NCBI GenBank assembly: GCA_951406725.2
Contig: OX597815.1
Span: forward strand, 186,682,001 to 186,746,000
Length of the DNA: 64,000 nucleotides
Source: Octopus vulgaris
Taxonomy: Eukaryota
Direction: 5' to 3'
In this document: positions 1 through 64,000 of the stretch, one piece after another
How the letters are laid out: each line of letters begins with the position of its first letter
Numbering within the stretch: the stretch's first letter is position 1
Program-made: the position numbers and the translations under genes
The notes under the pieces: generated by a model
The model's input: the letters and a program-made list of their open reading frames with translations, nothing else
Database searches by the model: none
Told to the model about the DNA's origin: nothing

Positions 1-155
1 GTCCCCGTCACTTAGCGGTTCGGCAAAATAGACCGATAGAATAAGTACTGGGCTTACAAAGAATAAGTCCCGGGGTCGATTTGCTCGACTAAAGGCGGTG
101 CTCCAGCATGGCCTCAGTCAAATGACTGAAACAAGTAAAAGAGTAAAAGAAAGAG
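1..155 (+). mobile_element. SINE family B, 3' part (cut by window edge)
   Basis: Matches the 3' half of full copies (e.g. 29688-30040): ggcggtgctccagcatggcc...tgactgaaacaagtaaaagagtaaaaga tail. Confidence 0.9.
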
Positions 156-329
156 TAATGCATTTTGTCCGCCACTCTTCTAACTCTGCCAACCATCGCT
201 TCCTACAAATTTGGGGAAAGCAGTATACGGTTATTCATAATCTGTAGGTATTAACCTCTTAAATTATAACCCGTATACAAACGTATATTCAGAAATGGTT
301 TTATTAGTAGAGAGTAAATGTTTTATATA

Positions 330-717
330 CTCTTTTACTCTTTTACTTGTTTTAGTCATTTGACAGTGGCCATGCTGGAGCACCGCCTTTAGTCGAGCAA
401 ATTGACTCCAGGACTTATTCTTTGGAAGCCTAGTACTTATTCTATCGGTCTCTTTTGCCGAACCACTAAGTTACGGGGATGTAAACACACCAGCATCGGT
501 TGTAAATCGATGTTGGGGGACAAACACACACATACATATATATATACATATATAACACGGGCTTCTTTCAGTTTCTGTTTTCCAAATCCACTCACAAGGC
601 TTTGGTCGGCCCGAGGCTATAGTAGAAGACACCTGGCCAAGGTGCCACGCAGTGGGACTGAACTCGGAACCAAGTGATTGGTAAGCAAGCTACTTATCAC
701 ACAGCCACTCCTACGCC
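330..717 (-). mobile_element. SINE family B, full length (tRNA-like head, CORE-like segment, internal microsatellite)
   Basis: Reverse complement reads ggcgtaggagtggctgtgtgataag (A box-like), gagttcagtccc (B box-like), CORE-like gcaccttggccaggtgtcttc, internal (TA/TG)n and the family tail. About ten homologous copies in the window. Confidence 0.9.
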
Positions 718-1621
718 TATACGTGGAAAATGAGACTGGAAAACATGTATAAAATGAATTGTCATAAAACAGAATAAACAGGAGATTGTTATACATTTAC
801 CAGTTTTAATAATGGCATATTTTAACCACAGAAAGCTTAAATTGAAATTGAATAATGGTGGCTTATTTTAAGTATTCAATGTGTACATAGAAAATATTCA
901 ATGGCTGATAAAAATTGTATATATGTTATAGAATTGTAGATAAAACTTTTACACCAAGCTTAAAAAATATTGGAACTGAGTGACGTAAACACATTCCACT
1001 GTAAATGAACGTCTTTGTGAAATATAACTTATTCATTGTAAACAGCTTAGGATAAATAAAAATTGAATTTTTTAACGAAATCTGACACGTCAATAGTCTC
1101 ATATTCTACGACCAATGTTTATCTGGCTCTATATATTCCTCACCCATCCTTTCCTTCTTTGTAGGTCTTTCGATTCTCTTTTTTTCCCCTCTCATCCATT
1201 GTCTTTCTATCAATTTTACTCTAACTTTTCTCTCTCCCTCGCTAGCTCATTATTTATTTATCTATATTATATGGGTTTTTTTCAATCAGAACAGAGTTTC
1301 GGATAAAGCATATATCAAATACATCCAAATATATAAAATAATAGGAGTAATGTTGTTTAACAGCAGAAATGAAAGGATTGAGACGTGTTTGTGTTTCGGT
1401 TCTGTTTTTTTCTTCTTTATTCTATCAAACAAATGCAAAGACTTCTCACAAAAATCAATATGAACATATGGCAAATATTAAAATCAATGTCATTACCAAT
1501 GTAAAATCTCAGTCACATAAAAATGCTGGATGTATAATACTTGTTTTGATTGGCTTTTTGGAGGTTTTGTTGTTTGTTTTCTGTTGTGTCCTTTTTTTTT
1601 TTTTTTGCTCTTATTCTTAAG

Positions 1622-1881
1622 AAAAAAATTGATACTGCAGAAAAATTACTCTGTTGCTATAGAAACCGAGAGGGTGATAGACTGTTTCTTACGAATAGTA
1701 ATATCCTTCATAAAATAACAGCGAAAAATTTATTTTACCAATCGGCATCGATGTTTAATGCGATGCTCGACTCTGTACATAACAGGACGATGTTGACTTA
1801 TGTTCCCTGGGAAATGACACCAGCATCAGAAAAAAGTTACTATGATGTTTTTGACATCCATAGTATGGAGATAACGAATGG
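1622..1881 (+). CDS. Candidate internal coding exon of an unidentified gene (KKIDTAEKLLCCYRNREG...YYDVFDIHSMEITN)
   Basis: Long poly-T tract with AG at 1620-1621, 86 open codons of non-repetitive sequence in AT-rich DNA, and GG|GTAAAC donor at 1882 just before the in-frame stop. No protein family recognised. Confidence 0.4.
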
Positions 1882-2044
1882 GTAAACAAAAATAAAGCCA
1901 TCATTGGAGAGACAAAAAAATATCAACATTAATTACGAAATTGCAGTCTATAACAGAGAAGACGGACATTTGTTTAAATTAAAACCACATTTATGTTGTA
2001 ATTTTAATATTATCTTTCTGTGATAATCTTTCTTACGATAATCT

Positions 2045-2310
2045 CTGAGTAGTTTCGGTTATTAGACTGTGGTCATGCAGGGGCACCATCTTGAAAATTT
2101 TAGTCGAAGGAATCGCACCCCAGTACATTTTTGCCTAAATCCTGGTACTTATTCTATTGAACTCGTTTGCTGAACCGCTAAGTTACGGAAACGTGAAAAC
2201 ACCAGCACTGGTTGTCAAGCGGCAGTGGGGGACAAACACAGACACACTCATAGATATATAATACTCGCACACACATATGATGAGGTTTTGTTTCAGTTTC
2301 CGCCTACCAA
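2045..2310 (-). mobile_element. Degenerate SINE family B
   Basis: Diverged match to the family B body (gaaccgctaagttacgg, caccagcactggttgtcaagc, cagtttccgcctaccaa). Confidence 0.75.
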
Positions 2311-3069
2311 ATTACGGAAGTTTGTTTTTATTTTACTGATAAATGCATTATTAGTTCCGACGGAATGTTATTCATTGATATGCAAACATCTCGAAGAAAC
2401 TTAATTTTCGTTTTCATTAACCATCAAATATCGGTTGAAATTTTGGCACCAGGCTATCAATTACATCGACCCCAGTATTCTATCGACCACGAAAAAATGA
2501 CAGGAATTTGAACACAGAACCTAAAGACGGACGAAATGCTGCTAAGCATTTTTTCCGGCGTGCTCATGATTGTGCCAGCTTGATGCTTTATTAACCATCA
2601 AATATTGATTGTAATTTCTGAAATTTATTAAGAGAAAAATTCTTACTTCATTCGTTCGTACCACCTTATACAATTAATAGAAATTAAATTACTCAAGAAA
2701 TATTATTGTTAGGAAAATATGTTATCTTAATTTTCGCAGGAAAACTAGTTTAGGAAATAATGATATTCAATTCTTAAATGGAAACAAAACCACCGATGGT
2801 GCGGAGGAGTACAGCTGATCAAATCGACACAGTTAGTTATTGGCACATATCTTATTCACCTCAAAAAAGTGAATATGTCAAAACAAGTTGACGTAAAGAA
2901 ATATGGAATACCATGTCTCTGATACGTTACCGACACTGAACTAAAAGCAGTTATTTAATTATAATTATTCTTCATTTGCATATTTTCTTTGGGTCATATT
3001 TTGTAAAATATTGAAATTAATAAAATATTTAATGCTACTCATTCTTTTTAAATTGAAACAGAGAGAAAA

Positions 3070-3360
3070 GTAGCTCCACGCTCTTAACCACTGGTGGTTG
3101 AGAGCGCGGGCTACTAACCCTAAGATTCCGAGTTTGATTCTAGGCCGTGACCTGGACGACGACGACGGACGACGGACGACGGACGACGACGACGACGACT
3201 GTCTTAGGAATGAGAACCCAAGTTCGAAATTTCCCCAAGACACCTGATGAAGGTTAGAGGGCATATCAGTCAAAATGTTGTGTTAACAACAAACAAGATG
3301 AGGACAAATATCCGTCAAGTGTAAATAATGTACATAACTCCTCATCTCTTAAATATAGAG
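3070..3360 (+). mobile_element. tRNA-headed SINE with hammerhead-containing tail (family H)
   Basis: Head gtggttgagagcgcgggctactaaccctaagattccgagtttgattc, (GAC)n spacer, and a tail shared with 27600-27940. The head is preceded by an inverted copy of itself (3070-3112). Confidence 0.75.
3239..3284 (+). ncRNA. Decayed minimal type-I hammerhead ribozyme
   Basis: GACAC-CTGATGA-A-GGTTA..CAGTC-AAAATGTT-GTGTT. Stem I pairs GACAC/GTGTT. GAAACGTT has decayed to AAAATGTT (CpG-type changes). Confidence 0.65.
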
Positions 3361-4142
3361 CCAATACCGCAAGTTATGCAATAACTCTACCAATTTACTG
3401 TCTTAGTGACATACTGGGAATCATTTTAATTGACTATAATCCAAACTAGTAAATTTATGACTCTGCGCCAAGGCAAGAAATTAATATTGTCTCTGATGAA
3501 GTACATTGGATGCCAGAATCATCAAAATCCGGAGAAAGTTCTTTGTTGTATTTGGTTACTTTCGTTTAGTTTTGTTTCCAATTCAAACAACGCTGGGGGG
3601 TCGAATTCGCCGTTTCTCCCTTCGCTGTCAATACAATAAGTACTTCTGAAGTTCTGTAGTAGAGGTAATTGACTGTATTGCTCTCTGAACCGTTTGGATT
3701 TCTGCCAATTTTATAAAGAAATCTTCCCTGTTAGTGATTTATTCAGGATGTAGCAAACGAAAAAGAAAAAACAATAAATCTGACATGCTAGCAAATAAAG
3801 TATTTCTATGAAGCTATGAATTGTATATAAAAACATTGACCAATGCGGCTTAAGTGTTTTATATTGATGTGGTGGATATTTTTCTTAAGTCGCAAACAGC
3901 TTTCTTTTATTCTTAGCAAGATTCTCGTAAATCTTTATTAGGATATTATGAAAGATACTTTTAAAATATTAGACATTTCTGTGAATCAAACAAAGAGTTA
4001 ATTCAGTATACTATGAATACATTTATATTTATTCATTACATTAATTTAGGATTCAATTTTCGTTTTAAAATTTTATCTCATGCTTTAATTTAAGATTTCA
4101 ATTTTGATCATTATTGCATGTTTAATAAATATCATGTGACAA

Positions 4143-4925
4143 AGCGACGAGCTGCCAGAAATGTTAGGATGCCGGGCGAAATGCTTAGCGGTGTTTCGTC
4201 CGCCGCTACGTTCTGAGTTCAAAGTCCGCCGAGGTCGACTTTGCCTTTAATTCTTTCGGGATCGATAAATTAAGTACCTATTTTTTTACTACCCACAAGG
4301 GGCTAAACACAGAGAGGACAAACAAGGACAGACAAGCGGAATAAGTCGTAACTGGTACTTAATTTATCGACCCCGAAAGGATGAAAGGCAAAGTCGACCT
4401 CGGCGGAATTTGAACTCAGAACGTAATGGCAGACGAAATACAGCTACGCATTTCGCCAGACGTGCTAACGATTCTGCCAGCTCGCCGCCTTAAATTAAGT
4501 ACCAGTTACGCACTGGAGTCGATGTAATCGACTTAATCCGTTTGTCTGTCCTTGTTTGTCTTCTCTGTGTTTAGCCCCTTGTGGGTAGTAAAGAAATAGG
4601 TATTTCGTCTGCTGTTACGTCCTGAGTTCAAATTCCGCCGAGGTCGACTTTGCTTTTCATCCTTTCGAGGTCGATTAAATAAGTACCAGTTACGCACTGG
4701 GTTCGATATAATCGACTTAATCCGTTTGTCTGTCCTTGTTTCTCCGCTCTGTGTTTAACCCCTTGTGAGCAGTAAAGAAATAGGTATTTCGTCTGTCTTC
4801 ACGTTCTGTGTTTAAATTGCCTTTCAGTGTCGATAAATTAATATCCATTTGCGTACTGCGGTCGATCTAATCGACTGCCCCATCCCCTAAAATTTCGGGC
4901 CTTGAGCCTAGAGTACAAAAGAATA
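4143..4925. mobile_element. SINE family A cluster: + strand multimer interrupted by an antisense family A2 copy (4279-4490)
   Basis: Head at 4143. The antisense insert is flanked by a 13-bp TSD taaattaagtacc (4266-4278/4491-4503). Two A2 tails are each followed by ggtatttcgtc, and the cluster ends in an A1 tail. Confidence 0.9.
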
Positions 4926-5151
4926 AATATCATGTGACGCTTAATATTTTTCAAGTCTTTTGTGCCGTTTAATTATTATTTATTTTCATTTTCAATACAT
5001 CAGACAACTATTTGCAATTGGACTGCACTTAATATCATTATTCGAACTGAGTTCTACTTCATACTTTTAGAAGTTTAATTCTATTCTTATACTTATGTAT
5101 GTCATGACTGTACAATATTATTTCATTTACTTGGCACTGGATTATGTTATA

Positions 5152-5480
5152 CATAAGGTGGTTCGGTCATGCGGCCTGGCGTCTAGAGGGTGAGCTGATT
5201 CACGATGTCCTCTTCCCACCTCTACTTCCCAACTGGCGCAAACGCACGGGCGGACAGCTAAAGACCGGGGCAACGACGATAAAGGAGGACCTCTCCGAAC
5301 TCTCAGGTCCGCAGGTGGTCGGTCTGCGCAGATGGAACCGCGAATGGCTCGCTATCTCCAGTGACCTCGCACGGGACCGTCGAGCGTGGGCCGCCGTGGT
5401 TCGTGATGCCGTTAGAACCAGAGAAGTAGCCGGCTCAATCTGCCCTGGGTGAATGCCGTCACAAGTACAAGTAAGTAAGA
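5152..5480 (+). mobile_element. RTE-clade LINE, 3' fragment
   Basis: Translates as RWFGHAA...WRKRTGGQLKT..TIKEDL...DLARDRRAWAAVVRD (RTE ORF C-terminus). Tail acaagtacaagtaagtaag. 11-bp TSD attatgttata (5141-5151/5481-5491). Confidence 0.88.
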
Positions 5481-6249
5481 ATTATGTTATAAGAAGGAAA
5501 GATTTTCTGTACATTTTGTGGTAAACTTCATACACCCATATGATATGAATTATTTAAAGTATTTCACCCTCCAGGAAAACGTCAGTAATAAATGTCACTC
5601 AACCACATGACTTAACTGCAAAACTAGTATAATTCATGGTCTACATGGTTAACTACTATAAAATCTTCATTGTATTTGTATGCATATGTGTGTGTGTGTG
5701 TCACTTTTTCTGTACCTGCACAGATATATTTGTGAGTGTCTACAATATCCGTATAAACACGTGATGTTTTTTACTATTATATTGTACATAAAATTGTCTG
5801 GCATTTCTAGTATAAAAGTTTTCTATCATAAAACATTTTCCATTCCGTAATTTAGGAAACTCTGCATGAATGGTGAAGCAGCTGCAAATTGATCTCCTAA
5901 CGTTCTACTGTGTAAAGTGAAATCCCATTTTAATGCACATAACAATATATGAATCACAGAGAAAACACTTGACATGAAATGTTGTTTGTGATTTTGACAC
6001 AGTTTCTCTATCCTTTCAAATTCGAACTTATATAAAATAACTGAATCAGAACAGCTGTTTTATGGTTTGCACTTTTCCAATTACTGATCGCACTGCCATC
6101 ATATTTAACACCTGCATTGCAGGTAAACTTTTTAAGTGCAGTTTTTGACTGGGGAATGAGTTTCATTTTTGAAAGCTATTTTTCGAATACTAATAAATAG
6201 CTCGAAATTCGGTTTACTCTGTGCAAATGATAGGAATAGGTTCTGATCA

Positions 6250-6619
6250 TCTCTATATATATAAACGGCAAAATGTCTGTCTGTGTGTGTGTGTCCTTTA
6301 TACAAATCCACAATTTATCAGTTAGAGGGCTCGCACTTTCTATGGTCATTCAAAACCGTCCAAGGGTGGTCGTGCACATCTTTACATTTCCCCAGTTACC
6401 CCGCAAAGCCAATAAAAAATCAATAGAAGTGACATTTTTGTGAATTTTCTATCCAAAACCCAATCAAAATACCCGAAACTTGATACACCAATTGAATGCC
6501 AGCTAGCTGTATGTGATTGGTCGGAGATTTGGACATTACTCGCGTGTATGTACGCACGCACGCAGCTGTATATGCATGCACTAGCACTATGGCCCGGCAA
6601 CGCCGGGTCATAGTGCTAG
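6250..6619 (+). mobile_element. Non-autonomous Helitron
   Basis: Starts TC(tctatatatataaac), has a subterminal hairpin ggcccggcaacgccgggtc, ends CTAG, and lies between A and T with no TSD. Confidence 0.8.
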
Positions 6620-7331
6620 TTATATCTAATATGTATTTATCGTTTTCTTTTTGGAGAATTAACTTAAGTAAACTTATAAAATCTAACATCGATACTGACT
6701 TAAAAAGGTAAGATCACAAATTAAATATAGTCACAGTTGTAGCGACCCGAATACCTTATTGTTTCATGTGCTATCGCGTTGTTGATCCGGAAGGATACAA
6801 CTGGCGTCCGATTCTGTCGAAACTTTAACTGAAAACCCGAATGCGTTTTAAATATGACAACGCGTTTTCCAAACGCTCAACTAATTCTGCCACTCATGAT
6901 AAAATGTATTAGAAGTCCTTAGATTAACTCTTGCCAACTGTGTAAGACTCATCGAAAAATATGTTCGTATAGGAATATGTAAAATGTTGACATTCTTCGA
7001 AATAACAATCTACATTTTACTTTCGTCGATATCATATTAATTAGTTATCCTATTTTTTTAAAATATGTGTCCCTCTCAATATACACATGCACAGACAGAC
7101 CACAAACACAGACACAGACAAATTGGTATATGTGTGTATAAATTTATATATGGCGAAACTAGTCGAGTCGTTCCAAACTTTGTTCACTAGCAACAGCCTT
7201 TTCACTTAAGAACGGAGAAATAATTGTATTTAAGCGTAAGCATGCAAACTATATTTTACACCGTTATCCCAAAACATGATGTTTTTTTTAGACATATACA
7301 CATATACACACGCATACATGTGTGTGTGTGC

Positions 7332-7416
7332 GTGTGGTGCGCGCGTGCGTGTGGTGCGCGCGTGCGTGTGGTGCGCGCGTGCGTGTGGTGCGCGCGTGCG
7401 TGTGGTGCGCGCGTGC
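7332..7416. repeat. Minisatellite (GTGTGGTGCGCGCGTGC)x5
   Basis: Five exact 17-bp units inside a (TG)n tract. Confidence 0.95.
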
Positions 7417-8134
7417 GTGCGTGTGTGTGTGGTGGGGTGTATTCATAGACAGATAGATTATTTAGTTATCGATCTTAACCAAAAGTTTGAACTTCGAAAT
7501 CACTGAAATTAAAATCACATTGCCTGAATAACTTAACGATTACTTTTTAAACGGTTCTGGTTTTAATGAAAGAAATAATTCGAAAAATAAATTATTATAT
7601 ACCATCAATTACATAGAATGTATAATAATTTACAATGCTATTAGTATTTTGCAAAGATATTTATTAGATATTTTTAATAATAAATATATATACTTCAAGA
7701 GGAAATATTCAACCGATTTTTAAAATTTATCGAAAATCGTGTACATCAAAGTGTGAATACGATATGTTAGAATGCATTTCAAGCTTTCAGAATTCAATAA
7801 ATTTTTTTTAACATTTCATGATATACAATCAATATCCAATATGTCGCATAAAAGAGAGAAAGTTTTAAATCAGGTAGCACTGACAGTTTTATTCTTTTAT
7901 CCTTTTATTTTTTTTACTTGTTTCAGTCATTTGACTGCGGCCATTGTGGATCACCGCCTTCAGTCGATCCCAGGACTTATTCTTTATAAGCCTAGTACTT
8001 ATTCTTTTTTGACGAATCGCTCATTTATGGGGACGTAAACAACCCAAATATCGGTTATAAAGCGATGTTGTGGGGACTAACTCAGACACACAAACATTCA
8101 CACACACACATACACACACACACACATACATATA

Positions 8135-8529
8135 TCTTTATATATAAAAGTGAGGTTGTGTGCTGTCTGTCTCCTACGATTTAGATTCCTAACTACTCCT
8201 ACATTTTGCGGTGCAGTTTAACCAAAACCGGGTATCATATAGTCGTGATTCATATCAACCCCTTCTGGATATTAGCGCGCGTCTACGATGAGTCTGCGAT
8301 TTTTTAAAAAATTACCATCAATTTTTCCCATTTTTAAATCATTTTTGGCATATATAAGGGAAGTAACTCTCTAAAAATTTATTATTAAATCTCAGAACGT
8401 AAAAAGCTACAGTAACACCTCCCCCTTTGTGGTTAGCCATATTGAGATGGCTATTATACTTTACATCTCTAAAAATGTTTATATAGTTATTTCCCTTACA
8501 AACCCGAGCAACGCCGGGCGATACTGCTA

Positions 8530-8530
<1 letters not shown>
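8135..8530 (+). mobile_element. Non-autonomous Helitron
   Basis: A|TCtttatatataaaag start and 3' end cccgagcaacgccgggcgatactgCTAG|T. Confidence 0.8.
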
Positions 8531-8596
<66 letters not shown>

Positions 8597-8599
<3 letters not shown>

Positions 8600-8904
8600 G
8601 GTAAGACAACAAAAGAATGAAAGAGACCTCGATATAATGTAAACAGAGGAATTTATCTGTAAATATAATATGTGACAATTATTCAGTAGCCATGATAAAA
8701 CTTCGAGTTTCGAATGTCGGGGCGGAAACCCGCGCCGCCATCTTTTCAGTTATCGGGCCATCGAAGACATGCTATTCTGCAAGATTTTTCATAACATATT
8801 TTCGATGGCCCAATAACTGAAGAGATGGCGGCGTGGGTTTCCGCCCCGACATCCGAAAGTCGGAGTTTTATCATGGCTACCGAATAATTGTCACATATAT
8901 TTAC

Positions 8905-8909
<5 letters not shown>
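8597..8909. mobile_element. Inverted duplication (about 120-bp arms) of a hammerhead-bearing, Penelope pLTR-like module
   Basis: Arms 8654-8775 and 8791-8909 are near reverse complements. Each contains a hammerhead core. Flanked by (GA)n and (TA)n. Confidence 0.75.
8813..8871 (+). ncRNA. Type-I hammerhead ribozyme motif (mirror copy on - strand at about 8694-8754)
   Basis: ATAA-CTGAAGA-GATG(gcgg..ccgc)CATC-C-GAAA-gTCgGAG-TT-TTAT. The minus copy has GATAA/TTATC stem I, core CTGAAAA and GAAACTcgaAGTT. Confidence 0.6.
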
Positions 8910-8946
<37 letters not shown>

Positions 8947-10030
8947 GAAGGGTTTCCTTCAGTTTCCGTCTACCAAAGCCACTCAAAAGGCTTTGGTCGG
9001 CCCAAGGCCATAGTAGAAGATGCTTGCCCAAGGTGTCACGCAGTGGGACTGAACCTGGAACCATGTGGTTGGTAAGCAAGCTACTTACCGCACAGCCACT
9101 CCTGCGCTTATAATTTTCCATAATTTTCCATAATTTTCTATGAATATTCTTCTACGACTTCGGTACCAAAGAACAATATATAAATCATTGAACCCCAATG
9201 GCCACTGCTAATAATGTCGAGAGAAATGCAAGAATATCGTCAGTGCAACCTAAGTTCTTGAATGAGAACCACTTCTAAGACAACATAATACTATTGAAGT
9301 TGTCACGGCCATTGTGTGAGATCTGAGCAAACAGGCTGCGACGTATAAAGCATTTCGCAAATAGAAATGGAAAGAAACATCAAATGAACGTTCTGAACTA
9401 CATTCTAATTCCAATGCATAGAATTTATCTATGCAAAAATCAAACAAATTCTTTACGTGATCCTTAAACTTTTCCTGACGTAACTCAAGAAGTTACACAG
9501 CAAACGCACAACACATACACGATCATTAATTAAATATCTCTGGATAATAAACGACAATTTCCCTGCAAGTCGAAATATCTTACATTTACAGTTAACACTA
9601 AGGAAATATAAAGTTAGCATACTGCAGTAGTTTTTCCCAATGGTCAGTAAGAAGCCAAGTGAACATTCAAAACGAAGCAGAACTCTGTATATTGAGCTTT
9701 ATGGACTAATATACGGCATTTGATGAATTGCCAATTATTCTGCAAGATACATCGAGATGAATATTGGTCGTGATGTATTATTCATTTATTGATTATATTT
9801 CAAGAATACCAGATGATTGCAGACAAATCCAGAAATACGTTCTCCAGTGAGAAAATAACAGATATGCAAATTAGAAACAGTCATAAATGCATTCATCAAG
9901 GAGTGTGCGTACTACTTGCATGTATGTGTTTATGTATTTATCTATTATCAATATACTTCTCTGTTTATCTTTCTATATATTATGTATGTATGTGCCTGTG
10001 TGTGTTATGTATGTCTCTCCCTTTCTCTTG

Positions 10031-10071
<41 letters not shown>

Positions 10072-10254
10072 CACACACACATATATATATACATATATAT
10101 ATGCATGTATATATATATATGTGTATATATATATACACGTATATATATACATTCATACATATATAGATACATACATATATATGTATGTATGTATGAATGT
10201 ACGTATATATATATACATATATATATATACATTCAGACATATATATATATATAT

Positions 10255-10321
<67 letters not shown>

Positions 10322-10322
10322 C

Positions 10323-10355
<33 letters not shown>

Positions 10356-10390
10356 TGTATGTATGTATGTATGTATGTATGTATGTATCT
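10031..10390. repeat. Compound microsatellite (CT)n(TA)n(CA)n(TATG)n
   Basis: Direct reading; it is the source of the spurious YIYI ORFs. Confidence 0.95.
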
Positions 10391-11225
10391 ATTATGTATG
10401 AGGGTGTACGTGTGTATAAAATTATGCGCGTGTGTTTGTGTATATACGAAGATAACCAGTAAACATACTTTGCATTTTATAGGAATTTTATCGATATTAT
10501 ATGGGTGTGCCTGCTCAGCTTAGCGGAAAATCAATTGTACAACAATCATGATACCCTACTTAAGAACACTATTGAGCAGAAACGAATTGGTGGTGTTTTA
10601 CATGTAGAAAGACATGATCATGCGCAGACACACACGCTTGTACATGGGAGCAGTTGTGGGCATATGTGTGTGTCTGCGTGTACGGTAGAGCCCTAACAAA
10701 TACTGTTTTGCATGTAAAACGATTAAATTTTATTAAATCTTAAGGTTTTATTTCATTAAAAAAACCTAGTGATTCTTATTTATCAATATAGAACACTTCA
10801 TAGTTCATTTATAACAGCTAGATTATATTTCAGTCTGTGATATTGCGTATTGGTATATAACTTCTAATAATATCGCTAAATATGGTTTTTCTGTCTATGC
10901 ATAAATTTAAGCAAGATTACATTATTGTATTTTATGTCATATCACATCTGGTAGAGGCAATAAATATTTCTTTTTTCTGACTGCAGCGTTTAAATTGAAA
11001 ATATATGAATTCCATAGGCGCAGATACACCGGGAATTTATATAAACTATGTTTTGTAATTAATTCACAAACAAACCTTGCTACGGTCTCATTTAATAATC
11101 TTTCATTTCGTATATATATTTTTCGTTCAGTGTTTCCTAGACTAAAATTTGGCGTATGGTTATCAGATCACAAAAATATCATGATGTGTAGATGCTGGGA
11201 TGAGAGTTCATTTTTTTTTTTTTCA

Positions 11226-11510
11226 ATTAAATAAGTACCAATTACGCACTGGGGTCGATATAATCGACTTAATCCCTTTGTCTGTCCTTGTTCGTCCCCT
11301 CTGTGTTTAGCCCCTTGTGGGTAGTAAAGAAATAGAAATAGGTATTTCGTCTGTCTTTAAATTCTCAGTTCAAATTCCGCCGAGGTCGACTTTGCCTTTC
11401 ATTCTTTCGGGGTCGATAAATGAAGTACCAGTTGTGTACTGAGACCGATCTAATCGACTGGCCCCTTCTCCCAAAATTTCTGGCCTTGTCTATAGAGTAG
11501 AAACGAATAT
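11226..11510 (+). mobile_element. SINE family A dimer (truncated A2 unit + A1-tailed unit)
   Basis: A2 tail ...aaagaaatagaaata followed by ggtatttcgtc at 11341, then core and A1 tail. Confidence 0.88.
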
Positions 11511-11531
11511 AAATTAAATGTTTTCGAAATA

Positions 11532-11734
11532 CTGTAATCTCTCGACTATCGCGGGTATTACGTTCCAAAACCTCCCGCGATAGGTGAAAATCCGCGAAGT
11601 AGAAACATTACTGTTCTGTATATTCTTTTTATTTTTATAATTTGTATATAACTATTTTATTATAAATGCAAAACAACACCACGCTTAAATAATGAACCGC
11701 GATAGGTGATCCGCGATATCGCGAGGGATTACTG
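11532..11734. mobile_element. Tc1/mariner-pogo (Tigger-like) MITE
   Basis: Imperfect TIRs ctgtaatctctcgactatcgcgg / ccgcgatatcgcgagggattactg. TA on the left, CA on the right (decayed TA TSD). Confidence 0.7.
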
Positions 11735-13369
11735 CATAAAATCCTTGAAAATAGTGAAACTAATGTGTGGACAAGCAGTAATACAAATTTTCAAACGGTA
11801 GTTTAAATGCTATGCAATGCAGCATCACAGGAGTCTAGTGTCTGGAGAGATTAAATATTTATCTGTGCTATCTTAATAGATTGGGAATCGTAAGACTGAA
11901 GGATAGTTACTACAACATTGAAGAGTAAGAGAAAATGATGATGTAGTGAGGTCGAACGAGCGGTGACAAATGTCATTGGATTGTTGGGGCTACTGTTATA
12001 TGGGGAAATAAAACAAAGTAAATATTCTTTACCAAGAGAAAGTGAGAAAGAATTTGCACAACAGAGCTTGTGTTAACAGAAGTTTGGTTCAAATATACGT
12101 GTACACTTTTTTGCTTTATATTTTGCTTCACTTATATTTCAGATCATTTTACAGTAACGTGCTAAATTCGGTAAAATAATGTTTCGGCAAGCATGTTTAA
12201 ATTCTACTTTTCTTTTCGGTTTCTGAGTAAATAAGTAAATAATTACAAAACTAAACGAATACTGATAATAAAGCGAAACGGAAATAGCTCAACATGTCCG
12301 TTTCATTTGTAAATATTAGTTCTTATAAAGTAGCATTACAAAGCATTGGCGATATCATATTTATTACAATTGTTACTGAAGAACACTGACTGATATGCAG
12401 CGGGTTTTGTCTTCACTTTCGTGGGGAGCTAATTACTTCATTCATACAACGCAGCGGGAGGCCTTCATTGCATTAAAGAATTGGTAAATAGGAGTTATTT
12501 AAAGAAAATACTGTATGGATTTCATATTCGTTATTGACGATTGAAACTTGAGAAGTCATTTACGACCATCTCTTACAATAATTCGATTTATCAGTGAAAA
12601 TAAAGGAATTACTCAAGCTGTGTGTATTATGTATGTTATCTGGATAAATTTTAAAATCATTAAAAAAAGAAACAGAATGAACACAAAGGAAAAATCACGT
12701 GCCACAACTGATTATGTGGTTCAGAAATTTGGATCGCAAGACCGAAACTCAAGGCTTGATCTCAATGCAACATACACTTGGAAAATGAATTCAAAGTCTC
12801 AGGGCATCTAATACGTTTTAAGGGAAACTGTGCGGAATATAGAAATACAATCTATTGTATATGTGTCTGTGTGAGTGAGTACGCTCGTGTGTATGTTCGG
12901 GTGTTATATCAGCAATGAAAGATAAATGGCATAACTGAATAATAATACTTTGTGACACTGAAACGAGTAGGCAACTTCCCATAATAATTTTATATGAACT
13001 TATTCTATCTATACTCGAAAACTAGACCCATATTTACAAAATAGCTTATGGGCAAACATTAAGATACGCAATCCATGGATGGAATTTATATAGTAATGCA
13101 TCGCTACGCGCGTTTCTACATGTCAAATATTTCTTACCTTATATCGACTAACTCAGTACAACCCCATAAAACTGCTGTTGCAAATTGGTGTGATTAGGCT
13201 GTAGCCGACAAAATAACATATGAGCTTTTATATGTTTACTCGAAAACGTCTCCTCTTAACGAAATTGAAGGATATATATGGCTTAATGGTTACAGCGTGG
13301 AGCTTACGATCGTGAGATTGTGAGTTCGATCCCTAGACCGGTTGCCATGATAGATCGTTAGCCACTACA

Positions 13370-13530
13370 CACATTTTTTTCTCTCCTTGTTTTTTTCTGT
13401 GTACCTTTCCGTAGAAAAGCGGAGGCTCGAAACGTAAAATACTTTTTCTATTCCTGAGCGTTATACTAATACATCTGTTTGTTTTGTACACCACCTGTCT
13501 TCGTCTTTTGATTTTTCGTAAACTTTCCCT
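13370..13530 (+). mobile_element. Short pLTR-like module with variant hammerhead (13406-13439)
   Basis: TTT-CCGTAGA-A-aAGC-ggag-GCTC-GAAACGTA-AAA. Homologous to 63855-63985 and ends in (TA)n. Confidence 0.55.
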
Positions 13531-13549
13531 ATATATATATATATATATA

Positions 13550-13843
13550 CGCAACGCAACGCAACGTGACCGACCAGACCATCAGATGTTGTTACACATC
13601 GCTGGTCACAATGCGTTCGCATTGTTTTAGCCTTCGAATGACGCCACCCCGCTGGCTAAGCGAGCAGAAGAAAGAGTAGGAGAAAGAGTGGTGAAAGAGT
13701 ACAGCAGGGATCACCACCCCTGCCGGCGCCTCGTGGAGCTTTTAGGTGTTTTCGCTCAATAAACACACACAACGCCCGGTCTGGGAATCGAAACCGCCAT
13801 CCTACGACCGCGAGTCCGCTGCCCTAACCACTAGGCCATTGCG
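13550..13843 (-). mobile_element. SINE with family C head and a distinct tail ending (GTTGC)n
   Basis: Head cgcaatggcctagtggttagggcagcggactcgcgg...ggtttcgattccc is shared with 20172-20562; the 3' ~120 nt differ. Confidence 0.85.
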
Positions 13844-13931
<88 letters not shown>

Positions 13932-14004
13932 GTACATACATACATACATACATACATACGTATACGTACATACTTACATGTATACGTATATCATATGCAT
14001 ATGT

Positions 14005-14130
14005 GAGCACATCTAGAAACCTTGCCAGATTAGATTGGATCTCGGTGCACCCCACTGGCTTTCCTGTCCTCAGTTTAACCGTCCAACCTATTGTAGCATG
14101 GAAAGCGGACGTGAAACGATGATGATGATG
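14005..14130 (+). mobile_element. 3' end of a retroposon with (GAT)n tail
   Basis: ccgtccaacctattgtagcatggaaagcggacgtgaaacgatgatgatgatg. The short-repeat tail is typical of RTE-type 3' ends. Confidence 0.55.
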
Positions 14131-14161
14131 TATATACACTTATACATACATATATATATAG

Positions 14162-14291
14162 AGACACACCTTCTGTGCCCTTCTGATATTTGCAAAGGAA
14201 GGTCATCCCCTCTCGAAAACCTAAGTGATACATTTTTCGAGAGGGGATGACCTCCCTTTGCAAATATCAGAAGGGCACAGAAAGTGTGTCT
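14162..14291. repeat. Near-perfect inverted repeat (58-bp arms, 14-nt loop)
   Basis: 14162-14219 matches the reverse complement of 14234-14291 at 56/58. Confidence 0.95.
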
Positions 14292-14423
14292 AAAGGCAGC
14301 TGGAGACGACGATCTCCTGGGGGCTAAAAGCTTCAGTAACACCCACCCCCAGTGGCTAGCCACATTCAGATGGCTAGTACACTTTACGTTGTCGAGCGGT
14401 TACTGTTTACATCTCGTTCGGAG

Positions 14424-14471
<48 letters not shown>

Positions 14472-15208
14472 GTATGTATGTATGTATGTATGTATACATA
14501 TGTCTGTGTATGTATGTATGTATGTATGTATACATATGTCTGTGTATGTACGTACGTACGTTTACATGTATGAATGTACGTATACTTGTTTCTGGTTATC
14601 AATGTTATCACCGCAGATGATAGAGTTATGATAGTCACTTTTATTTGTTTGTCGTATACGAGTTCTTCCATTATAATCCATTGCTATCCAGTTGCAATTG
14701 GTTGGCATTTCTAGCTTGTCGAGTAACATCAACCAAAGATTGAAATATATATGTATATCAGCGCAAATGAAAGCTCCAATTTATAACACACCTATTCAAT
14801 TTTTTTTCACTTTATCTTTATTTACTTTCAACATATTCTTAACATCTGTTTCCATTCCGATTACATTTTTACTAATTTTTTTGCTTTTTTAACATTAGCC
14901 TATATTTTTTTTTCACTCAGCAGCACATTCCTATCACATATGGAGATATTCCCTCTATATTTTATCTTTGCCAATCCCATTTCTCGTTCCATGCGTAATT
15001 TTATTTATCCAGTGTATATTCACTTAATTCCACGTTATCTGTTTGCATATTTTAACTTCAAACATTTATCTCTTGCATTTGCTAACTCTCACTCATCACT
15101 TTCACTCTCGTCAATCATTCATCACAACATTTATATTTTATATCTATCTATTCCATCATTGCCTTACATAGTTTGTTTTTTTTTTCTATTTGTTATTAAA
15201 TTATTTTC

Positions 15209-15608
15209 TGGTGGTGAGCTAGCAGAATCGATAGCACGCCGGGCGAAATGCTTGGCGATATTTCGTCAGCCGATAAGTTCTGAGTTCAAATTCCGCCGAG
15301 GTCGACTTTGCTTTTCATCCTTTCGGGGTCGATTAAATAAGTACAAGTTACGCACTGGGGTCGATATAATCGACTTAATCTGTCTGTATGTACTTGTTTG
15401 TTTCCTCTGTGTTTAACCCCTTGTGGGTAGTAAAGAAATAGAAATAAGGTATTTCGTCTGTCTTCGTGTTCTGAGTTCAAATTCCTCAGATGTCGACTTT
15501 GCCGTTCATCCCTTCGGGGTCGATGAAATAAGTAGCAGCCGAGTGCTAGGGTCGACGTAATCGACTATCCCCTAAATTTCAGGCCTTGTATCTATAGCAG
15601 AAAGGATT
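15209..15608 (+). mobile_element. SINE family A dimer (A2 + older A1-like unit)
   Basis: Head, core, A2 tail, junction to ggtatttcgtc at 15448, second core and tail. Confidence 0.88.
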
Positions 15609-16039
15609 GCTAAAATATTTGGAATGTTGTCTATTTTCAGAATCGTTCGAGCGTTAGCCTTGCAGTATTTTTGATTTGTTACATTCTGAGGTCAAACCCC
15701 GCCAAGGCTACCTCTACCCTTCATTCTTTCCCCAATATTTGCCTATGTTAGAAAGAACTATTAAAATTCTGTCATTAATTCTACATGAAGCTACATTAGA
15801 TAAAAAATCATTTATAATGTATTTACAAACATAAAAAAGCGCTTATCGGATTTTGTCGAAGAGTATCTTTGGAGACTTTGTGTTAACGGCACAGATTGCA
15901 CCGAATGACGTCATCGGAGATTCAGACACCAGGTTTTAGCTTAATTTTTGCCTCCAAAGTCATTGGTCTCCCACTGTCATTTGGAGGTAGAGTGGAACGA
16001 AACATTTTCTCATTTCTTTGGAACTTGTCCAACTTAACA

Positions 16040-16285
16040 GTTGCGATGACTGTGCTTTCAGTCGATCTGATCAACGGAATAGCCCGCTCGTGAAATTAAC
16101 TTGCAAGTGACTGAGCACTCCACAAACACGTGTACCCTTAACGTAGTTCTCAGGGAGATTCAGCATATCACAGAGTGTGACAAGGCTGCCTCTTTGAAAT
16201 GCTAGTACTACTCATTTTTTACCAGCTGAGTGGACTGGAACAACAAGAAATAAAAGCGTCATGCTCAAGGACAGAACACGCCGTC
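16040..16285 (-). mobile_element. SINE with CORE-like middle and the same tail as 20172-20562
   Basis: Reverse complement has gtccttgagcatgacgc...cagtccactcagctgg, then gagaactacgttaagggtacacgtg...aatttcacgag as in 20430-20490. Confidence 0.75.
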
Positions 16286-16876
16286 AGAAATCCACAAAGC
16301 CACGAATAACCTAACACTATGTTAAGTTGCTATACGCGACTGAAACGGCCAAAATGGGGTTTTAATTCAGCAATTGTTCTCAGTTCTTAACCAAAGATCT
16401 CACTAGACCTCTGCGTTTATATTTTTTCAGATTATAATCCCTTAAAATAAACATTTCTTCTCAACAATAATTACTACTCTAACATTTTCTCCTCTCCTTA
16501 TTTTCAATAATTGTCACCTTCCTCTCTGCGCCTTTCAACATATTATTTTATGCTCCACAGTAACTACTTACTCTGCTTTCTTTTTTACTTCCCGCTCAGT
16601 TATATACATAGGTCATATTAACAAATAAATTATACTATCAGTAGAAGAACCTCAATAAGAACATTCATCCCCCCCCCTTCCACTTCACTATATGTTCGAT
16701 ATTTAACTGTGTATTTTTTCCAAATGTGTCTGCTAAATATTCTTTACGTTGTTTCTCCGTTACGTTAGTTTGACAAGACAGAATCAAACCAATCTGCATA
16801 TATTATGAATATATTTACTATTGATTGTTTTTCCTCTTTTGCATCCTTTTCTTTGAGATTAGCCACCATTTTTACA

Positions 16877-17332
<456 letters not shown>

Positions 17333-18017
17333 GTTTGTATGCACACACATATTTGTATAAATAGTATTTCCCTGTAGTGGCCTCTTTCTTTCAATATTTT
17401 TCAAATCTGCTATCGTTCTTTCCATTCAGTTTTTGCTCTGACAGTTGCACATTTCATTCGCTAATTTTTGTTGCCTTCACCAGCTGACATTTCTGTTCTC
17501 TAAGGTTTCTACTCGAAACCTTTGGCTTCTTTTTTTCCTCGGGATGTAAACTTTATTTCACTCTTTGAATTAATAACGTTTAGATAGACTTTAAAAAATA
17601 ATACTGATAATGGATAAGTTACCTGCTGGTTTTCAAAATTCAGTAAACATGTTTCTCATAACTTTTATATCCCAAATTGTACAACAAAACTATATATTTT
17701 TGCTGAGATGACTTTATAGTTATGATCAATTTTTTTTAATATTTTCTCATCCGTGGATGTGTTATCAATAAATGTTTCGATCGATATTCTTGGCAATACT
17801 CTACCGATTATATTCTTGAGCTAAGGAATTGAGAAACAATGTTTCGAAATTCAATTGCCGGCCTGATTCAGGAATGAAGTTTGATGACAAGTGAAATAAA
17901 TTCTGCGAAAAACTTTCTCTTAGCAACACATCCAAGGTGAAGGCATGGCTTGAAAATCAGATATCACTAAAAACCCCTTTACTTCATCGACATTTCTTGT
18001 TAGATATATATTTGATT

Positions 18018-19857
18018 GATGGCCCCCTCCCCAAAAAGTTCGGGCCTTGTGCCTAGAGTAGAAAGGAATATATATTTGATTAATGGCGGCGAGCTATCAG
18101 AAACTTTAGCGCGCCGGTCGAAATGCTTAGCGGCTTTGTTAGGTGTGGTTAATGCTGTGGTGTATTCTTGGAATACGTGATGGTGGCAGGAGCAAAAGTT
18201 AATCGTGAAAAGTCAGTTGGCTTGCAGCTCGGCACCTGGAGAGGCAAGTCGATGCCTCCTGACAGCGTTTAAGTTGCTAGGAGTCTGGTTTGGATCAGGC
18301 CTTCAAATAAAGAAGAACTGGTTCGAGGTAGCGAGCAGGGTGGCCCACGTAGCCAAGACCTGGTCTGTACGGTGGCTATCCCTGAAAGGGAGGGCACAAG
18401 AGGCGAATGTGTTCATCGCATCGGTCATCACCTACCGCCTAACCGTCGTTCCCTGCCCTGATTCGTGGTTGGGCAAGCTGGAAAGACAGCTCTTCCGCTT
18501 CTTGGAGAAGGGCTCGAATCCGCTTGTGAGACGCTCTATTTGCTGCCAACAACCTTTAAAGGGTGGGCTAGGGATGCCTTGGCTGTTGATGCGCAGGCAC
18601 GCGCTGAGGTTGAGGCATCTGTGGCTCCATCTCGATGATGATCGGATGTGGTCTCCGCTGGCGAAAGTTCATTTGTTTCGGTGGACTGGATACTTGGTTC
18701 TATCGTAGATCGAAGTTGGGTACATGGTTTACGGAGTGTCATAAGGCTCTCCGGATATTCTATCTCTCGGACAATGCCTGCGGCAGTGGTTCTACCACAT
18801 TCTTTTTATTTAAAACAAATAAAATAATAACAAATATAAAATCAATTATATGTTTTGGTAGAGGCGCAATGTGACGATACCTTGAGGGAAGCCCTAGGTC
18901 TCGATGATAATCAGCTGGCCAGTCTGTTCCAACGTACATTCGGGCCGAAGACGCTGGATAACTTCCAGAAATCTTTGGCATGGCAATGTTACCGAGGAGC
19001 CCAACCTGTCTGGGACAAGCTCGCAAGGCATGGTGGCCCTGACCCACTGATCTGTCCAAGATGTGGGCGGGACAGGGAAACCGTCCCGCACGCTATTGTT
19101 CAGTGTTCGGAGGTGTCAGATGTGTGGGTTTATGCTGAGCAACTGTTCTCAAGTACAGGAATCGACTGAGTCAATAGTAAAAATTGACTCACCGGATTTC
19201 CTATCGAAAGAAGGTAAGAATTGCTTTCTCATCGTAGTAGCAATTACGAGTGAGGTGGTTTGGAAGACGCGAATGAGAGGGTTAATAGGCATTTTTATCT
19301 CTGACCCTAGCTTGGTGAATTTCTTCACCTCCACCTAAGAAGGCAAATAGGGTTAGAGAGAAAATGCCTGTATGCGAAAATGTTCCAAGATCGATAGAAG
19401 AATGTCGCACGAATGTTGCGTGTGGGTGGAACCGCGTGAATACAATGCAGGAAGAACCCAAAGCAACACTGATGAGGCGGGGCTCGTGGGATCCGAGCAT
19501 ATCCTGCCTCCCTACTCCTTTCTGTATTGTTGTCTTGTATATAATATTATTCGAACTATTCCTATTTATGTAAAATTTTTAAATCCATCTTTTTGTTAAC
19601 TCATACGATAAATCTGACCCCATATCAGATTGTACTGTCCCCTCTTTGTTGTCCCTTCGTGGGAAATAAGAAATTTTGCGAAATGCTTTGCGGTATTTCG
19701 TCTGTCTTTATGTTCTGAGTTCAAATTCCCCCGAGGTCAACTTTCCCTTTCATCCTTTCGGGGTCGATAAATTAAGTACTAGTTGCGTACGTGGGTGGAT
19801 GTAATCGACAGGCCCCCTCCCCCAAAATTTCGGGCCTTGTGCCGAGAGTAGAAAAGA
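18018..19857 (+). mobile_element. SINE A1 3' fragment plus a full SINE A1 that hosts the LINE insertion
   Basis: Fragment 18018-18067. Host head 18085-18133 resumes at 19679-19857. atatatatttgatt occurs at 18004, 18068 and 19858. Confidence 0.88.
18134..19678 (+). mobile_element. L1/Tx1-clade LINE, 5'-truncated and frameshifted ORF2 with 3' UTR
   Basis: Frames give AGAKVNREKS (RT end), KLLGVWF...WSVRWLSLKGRAQEANVFIAS...KGGLGMP, and the CCHC knuckle CPRCGRDRETVPHAIVQC. 15-bp TSD cgaaatgctt(a/t)gcgg (18119-18133/19679-19693). Confidence 0.9.
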
Positions 19858-20171
19858 ATATATATTTGATTAGCTTCGGAATTGTAATTAAGTTTAATAA
19901 TTGGTAGTGATAATTGTAGAACGAAATTTTGTGGATGACATTTACAAATTTAATGAATCAAAAAAGATCGAACTGTCTAATCTAAACCTTATTACAAGTC
20001 TTAATTTGCTTTGATGCTGCAGAAGCTTAGTCAGAGGAACAGAAGTACACATGACATTTTTGGAAAGGTTATCTGATTGCACTTGAAACGAATGAAAATA
20101 TTGAGAGTTCAAATACTTGCAACAAAGTGAACTTCAGAAAACCAACTCAAGAATTTAGTTATGTTAGTGGA

Positions 20172-20562
20172 GGAGGCGCAATGGCCCAGTGGTTAGGGCA
20201 GCGGACTCGCGGTCATAGGATCGCGGTTTCGATTCCCAGACCGGGCGTTGTGAGTGTTTATTGAGCTAAAACACCTAAAGCTCCACGACGCTCCGGCAGG
20301 GGATGGTGGTGATCCCTGCTGTACTCTTTCACCACAACTTTCTCTCACTCTTACTTCCTGTTTCTGTTGTACCTGTATTTCAAAGGGCCGGCCTTGTCAC
20401 TCTCTGTGTCACGCTGAATATCCCCGAGAACTACGTTAAGGGTACACGTGTCTGTGGAGTGCTCAGCCACTTACACGTTAATTTCACGAGTAGGCTGTTC
20501 CATTGAAGAATTCGGATCAACCGGAACCCTCGTCGTCGTCGTAACCGACGGAGTGCTTCCAG
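20172..20562 (+). mobile_element. SINE family C, full length
   Basis: tRNA-like head with A box tggcccagtgg and B box ggtttcgattcc. 12-bp TSD tatgttagtgga (20160-20171/20563-20574). Confidence 0.92.
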
Positions 20563-21259
20563 TATGTTAGTGGAACCTTCCGTCATCTCCTTCAAAGCCA
20601 AATGCTGTATAACTGAGAATCTGTTCTTTGAAAAATAAGAAAATTGATTTTTAACGTACAAAATCTTAAAGTCTTTATCGTTGCCTCTATTCTATCTTTG
20701 GGCATCAGAGACAAATTAATTGAATAGTTTGTTTTGTTTTTTAAAGAAAGAAATTGTTTTTTCAAAGAAAGGTTTTTTTTGCGGGAGATTCGGTTGTTGT
20801 GTCTAGCAGGATTAGTTCCTTTGTTGATTCTCCATTGAAAGTTACTATCGAAATTGATTTGTAAACGTTTCCAACTGAAAAAAGCATAGAATAAAAGGAA
20901 AACTACTGAAAGTGCAAATCGCGACGGAAACTGATCTTTTGAGTCAAATGCATTAACAAAACAACGAATTGGATTCTTAAGACAGCACTTAATACTTGAT
21001 CTTCATAAAATAAGTGATAATTTAAACTCGGATCCGAAGGTTAACAAATCAGTTACTAAAATTATATGAGTAATGGCGGTGCTCTAGTATGGCCGCAGTC
21101 AAATGACTGAAACAAATAATAGAATAAAAGAGTAAAAGAATGGAGAGGCAGAAACGTGGAATTTCCTTCCAGTATTTAATTAACACTACGTCTGTACCAA
21201 GTTTATATCTCATTAGGTTCTTTCTTACCTTGTATCCAATTGCTGCAACAATAAATACC

Positions 21260-21639
21260 TATTTCTTTACTACCAACAAGGGGCTAAACACAGAGGGGAC
21301 AAACAAGAACAGACAAACGGATTGAGTCGATTACATCGACCCCAGTGGTACTTAATTTATCGACCCCGAAAGGACGAAAGGCAAAGTCAACCTCGGCGGA
21401 ATTTGAACTCAGAACGTTACGGCAGACGAAATACGGCTACGCATTTCGCCCGGCGTGCTAACGTTTCTGCTAGCTCGCCGCCTTCAAGTCAGCAGAAGTT
21501 CGCCATTACCTTCTGCCGGAGCCGCGTGGAGCTTAGGTATTTCGCTCATAAACACACACATCGCCCGGTCTGAGATTCGAACCCACGATCTCTCGATCGC
21601 GAGTCCGCTACTCTAACCACTAGGCCATGTATCTCCACT
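21260..21639 (-). mobile_element. Chimeric retrocopy: family C-type head fused to a complete SINE A2
   Basis: One 16-bp TSD tgcaacaataaatacc (21244-21259/21640-21655) encloses both parts. Confidence 0.85.
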
Positions 21640-22491
21640 TGCAACAATAAATACCAATTAAGTACTGGAATTGATTGGATCGAATATAGTCTCCTCCCAA
21701 ATCTGTGGCCTCACACTTAAGTAATTAATTATCATGATATATGCGTTATAATATTAATTAGACCCGCTTTTCATTCTACGCTGCCAAAGTGTTATGCAAA
21801 GCAACAGAGGTGGCGACTGACTAAATACTAAACTTTGCTTCATTGGTTGAGTATCTTTCAGTCGACTCGCCAGTATTTCAGCTAAGTACAACTCTGTCAA
21901 ATTTGTAAAACAATATTTTCCAGCTGACTGTTGCATTAATGCATTATATTTACAATAATTATATCTTCGAGATAATTGTTATCAGCTTCTATCCAACGTT
22001 TGTATTTTCTTCAGAACCTGTGAATTAGGTTGTCAGGAGAGAGTACAGCAATTACCTTAATTTAGATAAATTTTACGTTAAAATAACGACATGAATTGAG
22101 ATGTCAAAAGCAAGAGCAGAGATGACTTTGTCATTGTAGCTTATGATTGGTTGTAACGGACAGCGTTCAGGAAAAGATATGTGCTAGCTATTCACGTGTT
22201 AATTTTTGTGTGAGTTGATACCAAATAGTTTTCTTCTATAATAACTCTTTTGAACCGAATGATAAACGTTTTGATAAATTTCATGAAATCTTTTAAGTTC
22301 TTTTCCTCTTTAACTGTTGTAATATAAACATAATTTATGTTTTTAGTACATTAAAAAATTGATGATTTTACTTTTTAATAGAAGTTAACTATATAATTAT
22401 TCTGTGTAACATTAATCATTTGAAGCTCTTGGAGTTCTGTACAGCGTCTTTTATTAATGTAAGTTTCTTAAGTTTCGTCATAAATTTCTTA

Positions 22492-22694
22492 TCTATATAT
22501 ATACGTATAAAGCTGAAGTTATCTGTGTGTGTGTGGCAGGTTTGGTAGCCTTCAACTAACACTATCTCCCCCACTTAATTACAATTTTCACTTAAAGAGA
22601 ATAACAAGCTACATAATGCAAAATTTTTACTTTTCAAAAATTCCAATTCTAAAGGGTCGAAACAAACCCGAGTAACGCCGGGCGATACTGCTAG
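22492..22694 (+). mobile_element. Non-autonomous Helitron
   Basis: A|TCtatatatatac start and 3' acaaacccgagtaacgccgggcgatactgCTAG|T, nearly identical to the end of 8135-8530. Confidence 0.8.
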
Positions 22695-23655
22695 TTAATA
22701 ATAAACCAGGAAGTTAGAAAACTGTTGCTTCTTCCTGGAGAAAGCCAATTTTGCAACCTTATTGTTATAGTAATTCTGTAAACAAGAGCAGATATATTTA
22801 TAAGATAAATATACAGGTTGTTTATAGAATCGTATGGGTTGTGTAAAATCTAACCGTCAGTTACCAATTTCATTGCCATACATTTCGATCAGTGTTTACT
22901 CAAATTCGCATTAAAAGTTTTAAAATATCCCTGCATCTTCATATTCTGTAAATTTTAATTGAATTCTTTCAAATTTTGAATTAACTTCCATTTTTTTTTT
23001 CTAATTATCTTTTGCACATAATAATAGCAATCGATTTTCTCTATTGTAAAATTCGTTGCCTATAGGTCTTGCCTTTGGTTAAATTATGCAACAAAATCTG
23101 GAATGTATTTAATAATAGCATTAGATGTCTGTAAGTGTTAGCGGGGAATAAATTACGCACCAAAATACGTTGCTATTTTTGAGATGTTATTGGAAATTTT
23201 GTTTCAGTCTTCACGTTCATCATTTTGACGACAAAAACAAAACTGGTTTCCTTCTAAAAACCCAGAGAAAATGTTATATAATAATTCGAGAAAAAAAAAG
23301 CTACATAGAAATTGAGAATGCTAAAACAAACAGAAAATAAAAACACAATAGAGTTGTGCATATTTGAATTATGAGAAGCTGTATTTTCCCTTCACAGCGA
23401 AGAAATTCTTATGGTGGTGTATTTTTGTAGGTAGCAAAGTATAACCAAACCGAACTTTTACTATTTCATTTCCACACAATGCCGAAACCAAATAGAAGTA
23501 AAATAATGCCATTTTGATTTAAAAGAAAAATATACATGGTTACTTCACAGTTCATAAATTGAACAGAATGGTTAAAGTGTTTCCATGAATTGTTATAAAT
23601 TAAATTGAGCGCATCATATACAAGTCAAATCTACCGACAATATTTATTCCTTGAA

Positions 23656-24317
23656 GGCGGCGAGCTGGCAGAAACGTTAGCACGCCGGGCGAAATGCGTA
23701 GCCGTATTTCGTCTTCCGTTACGTTCTAAGTTCAAATTCCGCCGAGGTCGACTTTGCTTTCATCCTTTCGGGGTCGATAAATTAAGTACGAGCTACGCGT
23801 TGGGGTCGATATAATTGACTTAGTCCGTTTGTCTGTCCTTCTTTGTCCCCTCTGTGTGTAGCCTCTTGTGGGTAGTAAAGAAATAAGATACGTTGACACG
23901 CCGGGCGAAATGCTTAGCGGTATTTCATCTGTCTTTACGTTCTGACTTCAAATTCCGCTGCGGTCGACTTTGCCTTTCATCCTTTCGGGGTCGATAAATT
24001 AAGTACCATTTGCGTACTGCTGTCGATCTGATCGAGTGGCAACCACCCCCAAAATTTCGAGCCTTGTGCCTAGAGAAGAAAAGAATAGTTATTTCGTTAT
24101 TGCCCACAAGGAGTTAGACATAGAGGGGACAAACAAGGACAGACAAACGGATTAAGTCGATTACATCGACCCCAGTGCGTAACTGGTACTTAATTTATCG
24201 ACCCTGAAGGAATGAAAGGCAAAGTCGACCTCGGCGGAATTTGAACTCAGAACGTAACGGCAGACGACATACCGCTAAGCATTTCGCCCGGCGTGCTAAC
24301 GTTTCTGCCAGCTCGCC
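23656..24317. mobile_element. SINE A dimer (+, 23656-24088) abutting an inverted SINE A2 (-, 24090-24317)
   Basis: Head, core and tail motifs read directly on both strands. Confidence 0.88.
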
Positions 24318-24651
24318 TACCGACAAAGATATGTTCCGGGCAAGTAAATTAAACTGGGTAGAAAAGCGCATGCCTTACACATCTTGTTGCAATGAGTAAG
24401 GTTCCAGTACTGAAAGGAAATGTGAAAAAAGTTACACACTAAATGAGGTGGAATGAATATATTCCATCATGAATATAATACTTTGTGTGACATTCCAAAT
24501 ATTTATTATTTATGTATATATATTTTTGTTTACGTATATATTTTCGAGTTTACAATCAATTCAGTAGTTTGTGCATTTGCAACATTGAAACATTTATATT
24601 TAGATATTCCTTGTTAAACAGGACTTAATTTCATATCTCTCAAAATTCTTA

Positions 24652-24740
<89 letters not shown>

Positions 24741-24971
24741 CTTAATGATGAAATTAACCTCTCTGTTTATATATCTACCCTCTTTGTAATGTTAGCAAAT
24801 GAAATAAGTATACAAATGTGCATTATCCGTTTAATTAAAAAATTCTATATGTGGCTGAAGATTGCTCAACATTTTAAAACTGATGTAATACTTACAGTGC
24901 TTAATAAAATGAAGTAGCATGAAACGATTGTACTACACTACCTTGGATACCCTTGTTGCTTATTTTGATAT

Positions 24972-25018
<47 letters not shown>

Positions 25019-25192
25019 ATTCAAAGAAGGGGAGAAAGACAACAAGAGAGAGAGAGCGAAAGATCAGTCGATAGATAGACAGGCAGCAGACAGATACTTA
25101 GATGTCAATCGGACATTTACAAATCCTGTCTATTACAATCGGAAACTAGTGGCTTGCATTCGATTATTTAGCGATTATACTCACACATACAC

Positions 25193-25252
<60 letters not shown>

Positions 25253-25510
25253 CAAAGTAAGTGTTTGCAAGCTTTGCGTCCGTGACCTATTGCACTTTTC
25301 AAATAATAAACAGACTGAAATAATGAGCTTAGACAATTAAAACAAATTTTCTTTCGGAATAATGTTTTTGCTTATTGCTGCATATGAAAGAATTAATTCC
25401 ACTTAAATGAAGTAGATGGTGATTCTGCTAAATTGAATAATGAAATATAATTTAGGTGTCATTTCTTTCTTTTAGGCAGCTGCAATGGAATAGATATTTT
25501 GTATATTTGT

Positions 25511-25931
25511 TTCTATTCTAGGCACAAGGCCCGAAATTTTGTGTGGAGGGGGCTACTCGGTTAGATCAACCGCAGTACGAAACTGATAATTAATTTATTG
25601 ACCCCGAAAGGATGAAAAGCAAAGTTGAATTCGGTGGAATTTGAACTCAGAACGTAAAGACAGACGAAATACCGCTACGTATTTCGCCCGGCGTTTCTTA
25701 TTTCTTTATTGCCCACAAGGGGCGAAACATAGAAGGGACAAGCAAGGACTGAAAAAGGGACTAAGTCGATTACAACGACGCCCAGTGTGTAACTGGTATT
25801 TAATTTATCGTACCCGAAAGGATGAAAGGCAAAGTCGACCTCGGCGGAATTTGAACTCAGAACGTAATGGCAGTCGAAATACGGCTACACATTTCGACCG
25901 GCGTGCTAACGTTTCTGCCAGCTCACCGCCT
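25511..25931 (-). mobile_element. SINE family A dimer (A2 + A1)
   Basis: Head at 25931, A2 tail joined to acgccgggcgaaat at about 25694, A1 tail at 25511. Confidence 0.87.
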
Positions 25932-25964
25932 CGGATATTTTGTATATTATCATCTATTGATCAC

Positions 25965-26794
25965 GTGTTTCAGTCTTTTGACTATGGTCATGCTGGGGCA
26001 CAGTCTTCAAGAATTGTTAGTCGGATGAATGTATCCCAATACTTAACTTTTTTTTCTCAAGCCTGTTACTTATTCTATCAGACTCTTTTGCTAAACTGCT
26101 AAGTTATGGGGATGTAAATAAACATACATTGCTTGTCCAGCGCTGATGGTGAACTGGCACGGACACAAAGACACATACGCAAACATAGATACACATTCAC
26201 ACAAGTATTACTTATACGTATGTATGTATGTATATATGCATATATATAATTTATTTATATTATTATATGACTGAACGTCGCGCATCTTCTTGCAGGTTAG
26301 TTTTATCATAATAATTCTGATGCGCACTTTATACGATCTTTTTACTCTTTCGTTTCTCTCTCTTATTCTATTACCTCCTTTTCTCCCACTATTCTATCTT
26401 CTCTGTCACTCGCTCCCTCACTCCTCCTCCCTTGCTCTCGTGGCTCCCACGTGACTCTCGGCCATCATTTTTTTGTCTCCTAACTTCTGTTTCTTTCTTT
26501 CTCTCCATTGTAGCTGGAACAAGGAAGCCGTGTTCTTGTCTGTCTCCTGTCCAAGCTTCATTTACGCGTTCGCCACCACGACCTAGTTTAGGCTTAGCAG
26601 CCCTTCCCGATTGTTTTCACTATCCTGTTTGTGTTACCAATTTTGACCCTCCGTAAAATCCCAAATTTTATTTAATTTGCTTTGCGGGAGCAACTGTTTT
26701 ATCGAAAGCGTATAAGTTCATATTCCATGTACTCGTATTTCGTATTTTTTGTTGTACACGTTTAATGACGTCCTGTGCCCACATATGCATATAC

Positions 26795-26844
<50 letters not shown>

Positions 26845-27013
26845 CATACAACGGGCTTTTTTCAATTTCAATCGACCAAATCCACTCAAAATGTTTTTGG
26901 TCGGTTTGAAGCTATAGCAGAAGACACTTGCACAATATCCCAAACAGTGAGACTGAACCCAGAACCATGTGGCTCGGAAGCAAGCTTCTTACCATAAAGC
27001 CACGCCTGCACCT
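25965..27013 (-). mobile_element. Old SINE family B split by an unclassified ~530-bp insert (26270-26800)
   Basis: 3' half at 25965-26205 and 5' half at 26849-27013. The insert is flanked by TA-rich microsatellite. Confidence 0.7.
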
Positions 27014-27599
27014 ATTATTCGAAAAATTTAAATGGCCGCGAATAGGTTTAGGGCCCATCCTGTTGAGATACTTATCCTTAAAGTCTTCACCCTATCTCTT
27101 TCTCGCTTTCATACATTCTTCTTTCATTCTGCATCAATATATTTACTTATATCTCTTAATCTTACATTCGAGACCAGAATATCTATCCTCTGAATACTAA
27201 ACACTGTAAACCTGTTGACATTTCTTATTTTTTAAAAGAACTGTCTTGAGATAACTATCTTGAAAACTTCACTATAGTTATGGTAATGATGTGTCAAATC
27301 ATCTTTCAAATAGACACTTCATTTCAGTATATTTTACTTTGCAGACGTACACTAATGCAGACGTATATGTATGTGTGTGTGAGTATGAAGTATGTGCCTA
27401 TATATATAATCAATACAAGTGAAAACAGTTTCCTTTATAGGGATGGGAAAACTTCCAATTTTTCAGTAAATACACAATATGGTAAAGAAAATATTTTCAC
27501 AACCAAAAAGCGGGGTATTTATTTAATATACAAAAATTAAGAGAAAATGGAGATTTACGATTGACATATTTTAGATATAATTTGTTATACTACAATAAA

Positions 27600-27940
27600 T
27601 ATAATGTACATTTTTTTATTTTTGATGGATATTTGTCCTCATCTTGTTTGTTATTAACACAACGTTTTAGCTGATATACCCTGCAGCTTTCATCAGGTGT
27701 CTGGGGAAAATTTCTAACCTAAGTTCTCATTCCTATGGTATTTTTTTCGATGTTATTATTATTATTATTGTTATTATTATTATTATTGTTATTATTATTA
27801 TTATTCAGGTCACTGTCTAGAATCAAAATCGGAATCTTAGGGTTAGTGGCCCACGCTATTTAACCTCTACGCCATATGCCCGTCAAATGTAAATAAGGGA
27901 AATAATGTACATAATTCCTCATCTCTTAAATATAGAACTG
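27600..27940 (-). mobile_element. Family H SINE (tRNA head + hammerhead tail) with an inverted tail piece at its 5' end
   Basis: Body on - strand 27600-27884. 27880-27940 is the family's 3' tail on the + strand (compare 3312-3360). Confidence 0.78.
27656..27701 (-). ncRNA. Minimal type-I hammerhead ribozyme (G12>A)
   Basis: GACAC-CTGATGA-A-AGCTG-cagggtatat-CAGCT-aAAACGTT-GTGTT. Confidence 0.72.
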
Positions 27941-28349
27941 AAATATAAAATGGTATAATATAGAAATACAAATATTAATCCTACAAATTGTTGCGATTCA
28001 TACCCAATAATGAATTTATTAAAAATTCATATTTATTGGTACGAATCTCTTCAGAGAAATATTTGACAACATTCGATAAAATTACGTGTAAAGAATAGAC
28101 TGCATTAACTAAGTTTGTAAGCATGCGCGTCAATAATTTTAAAATATAATTTTAAATAATAAAAACAAAAATTTAAAAATTCATGCAAATAAAATTTAAA
28201 AAAACAAGTATAACGGTCATAAATATTTTGTGCACTTTTAATAATACTAATCTAATCTCAAAATATTTCTGCCCATTATTTTATAAATATAAATATAAAA
28301 AAATCTAAATAATATCCTAAGAATTTATGGCGGAGTAGAAAATATATAT

Positions 28350-28687
28350 ACAATTTTTTTTATAATTATGAGTATAATTACAGTGCTCTCAAATTTAAAT
28401 TCTTGAAATACTGTACTGAAGAGCGAGAATGATGGAGTGGAAATGTGGTTTTTGCATTTTTCACATCTATCTAACTTCGAAACGCGTCTACAGTTAATCA
28501 AAGCCGAGTGAATTCGTTACTTTTTCTCTTTTCCTACGTAGGTTGTTGAGTATTGTTGTCGGGGAGATTGTCTTACGGTAGAGAAATAGCTAGTTTTGAC
28601 TGCTATTTCTAAATTTCGGTATGTGGTGAAGCAAATTTTTTGCTGAACCCTAATTATAATTATACTCATAATTATAAAAAAAATTGT
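28350..28687. mobile_element. Hammerhead-containing module bounded by perfect 31-bp inverted repeats
   Basis: 28350-28380 is the exact reverse complement of 28657-28687. (TA)n lies nearby on both sides. Confidence 0.65.
28410..28494 (+). ncRNA. Type-I hammerhead ribozyme with long stem II and intact core
   Basis: ACTGTA-CTGAAGA-G..(56-nt hairpin)..C-GAAACGCGTC-TACAGT. Perfect 6-bp stem I, palindromic stem III and GUC cleavage triplet. Confidence 0.8.
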
Positions 28688-28761
28688 TTAAGTTTATCGA
28701 TAATTTTACCGAACTACTAGGTAAAATTATTAATTATTAATTAATTAATTTTACTCTTTAT

Positions 28762-28805
<44 letters not shown>

Positions 28806-29687
28806 GTTTGCATTCCTGGGTATCTTATGACTGCATATATACTAACAGAAGTGGCCGGCGATATCCGGTAGCGAAGTAACAATATTCAGTAATGTAGAAA
28901 TCGTGGTATGTATTATATATTATGACGGTTAAATGACCATGTACATGTCCGTTCTACAGATTGAAATACACTATATACTTGATTTTTTCCGGTTGTGCTA
29001 TAACGAAGAAGCAATCAGCGTTTCTAACACTTGGAATATCAACCTAATAACTGACGATATGAAATATTCATTTCAAAGTTTTCCAATGATTATTTTTGAT
29101 ATTCTATAAATGATCGTGTTGAAAGTGAAATTTGGCTGGCAAACCGACTGGCTGCAATTATGTCCTGGAAATTAAACACTGTCTCAGCAAGTCTTATTTA
29201 TTATCTCCAAGATTTGAGTACCATATTCTTGACGTTGAGTCATGAACGATTGCAAAGTTAGGAAGATCTACTTTACGATGCATCATAATCTTTTATTCAA
29301 CCTTAAGCATCAGATAACGTGGTGGATTTCTGCTGGTTGGAAACTGTACAAAAATGTGATTGAATAATTTAGAACCTGGTCTTAGAAGCTGGTTATGGTT
29401 ATTGATTTGTAACAGCATTTTGAGTAACACTTCCTGTGATGATGTTGCTCATTCGCAAATCCATTTGGGATCACATATAGATGTTAAGAAATAGTTGAGC
29501 GGTTAGCTTCAGTTCTGTTTTCAGAGAGATGGCCGAACAACACTTAAATTTGGACGTCGAGGTCTGTGTTCCACTTTGAGGACCTGGATGGCGAATTCAC
29601 CCGTAGAATCACTAATAATCAAGTGCACTCGCAAATTGTCGGTAAGAACAAAAGGAAACTGAATTTGTGATAAGATGTTTTCAGACA

Positions 29688-30040
29688 GGCGGAGGAGTGG
29701 CTGTGTGGTAAGTAGATTGCTTATTAACCACATAGTTCCGGGTTCAGTCCCACTGCGTGGCACCTTGCGCAAGTGTCTTCTACTATAGCCTTATGCCGAC
29801 CAAAGCCTTGTGAGTGGATTTGGTAGACGGAAACTGAATGTCTGTGCTTGTCCCCCCAACATCACTTGACAACCGATGCTGGTGTGTTTACGTCCCCGTC
29901 ACCTAGCGGTTCGGCAAGAGAGACCGATAGAATAAGTACTAGGATTACAAAGAATAAGTCCTGGAGTCGATTTTCTCGACTAAAGGCGGTGCTCCAGCAT
30001 GGCCGCAGTCAAATGACTGAAGCAAATAAAAGAATAAAAG
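29688..30040 (+). mobile_element. SINE family B
   Basis: Head ggcggaggagtggctgtgtggtaag through tail; the internal microsatellite is deleted. Confidence 0.92.
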
Positions 30041-32348
30041 AATTGATCTGATAAGTTTGTGTCACACTAGGAATTACGGATAGACATTGTCTGAAATAAC
30101 CAGCAAAAACATGCTCACTCATCTCACTCTATGTGTATTTTCTTTCTTATCCTGTTCGCTTGTGTCGTGTTCTAGGTTTACCTCCAATTATTAATTTGCT
30201 ATGTTCCCTTGAGCGGGTTCTTGATGTTTCTCATGCGTTGTTCGTGTCTTCTGAGATCGAAAGGATAGCTTAAAAGGGAGTGATCTTTTTCTATTATCAA
30301 AAGCGTTTAAGCAACGTAATTTGATGCAACAAGCAAATAATTAATAGCAAGATGTGTTCTGAGTAAATAGTAAAATACATGTACATGAATAAATATTATT
30401 TTTTTAAATAAATCGAAAGATGGCCAACAATTTAATATGTAGTGATAAAATATAACACAAATACAATGCAGAAAATATGTGGAGTAGAAATTATAGGCAT
30501 TCGGACCAAGTATAATGGAGTCAATTCAGTAGAATATGGATTTTTTTGTACCAAAGCGTTGGTTTTGTGTTAACGTATGAAAACATAAAAATAAGTCTTT
30601 TTGAAAATCTAATATCCGAATACACGTGGTGACAAGTGAAATAACAGTATAGGCGGTTGTGTATAAGAGGGCAAATTCACAAATCGATATCAATACACGG
30701 AAAAAGCTTTTTTGTTTAATAATGACACTAAGTTAATGTTTTTGAAAATGGTATAAACTTCGCAACATCCTTCCCAAAATATGTACACTTTATCTTTAGA
30801 CGACAAATATTTGTTAATTTATGCAAGAATGAAAATCGCACAAAAAGAAGTAAGCTACTGACAAGCATAGATATCTTTCAGGATCCGTTTTACTTCTCAC
30901 GTGTTAATGATACACTGAAGTGCGTAATAAAGTTATAATATTTCCTATCTATCCTGATATAAAAAGATGTAAACATTGTGTTTTGTAAAACTGCATCTAC
31001 GTTAAACCAAACATAGCGATCGAATTTTATTAATACGGTTATTACTATAATGAAAACACACGTTAATGTTTTCATAGCATATGAAATTAAATTATTTGTG
31101 GAAATATATTCTAGAAAAGTTCGCATTACTTTCCGAAAATAAATCGATTAGATATCCTCATTCAATATACAACGGCTCTCAGTAAGAAGGATTTCAGGAT
31201 TAATGTTCCTTACTTGAGGAAATATCTTTGTAACCACGTTGCTATACTTCTCTGCTGGAGAAAAGCTATAAAAGCAGTTGTTTCTTTTTAAAAAATCTTT
31301 GTCAGAAACCAAAATAGTTCACAAAAATCGATTTTCCCATCGTTCTATTTTTCTGTGTAAGAATATTTTTTTATCTATAACATTAAGCAAAACATTGAAG
31401 TGTTCTACATGCAATTTTTAGGCTGTTTTAAAGATAAGAAAACAACCAAATGTGTTACTGACTTAAAGAACGCCTAACTTATACATTCAACGGATTAGTT
31501 GATAAAAAAGATGCATTTCTAAAGTATGGAAAAGCCTGAACCAATAAAAGTTCATTTAATAGGATAAAATATTTCAATAAAGTTGCTAAATCGGGCGTGT
31601 TTCAAATGAATATAGAAGTACCAAGTCATTCGGACTAGAAGCAAAAAGTATGGAATTTAATCTTTTTGACGTGACGTGGATTTGCACAGAAATATTCGTT
31701 TCAATATACATTTATATTTACATAAAGAAATATATAGTATTAACTCATTTTTATCAGCAATATTTGCATGAGCTTCTATCTAGGTAACAAATACTTTTAA
31801 TATACACAATGTTTAATAAATTCATACTAAATTAGTCAAGTTCATAATACTGAAATGCTATTGTAATAATCGACGACAATAAAATACCATTTCGAATAAC
31901 ATTCAGAAGAAAAATTTTTCAATACTAGGATACAAACTACGTTTTAAACTTTGAATCGTGCTATCACAATTTCCATTTCACTTGCTTTTAATCTACCGAT
32001 ATTGCTTATATTAATTTCAGAAGAATAACCATGAAACTATCATGCAATGGTTTTATCTTGAAACCAATATATCAATTCGGATGCAGTCTTAATGCTGTCA
32101 AGGAGTAAATGAATACCTTTTCAACTTGCTGCGCAAAAAAGCATTCATACAAAAGAAACTGGAGAGTCATGACTGCGAAGAAGTAAAACAATTTTTAAAC
32201 ATATATTCACCCTTATGGTTACTTATACATATTATATGTTAGCATTTAAATGGTATTTCTATAGAAGAGTTTATCGTTTTCCCAAAAGTAGTTTCAAGTT
32301 ACTTACGTGAATCGTTATTTTTGTATCGTAAATTTTAGTTTGTATTAT

Positions 32349-32699
32349 TATTCTTTTCTACTCCAGACACATGGCCCGAAATTTTGGAGGAGGGGGCCAG
32401 TCGATTAGATCCGCCCCGGTACGCAACTGGTACTTAATTCATAGACCCCGAAAGAATGAAAGGCAAAGTCGACCTCGGTGGAATTTGAGCTCAAAACATA
32501 AAGACAGACGAAATACCTATTTCTTTACTACCCACAAGGGGCTAAACACAGAGAGGACAAACAAGGACAGACAAACCGATTAAGTCGATTATATCGACCC
32601 CAGTGCGTGACTGGTACTTATTTAATCGTCCCCGAAAGGATGAAAGGCAACCGCTTAGTATTTCGCCCGGCGTGCTAACGATTCTGCCAGCTCGCCGCC
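32349..32699 (-). mobile_element. SINE family A dimer (A2 with internal deletion + A1)
   Basis: Junction aaagaaata|ggtatttcgtc on the - strand at about 32517. Confidence 0.87.
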
Positions 32700-32886
32700 T
32701 GCTTTGTATTATTTTTATCATCATCGTTAGTAAGGCAGTGAGTTGGCAGATGGAAAATAAAGTCGATATGATAAAGTGAAGTATTGCTGTTAATTTATCC
32801 ACTGTCCATCTGTGTCAACATGGGTCGATTAGCGGCAGTACAGTCCAAAATATCCGCCCAATTCAAGGGCTGACGTGAAGCAAAGT

Positions 32887-33183
32887 TTGTTGTTTGTTCC
32901 TTCTCGAGCCATACCTGGCTCATAAGGGCCAGTTTCCCGGTTTCCATGGCGTATAGGTTCCCCACCTGGACGGGACGCCGGTCCGTCGCAGGTGAGCTGC
33001 TAGTCGCAGGAAGAATGAGTGAGAGAAAGTTGTGGCGAAAGAATCAGCAGAAGTTCGCCATTACCTTCTGCCGGAGCCACCTGGAGCTTAGGTGTTTCGC
33101 TCATAAACACACACATCGCCCGGTCTGAGATTGGAACCCACGATCTCTCGACCGCTGCTCTAACCACTAGGCAATGTGCCTTC
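32887..33183 (-). mobile_element. SINE with family C-type head and V-domain-like tail
   Basis: 14-bp TSD acgtgaagcaaagt (32873-32886/33184-33197). cctgcgacggaccggcgtcccgtccagg resembles the V-SINE domain (from recollection, unverified). Confidence 0.85.
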
Positions 33184-33776
33184 ACGTGAAGCAAAGTGGC
33201 ACACCGGTTATTATGTACTGTCGTTATATGAATATTGTCTAACGCAAGGAAACTAAATTATTACTAATACAGCACAAGCACACATTTCATCATGCTCTCT
33301 CGCTTCCTCTCCCTCACTCACTTTTAAGATTGGATTCTCTATTGAAGTAAAGTGCAAGTTAAACTAACTATTCAAACTATAAAGACTGGCGAAATCACTT
33401 ATATGAGTTAAAGGTATGTTTCTGCCATTGTTTACATTTGTAAGATCGCTCTATAAGTGTGTTGTTGTTGTTGAGATAGGCTCTCTTTCTTTTCTGATGA
33501 GAAGATTGCATTTTACACCGTTTATTCCTTTGGAATAATACCATGTTGTCTTCGAAACATATGTCGAAAGTAAAAGAATTTTAATAACATATTCGTTCAA
33601 CTCCATTTATTTACTTACAATACACAAATTAATGCACATTAACCCGGAGTTTCTACCTTTGAATAGGTCGCTTCATCCGTGTTACTTGCGTGAATTGTGC
33701 TACCCTGGTAACTGTTTATTGAATTTTCCATGTTAACGGTAAACAAAGGATAATTCAGTCATCCATTTATATATAT

Positions 33777-34330
33777 GCGGTGTCTTCGACGGATCCTTGG
33801 CATCTCCTGGAAGGACCGAGTACCAAACGGAGTCATCCTAGAACAGACTAATATGCCAAGCATGCATGCCCTCCTCGTGCGGAGACAACTGCGCTGGCTC
33901 GGACACGTCTGCCGCATGCAGGACGGTCGCATGCCTAAAGACATCCTGTACAGCGAACTCACCACGGGATTCTGACCCAAGGGACGTCCACAGCTACGAT
34001 ACAGGGATGTGTGCAAGCGCGACCTGAGGACTGCCAACATTTGTGTGGACACGTGGGAGGTAACAGCTGCTGACCGCTCTGCCTGGCGTCGGACAGTGAG
34101 GAAAGGCGTTTCCATGGCTGAGGAAAGGAGAGCACAGCTGTGGTCGGACAGGCGGGACAGGAGGAGGACAACTGCAGCAACACCCCACACGTACCCATCG
34201 ATGTTCGTGTGCAGCAACTGTACCAGGGACTGCCACTCTAGAATTGGACTGTTCAGTCACAGCAGACGCTGCTCATCATCAAAGTAGGCCCCACCCTTGG
34301 CGCGACCCATTGTCTATCAAGACAGACGGG
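33777..34330 (+). mobile_element. RTE-clade (BovB-like) LINE, 3' fragment
   Basis: One frame: RCLRRILGISWKDRVPN..LRWLGHVCRM..RMPKDILYSEL..*PKGRPQLRYRDVCKRDL..DRSAWR..FVCSNCTRDCHSRIGLFSHSRRC, with a single in-frame TGA at 33973. Confidence 0.92.
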
Positions 34331-35323
34331 GGAAAGAGAAAAAGAGAAGATATATATATATATATCCCTTGAAACTTTATATCAAGAATTTTAACAGTAT
34401 ATGTAGTTACTTTCAAACTCCATGTTGCTGTTACATGCAACAATTCTGCAAGGCAGGAAGTGTTTATATAATGTCAAAAGAATTTATCTAAATACGATCT
34501 CTATTCAAGGAAACTTGGTTTTTATCGGTTAGCCTTTTAGTTTTGATCTAAAGCTGTGCTTGTTTCCGTGGAATAGTTCATTGGATTTCTCTGACATTTC
34601 CTAAGTTTCAGTGATATATTAAAGAAATTACCATAGAAATTTCCAATGTGAATGACGAGAGTGTTTCACCAACGACCTACACAATGCCACAACTTAGCTT
34701 TATCTTTGTAATCCCATCTGAATAATGCAATAAAGAAAAGCTAACGATATTTTTTTTCTAAAAATACCGACACTGATATTCAGTCAGAATAAAAATCAGT
34801 GCGAAAGTCTATCATAAAGGAAGTCTTTTTTTTAATTGAGTTGATACAAAGATCAATAGTTACTGAATACAATTAATATGAAATAAAAATGTTATATATT
34901 GCATAGTCTTATTTTATATTTGAAATCTGAGAATGAAGATACAAAACAGAGTTGTGACTAATCGGCATTATCAATAACATTTCAATAAAGATGGCTTGCT
35001 TGCAAACATCATGTATTAGTTTACTACTTAAGATGTATGTTCGCTATAATGGAGCGACTTACTACATTATCAGGAAAATAGATTAGCAACGAGTTAGAAC
35101 AAATTTTACTGAGATTTCTCAAAAGATTCTTTTCATTAAATTTTAAATTGTTTTTAAACTACAAAAACATTTCGGATAATTTCATTATGTAGCTGACATT
35201 CTTATAGACATCTCGTTCAAGTTAACTCATTCTTTCACTTTACCATTTAATCTTTATTGTTTGTGTGCTGAATAAGATTCCTTTGATGCGGTAAATGTTT
35301 CTTTTTCTGTACACAGTAATTTC

Positions 35324-35727
35324 GGATCTTTTCGGTTTGAACGGCAGTCTTTTTAAAATAATTTCCACGTAACTAAACACTTTTAAACTTCGTATACTGG
35401 CAGAATGTGTTTATAAAACATCTTTTTCTCTTAGCTTTATTGAGAAAATTCTATAGTTTGTAAGATATTTGTTGTTGTCTTCTTCAATTTCTGAAATTTC
35501 AACCAATCAATGACGTCTATTGAAGTGAAAACATTCTGTGCCGTATGAATATGTCCCTCGTTTAAGAAACAGATTGGGTTTATTTACATTTCTGAAGAAA
35601 AAAAGATACCCTTCCCCCTAACCCTAACTAACCCTAACCTTAAAACAGATCGAAATGCAATAGATCGGTACTAAGGTCATAATCATGACACCGCTAGAAA
35701 AAACTGCCGTTCAAACCGAAAAGATCC
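35324..35727. mobile_element. MITE with GG...CC termini and 8-bp TSD (Merlin-like)
   Basis: TIR ggatcttttcggtttgaacggcagt (25 bp perfect). Flanks gtaatttc / gtaatttt. Superfamily is inferred. Confidence 0.8.
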
Positions 35728-36334
35728 GTAATTTTATATCTTAAGCAATATATTCACTGTAGCAAAGATGTTCTCTTAATCATTAGATCATAGATGTTCC
35801 TGTGAATACATACACGGTTTTGCAATGACCTCCATTATTCAAACAACTGACACATGTGACGTAGGTTCCTAACAATGCAGACGACCACTTATCCATTTTT
35901 TAAAACTTATACGCAGATAAAATACTTACCAGACACCAATCGGCTTCGTTTCACTTTTATATATTATTCATATATGCAGAGTCATGATTTTTCTTCAAAT
36001 ATTAAAAGCTTCAAAAGCATAAGGAGTCAGTAAGCTCGAGTAAAGTGTTCCAATGAATGAGCCGCTCGTAGATTCAATATTATACGATAGATCAAAATAC
36101 AAGCTGGCTTTATTTCAATGATCATCATATTTTAAATATTTATCATTAAATCGCCGAGATTCCAATAAGTTATTCGTGATATCTTTTCGAGTATTCGGTA
36201 TTTTGGGTAAAAGTATACCGTTCAAATATTTTCAAATATTTTCATATGTAATATTTTGACAAATACTTTGAGATTTCATTTACTTCATTACATATACGAC
36301 ATGTGGTTTACATATGTAGATATTTCTTCATTAT

Positions 36335-37122
36335 TGGTTTCAAATTTTGGCAAAAGGATAGCAAGTTGGAAGAAGTGGGTAAGTCGATTACATCAACCCC
36401 AGTGCGCCAAAGGCTAAAGGGTAAAGGTGATCTCGGCGGAATTTGAACTCAGAACGTACACACATATGAAATGCCGTTAAGCATTTTGCCCGGTGTGCTA
36501 ACGATTCTGCCAGCTCACCACCCTAAATTTCTTTATGTGTATTAAGGCGGCGAGCTGGCAAAATCGTTAGCACGCCGGGCGAAATGCGTAGCCGTATTTC
36601 GTCTGCCGTTACGTTCTGAGTTCAAATTCTGCCGAGGTCGACTTTACCTTTCATCCTTTCGGGATCGATAAATTAAGTACCAGTGACGCACTGAGTTCGA
36701 TGTAATCGACTTAATCCGTTTGTCTGTCCCTGTTAGTCCCCTCTGTGTTTAGCCCCTTGTGGGTAGTAAAGAAATAGGTATTTCGTCTGCCGTTACGTTC
36801 TGAGTTCAAATTCCGCCAAAGTCTACTTTGCCTTTCATCCTTTCGGGGTCGATTAAATAAGTACCAGTTACGCACTGGGGTCGATGTAATCGACTTAATC
36901 AGTTTGTCTGTTCTTGATAGTCCTCTATGTGTTTAGCCCCTTGTGGGTAGTAAAAAAAATAGGTATTTCGTCTTCCGCTACGTTCAGAGGTCAAGTTCTA
37001 TCGTAGTCGACATTGTCTTTCATCCTTTCGGACCTGATGAAACAAGTACCAGTCGATCACTGGGCTCGATGTAATTGACTCCCGCAAATTTTCAGGCTTT
37101 GTACCAATGGTAGAAACGATTG
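36335..37122. mobile_element. SINE A cluster: older - copy (36335-36523) head-to-head with a + trimer (36546-37122)
   Basis: Two A2 tails, each followed by ggtatttcgtc (36777, 36962). Confidence 0.88.
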
Positions 37123-38973
37123 TTGATATGTGTATCATTCTTTCCGGTTCTTTACGTTTTAAGTTCAAATCCCGGTGCAGTAAACTTTGTCCTTCACACT
37201 CTAAATTTGGCAAAATAAAATGTCAGGATCAACGGCATGTACTAATCCACTTCCCTCAAAATTGCTGATTCTGTCCCTAAAATAGGAACCTTTATTTATG
37301 TATATATTCACAAACTCTATCAATATAATCAAATCAACGTCCATAAACAAAATAGTTTTGAGGACATGGTTTCATTTCTTTGCATTTCAGTAATCAAGAT
37401 AAGATGTGACCACCACTTTTAAGTTTGTGGATTTTCTACTGAATAAGAAGTTTTAAATATCTGGATTTAGCCGGATTTAATATCTGGATTTGGTAAGGTT
37501 TATTTCATTCACCTTTACATAATCAGTATGAATGAATGTTTGCACGTGCTCACAGATAAACGAAGTATAAATTTTCACTTATTAGTTTATTCTCGGTGAT
37601 AAAAAGACAACAAATCGTTTCTATTTTTGGTATCATGAATAACTATTTTACAATAAATTTGAACCAATACAACTGAGAGCAGTGTATATTAAAATATTTT
37701 AAACAGCCTTTATTCTTAATGTCATTTAATGATAATGTAAAACCATCTTTGAGCATTATAATCTAAAGTTCTGTTGAATCGCTATCTTTTTCATGCAAGG
37801 AAGGATGTGAATGCGAAAAGTTTTATGAGATTTATACTTCTTGTTAACTACCAAACAGTTAAACCATCATCATAACGAAAAGAGCAGTGAAAAGATCCAC
37901 AAACACGTTTATGAGCTCAAGGTTATAAAAGAAAAATCGTTAACTGAAGACAGAGAATGGCTTCCTCGGAGTAATTTTAGATATTAAAAAATCTTTCAAA
38001 AGGTAACAAGATATGCGACATTCTATTTTACATTAATCAATTTTAACTGGAAGTTCAAATGAACTGTGTTAAAACAAAGTTTGAAGGGACAATCCCTCTC
38101 TTGTAATAGAAAATATTGAAACATAAAAAGTTCATTGTTTTCTTCATTATTCAAGTTCCTTAGAAAATGAGTATTTCATTTAATAGAGTTTTAACAGAGA
38201 TATCTCCTAGAGATGAAGATAATTTTTCAGGTATCTGAATTATTGAATATTCATGACATAACATAAAATATTAAGAGCGTAATAACATGTTCATATGAAA
38301 GCCAAATATACTCTTGAACCGAAGGAGTTGGTTTAATCCAATGTTTTACACAAAAATATCATTTTCTGAAATAACACAGCGTTAAATTAATGTAACATAG
38401 AAGCCAATCACTTCGGTAAACAGATAATTAAGCAGCCAATGGTCTTTCGAAACTCTATCAATATGTCGAATAACACAAAAGTTTTAGGAATCATTCCTCA
38501 CAAAAAGTTATTTAGGGGACTGACACTAAGATTCAATTTGATATTGCCTTCAGGAAATGACCATGGGCCGTGGTAACTATTCAGTCGAGGTATGCATTTA
38601 TGCATATTTAATCATCAATATTTTCAGCATATTTGATCTGTTATACCTGTATCTGTTGTACTCATGTCGTATGTAATAAATCTCATAGAAGCAGGCATTA
38701 TAAAGTAAACACCATTGTGTTTCTGGGCTGATTGAATCTTCTGACTCGTTTTAAATCTTTTGAATTGCTTCAAAGCAATTATCTATTTCTCCGATAATGC
38801 TATTGAAGCTTCATTTATTTTGTGTGTGTGTGTGTATAGCTAAGAATGTTCCTTAAATCGTCTGAATCGCCTTGAATCTTTTGAACCTCCTCAAGCAAAG
38901 CTTTATTCACTTCGGCAAAGTGTTAGCACTACAACTCCGATATCCAAAATACAGTGGAGAAGGCTAGCCACTG

Positions 38974-39210
38974 GATTTGGTTAAAAGGAGACGATGAGCG
39001 ATGGCTAGAAGAATATTGAGCTATAGTTGATAACCAGCTGATCTGCGGGGCCTCATATCAGTGAGGGGGGGCGATGCGAATTGATGCCGTCGAGAGGTAG
39101 GCCCCGAAACGGCGCGCATTCTCTCCTGATGACCCCATACATTTGCTGGCTTCCGATATGCGGAGTTTTTGACTGGTAGCACTTGCATGTGCAAATTGTT
39201 TGCAAGACAT
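38974..39210. repeat. Unclassified dispersed GC-rich repeat, copy 1
   Basis: Aligns along its length to the reverse complement of 59681-59927. Confidence 0.85.
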
Positions 39211-39872
39211 TTAGCAATGTATCACTTGAATCACTCAAATAATGTCAGCATAGTGTTCAGAATTCACTTACGATTGGAAACGTCTCCTGATCACCCCACA
39301 CACACACACACAAACACAAACACACAAACACCTTAAATCGTAATTATCTCAACCAGCTATGCCTTGTTCAACACCCTTGCCATAAATACTCCATATTCCA
39401 TACTCTTTGAAATAAGAGAAGAATTTCTTATGAATGATAATCGACAACCTAGCCATCCACGTATTTCTGTTAACAATTGATCTCTGCGTGAATAACCGAT
39501 AGGGAAGAAATTCTCATTTAACTCCTTTAATACTAATTAAATGACAATATTATCGATGTTTTATCACGGTGTGGAATCTGACTAGATGAAACGTACTAAA
39601 AGTAAAGCGCTTTAGTTAATCTAAAATATAGCCAATGAGAACGCTTTCATACATTTCGATAAGGAATTGATAACTTTCTATATTCATGCACTAATATTTT
39701 CTGTCATTATATCAACCCTAAAACAACTTAATCAATTTTTTGTATATTTTAAGCCTAATCGACACATAAATCACTAGCAATAACATCACAAGGATAAAGG
39801 ATCGATTAATATTGAAAATAAACAGAAAGAGGGAAGAGTAAAACTGGACACTCTAAACACTAGAGACAAATC

Positions 39873-40674
39873 TTCTTTTCTACTTTAGGCACAAGGCCCG
39901 AAATTTGGAGGGGGGGGAGCCAGTCGATTAGATCGACCCCAGTTCGCAACTGGTACTTATTTTATCGATCTGGAAATGATGAAAAGGCAAAGTCGACCTC
40001 GGTGAAATTTGAACTCAGAACGTAAAGACAGACGACATGCCGCTAAGCATTTTGCCCGGGGCTAAACATAGAGGGGACAAACAAGGACAGACAAAAGGAT
40101 GAAGTCAATTAGATCGACCCCAGTGCGTAACTGGTACTTAATTTATCGACCCCGAAAGGATGACAGACAAAGTCGACCTCGGTGGAATTTGAACTCAGAA
40201 CGTAGCGACGAGCGAAATACTTGTTTCTTTACTACCCACAAGGGGCTAAACATAGAGGGGACAAACAAGGACAGACAAACGGATTAAGTCGATTATATTG
40301 ACCCCAGTGTGAACTGATACTTATTTAATCGACCCCGAAAGGATGAAAAAGGCAAAGTCGACCTCTGCGGAATTTGAACTCAGAACGTAACGGCAGACGA
40401 AATACCGCTAAGCATTTCGCCCGGCATGCTAACGTTTCTTATTTCTTTATTGCCCACAAAGGGCTAAATACAGAGGGGACAAACAAGGACAGACAAAGGG
40501 ACTAAGGCGATTACATCGACACCCAGTGCGTAACTGGTACTTAATTTATCGACCCCGAAAGGATAAAAAAGGCAAAGTCGACCTCGGCGGAATTTGAACT
40601 CACAAGGTAATGGCAGACGAAATACTGCTAAGCATTTCGCCCGGCATGCAAACGTTTCTGCCAGCTCGCCGCCT
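39873..40674 (-). mobile_element. SINE family A tetramer (three A2 units + terminal A1)
   Basis: Four cores gtcgactttg..tcatc..gtcgat read on the - strand, with the head at 40674. Confidence 0.9.
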
Positions 40675-42529
40675 TAATGCCTCTATGTATCTCTAGTGTC
40701 ATAAAATAAATATTTGTATTTACGTCTTCGCGGAATTACATCTTATTATCCCAGAACTTCCAAAGATCTGCGTTTATTTTTTGACAAAGGCATATTCCGT
40801 TCCAAATGATAATCGTTTCCTTTCGCTTCTAACCGTAAACAACCTTTTCTAAATCTCGTCCTCTAAGTAATATTGATTTTCTCGCATTTTCAACAATACA
40901 TTTCTAGTCAAAGGTTGTTTCCTTCAGATTCTTTTTCAGTTGTTTAAATGGATATACTCCTTTCATAACATCTGTTCAATCATGAAAATTGAACTACGTA
41001 AAAGTTTAGTTTGCTTATGGAAAATTAAAGAATTTCTTAACACTTCTGTTGTAAAGTGAAATACGTATCCTACGGCGAAAGTTCTATAACTGCTTGTTGT
41101 AGATTATAGGATTATGACGACAAACAAATTTAAAATTCCTAGAACCTATTTCAGTGCTTCTGTAATAGAATTAAATGTAATCTCTTTCAAATCATTTATT
41201 ATGCTTTACAATTTCTGTTTCAACTATGTTTTATAAGCGATATTATTTCCCAAAATTCATTGTTTTACATGGACGAATCGACATAACCCCCATCTTCTTA
41301 CGATGTTTGATTATGTACCTTTACATTTTCACTTTAAATACCCCCACACCATGATTTATTTACTCTTAATTATTTCATAGTTGATTATTGTGAAATACTA
41401 GTCAATTGATTACGGTAAAGTACTGGTCAACTTATCGAACTTGGTCAGTCCAAACGTTTGTAATCGTAAGAAAATGTCCAAACATACTTTCACCAAACTA
41501 CCTAAAGTTTGCTTCTTATTTATCTACTAATAAATTCGTATTTAACACATAGTGTGTTGCATGAAACATAGAATAAAATCAAAGCAGAGATGGGAAATTC
41601 TATTGTTATTTGAAAAGTAATTCTTAAAATTTTCTAAGTCTAATTCTTGAAGCGAAGATTAGAAGTAGATGGAATCCGCTTAGTATATAACTGCGTCTTA
41701 TCTGTTGACCTCAGAATGATAAAAGATGAGGCCTTTTCCCAGCACAACTTCAATCTATGACGTAAAGAGACAAAATTAAATAATAACGGTCAAACGACTT
41801 ACAGTTTTGCCAGTTTATTGCTCTCTTTGTATCGAAGCCATATTACCTTAACAGTAGACTGTCAAAGTTGTTAAGTCTGATGCGAAAATGCTTTGTGTTA
41901 TTCTAATTACGTTATTTACACCCTGAATTCAAAAGCTGTCGGGATCGATTCGGCCGTTTATGTTGGAGGGGTCTTTTTATAAAATGAGTACCCATCGACT
42001 ACTGGAACTGATGTCGTCGACTGTGATCGTCAGAAATCTATATACCCAAGTTGTCTATTTGAACGCTTTTTGCCTTTTACTTGGAAATTGAGTGGAGTTA
42101 AAATTCAATAGATTTACAGAAATTCTAAAATGTACTAAATATCATAGTACTGAATACATTTAGTCTCGTATCGCTCTTAAAATTAAACACAAACGCCGTA
42201 TTTTTAAAGGATCGTGCAACTTTCGTTAACATAACAATCAGATATATACTGGAGCTACTTTAAGTAACTATACAATACGTTTTATATGATATAAGGCTAC
42301 GAACACAATATTAATCAATTAATGTGTATCGCAAAGTTAAATACAGAACAAAAAGCAAGTTTTCACGGATGGCTTACTGGAGAAACTTCTCTTCTCTAAC
42401 ATTATACACTGCAGAGACATCAGATTCGTTTCCCAATGCTTCTTTCACAATTCCCTCTGCAGTCAGTCTTACGACATTTATTTGATTCTTCATCGTCTCA
42501 GAAATACTACTACTACTACTACTACTACA

Positions 42530-42584
<55 letters not shown>

Positions 42585-42600
42585 TATGTGTGAGTGTGTG

Positions 42601-42773
42601 TAGGAGTGGCTGCGTGGTAAGTTGCTTGCTTACGAACCACATGGTTCCGGGTTCAGTCCCACTGCGTGACACCTTGGGCAAGTGTATTCTACTATAGTCT
42701 CGGGCCGACCAAAGCCTTGTGAGTGGATTTGGTAGACGGAAATTGAAAGAAGCCTGTCGTATAAATGTGTGTG

Positions 42774-42816
<43 letters not shown>

Positions 42817-42950
42817 ATGTTTGTGCTTCTGTGTTTGTCCTCCCAACATCGCTTGACAACAGATGCTGGTGTGTTTACGTCCCAGTTACTTAGTGGTTCA
42901 GAAAAGAGACCAATAGAATAAGTACTAGGCTTACAAAGAATAAGTCCTGT
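42601..42950 (+). mobile_element. SINE family B, 3'-truncated
   Basis: Head and body match other family B copies. Confidence 0.9.
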
Positions 42951-44167
42951 GGTCTACGTACAGTTAATTAGCTCCTTTCTGCTTTCAGAATACGAAAATA
43001 AAGTTTTTGATACAGGTGACTATACATAAATTTTCTCTGCAAAGAGAAGAGAAGGCGGATGGTATTGAACTCCCTGCTAAGTAATCCTCAAAACAACCGA
43101 AACCAGAAATCAGACCAATCCTTTTGTTTTGTGCGTGAAGAGACTGTAGAATCATTTGTTTACATGTACACATTTTATTCGATTAGATTCATAGTGCCAA
43201 CTAAGACTAACACTTGTATAATAGATATTGCTCTAAAGTAAATTTACAAATACTGATGAGTTTTATAATTAAACAAAATAGATATAAATAATAATTAAAT
43301 TTCAGAATCTTTTTATTTTCATTCTTATTGACAAAGAAGCAACAGAAAACGCAATTTAACCAAATCATAGATTCTTTCGCGGGAGCATTAAATTAATTAA
43401 AAGTCGCGAGTTCGTTCCACTTCGACTGGGAAATGTTTATTATTGCTTAAGTGAAAAGCTTTATGAAGTTAGCGTTCAATTTTAATGAAGATTTCTTTAC
43501 ATCGAAAAATTAATGCTTTTCATTAGAAATTCTAATGAATATTCCAATTTTTTCAATTTGTTTTATATACTCTCTCAATTGTTTTTTACTAAAGAAAGTA
43601 GAAAATAAATTGATTTAATTATAACCAGATATAGAAAAATGTCTGTCTCCTTGTTTTCCCGCGAGGAACAACATATCTCGTAAACAATGTATATAGAATG
43701 TATTTTAAAGTGTTTCTACTATGTTCTAAAGTGTAGCTACTAAGTTTCATATCAATATCTTTTTCATCACTAGTAGCAAGTTTCGGTTCTGTTTATATTG
43801 TTATGTGTTGGGGGTTTTTTTCCAGTAAGATAATGATCAGTATATTATGTCAACCAGTTCGTACTGTGCAAGATTTCCACCAATGTCGACCTCGTTTCAT
43901 AGTTTCTTCGTATGTTTTATAGAATGCTAGATGTGAATAGGTTAGTAGCTTCTAGCTCAAAATTTCTCTATTTCGATACATTGAATGGTTCTCCCAAACG
44001 ATCACAGAGTGTAGTGAAACCATTTCTGAAAACGAGAAAGAAAGAAGGATGCATTACTGTTCCTTCGCTGTCAATATATCTCAATACATCGCAGTAATGA
44101 AAGAGAAAGATGACGCCGGCGAGATTTCGAACTTAGAATGCAAAAAGCTGGAAGAATTATTGTAACA

Positions 44168-44317
44168 GGCGCGGCAGTGTGTTAAGAAGCTTACTTCAGG
44201 CTTACATGGTTCCAGGTTCAATTCCAGTGCGCTACACCTTGGGCAAATGTCTCCTACTATAACCTTTAGCCTACCAAAGCCTTCTGAGTGGATTTGGTAG
44301 ATGGAAACTGAAAGCCC

Positions 44318-44357
<40 letters not shown>

Positions 44358-45110
44358 TGTTTTTATTTTGTCCCCAAACGCCGCTTGGTAACGGGTATCG
44401 GTGTGTTTACGTCCCCGTAACTTAGGGGTTCGGCAAAAAGTTCCCGATAGAATATGTAGTGAGGTTGATTCATTCGGCTTAGAGTTCTTCAAGGTGGAAC
44501 TCCAGCATGGCCGCAGTCCCATGACTGAAACAATTTCAATGTAACAGAAAGGATGAAATGCAAACCATTTGCTCGAAACAAAACTATGCGTCCAACCGAC
44601 AGTCCTATTGTGTGAACTCCATACTCTTATACTCTTTTACTTGTTTCAGTCATATGACTGTGGCCATGCTGGGGCACCGCCTTTAGTCGAGCAAATCAAC
44701 CCCAGTACTGATTCTTTGTAAGCCTAGTACTTATTCTATCGGTCTCTTTTGCTGAACCGATAAGTTACGGGGACGTAAACACACCAGCATCGGTTGTCAA
44801 GCGATGTTGCGGAGACAGACACAGACGCACAAACTTATACACACACAAAGGCATACATTTTTTTGGGGTTTCAGCTCAGAGCTGCGGCTATGCTGATGCA
44901 CCGCCGTTTTGCTGATATATATATATATATATATATGTACATATATTCCACGGGCGTGTTTCAGTTTCCGTCTACCAAATCCACTCACAAGGCTTTGGTC
45001 GGCCCGAGGCTATAGTAGAAGACACTTGCCCAAGGTTCCACGCGGCGGGATTGAACCCGGAACCATGTAGTTCGTAAGCAAGCTACTTACCACACAGCTA
45101 CTCCTATGCC
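44168..45110. mobile_element. Convergent pair of family B SINEs (+ 44168-44532; - 44623-45110)
   Basis: Family B motifs read on both strands. Confidence 0.88.
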
Positions 45111-46068
45111 TATATTACATAAAAATTGTTTAATTCAATAAATAGCAACTCATGTATTCTAAATAGGATTCGTGAATGTTATTTTTCCAAGTGAGCTTTC
45201 ATGTATATCATTTTGTAAACTAGACACAACCAAATGTAGAATAGCATAAACTCTGTTTTTAACGTTATTTTATATAAAGACTATTACTTCAGAGTATAAA
45301 CATATGAACAGGAATTCCAGCGGCATGAAATAAGGTTTCAGAAATCAAAGACAGCGAATTATTTTTCTGAATGAAACCATATCAAAACCGAAACAAAATC
45401 AGCCATTGAAATATCATTCATATATGAGAGTATGTCTACGTGTGTAAGTAATCTGTGGCTCTGTGTGTGTGTGTGTGTGTGCTATATTGTGTTCCGTTGA
45501 AATAGATGCGATTTACATACCCAGCCAAGTGGAATACAGTATTAACTTTTTTTCCATTAAAATATAAAAGTTATAAATATTCCCCTTCAGACTGTGTCGA
45601 TTTCAGATTTCAGACAATTACAAAATGTGATTTGTCTGTACATTTTCATTGGGATATCAGCGTATTTAATTTGTTTATTCGTGCATAAATTTCAAAAACA
45701 AACATATTTTCAGTGATTGAGAGCAAGCATTTAGCCAGAGTTTGCTCTATAGAATCTGTTCCAGAATGAAATACTAAAACAAGAGATCAAATTTTAATAT
45801 GTTATGTCTAAGCGATATGTTTATTACTATGACTGATGATGACAGCCAACATACAAGGTCTATGAACAAACTCTATGAGACGGCAAATGAATAAGATAAA
45901 GCGAAATAATGACTTGCACTACGTGCAGCTTCTGTAAACAAGAATATTAATGAAAGCACTTTTAGAAAACGAAGACTGTATTCTCTGAAGAAAAAACTTT
46001 GCACGTATACATACATATATATACATATATACACATAAGTATATATATAAGTATGTACTATATACAAT

Positions 46069-46117
<49 letters not shown>

Positions 46118-47151
46118 GGCGCTAGAGTTACTGTGTAGTAAGAAGCGTGCTTCCCAGACACATGGTTCCGGGTTCAGTCCCACTGCGTGACACCTTGGGC
46201 AAATGTTTTTTACTACAGTATCAGGCCGACCAAAACCTTGTGAGTGGATTTGAAAGGTGGAAACTGAAAGAAGCCCGTAGTATAATATATATGTGTGTGT
46301 ATGTATTTGTGTCTGTGTTTTTCTCCCACTCCCACTATCGCTTCACAACCGATGTTGATGTGTTTACGTCCTCGTAAGCTACCGCTTCGACAAAAGACAC
46401 CGACAGAATAAGTACTAGACTTACAAAAAGAATAATTCCTGGTGTCGATTCGTTCGACTAAAGGCAGTGCTGCAGCATGGGCGAAGTCAAATGACTGAAA
46501 CAAGTAAAAGAATAAAAGAGTATATATAGAGATTTTCGATATATGGCTGCGTGTGTACTGTTGGCGATTTTCTTTCTCTGTCTTCCCTTCCTTGGACCGT
46601 TCTTTTTCCTATATTTCTGACGAAGAGCTCCGCTCGAAACGTTAAATCTTCCGTCTTCCCTTCCTTCCTGAGCGTCCAATAGCACTATACTTGTTCCACG
46701 TCCTCGCGTCGTTGTGTTTTCTCTATGTTCATGTTTGGATTAACTATATATACTCTTTTCCTCTTTATTCTTTTACTTGTCTCAGTCATTTAACTGCACC
46801 GCCTTTAATCGAGCAACTCAACCCCAGGACTTATTCTTTTGTAAGCCCGGTACTTATTCTATCGGTCTCTTTTGCCGAACAGCTAAGTAACGGGAACATA
46901 AACACACCAGCATCGGTTGTCAAGCAATGCTAGGGGGACAAACACAGACACACAAACACAAACACGCATATATATATATATACATATATACGACGGGATT
47001 CTTTCAGTTTCAGTCTACCAAATCCACTTACAAGGCTTTGGTCGGCCCGAGGCTATAGTAGAAGACACTTGCCCAAGGTGCCACGCAGTGGGACTGAACC
47101 CGGAACCATGTGGTTGGTAAACAAGCTACTTACCACACAGCCACTCCTGCG

Positions 47152-47153
<2 letters not shown>
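46118..47153. mobile_element. Convergent pair of family B SINEs (+ 46118-46520; - 46753-47153) enclosing a hammerhead module
   Basis: Family B motifs on both strands; module 46529-46746 lies between them. Confidence 0.88.
46613..46647 (+). ncRNA. Minimal type-I hammerhead ribozyme, canonical core
   Basis: ATTT-CTGACGA-A-GAGC-tcc-GCTC-GAAACGTT-AAAT with palindromic stem III. A second copy of the module is at 63267-63458. Confidence 0.82.
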
Positions 47154-47201
<48 letters not shown>

Positions 47202-47339
47202 TCAATAAATGGTGGGGTTGTGTTGACCGCAAGTGGAGAAATGATAAGTAAGGAAAAATTTTTTTTTTAAATGCAGAATGCTCAAATGAAAGAAAATTTT
47301 AATAAAATGAGAAATTGATAAAATATATAAATATATATT

Positions 47340-47380
47340 TATTCAACCGGTTTTCGTCATTGTATGACTTGTCAAGAATA
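47340..47380 (-). ncRNA. Hammerhead ribozyme of the Penelope pLTR, U3-A8 variant
   Basis: TATTC-TTGACAA-GTCAT-aca-ATGAC-GAAAACCGGTT-GAATA. Confidence 0.7.
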
Positions 47381-48007
47381 TTTATGTTTTAAAAAGTTTT
47401 TTTAAAATTAGAAAGGGGAAAAAAAGAAAATTGCATTGTTTTTTGTAAAAGAATAATGATAAAAATGTACAAAAATTAAAAAATAAGTTCTCCGATACAT
47501 TGTGAGTTCGTTGTGTATCTTGATTTTTATGGTTGTTTACGAAAAAATTACCTTGAGGTGTTAAGATCCAAAGGGATTAAGAGCATGTGTTGTGTTGTTA
47601 AATTCAGCATGTTTGCAGGACAGGAAGTAGTAGTAATTGTGGTCCTGGTTCTTCAGTTCCTGTGTTGTGAGTAAGGGGAGACAACTCTTTTGAGTTCTTC
47701 AATAAAACCCAAATTATAAAATTATCATTTTAGCTTCATTTGCGTTATCTTTTTTATATAATTGCTTGTTAACTTAACTTTCAGATTTTAACACTTTATT
47801 TATATTATTTTCTAATTATATAAATCTGCATAGACAATTGCATTTCAAATTGTCATATCATTTATAATAAAAATGATAGTAATAACAACAATAGTAAAAA
47901 TGATATTTAAAGAATATAAGTTTTAGCTTGAAGTGATGAATGCATGGTATCTTTATATATTTGTGTTAGTCCATCCATGAAGAGTGAGGTAGAGAAAGGA
48001 AGTTTGA

Positions 48008-49803
48008 TCAACGAGGAGTTTGCATATTAAGTTGTGTTTGGAATTTTTCAATAAAGAGATTCTCCTTGTTAATTCTCTCATGTGTGGTGATCCCGTCTTT
48101 ACATTGGTAGAAGGGGAATATATAGAATTTGGGGTTTAAGTCTTTAGCACAAGAGTCTAAGTGGTCACTCAGTGGAATTTGTTGGTATTCCGGGAGATTT
48201 ATTTGTTCTTTATGCACCGTTACTCGTTTACGTAACGAGAGACTCGTTTGTCCAACATAATTATGTTGGCAACCAGCGCATGTGAGAACGTAGATAAGGT
48301 TCTCGGAGGAACAGGAGAAGTTAGTCTTGATTTTAAACTTCGTACCTTGTTTGAAGGTAAATTCAGAGCCTTCAAGTAGAAAGGGGCAGGTACCACAGTT
48401 TGAGCGTGCACATTTTATTACTGTTGGGGGTGGATGTGGTGTGTGAAGTTTGGCATTTGTCAAGAGTTTTTTTAAAGATTTGTGTTGCCTTTTGCATTTG
48501 AGGATTTTGTGTGTATTTATAATGTTTTTCATTTTTGGGTCTGTTGACAGTAGACTGAGGTTTTGTATGATTGTGGTGTATGCTTCGATATTTTTGGGGT
48601 TGTGGGTGGAAATGTATGGAAGTATTTTGAGGTTGTGTGTGGTGTTAGGTTGGGTGGTTTTCAGTGTAGTGTTGTCTAGTTCTTTGGCGCGTTTTATTCC
48701 ATACTCTATAAGGGTGGAGGGATATTGATGTTGTAATAGTGTTTTTTTGAGGTCTTGAAGGCGTATTTCTCGTGTTTTTGGATCCGAGACAATGGTGCAT
48801 ACCCTTTTAGCTAAATTGAAAGGGATATTTGTCTTGGTGTGTTTTGGGTGGCATGAACTAAAGAGGAGGTATTGTTGTGAGTCTGTAGGTTTGTGGTAGA
48901 TGTCTGTTATGATTTCGTTCTTAGGTGTTTTTATAATTAGGAGATCAAGGAATGGGAGATGATGTTTGCTTAATTCCATAGTGAATTGGATGTTGGGATG
49001 TATGTTGTTTAGTATGGTTTTGAATTCCAGGAGTTTTTCATAAGGTTCTTTCCATATGATGAAACAATCATCTAAATACCTTTTCCAGTTTTCCATTAGG
49101 TAGGTGTGGAAAACATGTCCAAATTTCTGGCTTGATATTTCATAGAGTGACAGTTCGAAGTAACCCATTATGAGATTCGCAAGGACTGGTGCAGCCTTGG
49201 TACCCATCGCAATGCCACATTTTTGACGGTAGTGTGTGTCGTCGAAGAGAAAAAATTGTTTGTCAGAATGAACTTGAGAGATTCTGTAATAAAAGACTTG
49301 TTAATGCGGTCAGGGAATGTCTCTGGGTGTTTTTCTAGCCAGAAGTCAATTGCCTCTATACCATACTCATGTGGAATGTTGGTGTAGAGGTTGATGAAAT
49401 CAAAGGATACCAGGAGTGCCTCCTCGTTAACTGTTTTCGGGAGGTGTTTGAGCATGTCCAGATCATCCCTAATGAAACTTTTGATGTGGGTAAGGAAAGG
49501 TTTCAAAAGGATGTCTAGGAAGTTACTCAGGCGGTGTGTTTCACAGGAGGTACCAGCCACGATGGGCCTTAGTTTTAGGTCCTCCGGTGCTTTGATGTTG
49601 ATGTGGATGTCAGTGGAGAGTTTACAGGCTTCGGTGATGTATTTGTTTTTATGGATTTTAGGAAGGCCATAAAAAAGGCTGGGCTTGCATTTGAAAATGG
49701 TGATATAATCCCTTTCTTTTTCTGTGAGTCCCTGACCGTGTTGGCGTATGAGTGTGGTGAGGTTCCTAAATTTTTTTTTGCTGTTTGTAGTTGTTAATAA
49801 CCT
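48008..49803 (-). pseudogene. Penelope-type reverse transcriptase / GIY-YIG endonuclease ORF with one frameshift at 49249-49255
   Basis: FYGLPKIHK, LRPIV, SFDFINLYTNIPH, MGTKAAP, RYLDD, LPFLD, linker CARSNCGTC, LIYVLTCAGCQHNYVGQT..R..H..H..E..LN. The Cys linker and CCHH motif suggest the Neptune/Naiad-like group rather than Penelope/Poseidon (inference). Confidence 0.93.
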
Positions 49804-50296
49804 CATATACATATATATATATATATATAATATATGTACGTATGTATGTATATTGCAAGAGAAAGGTAAAACAAATACTGGAAATAGAGACATAGTATTT
49901 AGAGCTTTGAATCAAAAATGCAAGATCAAAATGATGTAATATAGGGAGTAGTTATGTTGGTTTTCTGCTGCTTATCCGCAGATCAGTAGTGAGCAAGTAT
50001 TACAGACGAGTCAGTTCCATCTTTTCCCACTTAATGTATCGGGTACCTCTTTCTCTTACGTACTCTTGTCCTTTATAACATGGTATGGTGTTATAAGAGA
50101 AAAATTTCGTTGATATTGCTAGCAGACTGAGCAACCGCATAGAGACCTCCTTGTTGCTATCATGCATCATATTGCGAATATATATCTGGACGTGATTTAT
50201 CTGAATATAAGCCCCTAGGCATGTTACTGATGCATCATTGTGGTTCAGTTAAAATTTAAGGGGGACGTTAGTTCCTGAGTTACATATATCTTAGAA

Positions 50297-50515
50297 CAGT
50301 GGTTTTCAACCAGGTCTCCGCGGAACCTTAGGGTTCCGCCAGTACAGTCTAGGGGTTCCGCAAGAAGTTACAAAACTGCTAAAATCGGCAGTAATTTTCA
50401 ATTCTCCTGTGCAGATTTGTGTGCATAAGACTATTAAATTATTGCACAGGAGTTCCTCGAGCCAGTGGAATGTTTCCTTGGGGTTCAGCTCCAGCAAAAA
50501 GTTTGAAAAGCACTG
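50297..50515. mobile_element. hAT (Charlie-like) MITE
   Basis: TIRs cagtggttttcaac / tttgaaaagcactg. Perfect 8-bp TSD tcttagaa (50289-50296/50516-50523). Confidence 0.9.
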
Positions 50516-51403
50516 TCTTAGAACTATATATAACGTTTTGAAGAATATTTATCTATCTACTGACTCGGGCGGGTTCTCTCCAAACGTTCCTGTGACATTT
50601 TGAGGTCTTGTTTGCAATTCAACATAGTGAAAGATTTGATCAACGTACGGTCATTCAGGGTCGTCCGACGCAAAAACACCTGTGACTCGGCATCCACAAA
50701 AGGAGCTCACTCATTAATTCATATTTACTTCGATAACAGTGGCCAGCATATTTTGTTTTCAGCTCTTGAATGATTGATCATATGTTAGGGATATTTGATA
50801 AAACTTTTCATTCAATGAATGGTGATTCCATGACTTGTTGAAAATAGCACGCAACATACGCGTATAAGTTCCTTCAAGCTTGCTTTCTATTTTTCGTCAG
50901 AGTCCATGCTGATGAACCATAAAGAAATACTGATTTTACAATATAGCGCTGAAGAACTTTCTTTTCATTCGGTTAAGAAGTATAAACTTCCAAAATCATT
51001 CATACTTTGTCCAGTGAATTCAATGCTTTTGTTATGTGGACTGATACAACTTTTTCGGTTTTCAATGGTCAATAATTATTTGTATCATTATATATGTGAA
51101 ACTGGCGTAAACTGATAATATAGACAAATCCACGACCCAGCTTTCATTCCTAGTTAAAGGGTTTATGTAACATTTCATTGTCGCACCACAAGAATAAAAT
51201 AGTTGCGACTTAATGACTCCATAGCTTCAGACATGCTTTCGTTTCTTAGTCTTGTGCTTATTTTGTATGGGAAAAATTCATTGACGTATAATAGAAATAC
51301 GTAACTAATTCCATACAGGAAAACGTCAAAAGTATTATTTAAAAAAAGGGCAATATCAAATTCTGCCAACTTCTATCGAAAGCTATCTCAGATTTATATT
51401 AAA

Positions 51404-51864
51404 CAAGTATTATAACCCGATTTCATTCGGGTCTACTCGGGCCACATTTTAAAGATGAGGAATTTAAAAAAAAAAACGAATATTTTATTAAAAAGAAAAT
51501 GAGGGCAAAAAGCACTAGTTTTTCCACAATGAAAAATGGTTTCCTAGTAGTCGGAATTTTGCGACAAAATGTATGTTTATTAAGCACAACAGCCTGCAGT
51601 GCATGTCATTGGGCATTAAAAGCCAATCGCACAAACCTAGAGGGGCTCTGGGCCCCCCTTGAATCGATAAAAAATCGCCCTTTTTTCCACAGCAACCACA
51701 TCTTTATAGCTTGCGAATTTTAACCATCGCAGGTCTCATCCTCGCCACGCATTTAGTATCCCTGCCAATTTTCAGCTCGATCATAGCCTTGGTTTGGCCG
51801 CCATTAACCGCCAAAGCAAAATGTGCATACAATTTTCGTCCAAGGACTGTTTTATATATGTAGA
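51404..51864 (-). mobile_element. Non-autonomous Helitron, diverged
   Basis: - strand starts TCtacatatataaaac and ends with hairpin cccgaatgaaatcggg followed by CTTG|T (CTAG variant). Confidence 0.6.
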
Positions 51865-52194
51865 CAAGAATTATTTGTTTATCACAATTAATTAGCATCA
51901 TATCAGTTTTTACTAAAACACAAAACTACGCTTTCCTGAAGAGGGTGTGATATTGTCTTGGAAACATTCAATGTTCTAATAAAAGCGAAACAATGTATCA
52001 AAAACGGCTCATTTTATGCTGAAGTACAGTGGTAGCGCACGTTACCCCAATATTTCCTAAAGAAGGAGGACCTGTAAGAATTGCTAATGAGATATGTAAA
52101 ATACGTATTCAATAGCATTAAGACGGTTTCCAATATTTTTACCTTGTCCAGAGCCATGACGAAAAAACGTAAATTATTCACTATTTAAGTTGTT

Positions 52195-52854
52195 ATAACT
52201 TAGATAACTTAGATATGTTTCGACCAAAGATTGGTCCAGGCCATGTCTAACTTAATAGCACCACCTGATAGGATTATTCGAATCCTGTTTAAGTCAAGTT
52301 TTGTTCAAGTAGTGAGTTCTTGTTGGGTGAGTTGTATCCAATTATGGGTGGCTTATCTGGTATTCTTTGAAGGAATCTATCCAGACTCCGTTTAAAGTTG
52401 ATGGGATCCTTTTCCCCTTTGATCTCCCTCGGGACAATGTTAAATAGGGCAGGGCATATTGAGGAAAAGAAATTATGTTACAGTGTACATGTATGTTGTG
52501 ATCTTGAATTAGGCAGGGGACGTATGGCCCGTGGTCCCAGTCTTGGATGAACCTTGAAGCTAATGTTAAGGTCGTTTGGGCAAAGTTGGCGGTATATTCT
52601 CCACATCGTACAAATGATTACCGCTCACGGCCTCGCTGGAGGGAGTAAAGTTTCAAGGCTTTAAGGCGATCCCAATAATCGAGAGCAGCCATGCCTTCAA
52701 TTTGTTTAGTGAGTGCCCTCTGGGGTGACTCAATTCTGGAGATGTTTTGTCTTGTATGGGGAGACCACAGTGGGCAGCAGTATTCAAGGTGTGGCCGTAC
52801 AAAGGACGAGAAAAGTGGTATGATGACACCTTGTTCTCTGGACCGGAAAGTTCT
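52195..52854 (-). mobile_element. CR1-clade LINE, 3' fragment
   Basis: - strand translates RTFRSRE..IIPLFSSFVRPHLEYCCPLWSPH..IESPQRALTK..LDYWDRLKALKLYSLQRGRER..FKRSLDRFL. Tandem tail (tatctaagt)2. Confidence 0.88.
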
Positions 52855-53349
52855 TGCCGCAGAGAATGGAAAGAATTATGATGATTGGCTCATCTTGTTT
52901 GATGATAGCCGTCTCGCATTCAATGTGATTGTTCTGATTCACTTTCAGCCCTGCACGAGTAAGGATTTGACTTTTCACGCCACGAATTCATCGCCAAAGG
53001 ACTTTATAAAATACAAAATGGAGCATAAAATGAAATAATAGTGAAACGTTTGTACTTCACTGAATTTAAGTGACAAAAAACTTGTACAATTCTTTTGATA
53101 CTCTCTCAGTCGCCATAATTTTGAAAACTAAAAGAACTACAAAAAATTCGCATTATTTATGGGATGACCCAATATATGGAGGCAACCTCTATTTTTTATC
53201 TTTTCATTAATATTATATAATAGACAGTTATAAAACAAATAAATGTGACAGTATAGGTCTGAGTATTATGTACATTACAATAAAATTGGACGGTCACGGT
53301 TGGAATGGTTTTGATCATAGATTAGCTTGATTAAGACTGCTAAGAGCTA

Positions 53350-53871
53350 CCGTAAATCCTCGAGTATAGTCCGCCCTTGAGTATAATACGCATGGGATTT
53401 TTATGGGGCTGTACCTCTGAAAAACCTAAACCTTGTGTATAATACGCACCCCTTCTCTAACTTGAGTCGTGCGTAATTAAGCCAGCAGCACCTAGTCGAA
53501 CAAACACTTCCGTGCATGCGTAATACAATAATGGTGATGTTCTTAACTGTTATATGGGAATGTAAATATGTTTTAAAATTGTTTTTGTTACATGTTATTC
53601 TGTGTTCTGAATACTTATATTTTAATAAATTTTGCTTACTGCAAGTTATGGATGATTCTTTTATGACTCCATTGCTATCAGGCTTAGCTTAAGATATTTT
53701 CGCGTCCAACATCACAAAATGCGTCTGAATAAACATTGCCGGACAGCAAATAGAGACACGGACATTGCTTAGAAAATATTTTTCATTTTTAACCTTGTAT
53801 ATAGTACGCACTAGGGATTTTGACCTTTAAATTTTGGGGTGAAAATGCGGATTATACTCGAGGATTTACGG
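53350..53871. mobile_element. Tc1/mariner-pogo MITE
   Basis: Perfect TIR ccgtaaatcctcgagtata, with TA TSD on both sides. Confidence 0.9.
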
Positions 53872-55604
53872 TAATCAACAACACAGTGGTAGTAGTCAGA
53901 GAGATTGTACTTGAACTCTGGACCTGCTAAAACCAGCCAAGCCGTAGTAAAAGTTCACCTTTCCATCTTAAATAAAGAAGAAAAATATTTAGATAATTAA
54001 CTACTGTTTTATTAGCGGTTTCATTCTGTGCTACACAATACATCAATAGATTTGAGCCAACGTTATGTACCAGACAGCTATAGACAAAAAAAAAGTGAAA
54101 TTAAAATATTTGTTAATCATTAATACACAACGCAAAGACAAATACAGCAAAATAAAAACAAGAATTGAAATGAAAGAATGTCAGAAATCAAATGACCACG
54201 AGAAACCACAATCAATTCGTTTGAATAAAAAGTAACAACAATTTGTGCAATAAAAGAAACTATTCATTTCAGTTCATCTTAATACATTACAGAAGAAAAA
54301 GATAACAGAAAATTATAAAAGGTCAAAATTATGATTACAAAATTTATCGATAGCACATAAGATGGTAACTGAGAGGTCTAATAAGAGACTGAGGTAAAAT
54401 TGGTTTCAATTTTCAGCACAAAGCTAGAAATTTCGGGAGATTGTTAAGTCCATTACATCGATCCCAGTGTTCAAATGGCAATTATTTTATCGATCCTGAA
54501 GTGATGAAAGGTAAAATCGATTTGGGTGGATTTGGATCTCAGAACGTAAAGACGAACGAAATACCGCAACGCATTTTGCTCACCGCGGTAACGATTCTGC
54601 CTGATCGCCGCCTTAAGAGACTCATGTAATATTAAAACAATATCTGATAGACCCACTAAGGAGGACACAAATTTAATACCAATCTTACTCAAACAGCAAA
54701 CCCTAAAAAGTATTCACCCATAATCTGCTTTTCTACAACTTGTCCATTAAGGTGTGCAGTTAAGTTTTAGAGTGTTCTACCCATAGACTTACGACTTAGG
54801 TTCGGGTTTTGGACAGGTGGTGCGTTGTGCCCTTAAGTAAGGCGCTTCCTTTCACGTTGCTCCGATGCACTCAGCTTTATTGATTACCTGCTGGATACTG
54901 GTTAAACTTTATCCTGTCAACTACCACATCCTGGCTGTCCGCTGGTTCATGCGAGTGGGTTTAGATCGTGTGGTTTTATTTGCTCCCAACTACATAAGCA
55001 TCGAATACAATCAGCAAAAGCATGGTAAATGCTATCAAGTCATATTCACTCGTCAGTGACGACCGGTGGTGCTGTACCTTATAGAACTTAGCAGCGAAGA
55101 TAATGAATAAACATCTGGATAAACCCGTGTTTCCAGTAGACACTAAGGGTTGCTTCAAAGGCATGTAAGGCTATAAGATCAATTATTTTAACTAATAATC
55201 GATAAAGGTAAAATAAGAATAAAGGTAGATCAAGAATTGACTGCCAAGAAACTTTTGACAGTGTTTGCTATACGTGTGTCCTAGGAACATTAATCGTGGA
55301 AAGAAAGCTCCAATATAAGTATATATATATATATATATTACCTTTGCCATGAGTAAGCGACAAACAATTTGGTAGATGCAGAAAAAAGACTGAATTATAA
55401 AAGTAAGCCTCATTTATGTTAGAAGAGGAATATTTCAATGTAAAATTCACACACCATAACCGTTTTGTGTGGCACTAATACATTTGATGAGAGTGTTAAG
55501 CCAAACTGAACTCGGACAAACATACTATATTAATACTAAAAGAATCCACTATTTTTTTCTATACGGAAGTCCTAACATTGAATATATCAAATTATGAAGA
55601 ACTA

Positions 55605-55808
55605 GGGCGGCGAGCTGGCAGAAACGTTAGCACGTCGGACGAAATGCTTAGCAGTATTTCATCTGTCTTTACGTTCTGAGTTCAAATTCCGCCGAGGTCG
55701 ACTTTGCCTTTCATCCTTTCGGGGTCGATTAAATAAGTACCCGTTACGCACTTTGTCTGCCCTTGTTTGTCCCCTCTATGTCTAGCCCCTTGTGGATAAT
55801 AAAGAAAT
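55605..55808 (+). mobile_element. Solo SINE A2
   Basis: 23-bp TSD atatatca(a/g)attatgaa(g/c)aacta (55582-55604/55809-55831). Confidence 0.9.
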
Positions 55809-56767
55809 ATATATCAGATTATGAACAACTAAAATAGTGCTATTGATAGTAAATTATTTGCATCAAAAATTAGTATGAGATTCGGATTTGTGCCAGAGCA
55901 GGCCTGGAGAATTTGAAGAACACGCATATTCTGCTAATACAAAAGAAAAATCAGATAAAAAGAAGTTCAACAAATACTTATTCAAAAATACTTAGCAATC
56001 AATTAGTTTGACAGCACACAACACATCCAAATGAAATAAAGTATTATGACTAAATTATGGATGCATTAAAATAATGCTTAAAAGATAGATAAACTCAAAG
56101 TAAAAGATGTTAAGGTGCATCAATATCTTAGCTATTTCAGTCGAAATAGTAATACTTTTGACGGGAAGCCAAATGAATTAACAAAACTTGATAAAAGAAA
56201 ATAATGACTGCATTTAAAATATTGCATACAAAATCTGACAGAGAAAAATTATATTCACCATGAAGGTAAGGAGTTCATTCTATTCCGTAGTATCTACTGT
56301 ATGACTACCAATACCTCCTGCTAAAACATCTGCTAAAGAACGGTGAAAATACGCATGAAAATAAAAATGTGTTTTCTGTCTTCGTGAAGGCTATTAAATA
56401 GAAAACAAGTATCTGAAGTGACAGACGGTCGGTAAGTGAGAGAAAAAACAGATGATTACTTACGAGAAAAAAAATAAAGAAAACTATCATTCCGAACTAA
56501 AATGTAGTCACAGAACACCGTGCTAAATTGATGTCAAGAAAACCATCAAATCAGTCAAAATTGAATGAATAAGCATCATAGAAATAAACCACCCGTGAGC
56601 GTTTTCACTTTTTGGGCAAGACAATGAGACTCTTCGTCTTTTTGACAGCTCGCCAGAACTTCATAACCTATCGGTAGGGTATTTACCAACAATCTATCAT
56701 TTTTCAGTTTTAATACGTTTGTACCCGATCTCCTCTTCAATTTGTACAATGTTCATCTTGCTCTATA

Positions 56768-57240
56768 GCAGAAACGTTAGCACGCCAGGCGAAATGCTTA
56801 GCGGTATTTCGTCTGCGGCGAAATGCTTAGCGGTATTTCGTCTGCGGCGAGCTGGCAGAAACGTTAGCACGCCGGGCGAAATGAGTAGCCGTATTTCGTC
56901 TGCCGTTACGTTCTGAGCTCAAATTCCGCCGAGGTTGACTTTGCCTTTCATCCTTTCGGGGTCGATAAATTAAGTACCAGTTACGCACTGGGGCCGATGT
57001 AATCGAGGTAATCCGTTTGTCTGTCCTTGTGTGTTCCTTCTGTGTTTAGCCCATTGTGGGTAGTAAAGAAATAGGTATTTCGTCTGCTGCTACGTTCTGA
57101 GTTCAAATTCCGCCGAGGTTAACTTTGCCTGTCATCCTTTCGGTGTCGATAAATTAAGTACCAGTTGCGTACTCGGGTCGAGTTAATCGACTGGCCCCTC
57201 TCCAAAAATTTAGGGTCTTGTGCCTAGAGTAGAAAAGAGT
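56768..57240 (+). mobile_element. SINE A1 host with a full-length SINE A2 (56846-57073) inserted in its head
   Basis: 14-bp TSD GGTATTTCGTCTGC at 56832-56845 and 57074-57087, with an extra copy at 56803-56816. Confidence 0.92.
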
Positions 57241-57386
57241 ATAGTAGGTTTCACTTTACAGAATGTATTGGAAACTCCCTCAATTCAAACATTATGCCAG
57301 TATTTGTTTCTATGGTTTATATATCACTGACAATTAATCAGTTAGTGTATATATGGGATTTTATTTCCATACTTTTCATACATGTG

Positions 57387-57862
<476 letters not shown>

Positions 57863-58095
57863 GATATAATTGGCATTTATAAAATTTGCCTTCAACCCAA
57901 GCGGATGCGTAATGCTGAAAATCACCGATGTCCATCACTCCCAAACGGGATTGAGGGTGAGTTATCTCGCCTGTCCAAGATTCTAAGGTATTTTCACATC
58001 GGCGACATGTGAGTTATATACTCCGCTATGCCTTTGCATCCACTGGAAAATACACAAAGCTATACATTAGCACATATATTTAATAACACACACAC

Positions 58096-58182
<87 letters not shown>

Positions 58183-58214
58183 TGTATGTATGTATGTATG
58201 TATGGTATGTATGC

Positions 58215-58388
58215 ATATGACGTGTAATATTTATAAACAAACGCGAAAGGATCTGTAAGTTACGCAGAAGTTACTATGGAAGACTCATAGAATAAAATGT
58301 ATTATTATACTATGAGTCTTCCATAGTAGCTTTCTCTCCGAAACTTACAAAGTCTTTCGCGTTTCTTTACACATATTATATGTAATAT
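58215..58388. repeat. Imperfect inverted repeat (about 75-bp arms)
   Basis: Perfect 19-bp core tactatggaagactcatag (58272-58290) / ctatgagtcttccatagta (58310-58328). Outer aaacgcgaaag / ctttcgcgttt. Confidence 0.88.
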
Positions 58389-58544
58389 TAGACAGTTTAA
58401 GTTCATATTAACTAAATTTAACAGATGTGCAAGGAGCCCTGTTACCGTTGACTTGTGAGTCCGATTCTGGCTGGGGTTAGCTCATCATTTTTCAGTCATT
58501 TCTATTTAAAAAATTCGCTTCAGATCGGAGAATAAAATATTATC

Positions 58545-58598
<54 letters not shown>

Positions 58599-58964
58599 TA
58601 TATAAGAAAAATATTTATATATGTGAGTTTGTATGTAATTATATCTAGCATTAAATTGGAAGTCATATAATAAATGCGTAGAACAACTTCTACACTCCTG
58701 TACCCCCGAAGGGAAAATGTGAGGAAGACTTCTATCATATTCCGAATTTCATCTGGTTTGGATTCTACAGTTGGAAAGGTCACAGAGTATATGTGGAAAG
58801 TAAAACAAAACAGGTGTATTCATTCATAAAATATTTAGTTGCGTTTTACTATTTCTTTTCATGTAGCTGCGTGCGTGTGTGTCTGTGTGTGTGTGCGTGT
58901 GTGTGAGGAAATCAAGAAGTCATGAAATCTGAACAGTGAGAAAGGTAAATAGATAGCTAGAGAG

Positions 58965-59037
58965 ACGGGCAGAAAGAAGGAAAGAAAAAAAAGAAAGAAA
59001 GAAAGAGAGAGAGAAAGAAAGAAAGAAAGAGAGAGAG

Positions 59038-59076
<39 letters not shown>

Positions 59077-59081
59077 AGGAG

Positions 59082-59116
<35 letters not shown>

Positions 59117-59175
59117 AGGAGAGAAAGAAAGAAAGAAAGAGAGACAGACAGAAAGAAAGAAAGAGAGAAAGATGG

Positions 59176-59220
<45 letters not shown>

Positions 59221-59262
59221 GAAGGAAAGAAGGAAAGAAAGAGAGAAAGAAAGAAAGAAAAA

Positions 59263-59302
<40 letters not shown>

Positions 59303-59303
59303 G

Positions 59304-59338
<35 letters not shown>

Positions 59339-59367
59339 GAGAAAAAGAAAGAAAGAGAGAGAGAGAG
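58965..59367. repeat. Polypurine (GAAA)n/(GA)n tract
   Basis: Direct reading; about 400 nt, nearly all purine. Confidence 0.95.
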
Positions 59368-59596
59368 CTACAAAATCTATGAAAAATACACTGATAACAT
59401 GGAAGATACGTTAACAGACATATCTACCAAAAGCTTTCGTGCGTGAGAATACATGGCTGTCTTGAAGTCTGAGATATACTTGTTCTGAGTTGTTTGTGCA
59501 AGTCGATGAATGGAGATAACAATCAATAAATGTGCACATCGTTATTTAATATTCTCTTATTTCGTTTATGGATTTCTTTCGGTATATATGTGTCAC

Positions 59597-59636
<40 letters not shown>

Positions 59637-59680
59637 CTGTGAGTGCTAATTTACGTGTGTGTGTGTGTGCCTATGCATAG

Positions 59681-59927
59681 ACGCTTTGCAAACAACTTGC
59701 ACATGCAAGTGCTACCAGTCGAAATCTCTGCATACCGCATGCTAGCAAATGTATGGAGTCATCGGGAGAGAATGCGCGCCGTTTAGAGGCCTACCTCTCA
59801 CCGGCATCATTGCGCACCGCCCTGCCCCCACCTCATGACGTGGGGCGCCGCTTGGTAGATCAACCGGTTATCAAATATACCTCAATATTTTTCTAGCCAT
59901 TGCTCATCGTCTATTTTGAACCAAATC
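59681..59927. repeat. Unclassified dispersed GC-rich repeat, copy 2 (inverted relative to 38974-39210)
   Basis: Aligns to copy 1. Confidence 0.85.
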
Positions 59928-59937
59928 ATGTATATTG

Positions 59938-60514
59938 CTGAGACCTGCTTCTGTCATGACTGACCACGGGATTACACCGAGAAAGTTATCCTCCCAGGCG
60001 CACAAGTCTGGGCAAGGTTGTTTATGGAAGACCAGCATTCACCCATGCATACCTATTTCTTTATTACCCACAAGGGGCTAAACACAGAGGGTACAAACAA
60101 GGACAGACATAGGTATTAAGTCGATTACATCGACCCCAGTGCGTAACTGGTACTTAATTTATCGACCCCGAAAGGATGAAAGGCAAAGTCGACCTCGGCG
60201 GAATTCGAACTCACAACGTAACGCAGACGAAATACCGCTAAGCATTTCACCCGGCGTGCTAACGTTTCTGCCGGCTCGCCGCCTTTTCACCCATGCATAC
60301 CGGCCTCCCCTCTCCACGCCACCAGTGTTATCCAAGGGAAAGGCAAAGGCCAATACAGTTTGACACCAGTGACGTCACAACTCATTTTACGGCTGAGTGA
60401 ACTGGAGCAATGTGAAATTAAGTGTCTTGCTCAAGAACACAATACGCAGCCCAGTCCTGGATTCGAACTCACAACCTTACGATCGTAAGCTCTAACCACT
60501 GAACCATGCACCTT

Positions 60515-60517
<3 letters not shown>
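59938..60517 (-). mobile_element. tRNA-headed CORE-like SINE hosting a SINE A2 (60054-60285)
   Basis: Host head tggttcagtggttagag..gagttcgaatcc and CORE-like gttcttgagcaagacacttaa. Insert TSD ttcacccatgcatacc (60038-60053/60286-60301). Confidence 0.87.
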
Positions 60518-60603
<86 letters not shown>

Positions 60604-60639
60604 CTGGTTTTGTCTCTATATTGTTATTATATTTATTAT

Positions 60640-60681
<42 letters not shown>

Positions 60682-63166
60682 ATATTTTTTAGTTCTTTGT
60701 GCACTTCAGTCACCGCTGAGAAGTGTTGGTGCATGTGCAAAAAAACAGTATCGTTAAATACAGTGTACAAAGTTATTTGTTTGCTCAAATCTAAGATAAA
60801 GCCAATGATCTTTGAGTTAAACAAACGAAAATGAGTTTTTTTCTACTCCACTAATTACCTTTTTCCTCGAAGGTCATTAATGGCATAATTAAATTTAAAT
60901 CGCTTTCAAATAGAAATAGAATTTGAATGAGAAATATTGTTTGTCTAGGGCTTATCTCCCCCTTCACATCGCTCTTTTTACACTTAAGAAATTTATCTTC
61001 GCCCTTCAAAAATATATATACCTTTTGGGGTTTTTTGTATTGTCATTATCATTTCAGAATTGTTTTGATTACATAAAAAATCTTTAAAAGTAACTAACAA
61101 TAAGTCAATCCAATGAGATAATAGCTATGCAGTTGTCCAATCAAAAGTAGCAGCCAAATGTTCCTTGAATCAGAAAAAAAAAACATCTGATCTTGTAATT
61201 GTGGATACATTATACCTGACAATATGACCGGATGGAATATCTTTGATCATAGATCTGCATCTTTTGAATTAGCTCGGAGTTAAACAACAGCAATAACAAC
61301 AACTTGAAGAAATAAGAAATTTACTCGTAAATTATCTATAAATCGTGAACAGAGTTTAGTGTTTAAAGGTGATAACATGATAAAGCATTTATTTATTAAA
61401 AATTAACAATATGTTAAATGTTTGAAAATGCACGAAAGCTTCAGGGCGATTTTATTCTCTAAAAAAAAAAAATAGAGATAATCCGCTAAAATGTCTTCGA
61501 AAGATGTTAATGCGAATGCATTCTGTTACACATCTCCTGTGAATTTCTGACATCGTGTCTCAGAAAAAGAAATCAATATAATTATACATAATCAAACTGA
61601 TTTATTGATTAGAATATCAATAGAATGTCAATCAACTCACAAAGATATTTATGTATTATAGTCTTGCAAAATCGAATATGATAATTGTAAGAATTTGACG
61701 TTTTATTTTAAATTGAAATTATATAACTGAAAAACAAATATATCTGTTATTTTGATATAGGTTCCAACGTATAGACTTTATTATAGCCTGCATTGTTTCA
61801 AGTTTACATAGAAATATAGTTTTGTCGTATTAGATGAATACTAATTAAGTTTTATATTTGTTATTTGTCCTTTTATGACATCTCCGAATAAATTATATAT
61901 TGTTCAATTTTAGACATAATTTGCTGTCTGAAATATTCTTTATTCTTCATTTTATATTCGCAATCCAACGACCGTGTGTTGGCACTACTGCTGCAATGCT
62001 AATATATGCACAGTTCAAAATAGGCAATAATGCAACCAATTCCGGCGTTTAAAATATATCGATTCCTGATTTCAGTTCTTCAGTATAATAAACCAGACAA
62101 TTTAGGCGAGTAATATGATATATTAGAAGTAGTCGTGCTTCAAAATAGTAGATGATGATACATTATACTTCAAGCCTTGTCATTTAACAAAACAAAATAA
62201 AGGAAAATAATGAGTCTCGGTGAATAATACCGAGTTGAAGAAAAATATAGTTATTCAATATATCTGATTTAAGAACATTGTGAGATGTGAAGAAGTAAAA
62301 CATTAAACATTGCGCAGAGAAGAACAATGCGGCGTGGGAAAATGACCTGCAGGAATGAGTCAAAAGGCTGCGACCTAACAACCGCATCCAAACTCGCTGC
62401 AGCCATCTTGCAGTGATAATTCCTTTTATTTTTTTCCTAAAGACAATAAATATAATAAATAGTGCTCATAATACAACACCACTATATTTGTAAATACTTA
62501 AAAAATAATTTTTAAGACCATAAAGAACGAAATAAAGCAACACTATACGTGTAAATATTTATATTCGATCAGATCATCTTTTTATTTTTTTCTATTTTTT
62601 CAGGTGTGAAAGGTGTGAGAAGAACTACACAGAATACGTCAATATTTATTAAAAATCATTTTTTTTCTTACTTTTGCAATGTTCATTGTTATGCTAGTTG
62701 ACAACTCTCCAAGAGGTGTGACAAAGATAGGTGTTACTACTCTTGTGTGCGAACTAACTGCTAATTTATACCTAGTTTCAAATCCATTTCATGATGGCAG
62801 CAGCAATTCGCTCATAAACTGAAAAGAATATGTTTGTCAGGGATGGGTATACATGTTACCGATAGTAGTTTCGTAGTTTGGACGAAGAGGTGTGCCATGG
62901 CCATCAGAGATAATCAGAAAAGGAGTAATTTGTTGTCAAAGATTGCGCGTCGAAGATTGCAAGAAAAACATGAGAACCTAGGGATTTTGAAATGGCCAAC
63001 ATTTAACAGAGAAAAACTGATCATATGTATAGAAGCAGGTATGATGGCTAGATACAATGGGGATGGTGAGGGTATCATACAGAGAGTATTATAAAGGTGG
63101 CACAGGAACTGCCAAATCTGAGGTACAGAGCTCACTGTAGTAACACTACTTTATTATCCTCTACCC

Positions 63167-63214
<48 letters not shown>

Positions 63215-63266
63215 CTGACTATACACACATACATACATACATACATACATACATACATACATACAA

Positions 63267-63458
63267 TCGTTGGCGATTTTCTTTCTCCGTCTTCCCTTCC
63301 TTGGATCTTTCCTTTTCCTATGTTTCTGACAAGGAGCTCCGCTCGAAACGTTAAATCCTCCTTCTTTCTTTCGTTTCCTGAGCGTCCAATAACACTATAC
63401 TTGTTCCATGTCCTCGCGTTGTTGTGTTTTCTCTTTGTGTTTTCATGTTTGGATTAAC
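63267..63458 (+). mobile_element. pLTR-like hammerhead module (ribozyme 63322-63356, G8>A)
   Basis: GTTT-CTGACAA-G-GAGC-tcc-GCTC-GAAACGTT-AAAT. Homologous to 46560-46746 and embedded in (TACA)n. Confidence 0.75.
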
Positions 63459-63734
63459 ATACATACATACATACATACATACATACATACATACATACAT
63501 ACATAAAGGGGCGGGAGGCGGTATGTCTATGAGCCGTTTATGTGAGTCTACTAGCATGTGGTTTGATACAAATCACTGGACTAGCCTTTGGCAAATTGTA
63601 TAGATTTTGTAATACGTGTACATTCAAGGTTTCATTTCATAATTGAGGCTAAAATGTTTCGTACATTCCTTCTACTCTTCATTCTGCATTGAGAATCTTC
63701 TTTCTATACTTTCTCATCCTCTCCCCGTCTCCGT

Positions 63735-63782
<48 letters not shown>

Positions 63783-63854
63783 CTAACTATACACACACAC
63801 ATACACATACATTCATACATAGATACGTACACACATACTTATATATATGTGAGT

Positions 63855-63985
63855 GTGTGTTCCTTTCCGTTGAAGAGCGTAAGCTGGAAACGTAAAAGAC
63901 TGTCTCACCTTCCCGAGCGTTAAACTAATACACCTGTGCGTTCTTTATACACCTGTCTTTTCTTTTTCTGTAAATTTCAACTATA
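63855..63985 (+). mobile_element. pLTR-like module with variant hammerhead (63863-63898)
   Basis: CTTT-CCGTTGA-A-GAGC-gtaa-GCTg-GAAACGTA-AAAG. Homologous to 13400-13530. Confidence 0.58.
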
Positions 63986-64000
63986 CACACACACATATAT

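What the first reader, a model, noticed from the sequence alone, without database searches (positions are those of the whole stretch)
56768..57240. A self-targeting SINE: variant A2 inserts at a GGTA motif inside its own family and builds arrays
Seen: family A has one head and core but two tails. A1 ends cttgtgcctagagtagaaaagaat; A2 ends tgtcccctctgtgtttagccccttgtgggtagtaaagaaata. Every multimer in the window is (A2)n followed by a terminal A1-type unit. Nine junctions resume at the same head position, ggtatttcg (4599, 4783, 11341, 15448, 32517, 36777, 36962, 40220 mutated, 57074). Here a full A2 is bracketed by a 14-bp TSD, GGTATTTCGTCTGC, which shows a real insertion at that site. Three other TSD-bounded A2 insertions also have GGTA as the 3' flank: 4279-4490 (antisense into the SINE core), 21260-21639 and 60054-60285. 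Exceptions are the solo copy at 55605 and three junctions further upstream in the head. Inference: A2 uses an endonuclease with a GGTA preference, and each new copy supplies new targets, giving a self-amplifying loop. Some dimers may also have moved as units.
Basis: partly seen in the sequence, partly recalled or inferred. Interest (0 to 1): 0.8.

Follow-up and report, generated by a model that had tools for sequence, protein, structure and literature searches.

The report
SINE that inserts at GGTAT words
A short mobile element, likely from an octopus, inserts preferentially at the DNA word GGTAT, which is common inside its own family, so copies sometimes land in older copies and the joined units are likely recopied together by a LINE-type partner.

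Summary
The GGTA preference is real. Four of 5 TSD-bounded solo A2 insertions start at GGTA (chance about 2e-10). In three public contig sets the top loose end at the A2 3' end falls after GGTAT, with mostly diverse flanks. Some contigs also show A2 copies in tandem across a GGTAT spacer.

The nine junctions are not nine insertions seen in place. Only 56768 keeps a host head; the other arrays lack one, and 4 of 8 carry one clear outer TSD, so they moved as units. A single dimer master is disfavoured: A1 halves are twice as diverged as A2 halves.

'Self-targeting' is motif abundance: family A is 9.7% of bases but holds 37% of YGGTAY sites, and hit rates per site are similar inside and outside. 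The loop is damped: 11 of 14 A2 heads lack GGTA.

New here: an L1/Tx1-type LINE at 18134-19677 ends in the A2 tail, and the A1, A2 and LINE tails share a covarying hairpin. Endonuclease specificity versus RNA-target pairing is unresolved. Closest precedent: SINEU-3/Tx1-Mar.

The parts
56768..56816 (+). 5' part of the host A1-type SINE (5'-truncated head), ending in the 5' TSD copy
56803..56816 (+). 5' copy of the 14-bp TSD GGTATTTCGTCTGC
56817..56845 (+). 29-bp tandem duplication of host head including a second TSD copy (56832-56845); bounded by GGCGA microhomology, likely slippage
   Evidence: mechanism inferred
56846..57073 (+). Inserted A2 (GGGT-tail variant), lacks first 3-5 nt; its head has CCGTA, not GGTA; A-box-like TGGCAGAAACG; no T4 run
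57049..57061 (+). A2 tail hairpin (4-bp stem, 5-nt loop)
57074..57087 (+). 3' TSD copy = junction position
57088..57238 (+). Remainder of host A1 (core and A1 tail); outer TSD weak (score 1)
57213..57225 (+). A1 tail hairpin, same loop, swapped stem pairs
4279..4491 (-). A2 inserted antisense into the core of another copy; 13-bp TSD starting GGTAC
21260..21639 (-). Head of another tRNA-type SINE (21484-21639) fused to A2; 16-bp TSD starting GGTAT; host looks like a decayed A-like core in antisense
   Evidence: (right part score 28, left 18; null max 30)
60054..60285 (-). Solo A2 in an unrelated repeat; 16-bp TSD starting GGTAT; reference for read laying
55606..55809 (+). Solo A2 of the second tail variant; 23-bp TSD starting ATATATC and overlapping its own tail end
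24092..24319 (-). A2 of the second tail variant, antisense, no clear TSD, flank ACTA
4141..4922 (+). A2-A2-A1 trimer with one outer 17-bp TSD (moved as a unit)
32352..32700 (-). A2-A1 dimer, GGTA junction, outer 14-bp TSD
25507..25931 (-). A2-A1 dimer, AGAAACG junction, outer 15-bp TSD
36546..37120 (+). A2-A2-older-type trimer, outer 9-bp TSD
39874..40675 (-). Four-unit array (AGAAACG, mutated GGTA and deletion junctions); no TSD found
23655..24086 (+). A2-A1 dimer, AGATACG junction, weak outer TSD
15213..15606 (+). A2-A1 dimer, GGTA junction, weak outer TSD
11223..11506 (+). Truncated A2-A1 dimer, GGTA junction, no TSD found
18134..19677 (+). 5'-truncated, decayed L1/Tx1-type LINE (ORF2 C-terminal third and ~230-nt 3' UTR) whose last ~45 nt match the A2 tail; inserted in an A1 head with a 15-bp TSD CGAAATGCTT[A/T]GCGG
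19652..19664 (+). Hairpin in the LINE tail (TCCC-TTCGT-GGGA)
18022..18068 (+). A1 tail fragment inserted in tandem into the TSD of the A1 copy at 18085-19858 (target reuse by A1)

Best explanation
A2 is a SINE variant whose copies insert preferentially where the target duplication begins with GGTA(T/C), likely by target-primed reverse transcription with an L1/Tx1-type LINE whose 3' tail it shares, and copies that land in an older family head likely give read-through RNAs that are recopied as whole arrays. Steps: (1) shown: site preference, target reuse in tandem, shared tail. (2) inferred: the LINE protein binds the tail hairpin and nicks at about 5'-TAYY/R (AATA sites for A1 and the second A2 variant, GGTA sites for the main A2 variant). 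(3) inferred: SINE units mostly have no T4 terminator, so the RNA runs on into its own GGUA flank, which would pair with the nicked strand and favour GGTA among nickable sites. (4) shown once (56768): insertion into an aged A1 head. (5) inferred: such a locus is transcribed from the inner A2 promoter through to the A1 tail and moves as A2-A1; a further A2 landing in the head of such a unit gives (A2)n-A1. The family is hit often because it is rich in the word, not because it is recognised as self.
For: 4 of 5 TSD-bounded solos start GGTA, all with a pyrimidine at -1. Top 3' loose end at 60049 = after GGTAT: 811, 1409 and 706 contigs, agreement 0.46/0.42/0.37, against 0.39-0.40 for unique flanks and 0.57-0.60 for family continuations. 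Place 60054 is not among the six shown per run, implying over 2000-fold enrichment if those six are the largest. A2-GGTAT-spacer-A2 joints in 11, 19 and 8 contigs; one printed spacer makes a 15-bp word. Outer TSDs around whole arrays. No T4 in 17 of 27 units, and none between 57073 and the A1 end (first at +286). A1 halves older than A2 halves. LINE tail vs A2 tail score 48, null maximum 30 of 5000. A relative of the LINE, P0010 (73% identical over the best stretch), has Pfam endonuclease/RT/zf-RVT look-alikes and its best PDB match is human L1 ORF2. Hairpin: 93.8% of cells paired, 3 of 4 pairs change on both sides, slid controls lower. 6 of 10 A1-type TSDs printed start AAT.
Against: The one LINE copy does not start its own TSD at GGTA: it starts 15 bp upstream and its far end falls inside GG/TA. 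The shared tail rests on that single LINE copy. Only 1 nested 'source-type' locus against 8 headless arrays in the window. The host-head 5' joint is not among the 15 joints listed (583 not shown). The hairpin is not thermodynamically unusual (z -1.1 to +0.5; in the MFE structure in 4 of 7 folds), and its covariation reflects about four lineages. No RNA ends were observed; the raw-read run gave only 21 reads. Contig counts are not locus counts and were sub-sampled.
Confidence: 0.58

Rival explanations
1. Pure endonuclease specificity: a Tx1-type LINE family that cuts at GGTA mobilises the main A2 variant, while other LINE families mobilise A1 and the second A2 variant; RNA-target pairing plays no part.
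For: Tx1 families are often target-specific through their endonuclease, and different Tx1-Mar families serve different SINEU families (PMC4494074, passages and section 16). O. vulgaris has 80 L1-Tx1 families (supplement row). Pyrimidine at -1 in 4 of 4 GGTA sites.
Against: The two A2 tail variants differ by about 2 nt yet use different words, each matching the sequence at or just after its own 3' end. A1 and A2 share one hairpin type. The only LINE copy is not at a GGTA start.
Confidence: 0.3
2. Arrays form mainly by template switching during reverse transcription: the RT starts on an aged A1 RNA and jumps at GGTA (or AGAAA) to an A2 RNA whose 3' end carries the same word, giving a headless A2-A1 copy with one outer TSD and no nested intermediate.
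For: 7 of 7 assessable arrays are headless. 6 of 9 GGTA junctions follow one A2 subfamily (ATTAAATAAG variant) found in none of the four GGTA solos, yet their downstream halves are privately diverged (three dimers: 10/237 vs 30/275, p=0.005). Both junction classes have microhomology. The head-plus-A2 chimera at 21260-21639 could be a switch product.
Against: 56768 shows a real nested insertion with a TSD of normal length. Missing terminators make read-through from such loci expected. It does not explain the solo GGTA insertions, which still need a target preference.
Confidence: 0.25
3. A few dimeric master genes plus unequal crossover or gene conversion made all arrays; the junction arose once or a few times.
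For: 5 of 9 junctions share two diagnostic changes upstream and four of those the same A1 head type; outer TSDs; arrays of this form exist in the blood clam (PMC11481361, section 15).
Against: Three head types follow the junction and two A2 subfamilies precede it. A1 halves form no clade and carry twice the private divergence (the tree is poorly resolved, 0 starred branches). It does not explain GGTAT flanks on solos.
Confidence: 0.12
4. GGTAT is just the true 3' end of A2 (boundary artefact); there is no target preference.
For: About a quarter to a half of contig depth at the A2 end runs on over GGTAT.
Against: In 4 of 4 GGTA cases the word also starts the 5' TSD copy, so it was in the target before insertion.
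Confidence: 0.03

Closest known systems
SINEU-3 / Tx1-Mar of crocodilians (Kojima 2015, PMC4494074; abstract, passages and section 16 read)
   Same: A SINE likely mobilised by Tx1-type LINEs, inserting preferentially into another repeat, in both orientations at different sites, with tandem copies sandwiching a TSD; the same hitchhiking objection arises.
   Different: There the target is a Mariner transposon (90% of SINEU-3) and the head is snRNA-derived. Here the target is a 4-5 bp word enriched in the SINE's own family, hits outside the family are common, a tail is shared with the LINE, and nested products are remobilised.
Tandem HCD-SINE arrays of the blood clam S. broughtonii (PMC11481361, section 15 read)
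   Same: Both forms occur here: TSD-(SINE-TSD)n and TSD-(SINE)n-TSD with a complete first head and later units truncated at one head position.
   Different: There inner units have truncated tails; here every inner unit has a complete A2 tail and only the last an A1 tail. The section read names no target word.
Dip/B1 multimers of jerboa and dimeric SINEs such as Alu (as cited in PMC10702118, passages read; primary papers not seen); tandem Alu insertion into TSDs (recalled)
   Same: Frequent SINE multimers; target reuse; amplification as dimers.
   Different: Those use full-length units and A-rich targets with poly(A) pairing; here the junction lies inside the head at a G-containing word.
3' microhomology and RNA-target pairing in L1, L2, CR1, RTE, R1Bm, R2Ol (PMC6007223, passages read)
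   Same: TSDs start with the letters at or just beyond the element's 3' end.
   Different: Here the pairing word would come from the previous target via read-through, in a non-autonomous element; not shown.
Octopus tRNA-derived CORE-SINEs OR1/OR2 (Ohshima and Okada 1994; seen only as cited in PMC4824008 and PMC4758252)
   Same: tRNA-type head plus conserved centre, probable octopus origin (a piece of the LINE family is in an Octopus bimaculoides gene model, 43/64 identical).
   Different: No sequence was available to compare, so identity with OR1/OR2 is untested.

Membership tests
tRNA-type SINE | Short non-coding interspersed repeat with TSDs | tested here: met
   About 230 and 200 bp units; TSDs of 13-23 bp
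tRNA-type SINE | Internal Pol III A and B boxes | tested here: inconclusive
   A-box pattern matched in 1 of 2 copies tested, B-box pattern in 0 of 2 (both carry changes); majority line has GTTCAAATTC about 60 nt after the A box (box consensus recalled)
tRNA-type SINE | Head homologous to a named tRNA | tested here: inconclusive
   No ARAGORN or Rfam hit in the window, as is usual for diverged heads
tRNA-type SINE | 3' tail shared with a LINE | tested here: met
   A2 vs LINE end score 48, null max 30 of 5000; one LINE copy only. A1 vs LINE scored 14, not significant
CORE-SINE (OR1/OR2) | Homology to the ~60-bp CORE domain and to OR1/OR2 | not testable with these tools
   No sequence found in main texts or readable supplements (one supplement file not searched; figures not held)
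L1/Tx1-type LINE (partner) | ORF2 with APE endonuclease, RT and zf-RVT | tested here: met
   Window piece has zf-RVT; relatives have RVT_1 and zf-RVT; P0010's N-terminal half retrieves PF03372 proteins and its best PDB match is human L1 ORF2. The window copy lacks the endonuclease part
Tx1 clade | RT phylogeny with named Tx1 elements | not testable with these tools
   No named Tx1 reference proteins were returned
Target-specific retroelement (Kojima criterion) | More than 20% of flanks in one kind of repeat | tested here: inconclusive
   2 of 4 GGTA solos lie in family A proper and a third in a decayed relative; head share of contig loose ends roughly 0-30%
Target-specific retroelement (Kojima criterion) | LINE and SINE share the target | tested here: not met
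   The single LINE copy is in a family A head but its TSD starts 15 bp upstream of GGTA; n=1
Target-specific retroelement (Kojima criterion) | Specificity resides in the endonuclease | not testable with these tools
   Needs a cleavage assay

The most novel reading that the evidence does not exclude
Target memory: a terminator-less SINE transcribes its own 3' target flank and uses it to pair with the next nicked site, so a subfamily inherits a target word (GGTAT) through RNA while sharing one LINE with sister variants that use AATA. The word sits in the family's own head, which builds remobilised arrays, and a G-to-C change in the head of one A2 lineage (6 of 14 heads) is an escape from self-insertion.
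Probability: 0.27. Interest if true: 0.78.

Novelty: new variant of a known kind. Interest (0 to 1): 0.52.

Why it matters
Sequence-targeted SINEs are rare, and the known case (SINEU) is old and inactive. This abundant family offers sister variants with one tail hairpin but different target words. That makes an old question directly testable on a public genome: how much of the insertion site is set by the LINE endonuclease and how much by RNA-DNA pairing. It also gives a concrete route from solo SINE to remobilised array, and warns that array junctions are not counts of insertions. If the endonuclease alone explains it, this is a second SINEU-like system and of moderate interest.

Tried and rejected
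No whole genome was held, so no genome-wide logo. The A2 tail pattern had 0 matches in viral, metagenome and genome contigs. LINE relatives gave no confirmed locus in the three collections, so further LINE 3' ends could not be seen. A fuzzy regex scan missed copies and was replaced by hand-set coordinates. I first read 18086-19860 as a split A2-A1 dimer; rejected when the LINE and its 15-bp TSD were found. The Penelope-like element at about 48.0-49.8 kb was considered as partner and set aside (no shared tail seen). The tree of the 121-column shared stretch has no well-supported branch. No thermodynamic signal for the tail hairpin. A GGTA 27 nt before the head/A2 join at 21484 could be a fossil TSD but is longer than the TSDs seen; not counted. 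Earlier scan findings: three look-ups returned nothing. Literature: searches found no description of a GGTA-targeting octopus SINE. Repbase/Dfam, Ohshima and Okada 1994 and Albertin 2015 (not held) were not seen, nor one supplement file of PMC4824008, so a prior description cannot be excluded.

Full report
Locus. The sequence at 56768-57238 is a 5'-truncated A1-type head ending in GGTATTTCGTCTGC (56803-56816), a 29-bp repeat of the last part of that head (56817-56845), an A2 lacking its first 3-5 nt (56846-57073), the same 14 bp (57074-57087) and the rest of the A1. The simplest reading is an A2 insertion with a 14-bp TSD followed by slippage between two GGCGA words (inferred). The inner A2 differs from its majority at 10/190 non-CpG sites and the host's 3' part at 16/147 (p=0.065). 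The host's own outer TSD is weak.

Is the GGTA preference real? Five solo A2 insertions have clear TSDs; four start with GGTA, each after a pyrimidine. A sixth copy (24092-24319) has no clear TSD and another flank. With GGTA at 0.0025 per site, 4 of 5 has P about 2e-10 and 4 of 6 about 5e-10. The word starts the 5' TSD copy too, so it was in the target. No genome was held, so I laid four public runs on the solo copy at 60025-60315. The raw-read run gave 21 reads and was not used. In the three contig sets the listed loose end at the A2 3' side is place 60049, directly after GGTAT: 811, 1409 and 706 contigs. Their agreement is 0.46, 0.42 and 0.37, near the value for unique flanks at the 5' end (0.39-0.40) and below family continuations (0.57-0.60), so roughly 0-30% continue into the head and the rest are diverse. 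The bare tail end, 60054, is not among the six places shown per run. If those six are the largest, enrichment over random flanks exceeds 2000-fold. About a quarter to a half of depth runs on over GGTAT. Joints from an A2 start back to 60049 (11, 19, 8 contigs) show two A2 copies in tandem across a GGTAT-led spacer, one of 15 bp: target reuse. Limits: contigs are not loci, the tool sub-sampled, and 583 joints and 1210 loose ends were not shown.

Are the nine junctions nine insertions? All coordinates are right. But only 56768 keeps a host head. Of the other eight arrays, seven can be assessed and none has one. Four have a single outer TSD scoring 9-17 (0.5% of random pairs reach 9), two a weak one, two none. 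They moved as units. Seventeen of 27 units have no T4 run, and the first T4 after 57073 lies beyond the A1 end, so read-through is open. Six of nine junctions follow units sharing one diagnostic change (five share two) that none of the four GGTA solos has. A single master is still disfavoured: three head types follow the junction, the A1 halves form no clade (tree poorly resolved), and in 7 of 7 pairs the A2 half is less diverged (31/604 vs 65/671, p=0.002), also for three dimers of that one subfamily (p=0.005). A1 subfamily mixture could inflate this. The junction therefore formed repeatedly on aged A1 templates, either as DNA hosts or as RNA templates.

Self-targeting. Family A covers 9.7% of the window but holds 20% of GGTA and 37% of YGGTAY sites. 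Hits per YGGTAY site are 2/31 inside and 2/53 outside (p=0.62; the 21.6 kb host, a probable decayed relative, counted outside). Nothing beyond the word is needed. The loop is damped: 3 of 14 A2 heads keep GGTA, six share a G-to-C change at its first base (one further decayed), and the rest have other changes including CpG decay. Survivor bias may contribute.

Partner. The 1.5 kb inside the A1 copy at 18085-19858 is a 5'-truncated LINE: zf-RVT hit, matching residues 680-1104 of P0010, an 1111-aa protein whose best PDB match is human L1 ORF2 and whose N-terminal half retrieves endonuclease-RT proteins. It is bounded by a 15-bp TSD, and its last 45 nt align to the A2 tail with score 48 against a null maximum of 30 in 5000. 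A1, A2, an older tail and the LINE share a 4-bp stem around a 5-nt loop with swapped pairs (GCCC/GGGY, GGGC/GCCT, TAGC/GCTG, TCCC/GGGA): 93.8% of cells paired, three of four pairs changed on both sides, above all shuffles on four of five measures and above slid controls. This is about four lineages, I chose the structure by eye from these sequences, and folding energy is unremarkable. Against the simple story, this LINE's TSD starts 15 bp before GGTA and ends inside it. L1 versus Tx1 clade was not resolved. The organism is probably an octopus: a piece of this LINE family opens an Octopus bimaculoides gene model, and the repeats resemble octopus SINEs (recalled). O. vulgaris has 80 L1-Tx1 families, 13 recently active (PMC13282606, first third of text, passages and supplement rows).

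Mechanism. A1-type TSDs start AAT in 6 of 10 printed matches, several weak; the second A2 variant uses AATA-like or AGAAA sites; the main variant GGTA. On the nicked strand AATA and GGTA sites both read TAYY/R, and each word matches the letters at or just after that variant's 3' end. I therefore favour one loosely specific L1/Tx1-type nick plus pairing with the read-through RNA, as described for other LINEs (PMC6007223, passages), followed by remobilisation of nested loci through the A1 tail (0.58 for the whole; about 0.92 for the preference alone). Pure endonuclease specificity (0.3) and template switching as the main source of arrays (0.25) remain open and are not exclusive of each other.

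Known systems. SINEU-3/Tx1-Mar is closest: a Tx1-mobilised SINE that prefers another repeat and forms TSD-separated tandems (PMC4494074). Arrays of both forms are described in a bivalve (PMC11481361, section 15), and frequent multimers in jerboa (PMC10702118, passages). CORE-SINE or OR1/OR2 membership could not be tested. Nine paper searches found no GGTA-targeting octopus SINE; repeat databases and the 1994 and 2015 papers were not seen.

Verdict. A real and strong short-word target preference in a SINE, with a candidate LINE partner; arrays mostly travel as units; self-targeting follows from motif abundance. New variant of a known kind, interest 0.52.

Noticed in passing
window 48008-49760 (-): Penelope-like element: RT and GIY-YIG matches below Pfam cut-offs, in two reading frames.
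   Followed up: no
window 18119-18133 and 19679-19693: The LINE's TSD ends inside the head GGTA (GG/TA), so its second cut, not its first, falls in the word; chance or a related specificity.
   Followed up: partly
window 18005-18085: An A1 tail fragment sits in tandem in the TSD of the next A1; one search also lists A-start to 60119 joints, so A1 reuses its own targets too.
   Followed up: partly
window 21484-21639 (-): Head of a second tRNA-type SINE (89% to 33044-33185) fused to A2 and moved with one TSD; a GGTA lies 27 nt before the join.
   Followed up: partly
heads at 4489, 21481, 23657, 25929, 36547, 56846: Shared G-to-C change that removes the head GGTA in one A2 lineage; possible escape from self-insertion.
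   Followed up: partly
window 60285 and other full-length starts: The commonest 5' boundary in contigs is two bases before GGCGGCG (AAGG...), so the element probably starts with AA or prefers it.
   Followed up: no
window 14162-14291 and 58215-58388: Short self-inverted (MITE-like) repeats in the self-comparison.
   Followed up: no
window 40676-40700 and 39860-39873: The four-unit array is flanked by an inverted 11-bp match rather than a direct TSD.
   Followed up: no
P0045 residues 1-64: An Octopus bimaculoides neprilysin-1 gene model starts with a piece of this LINE family's ORF2 (67% identity): exonisation or a gene-model error.
   Followed up: no
window 1550-1885 (+): Weak Pfam match to a viral DNA polymerase C-terminal domain (E 0.005, below cut-off); probably a decayed retroelement or chance.
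   Followed up: no
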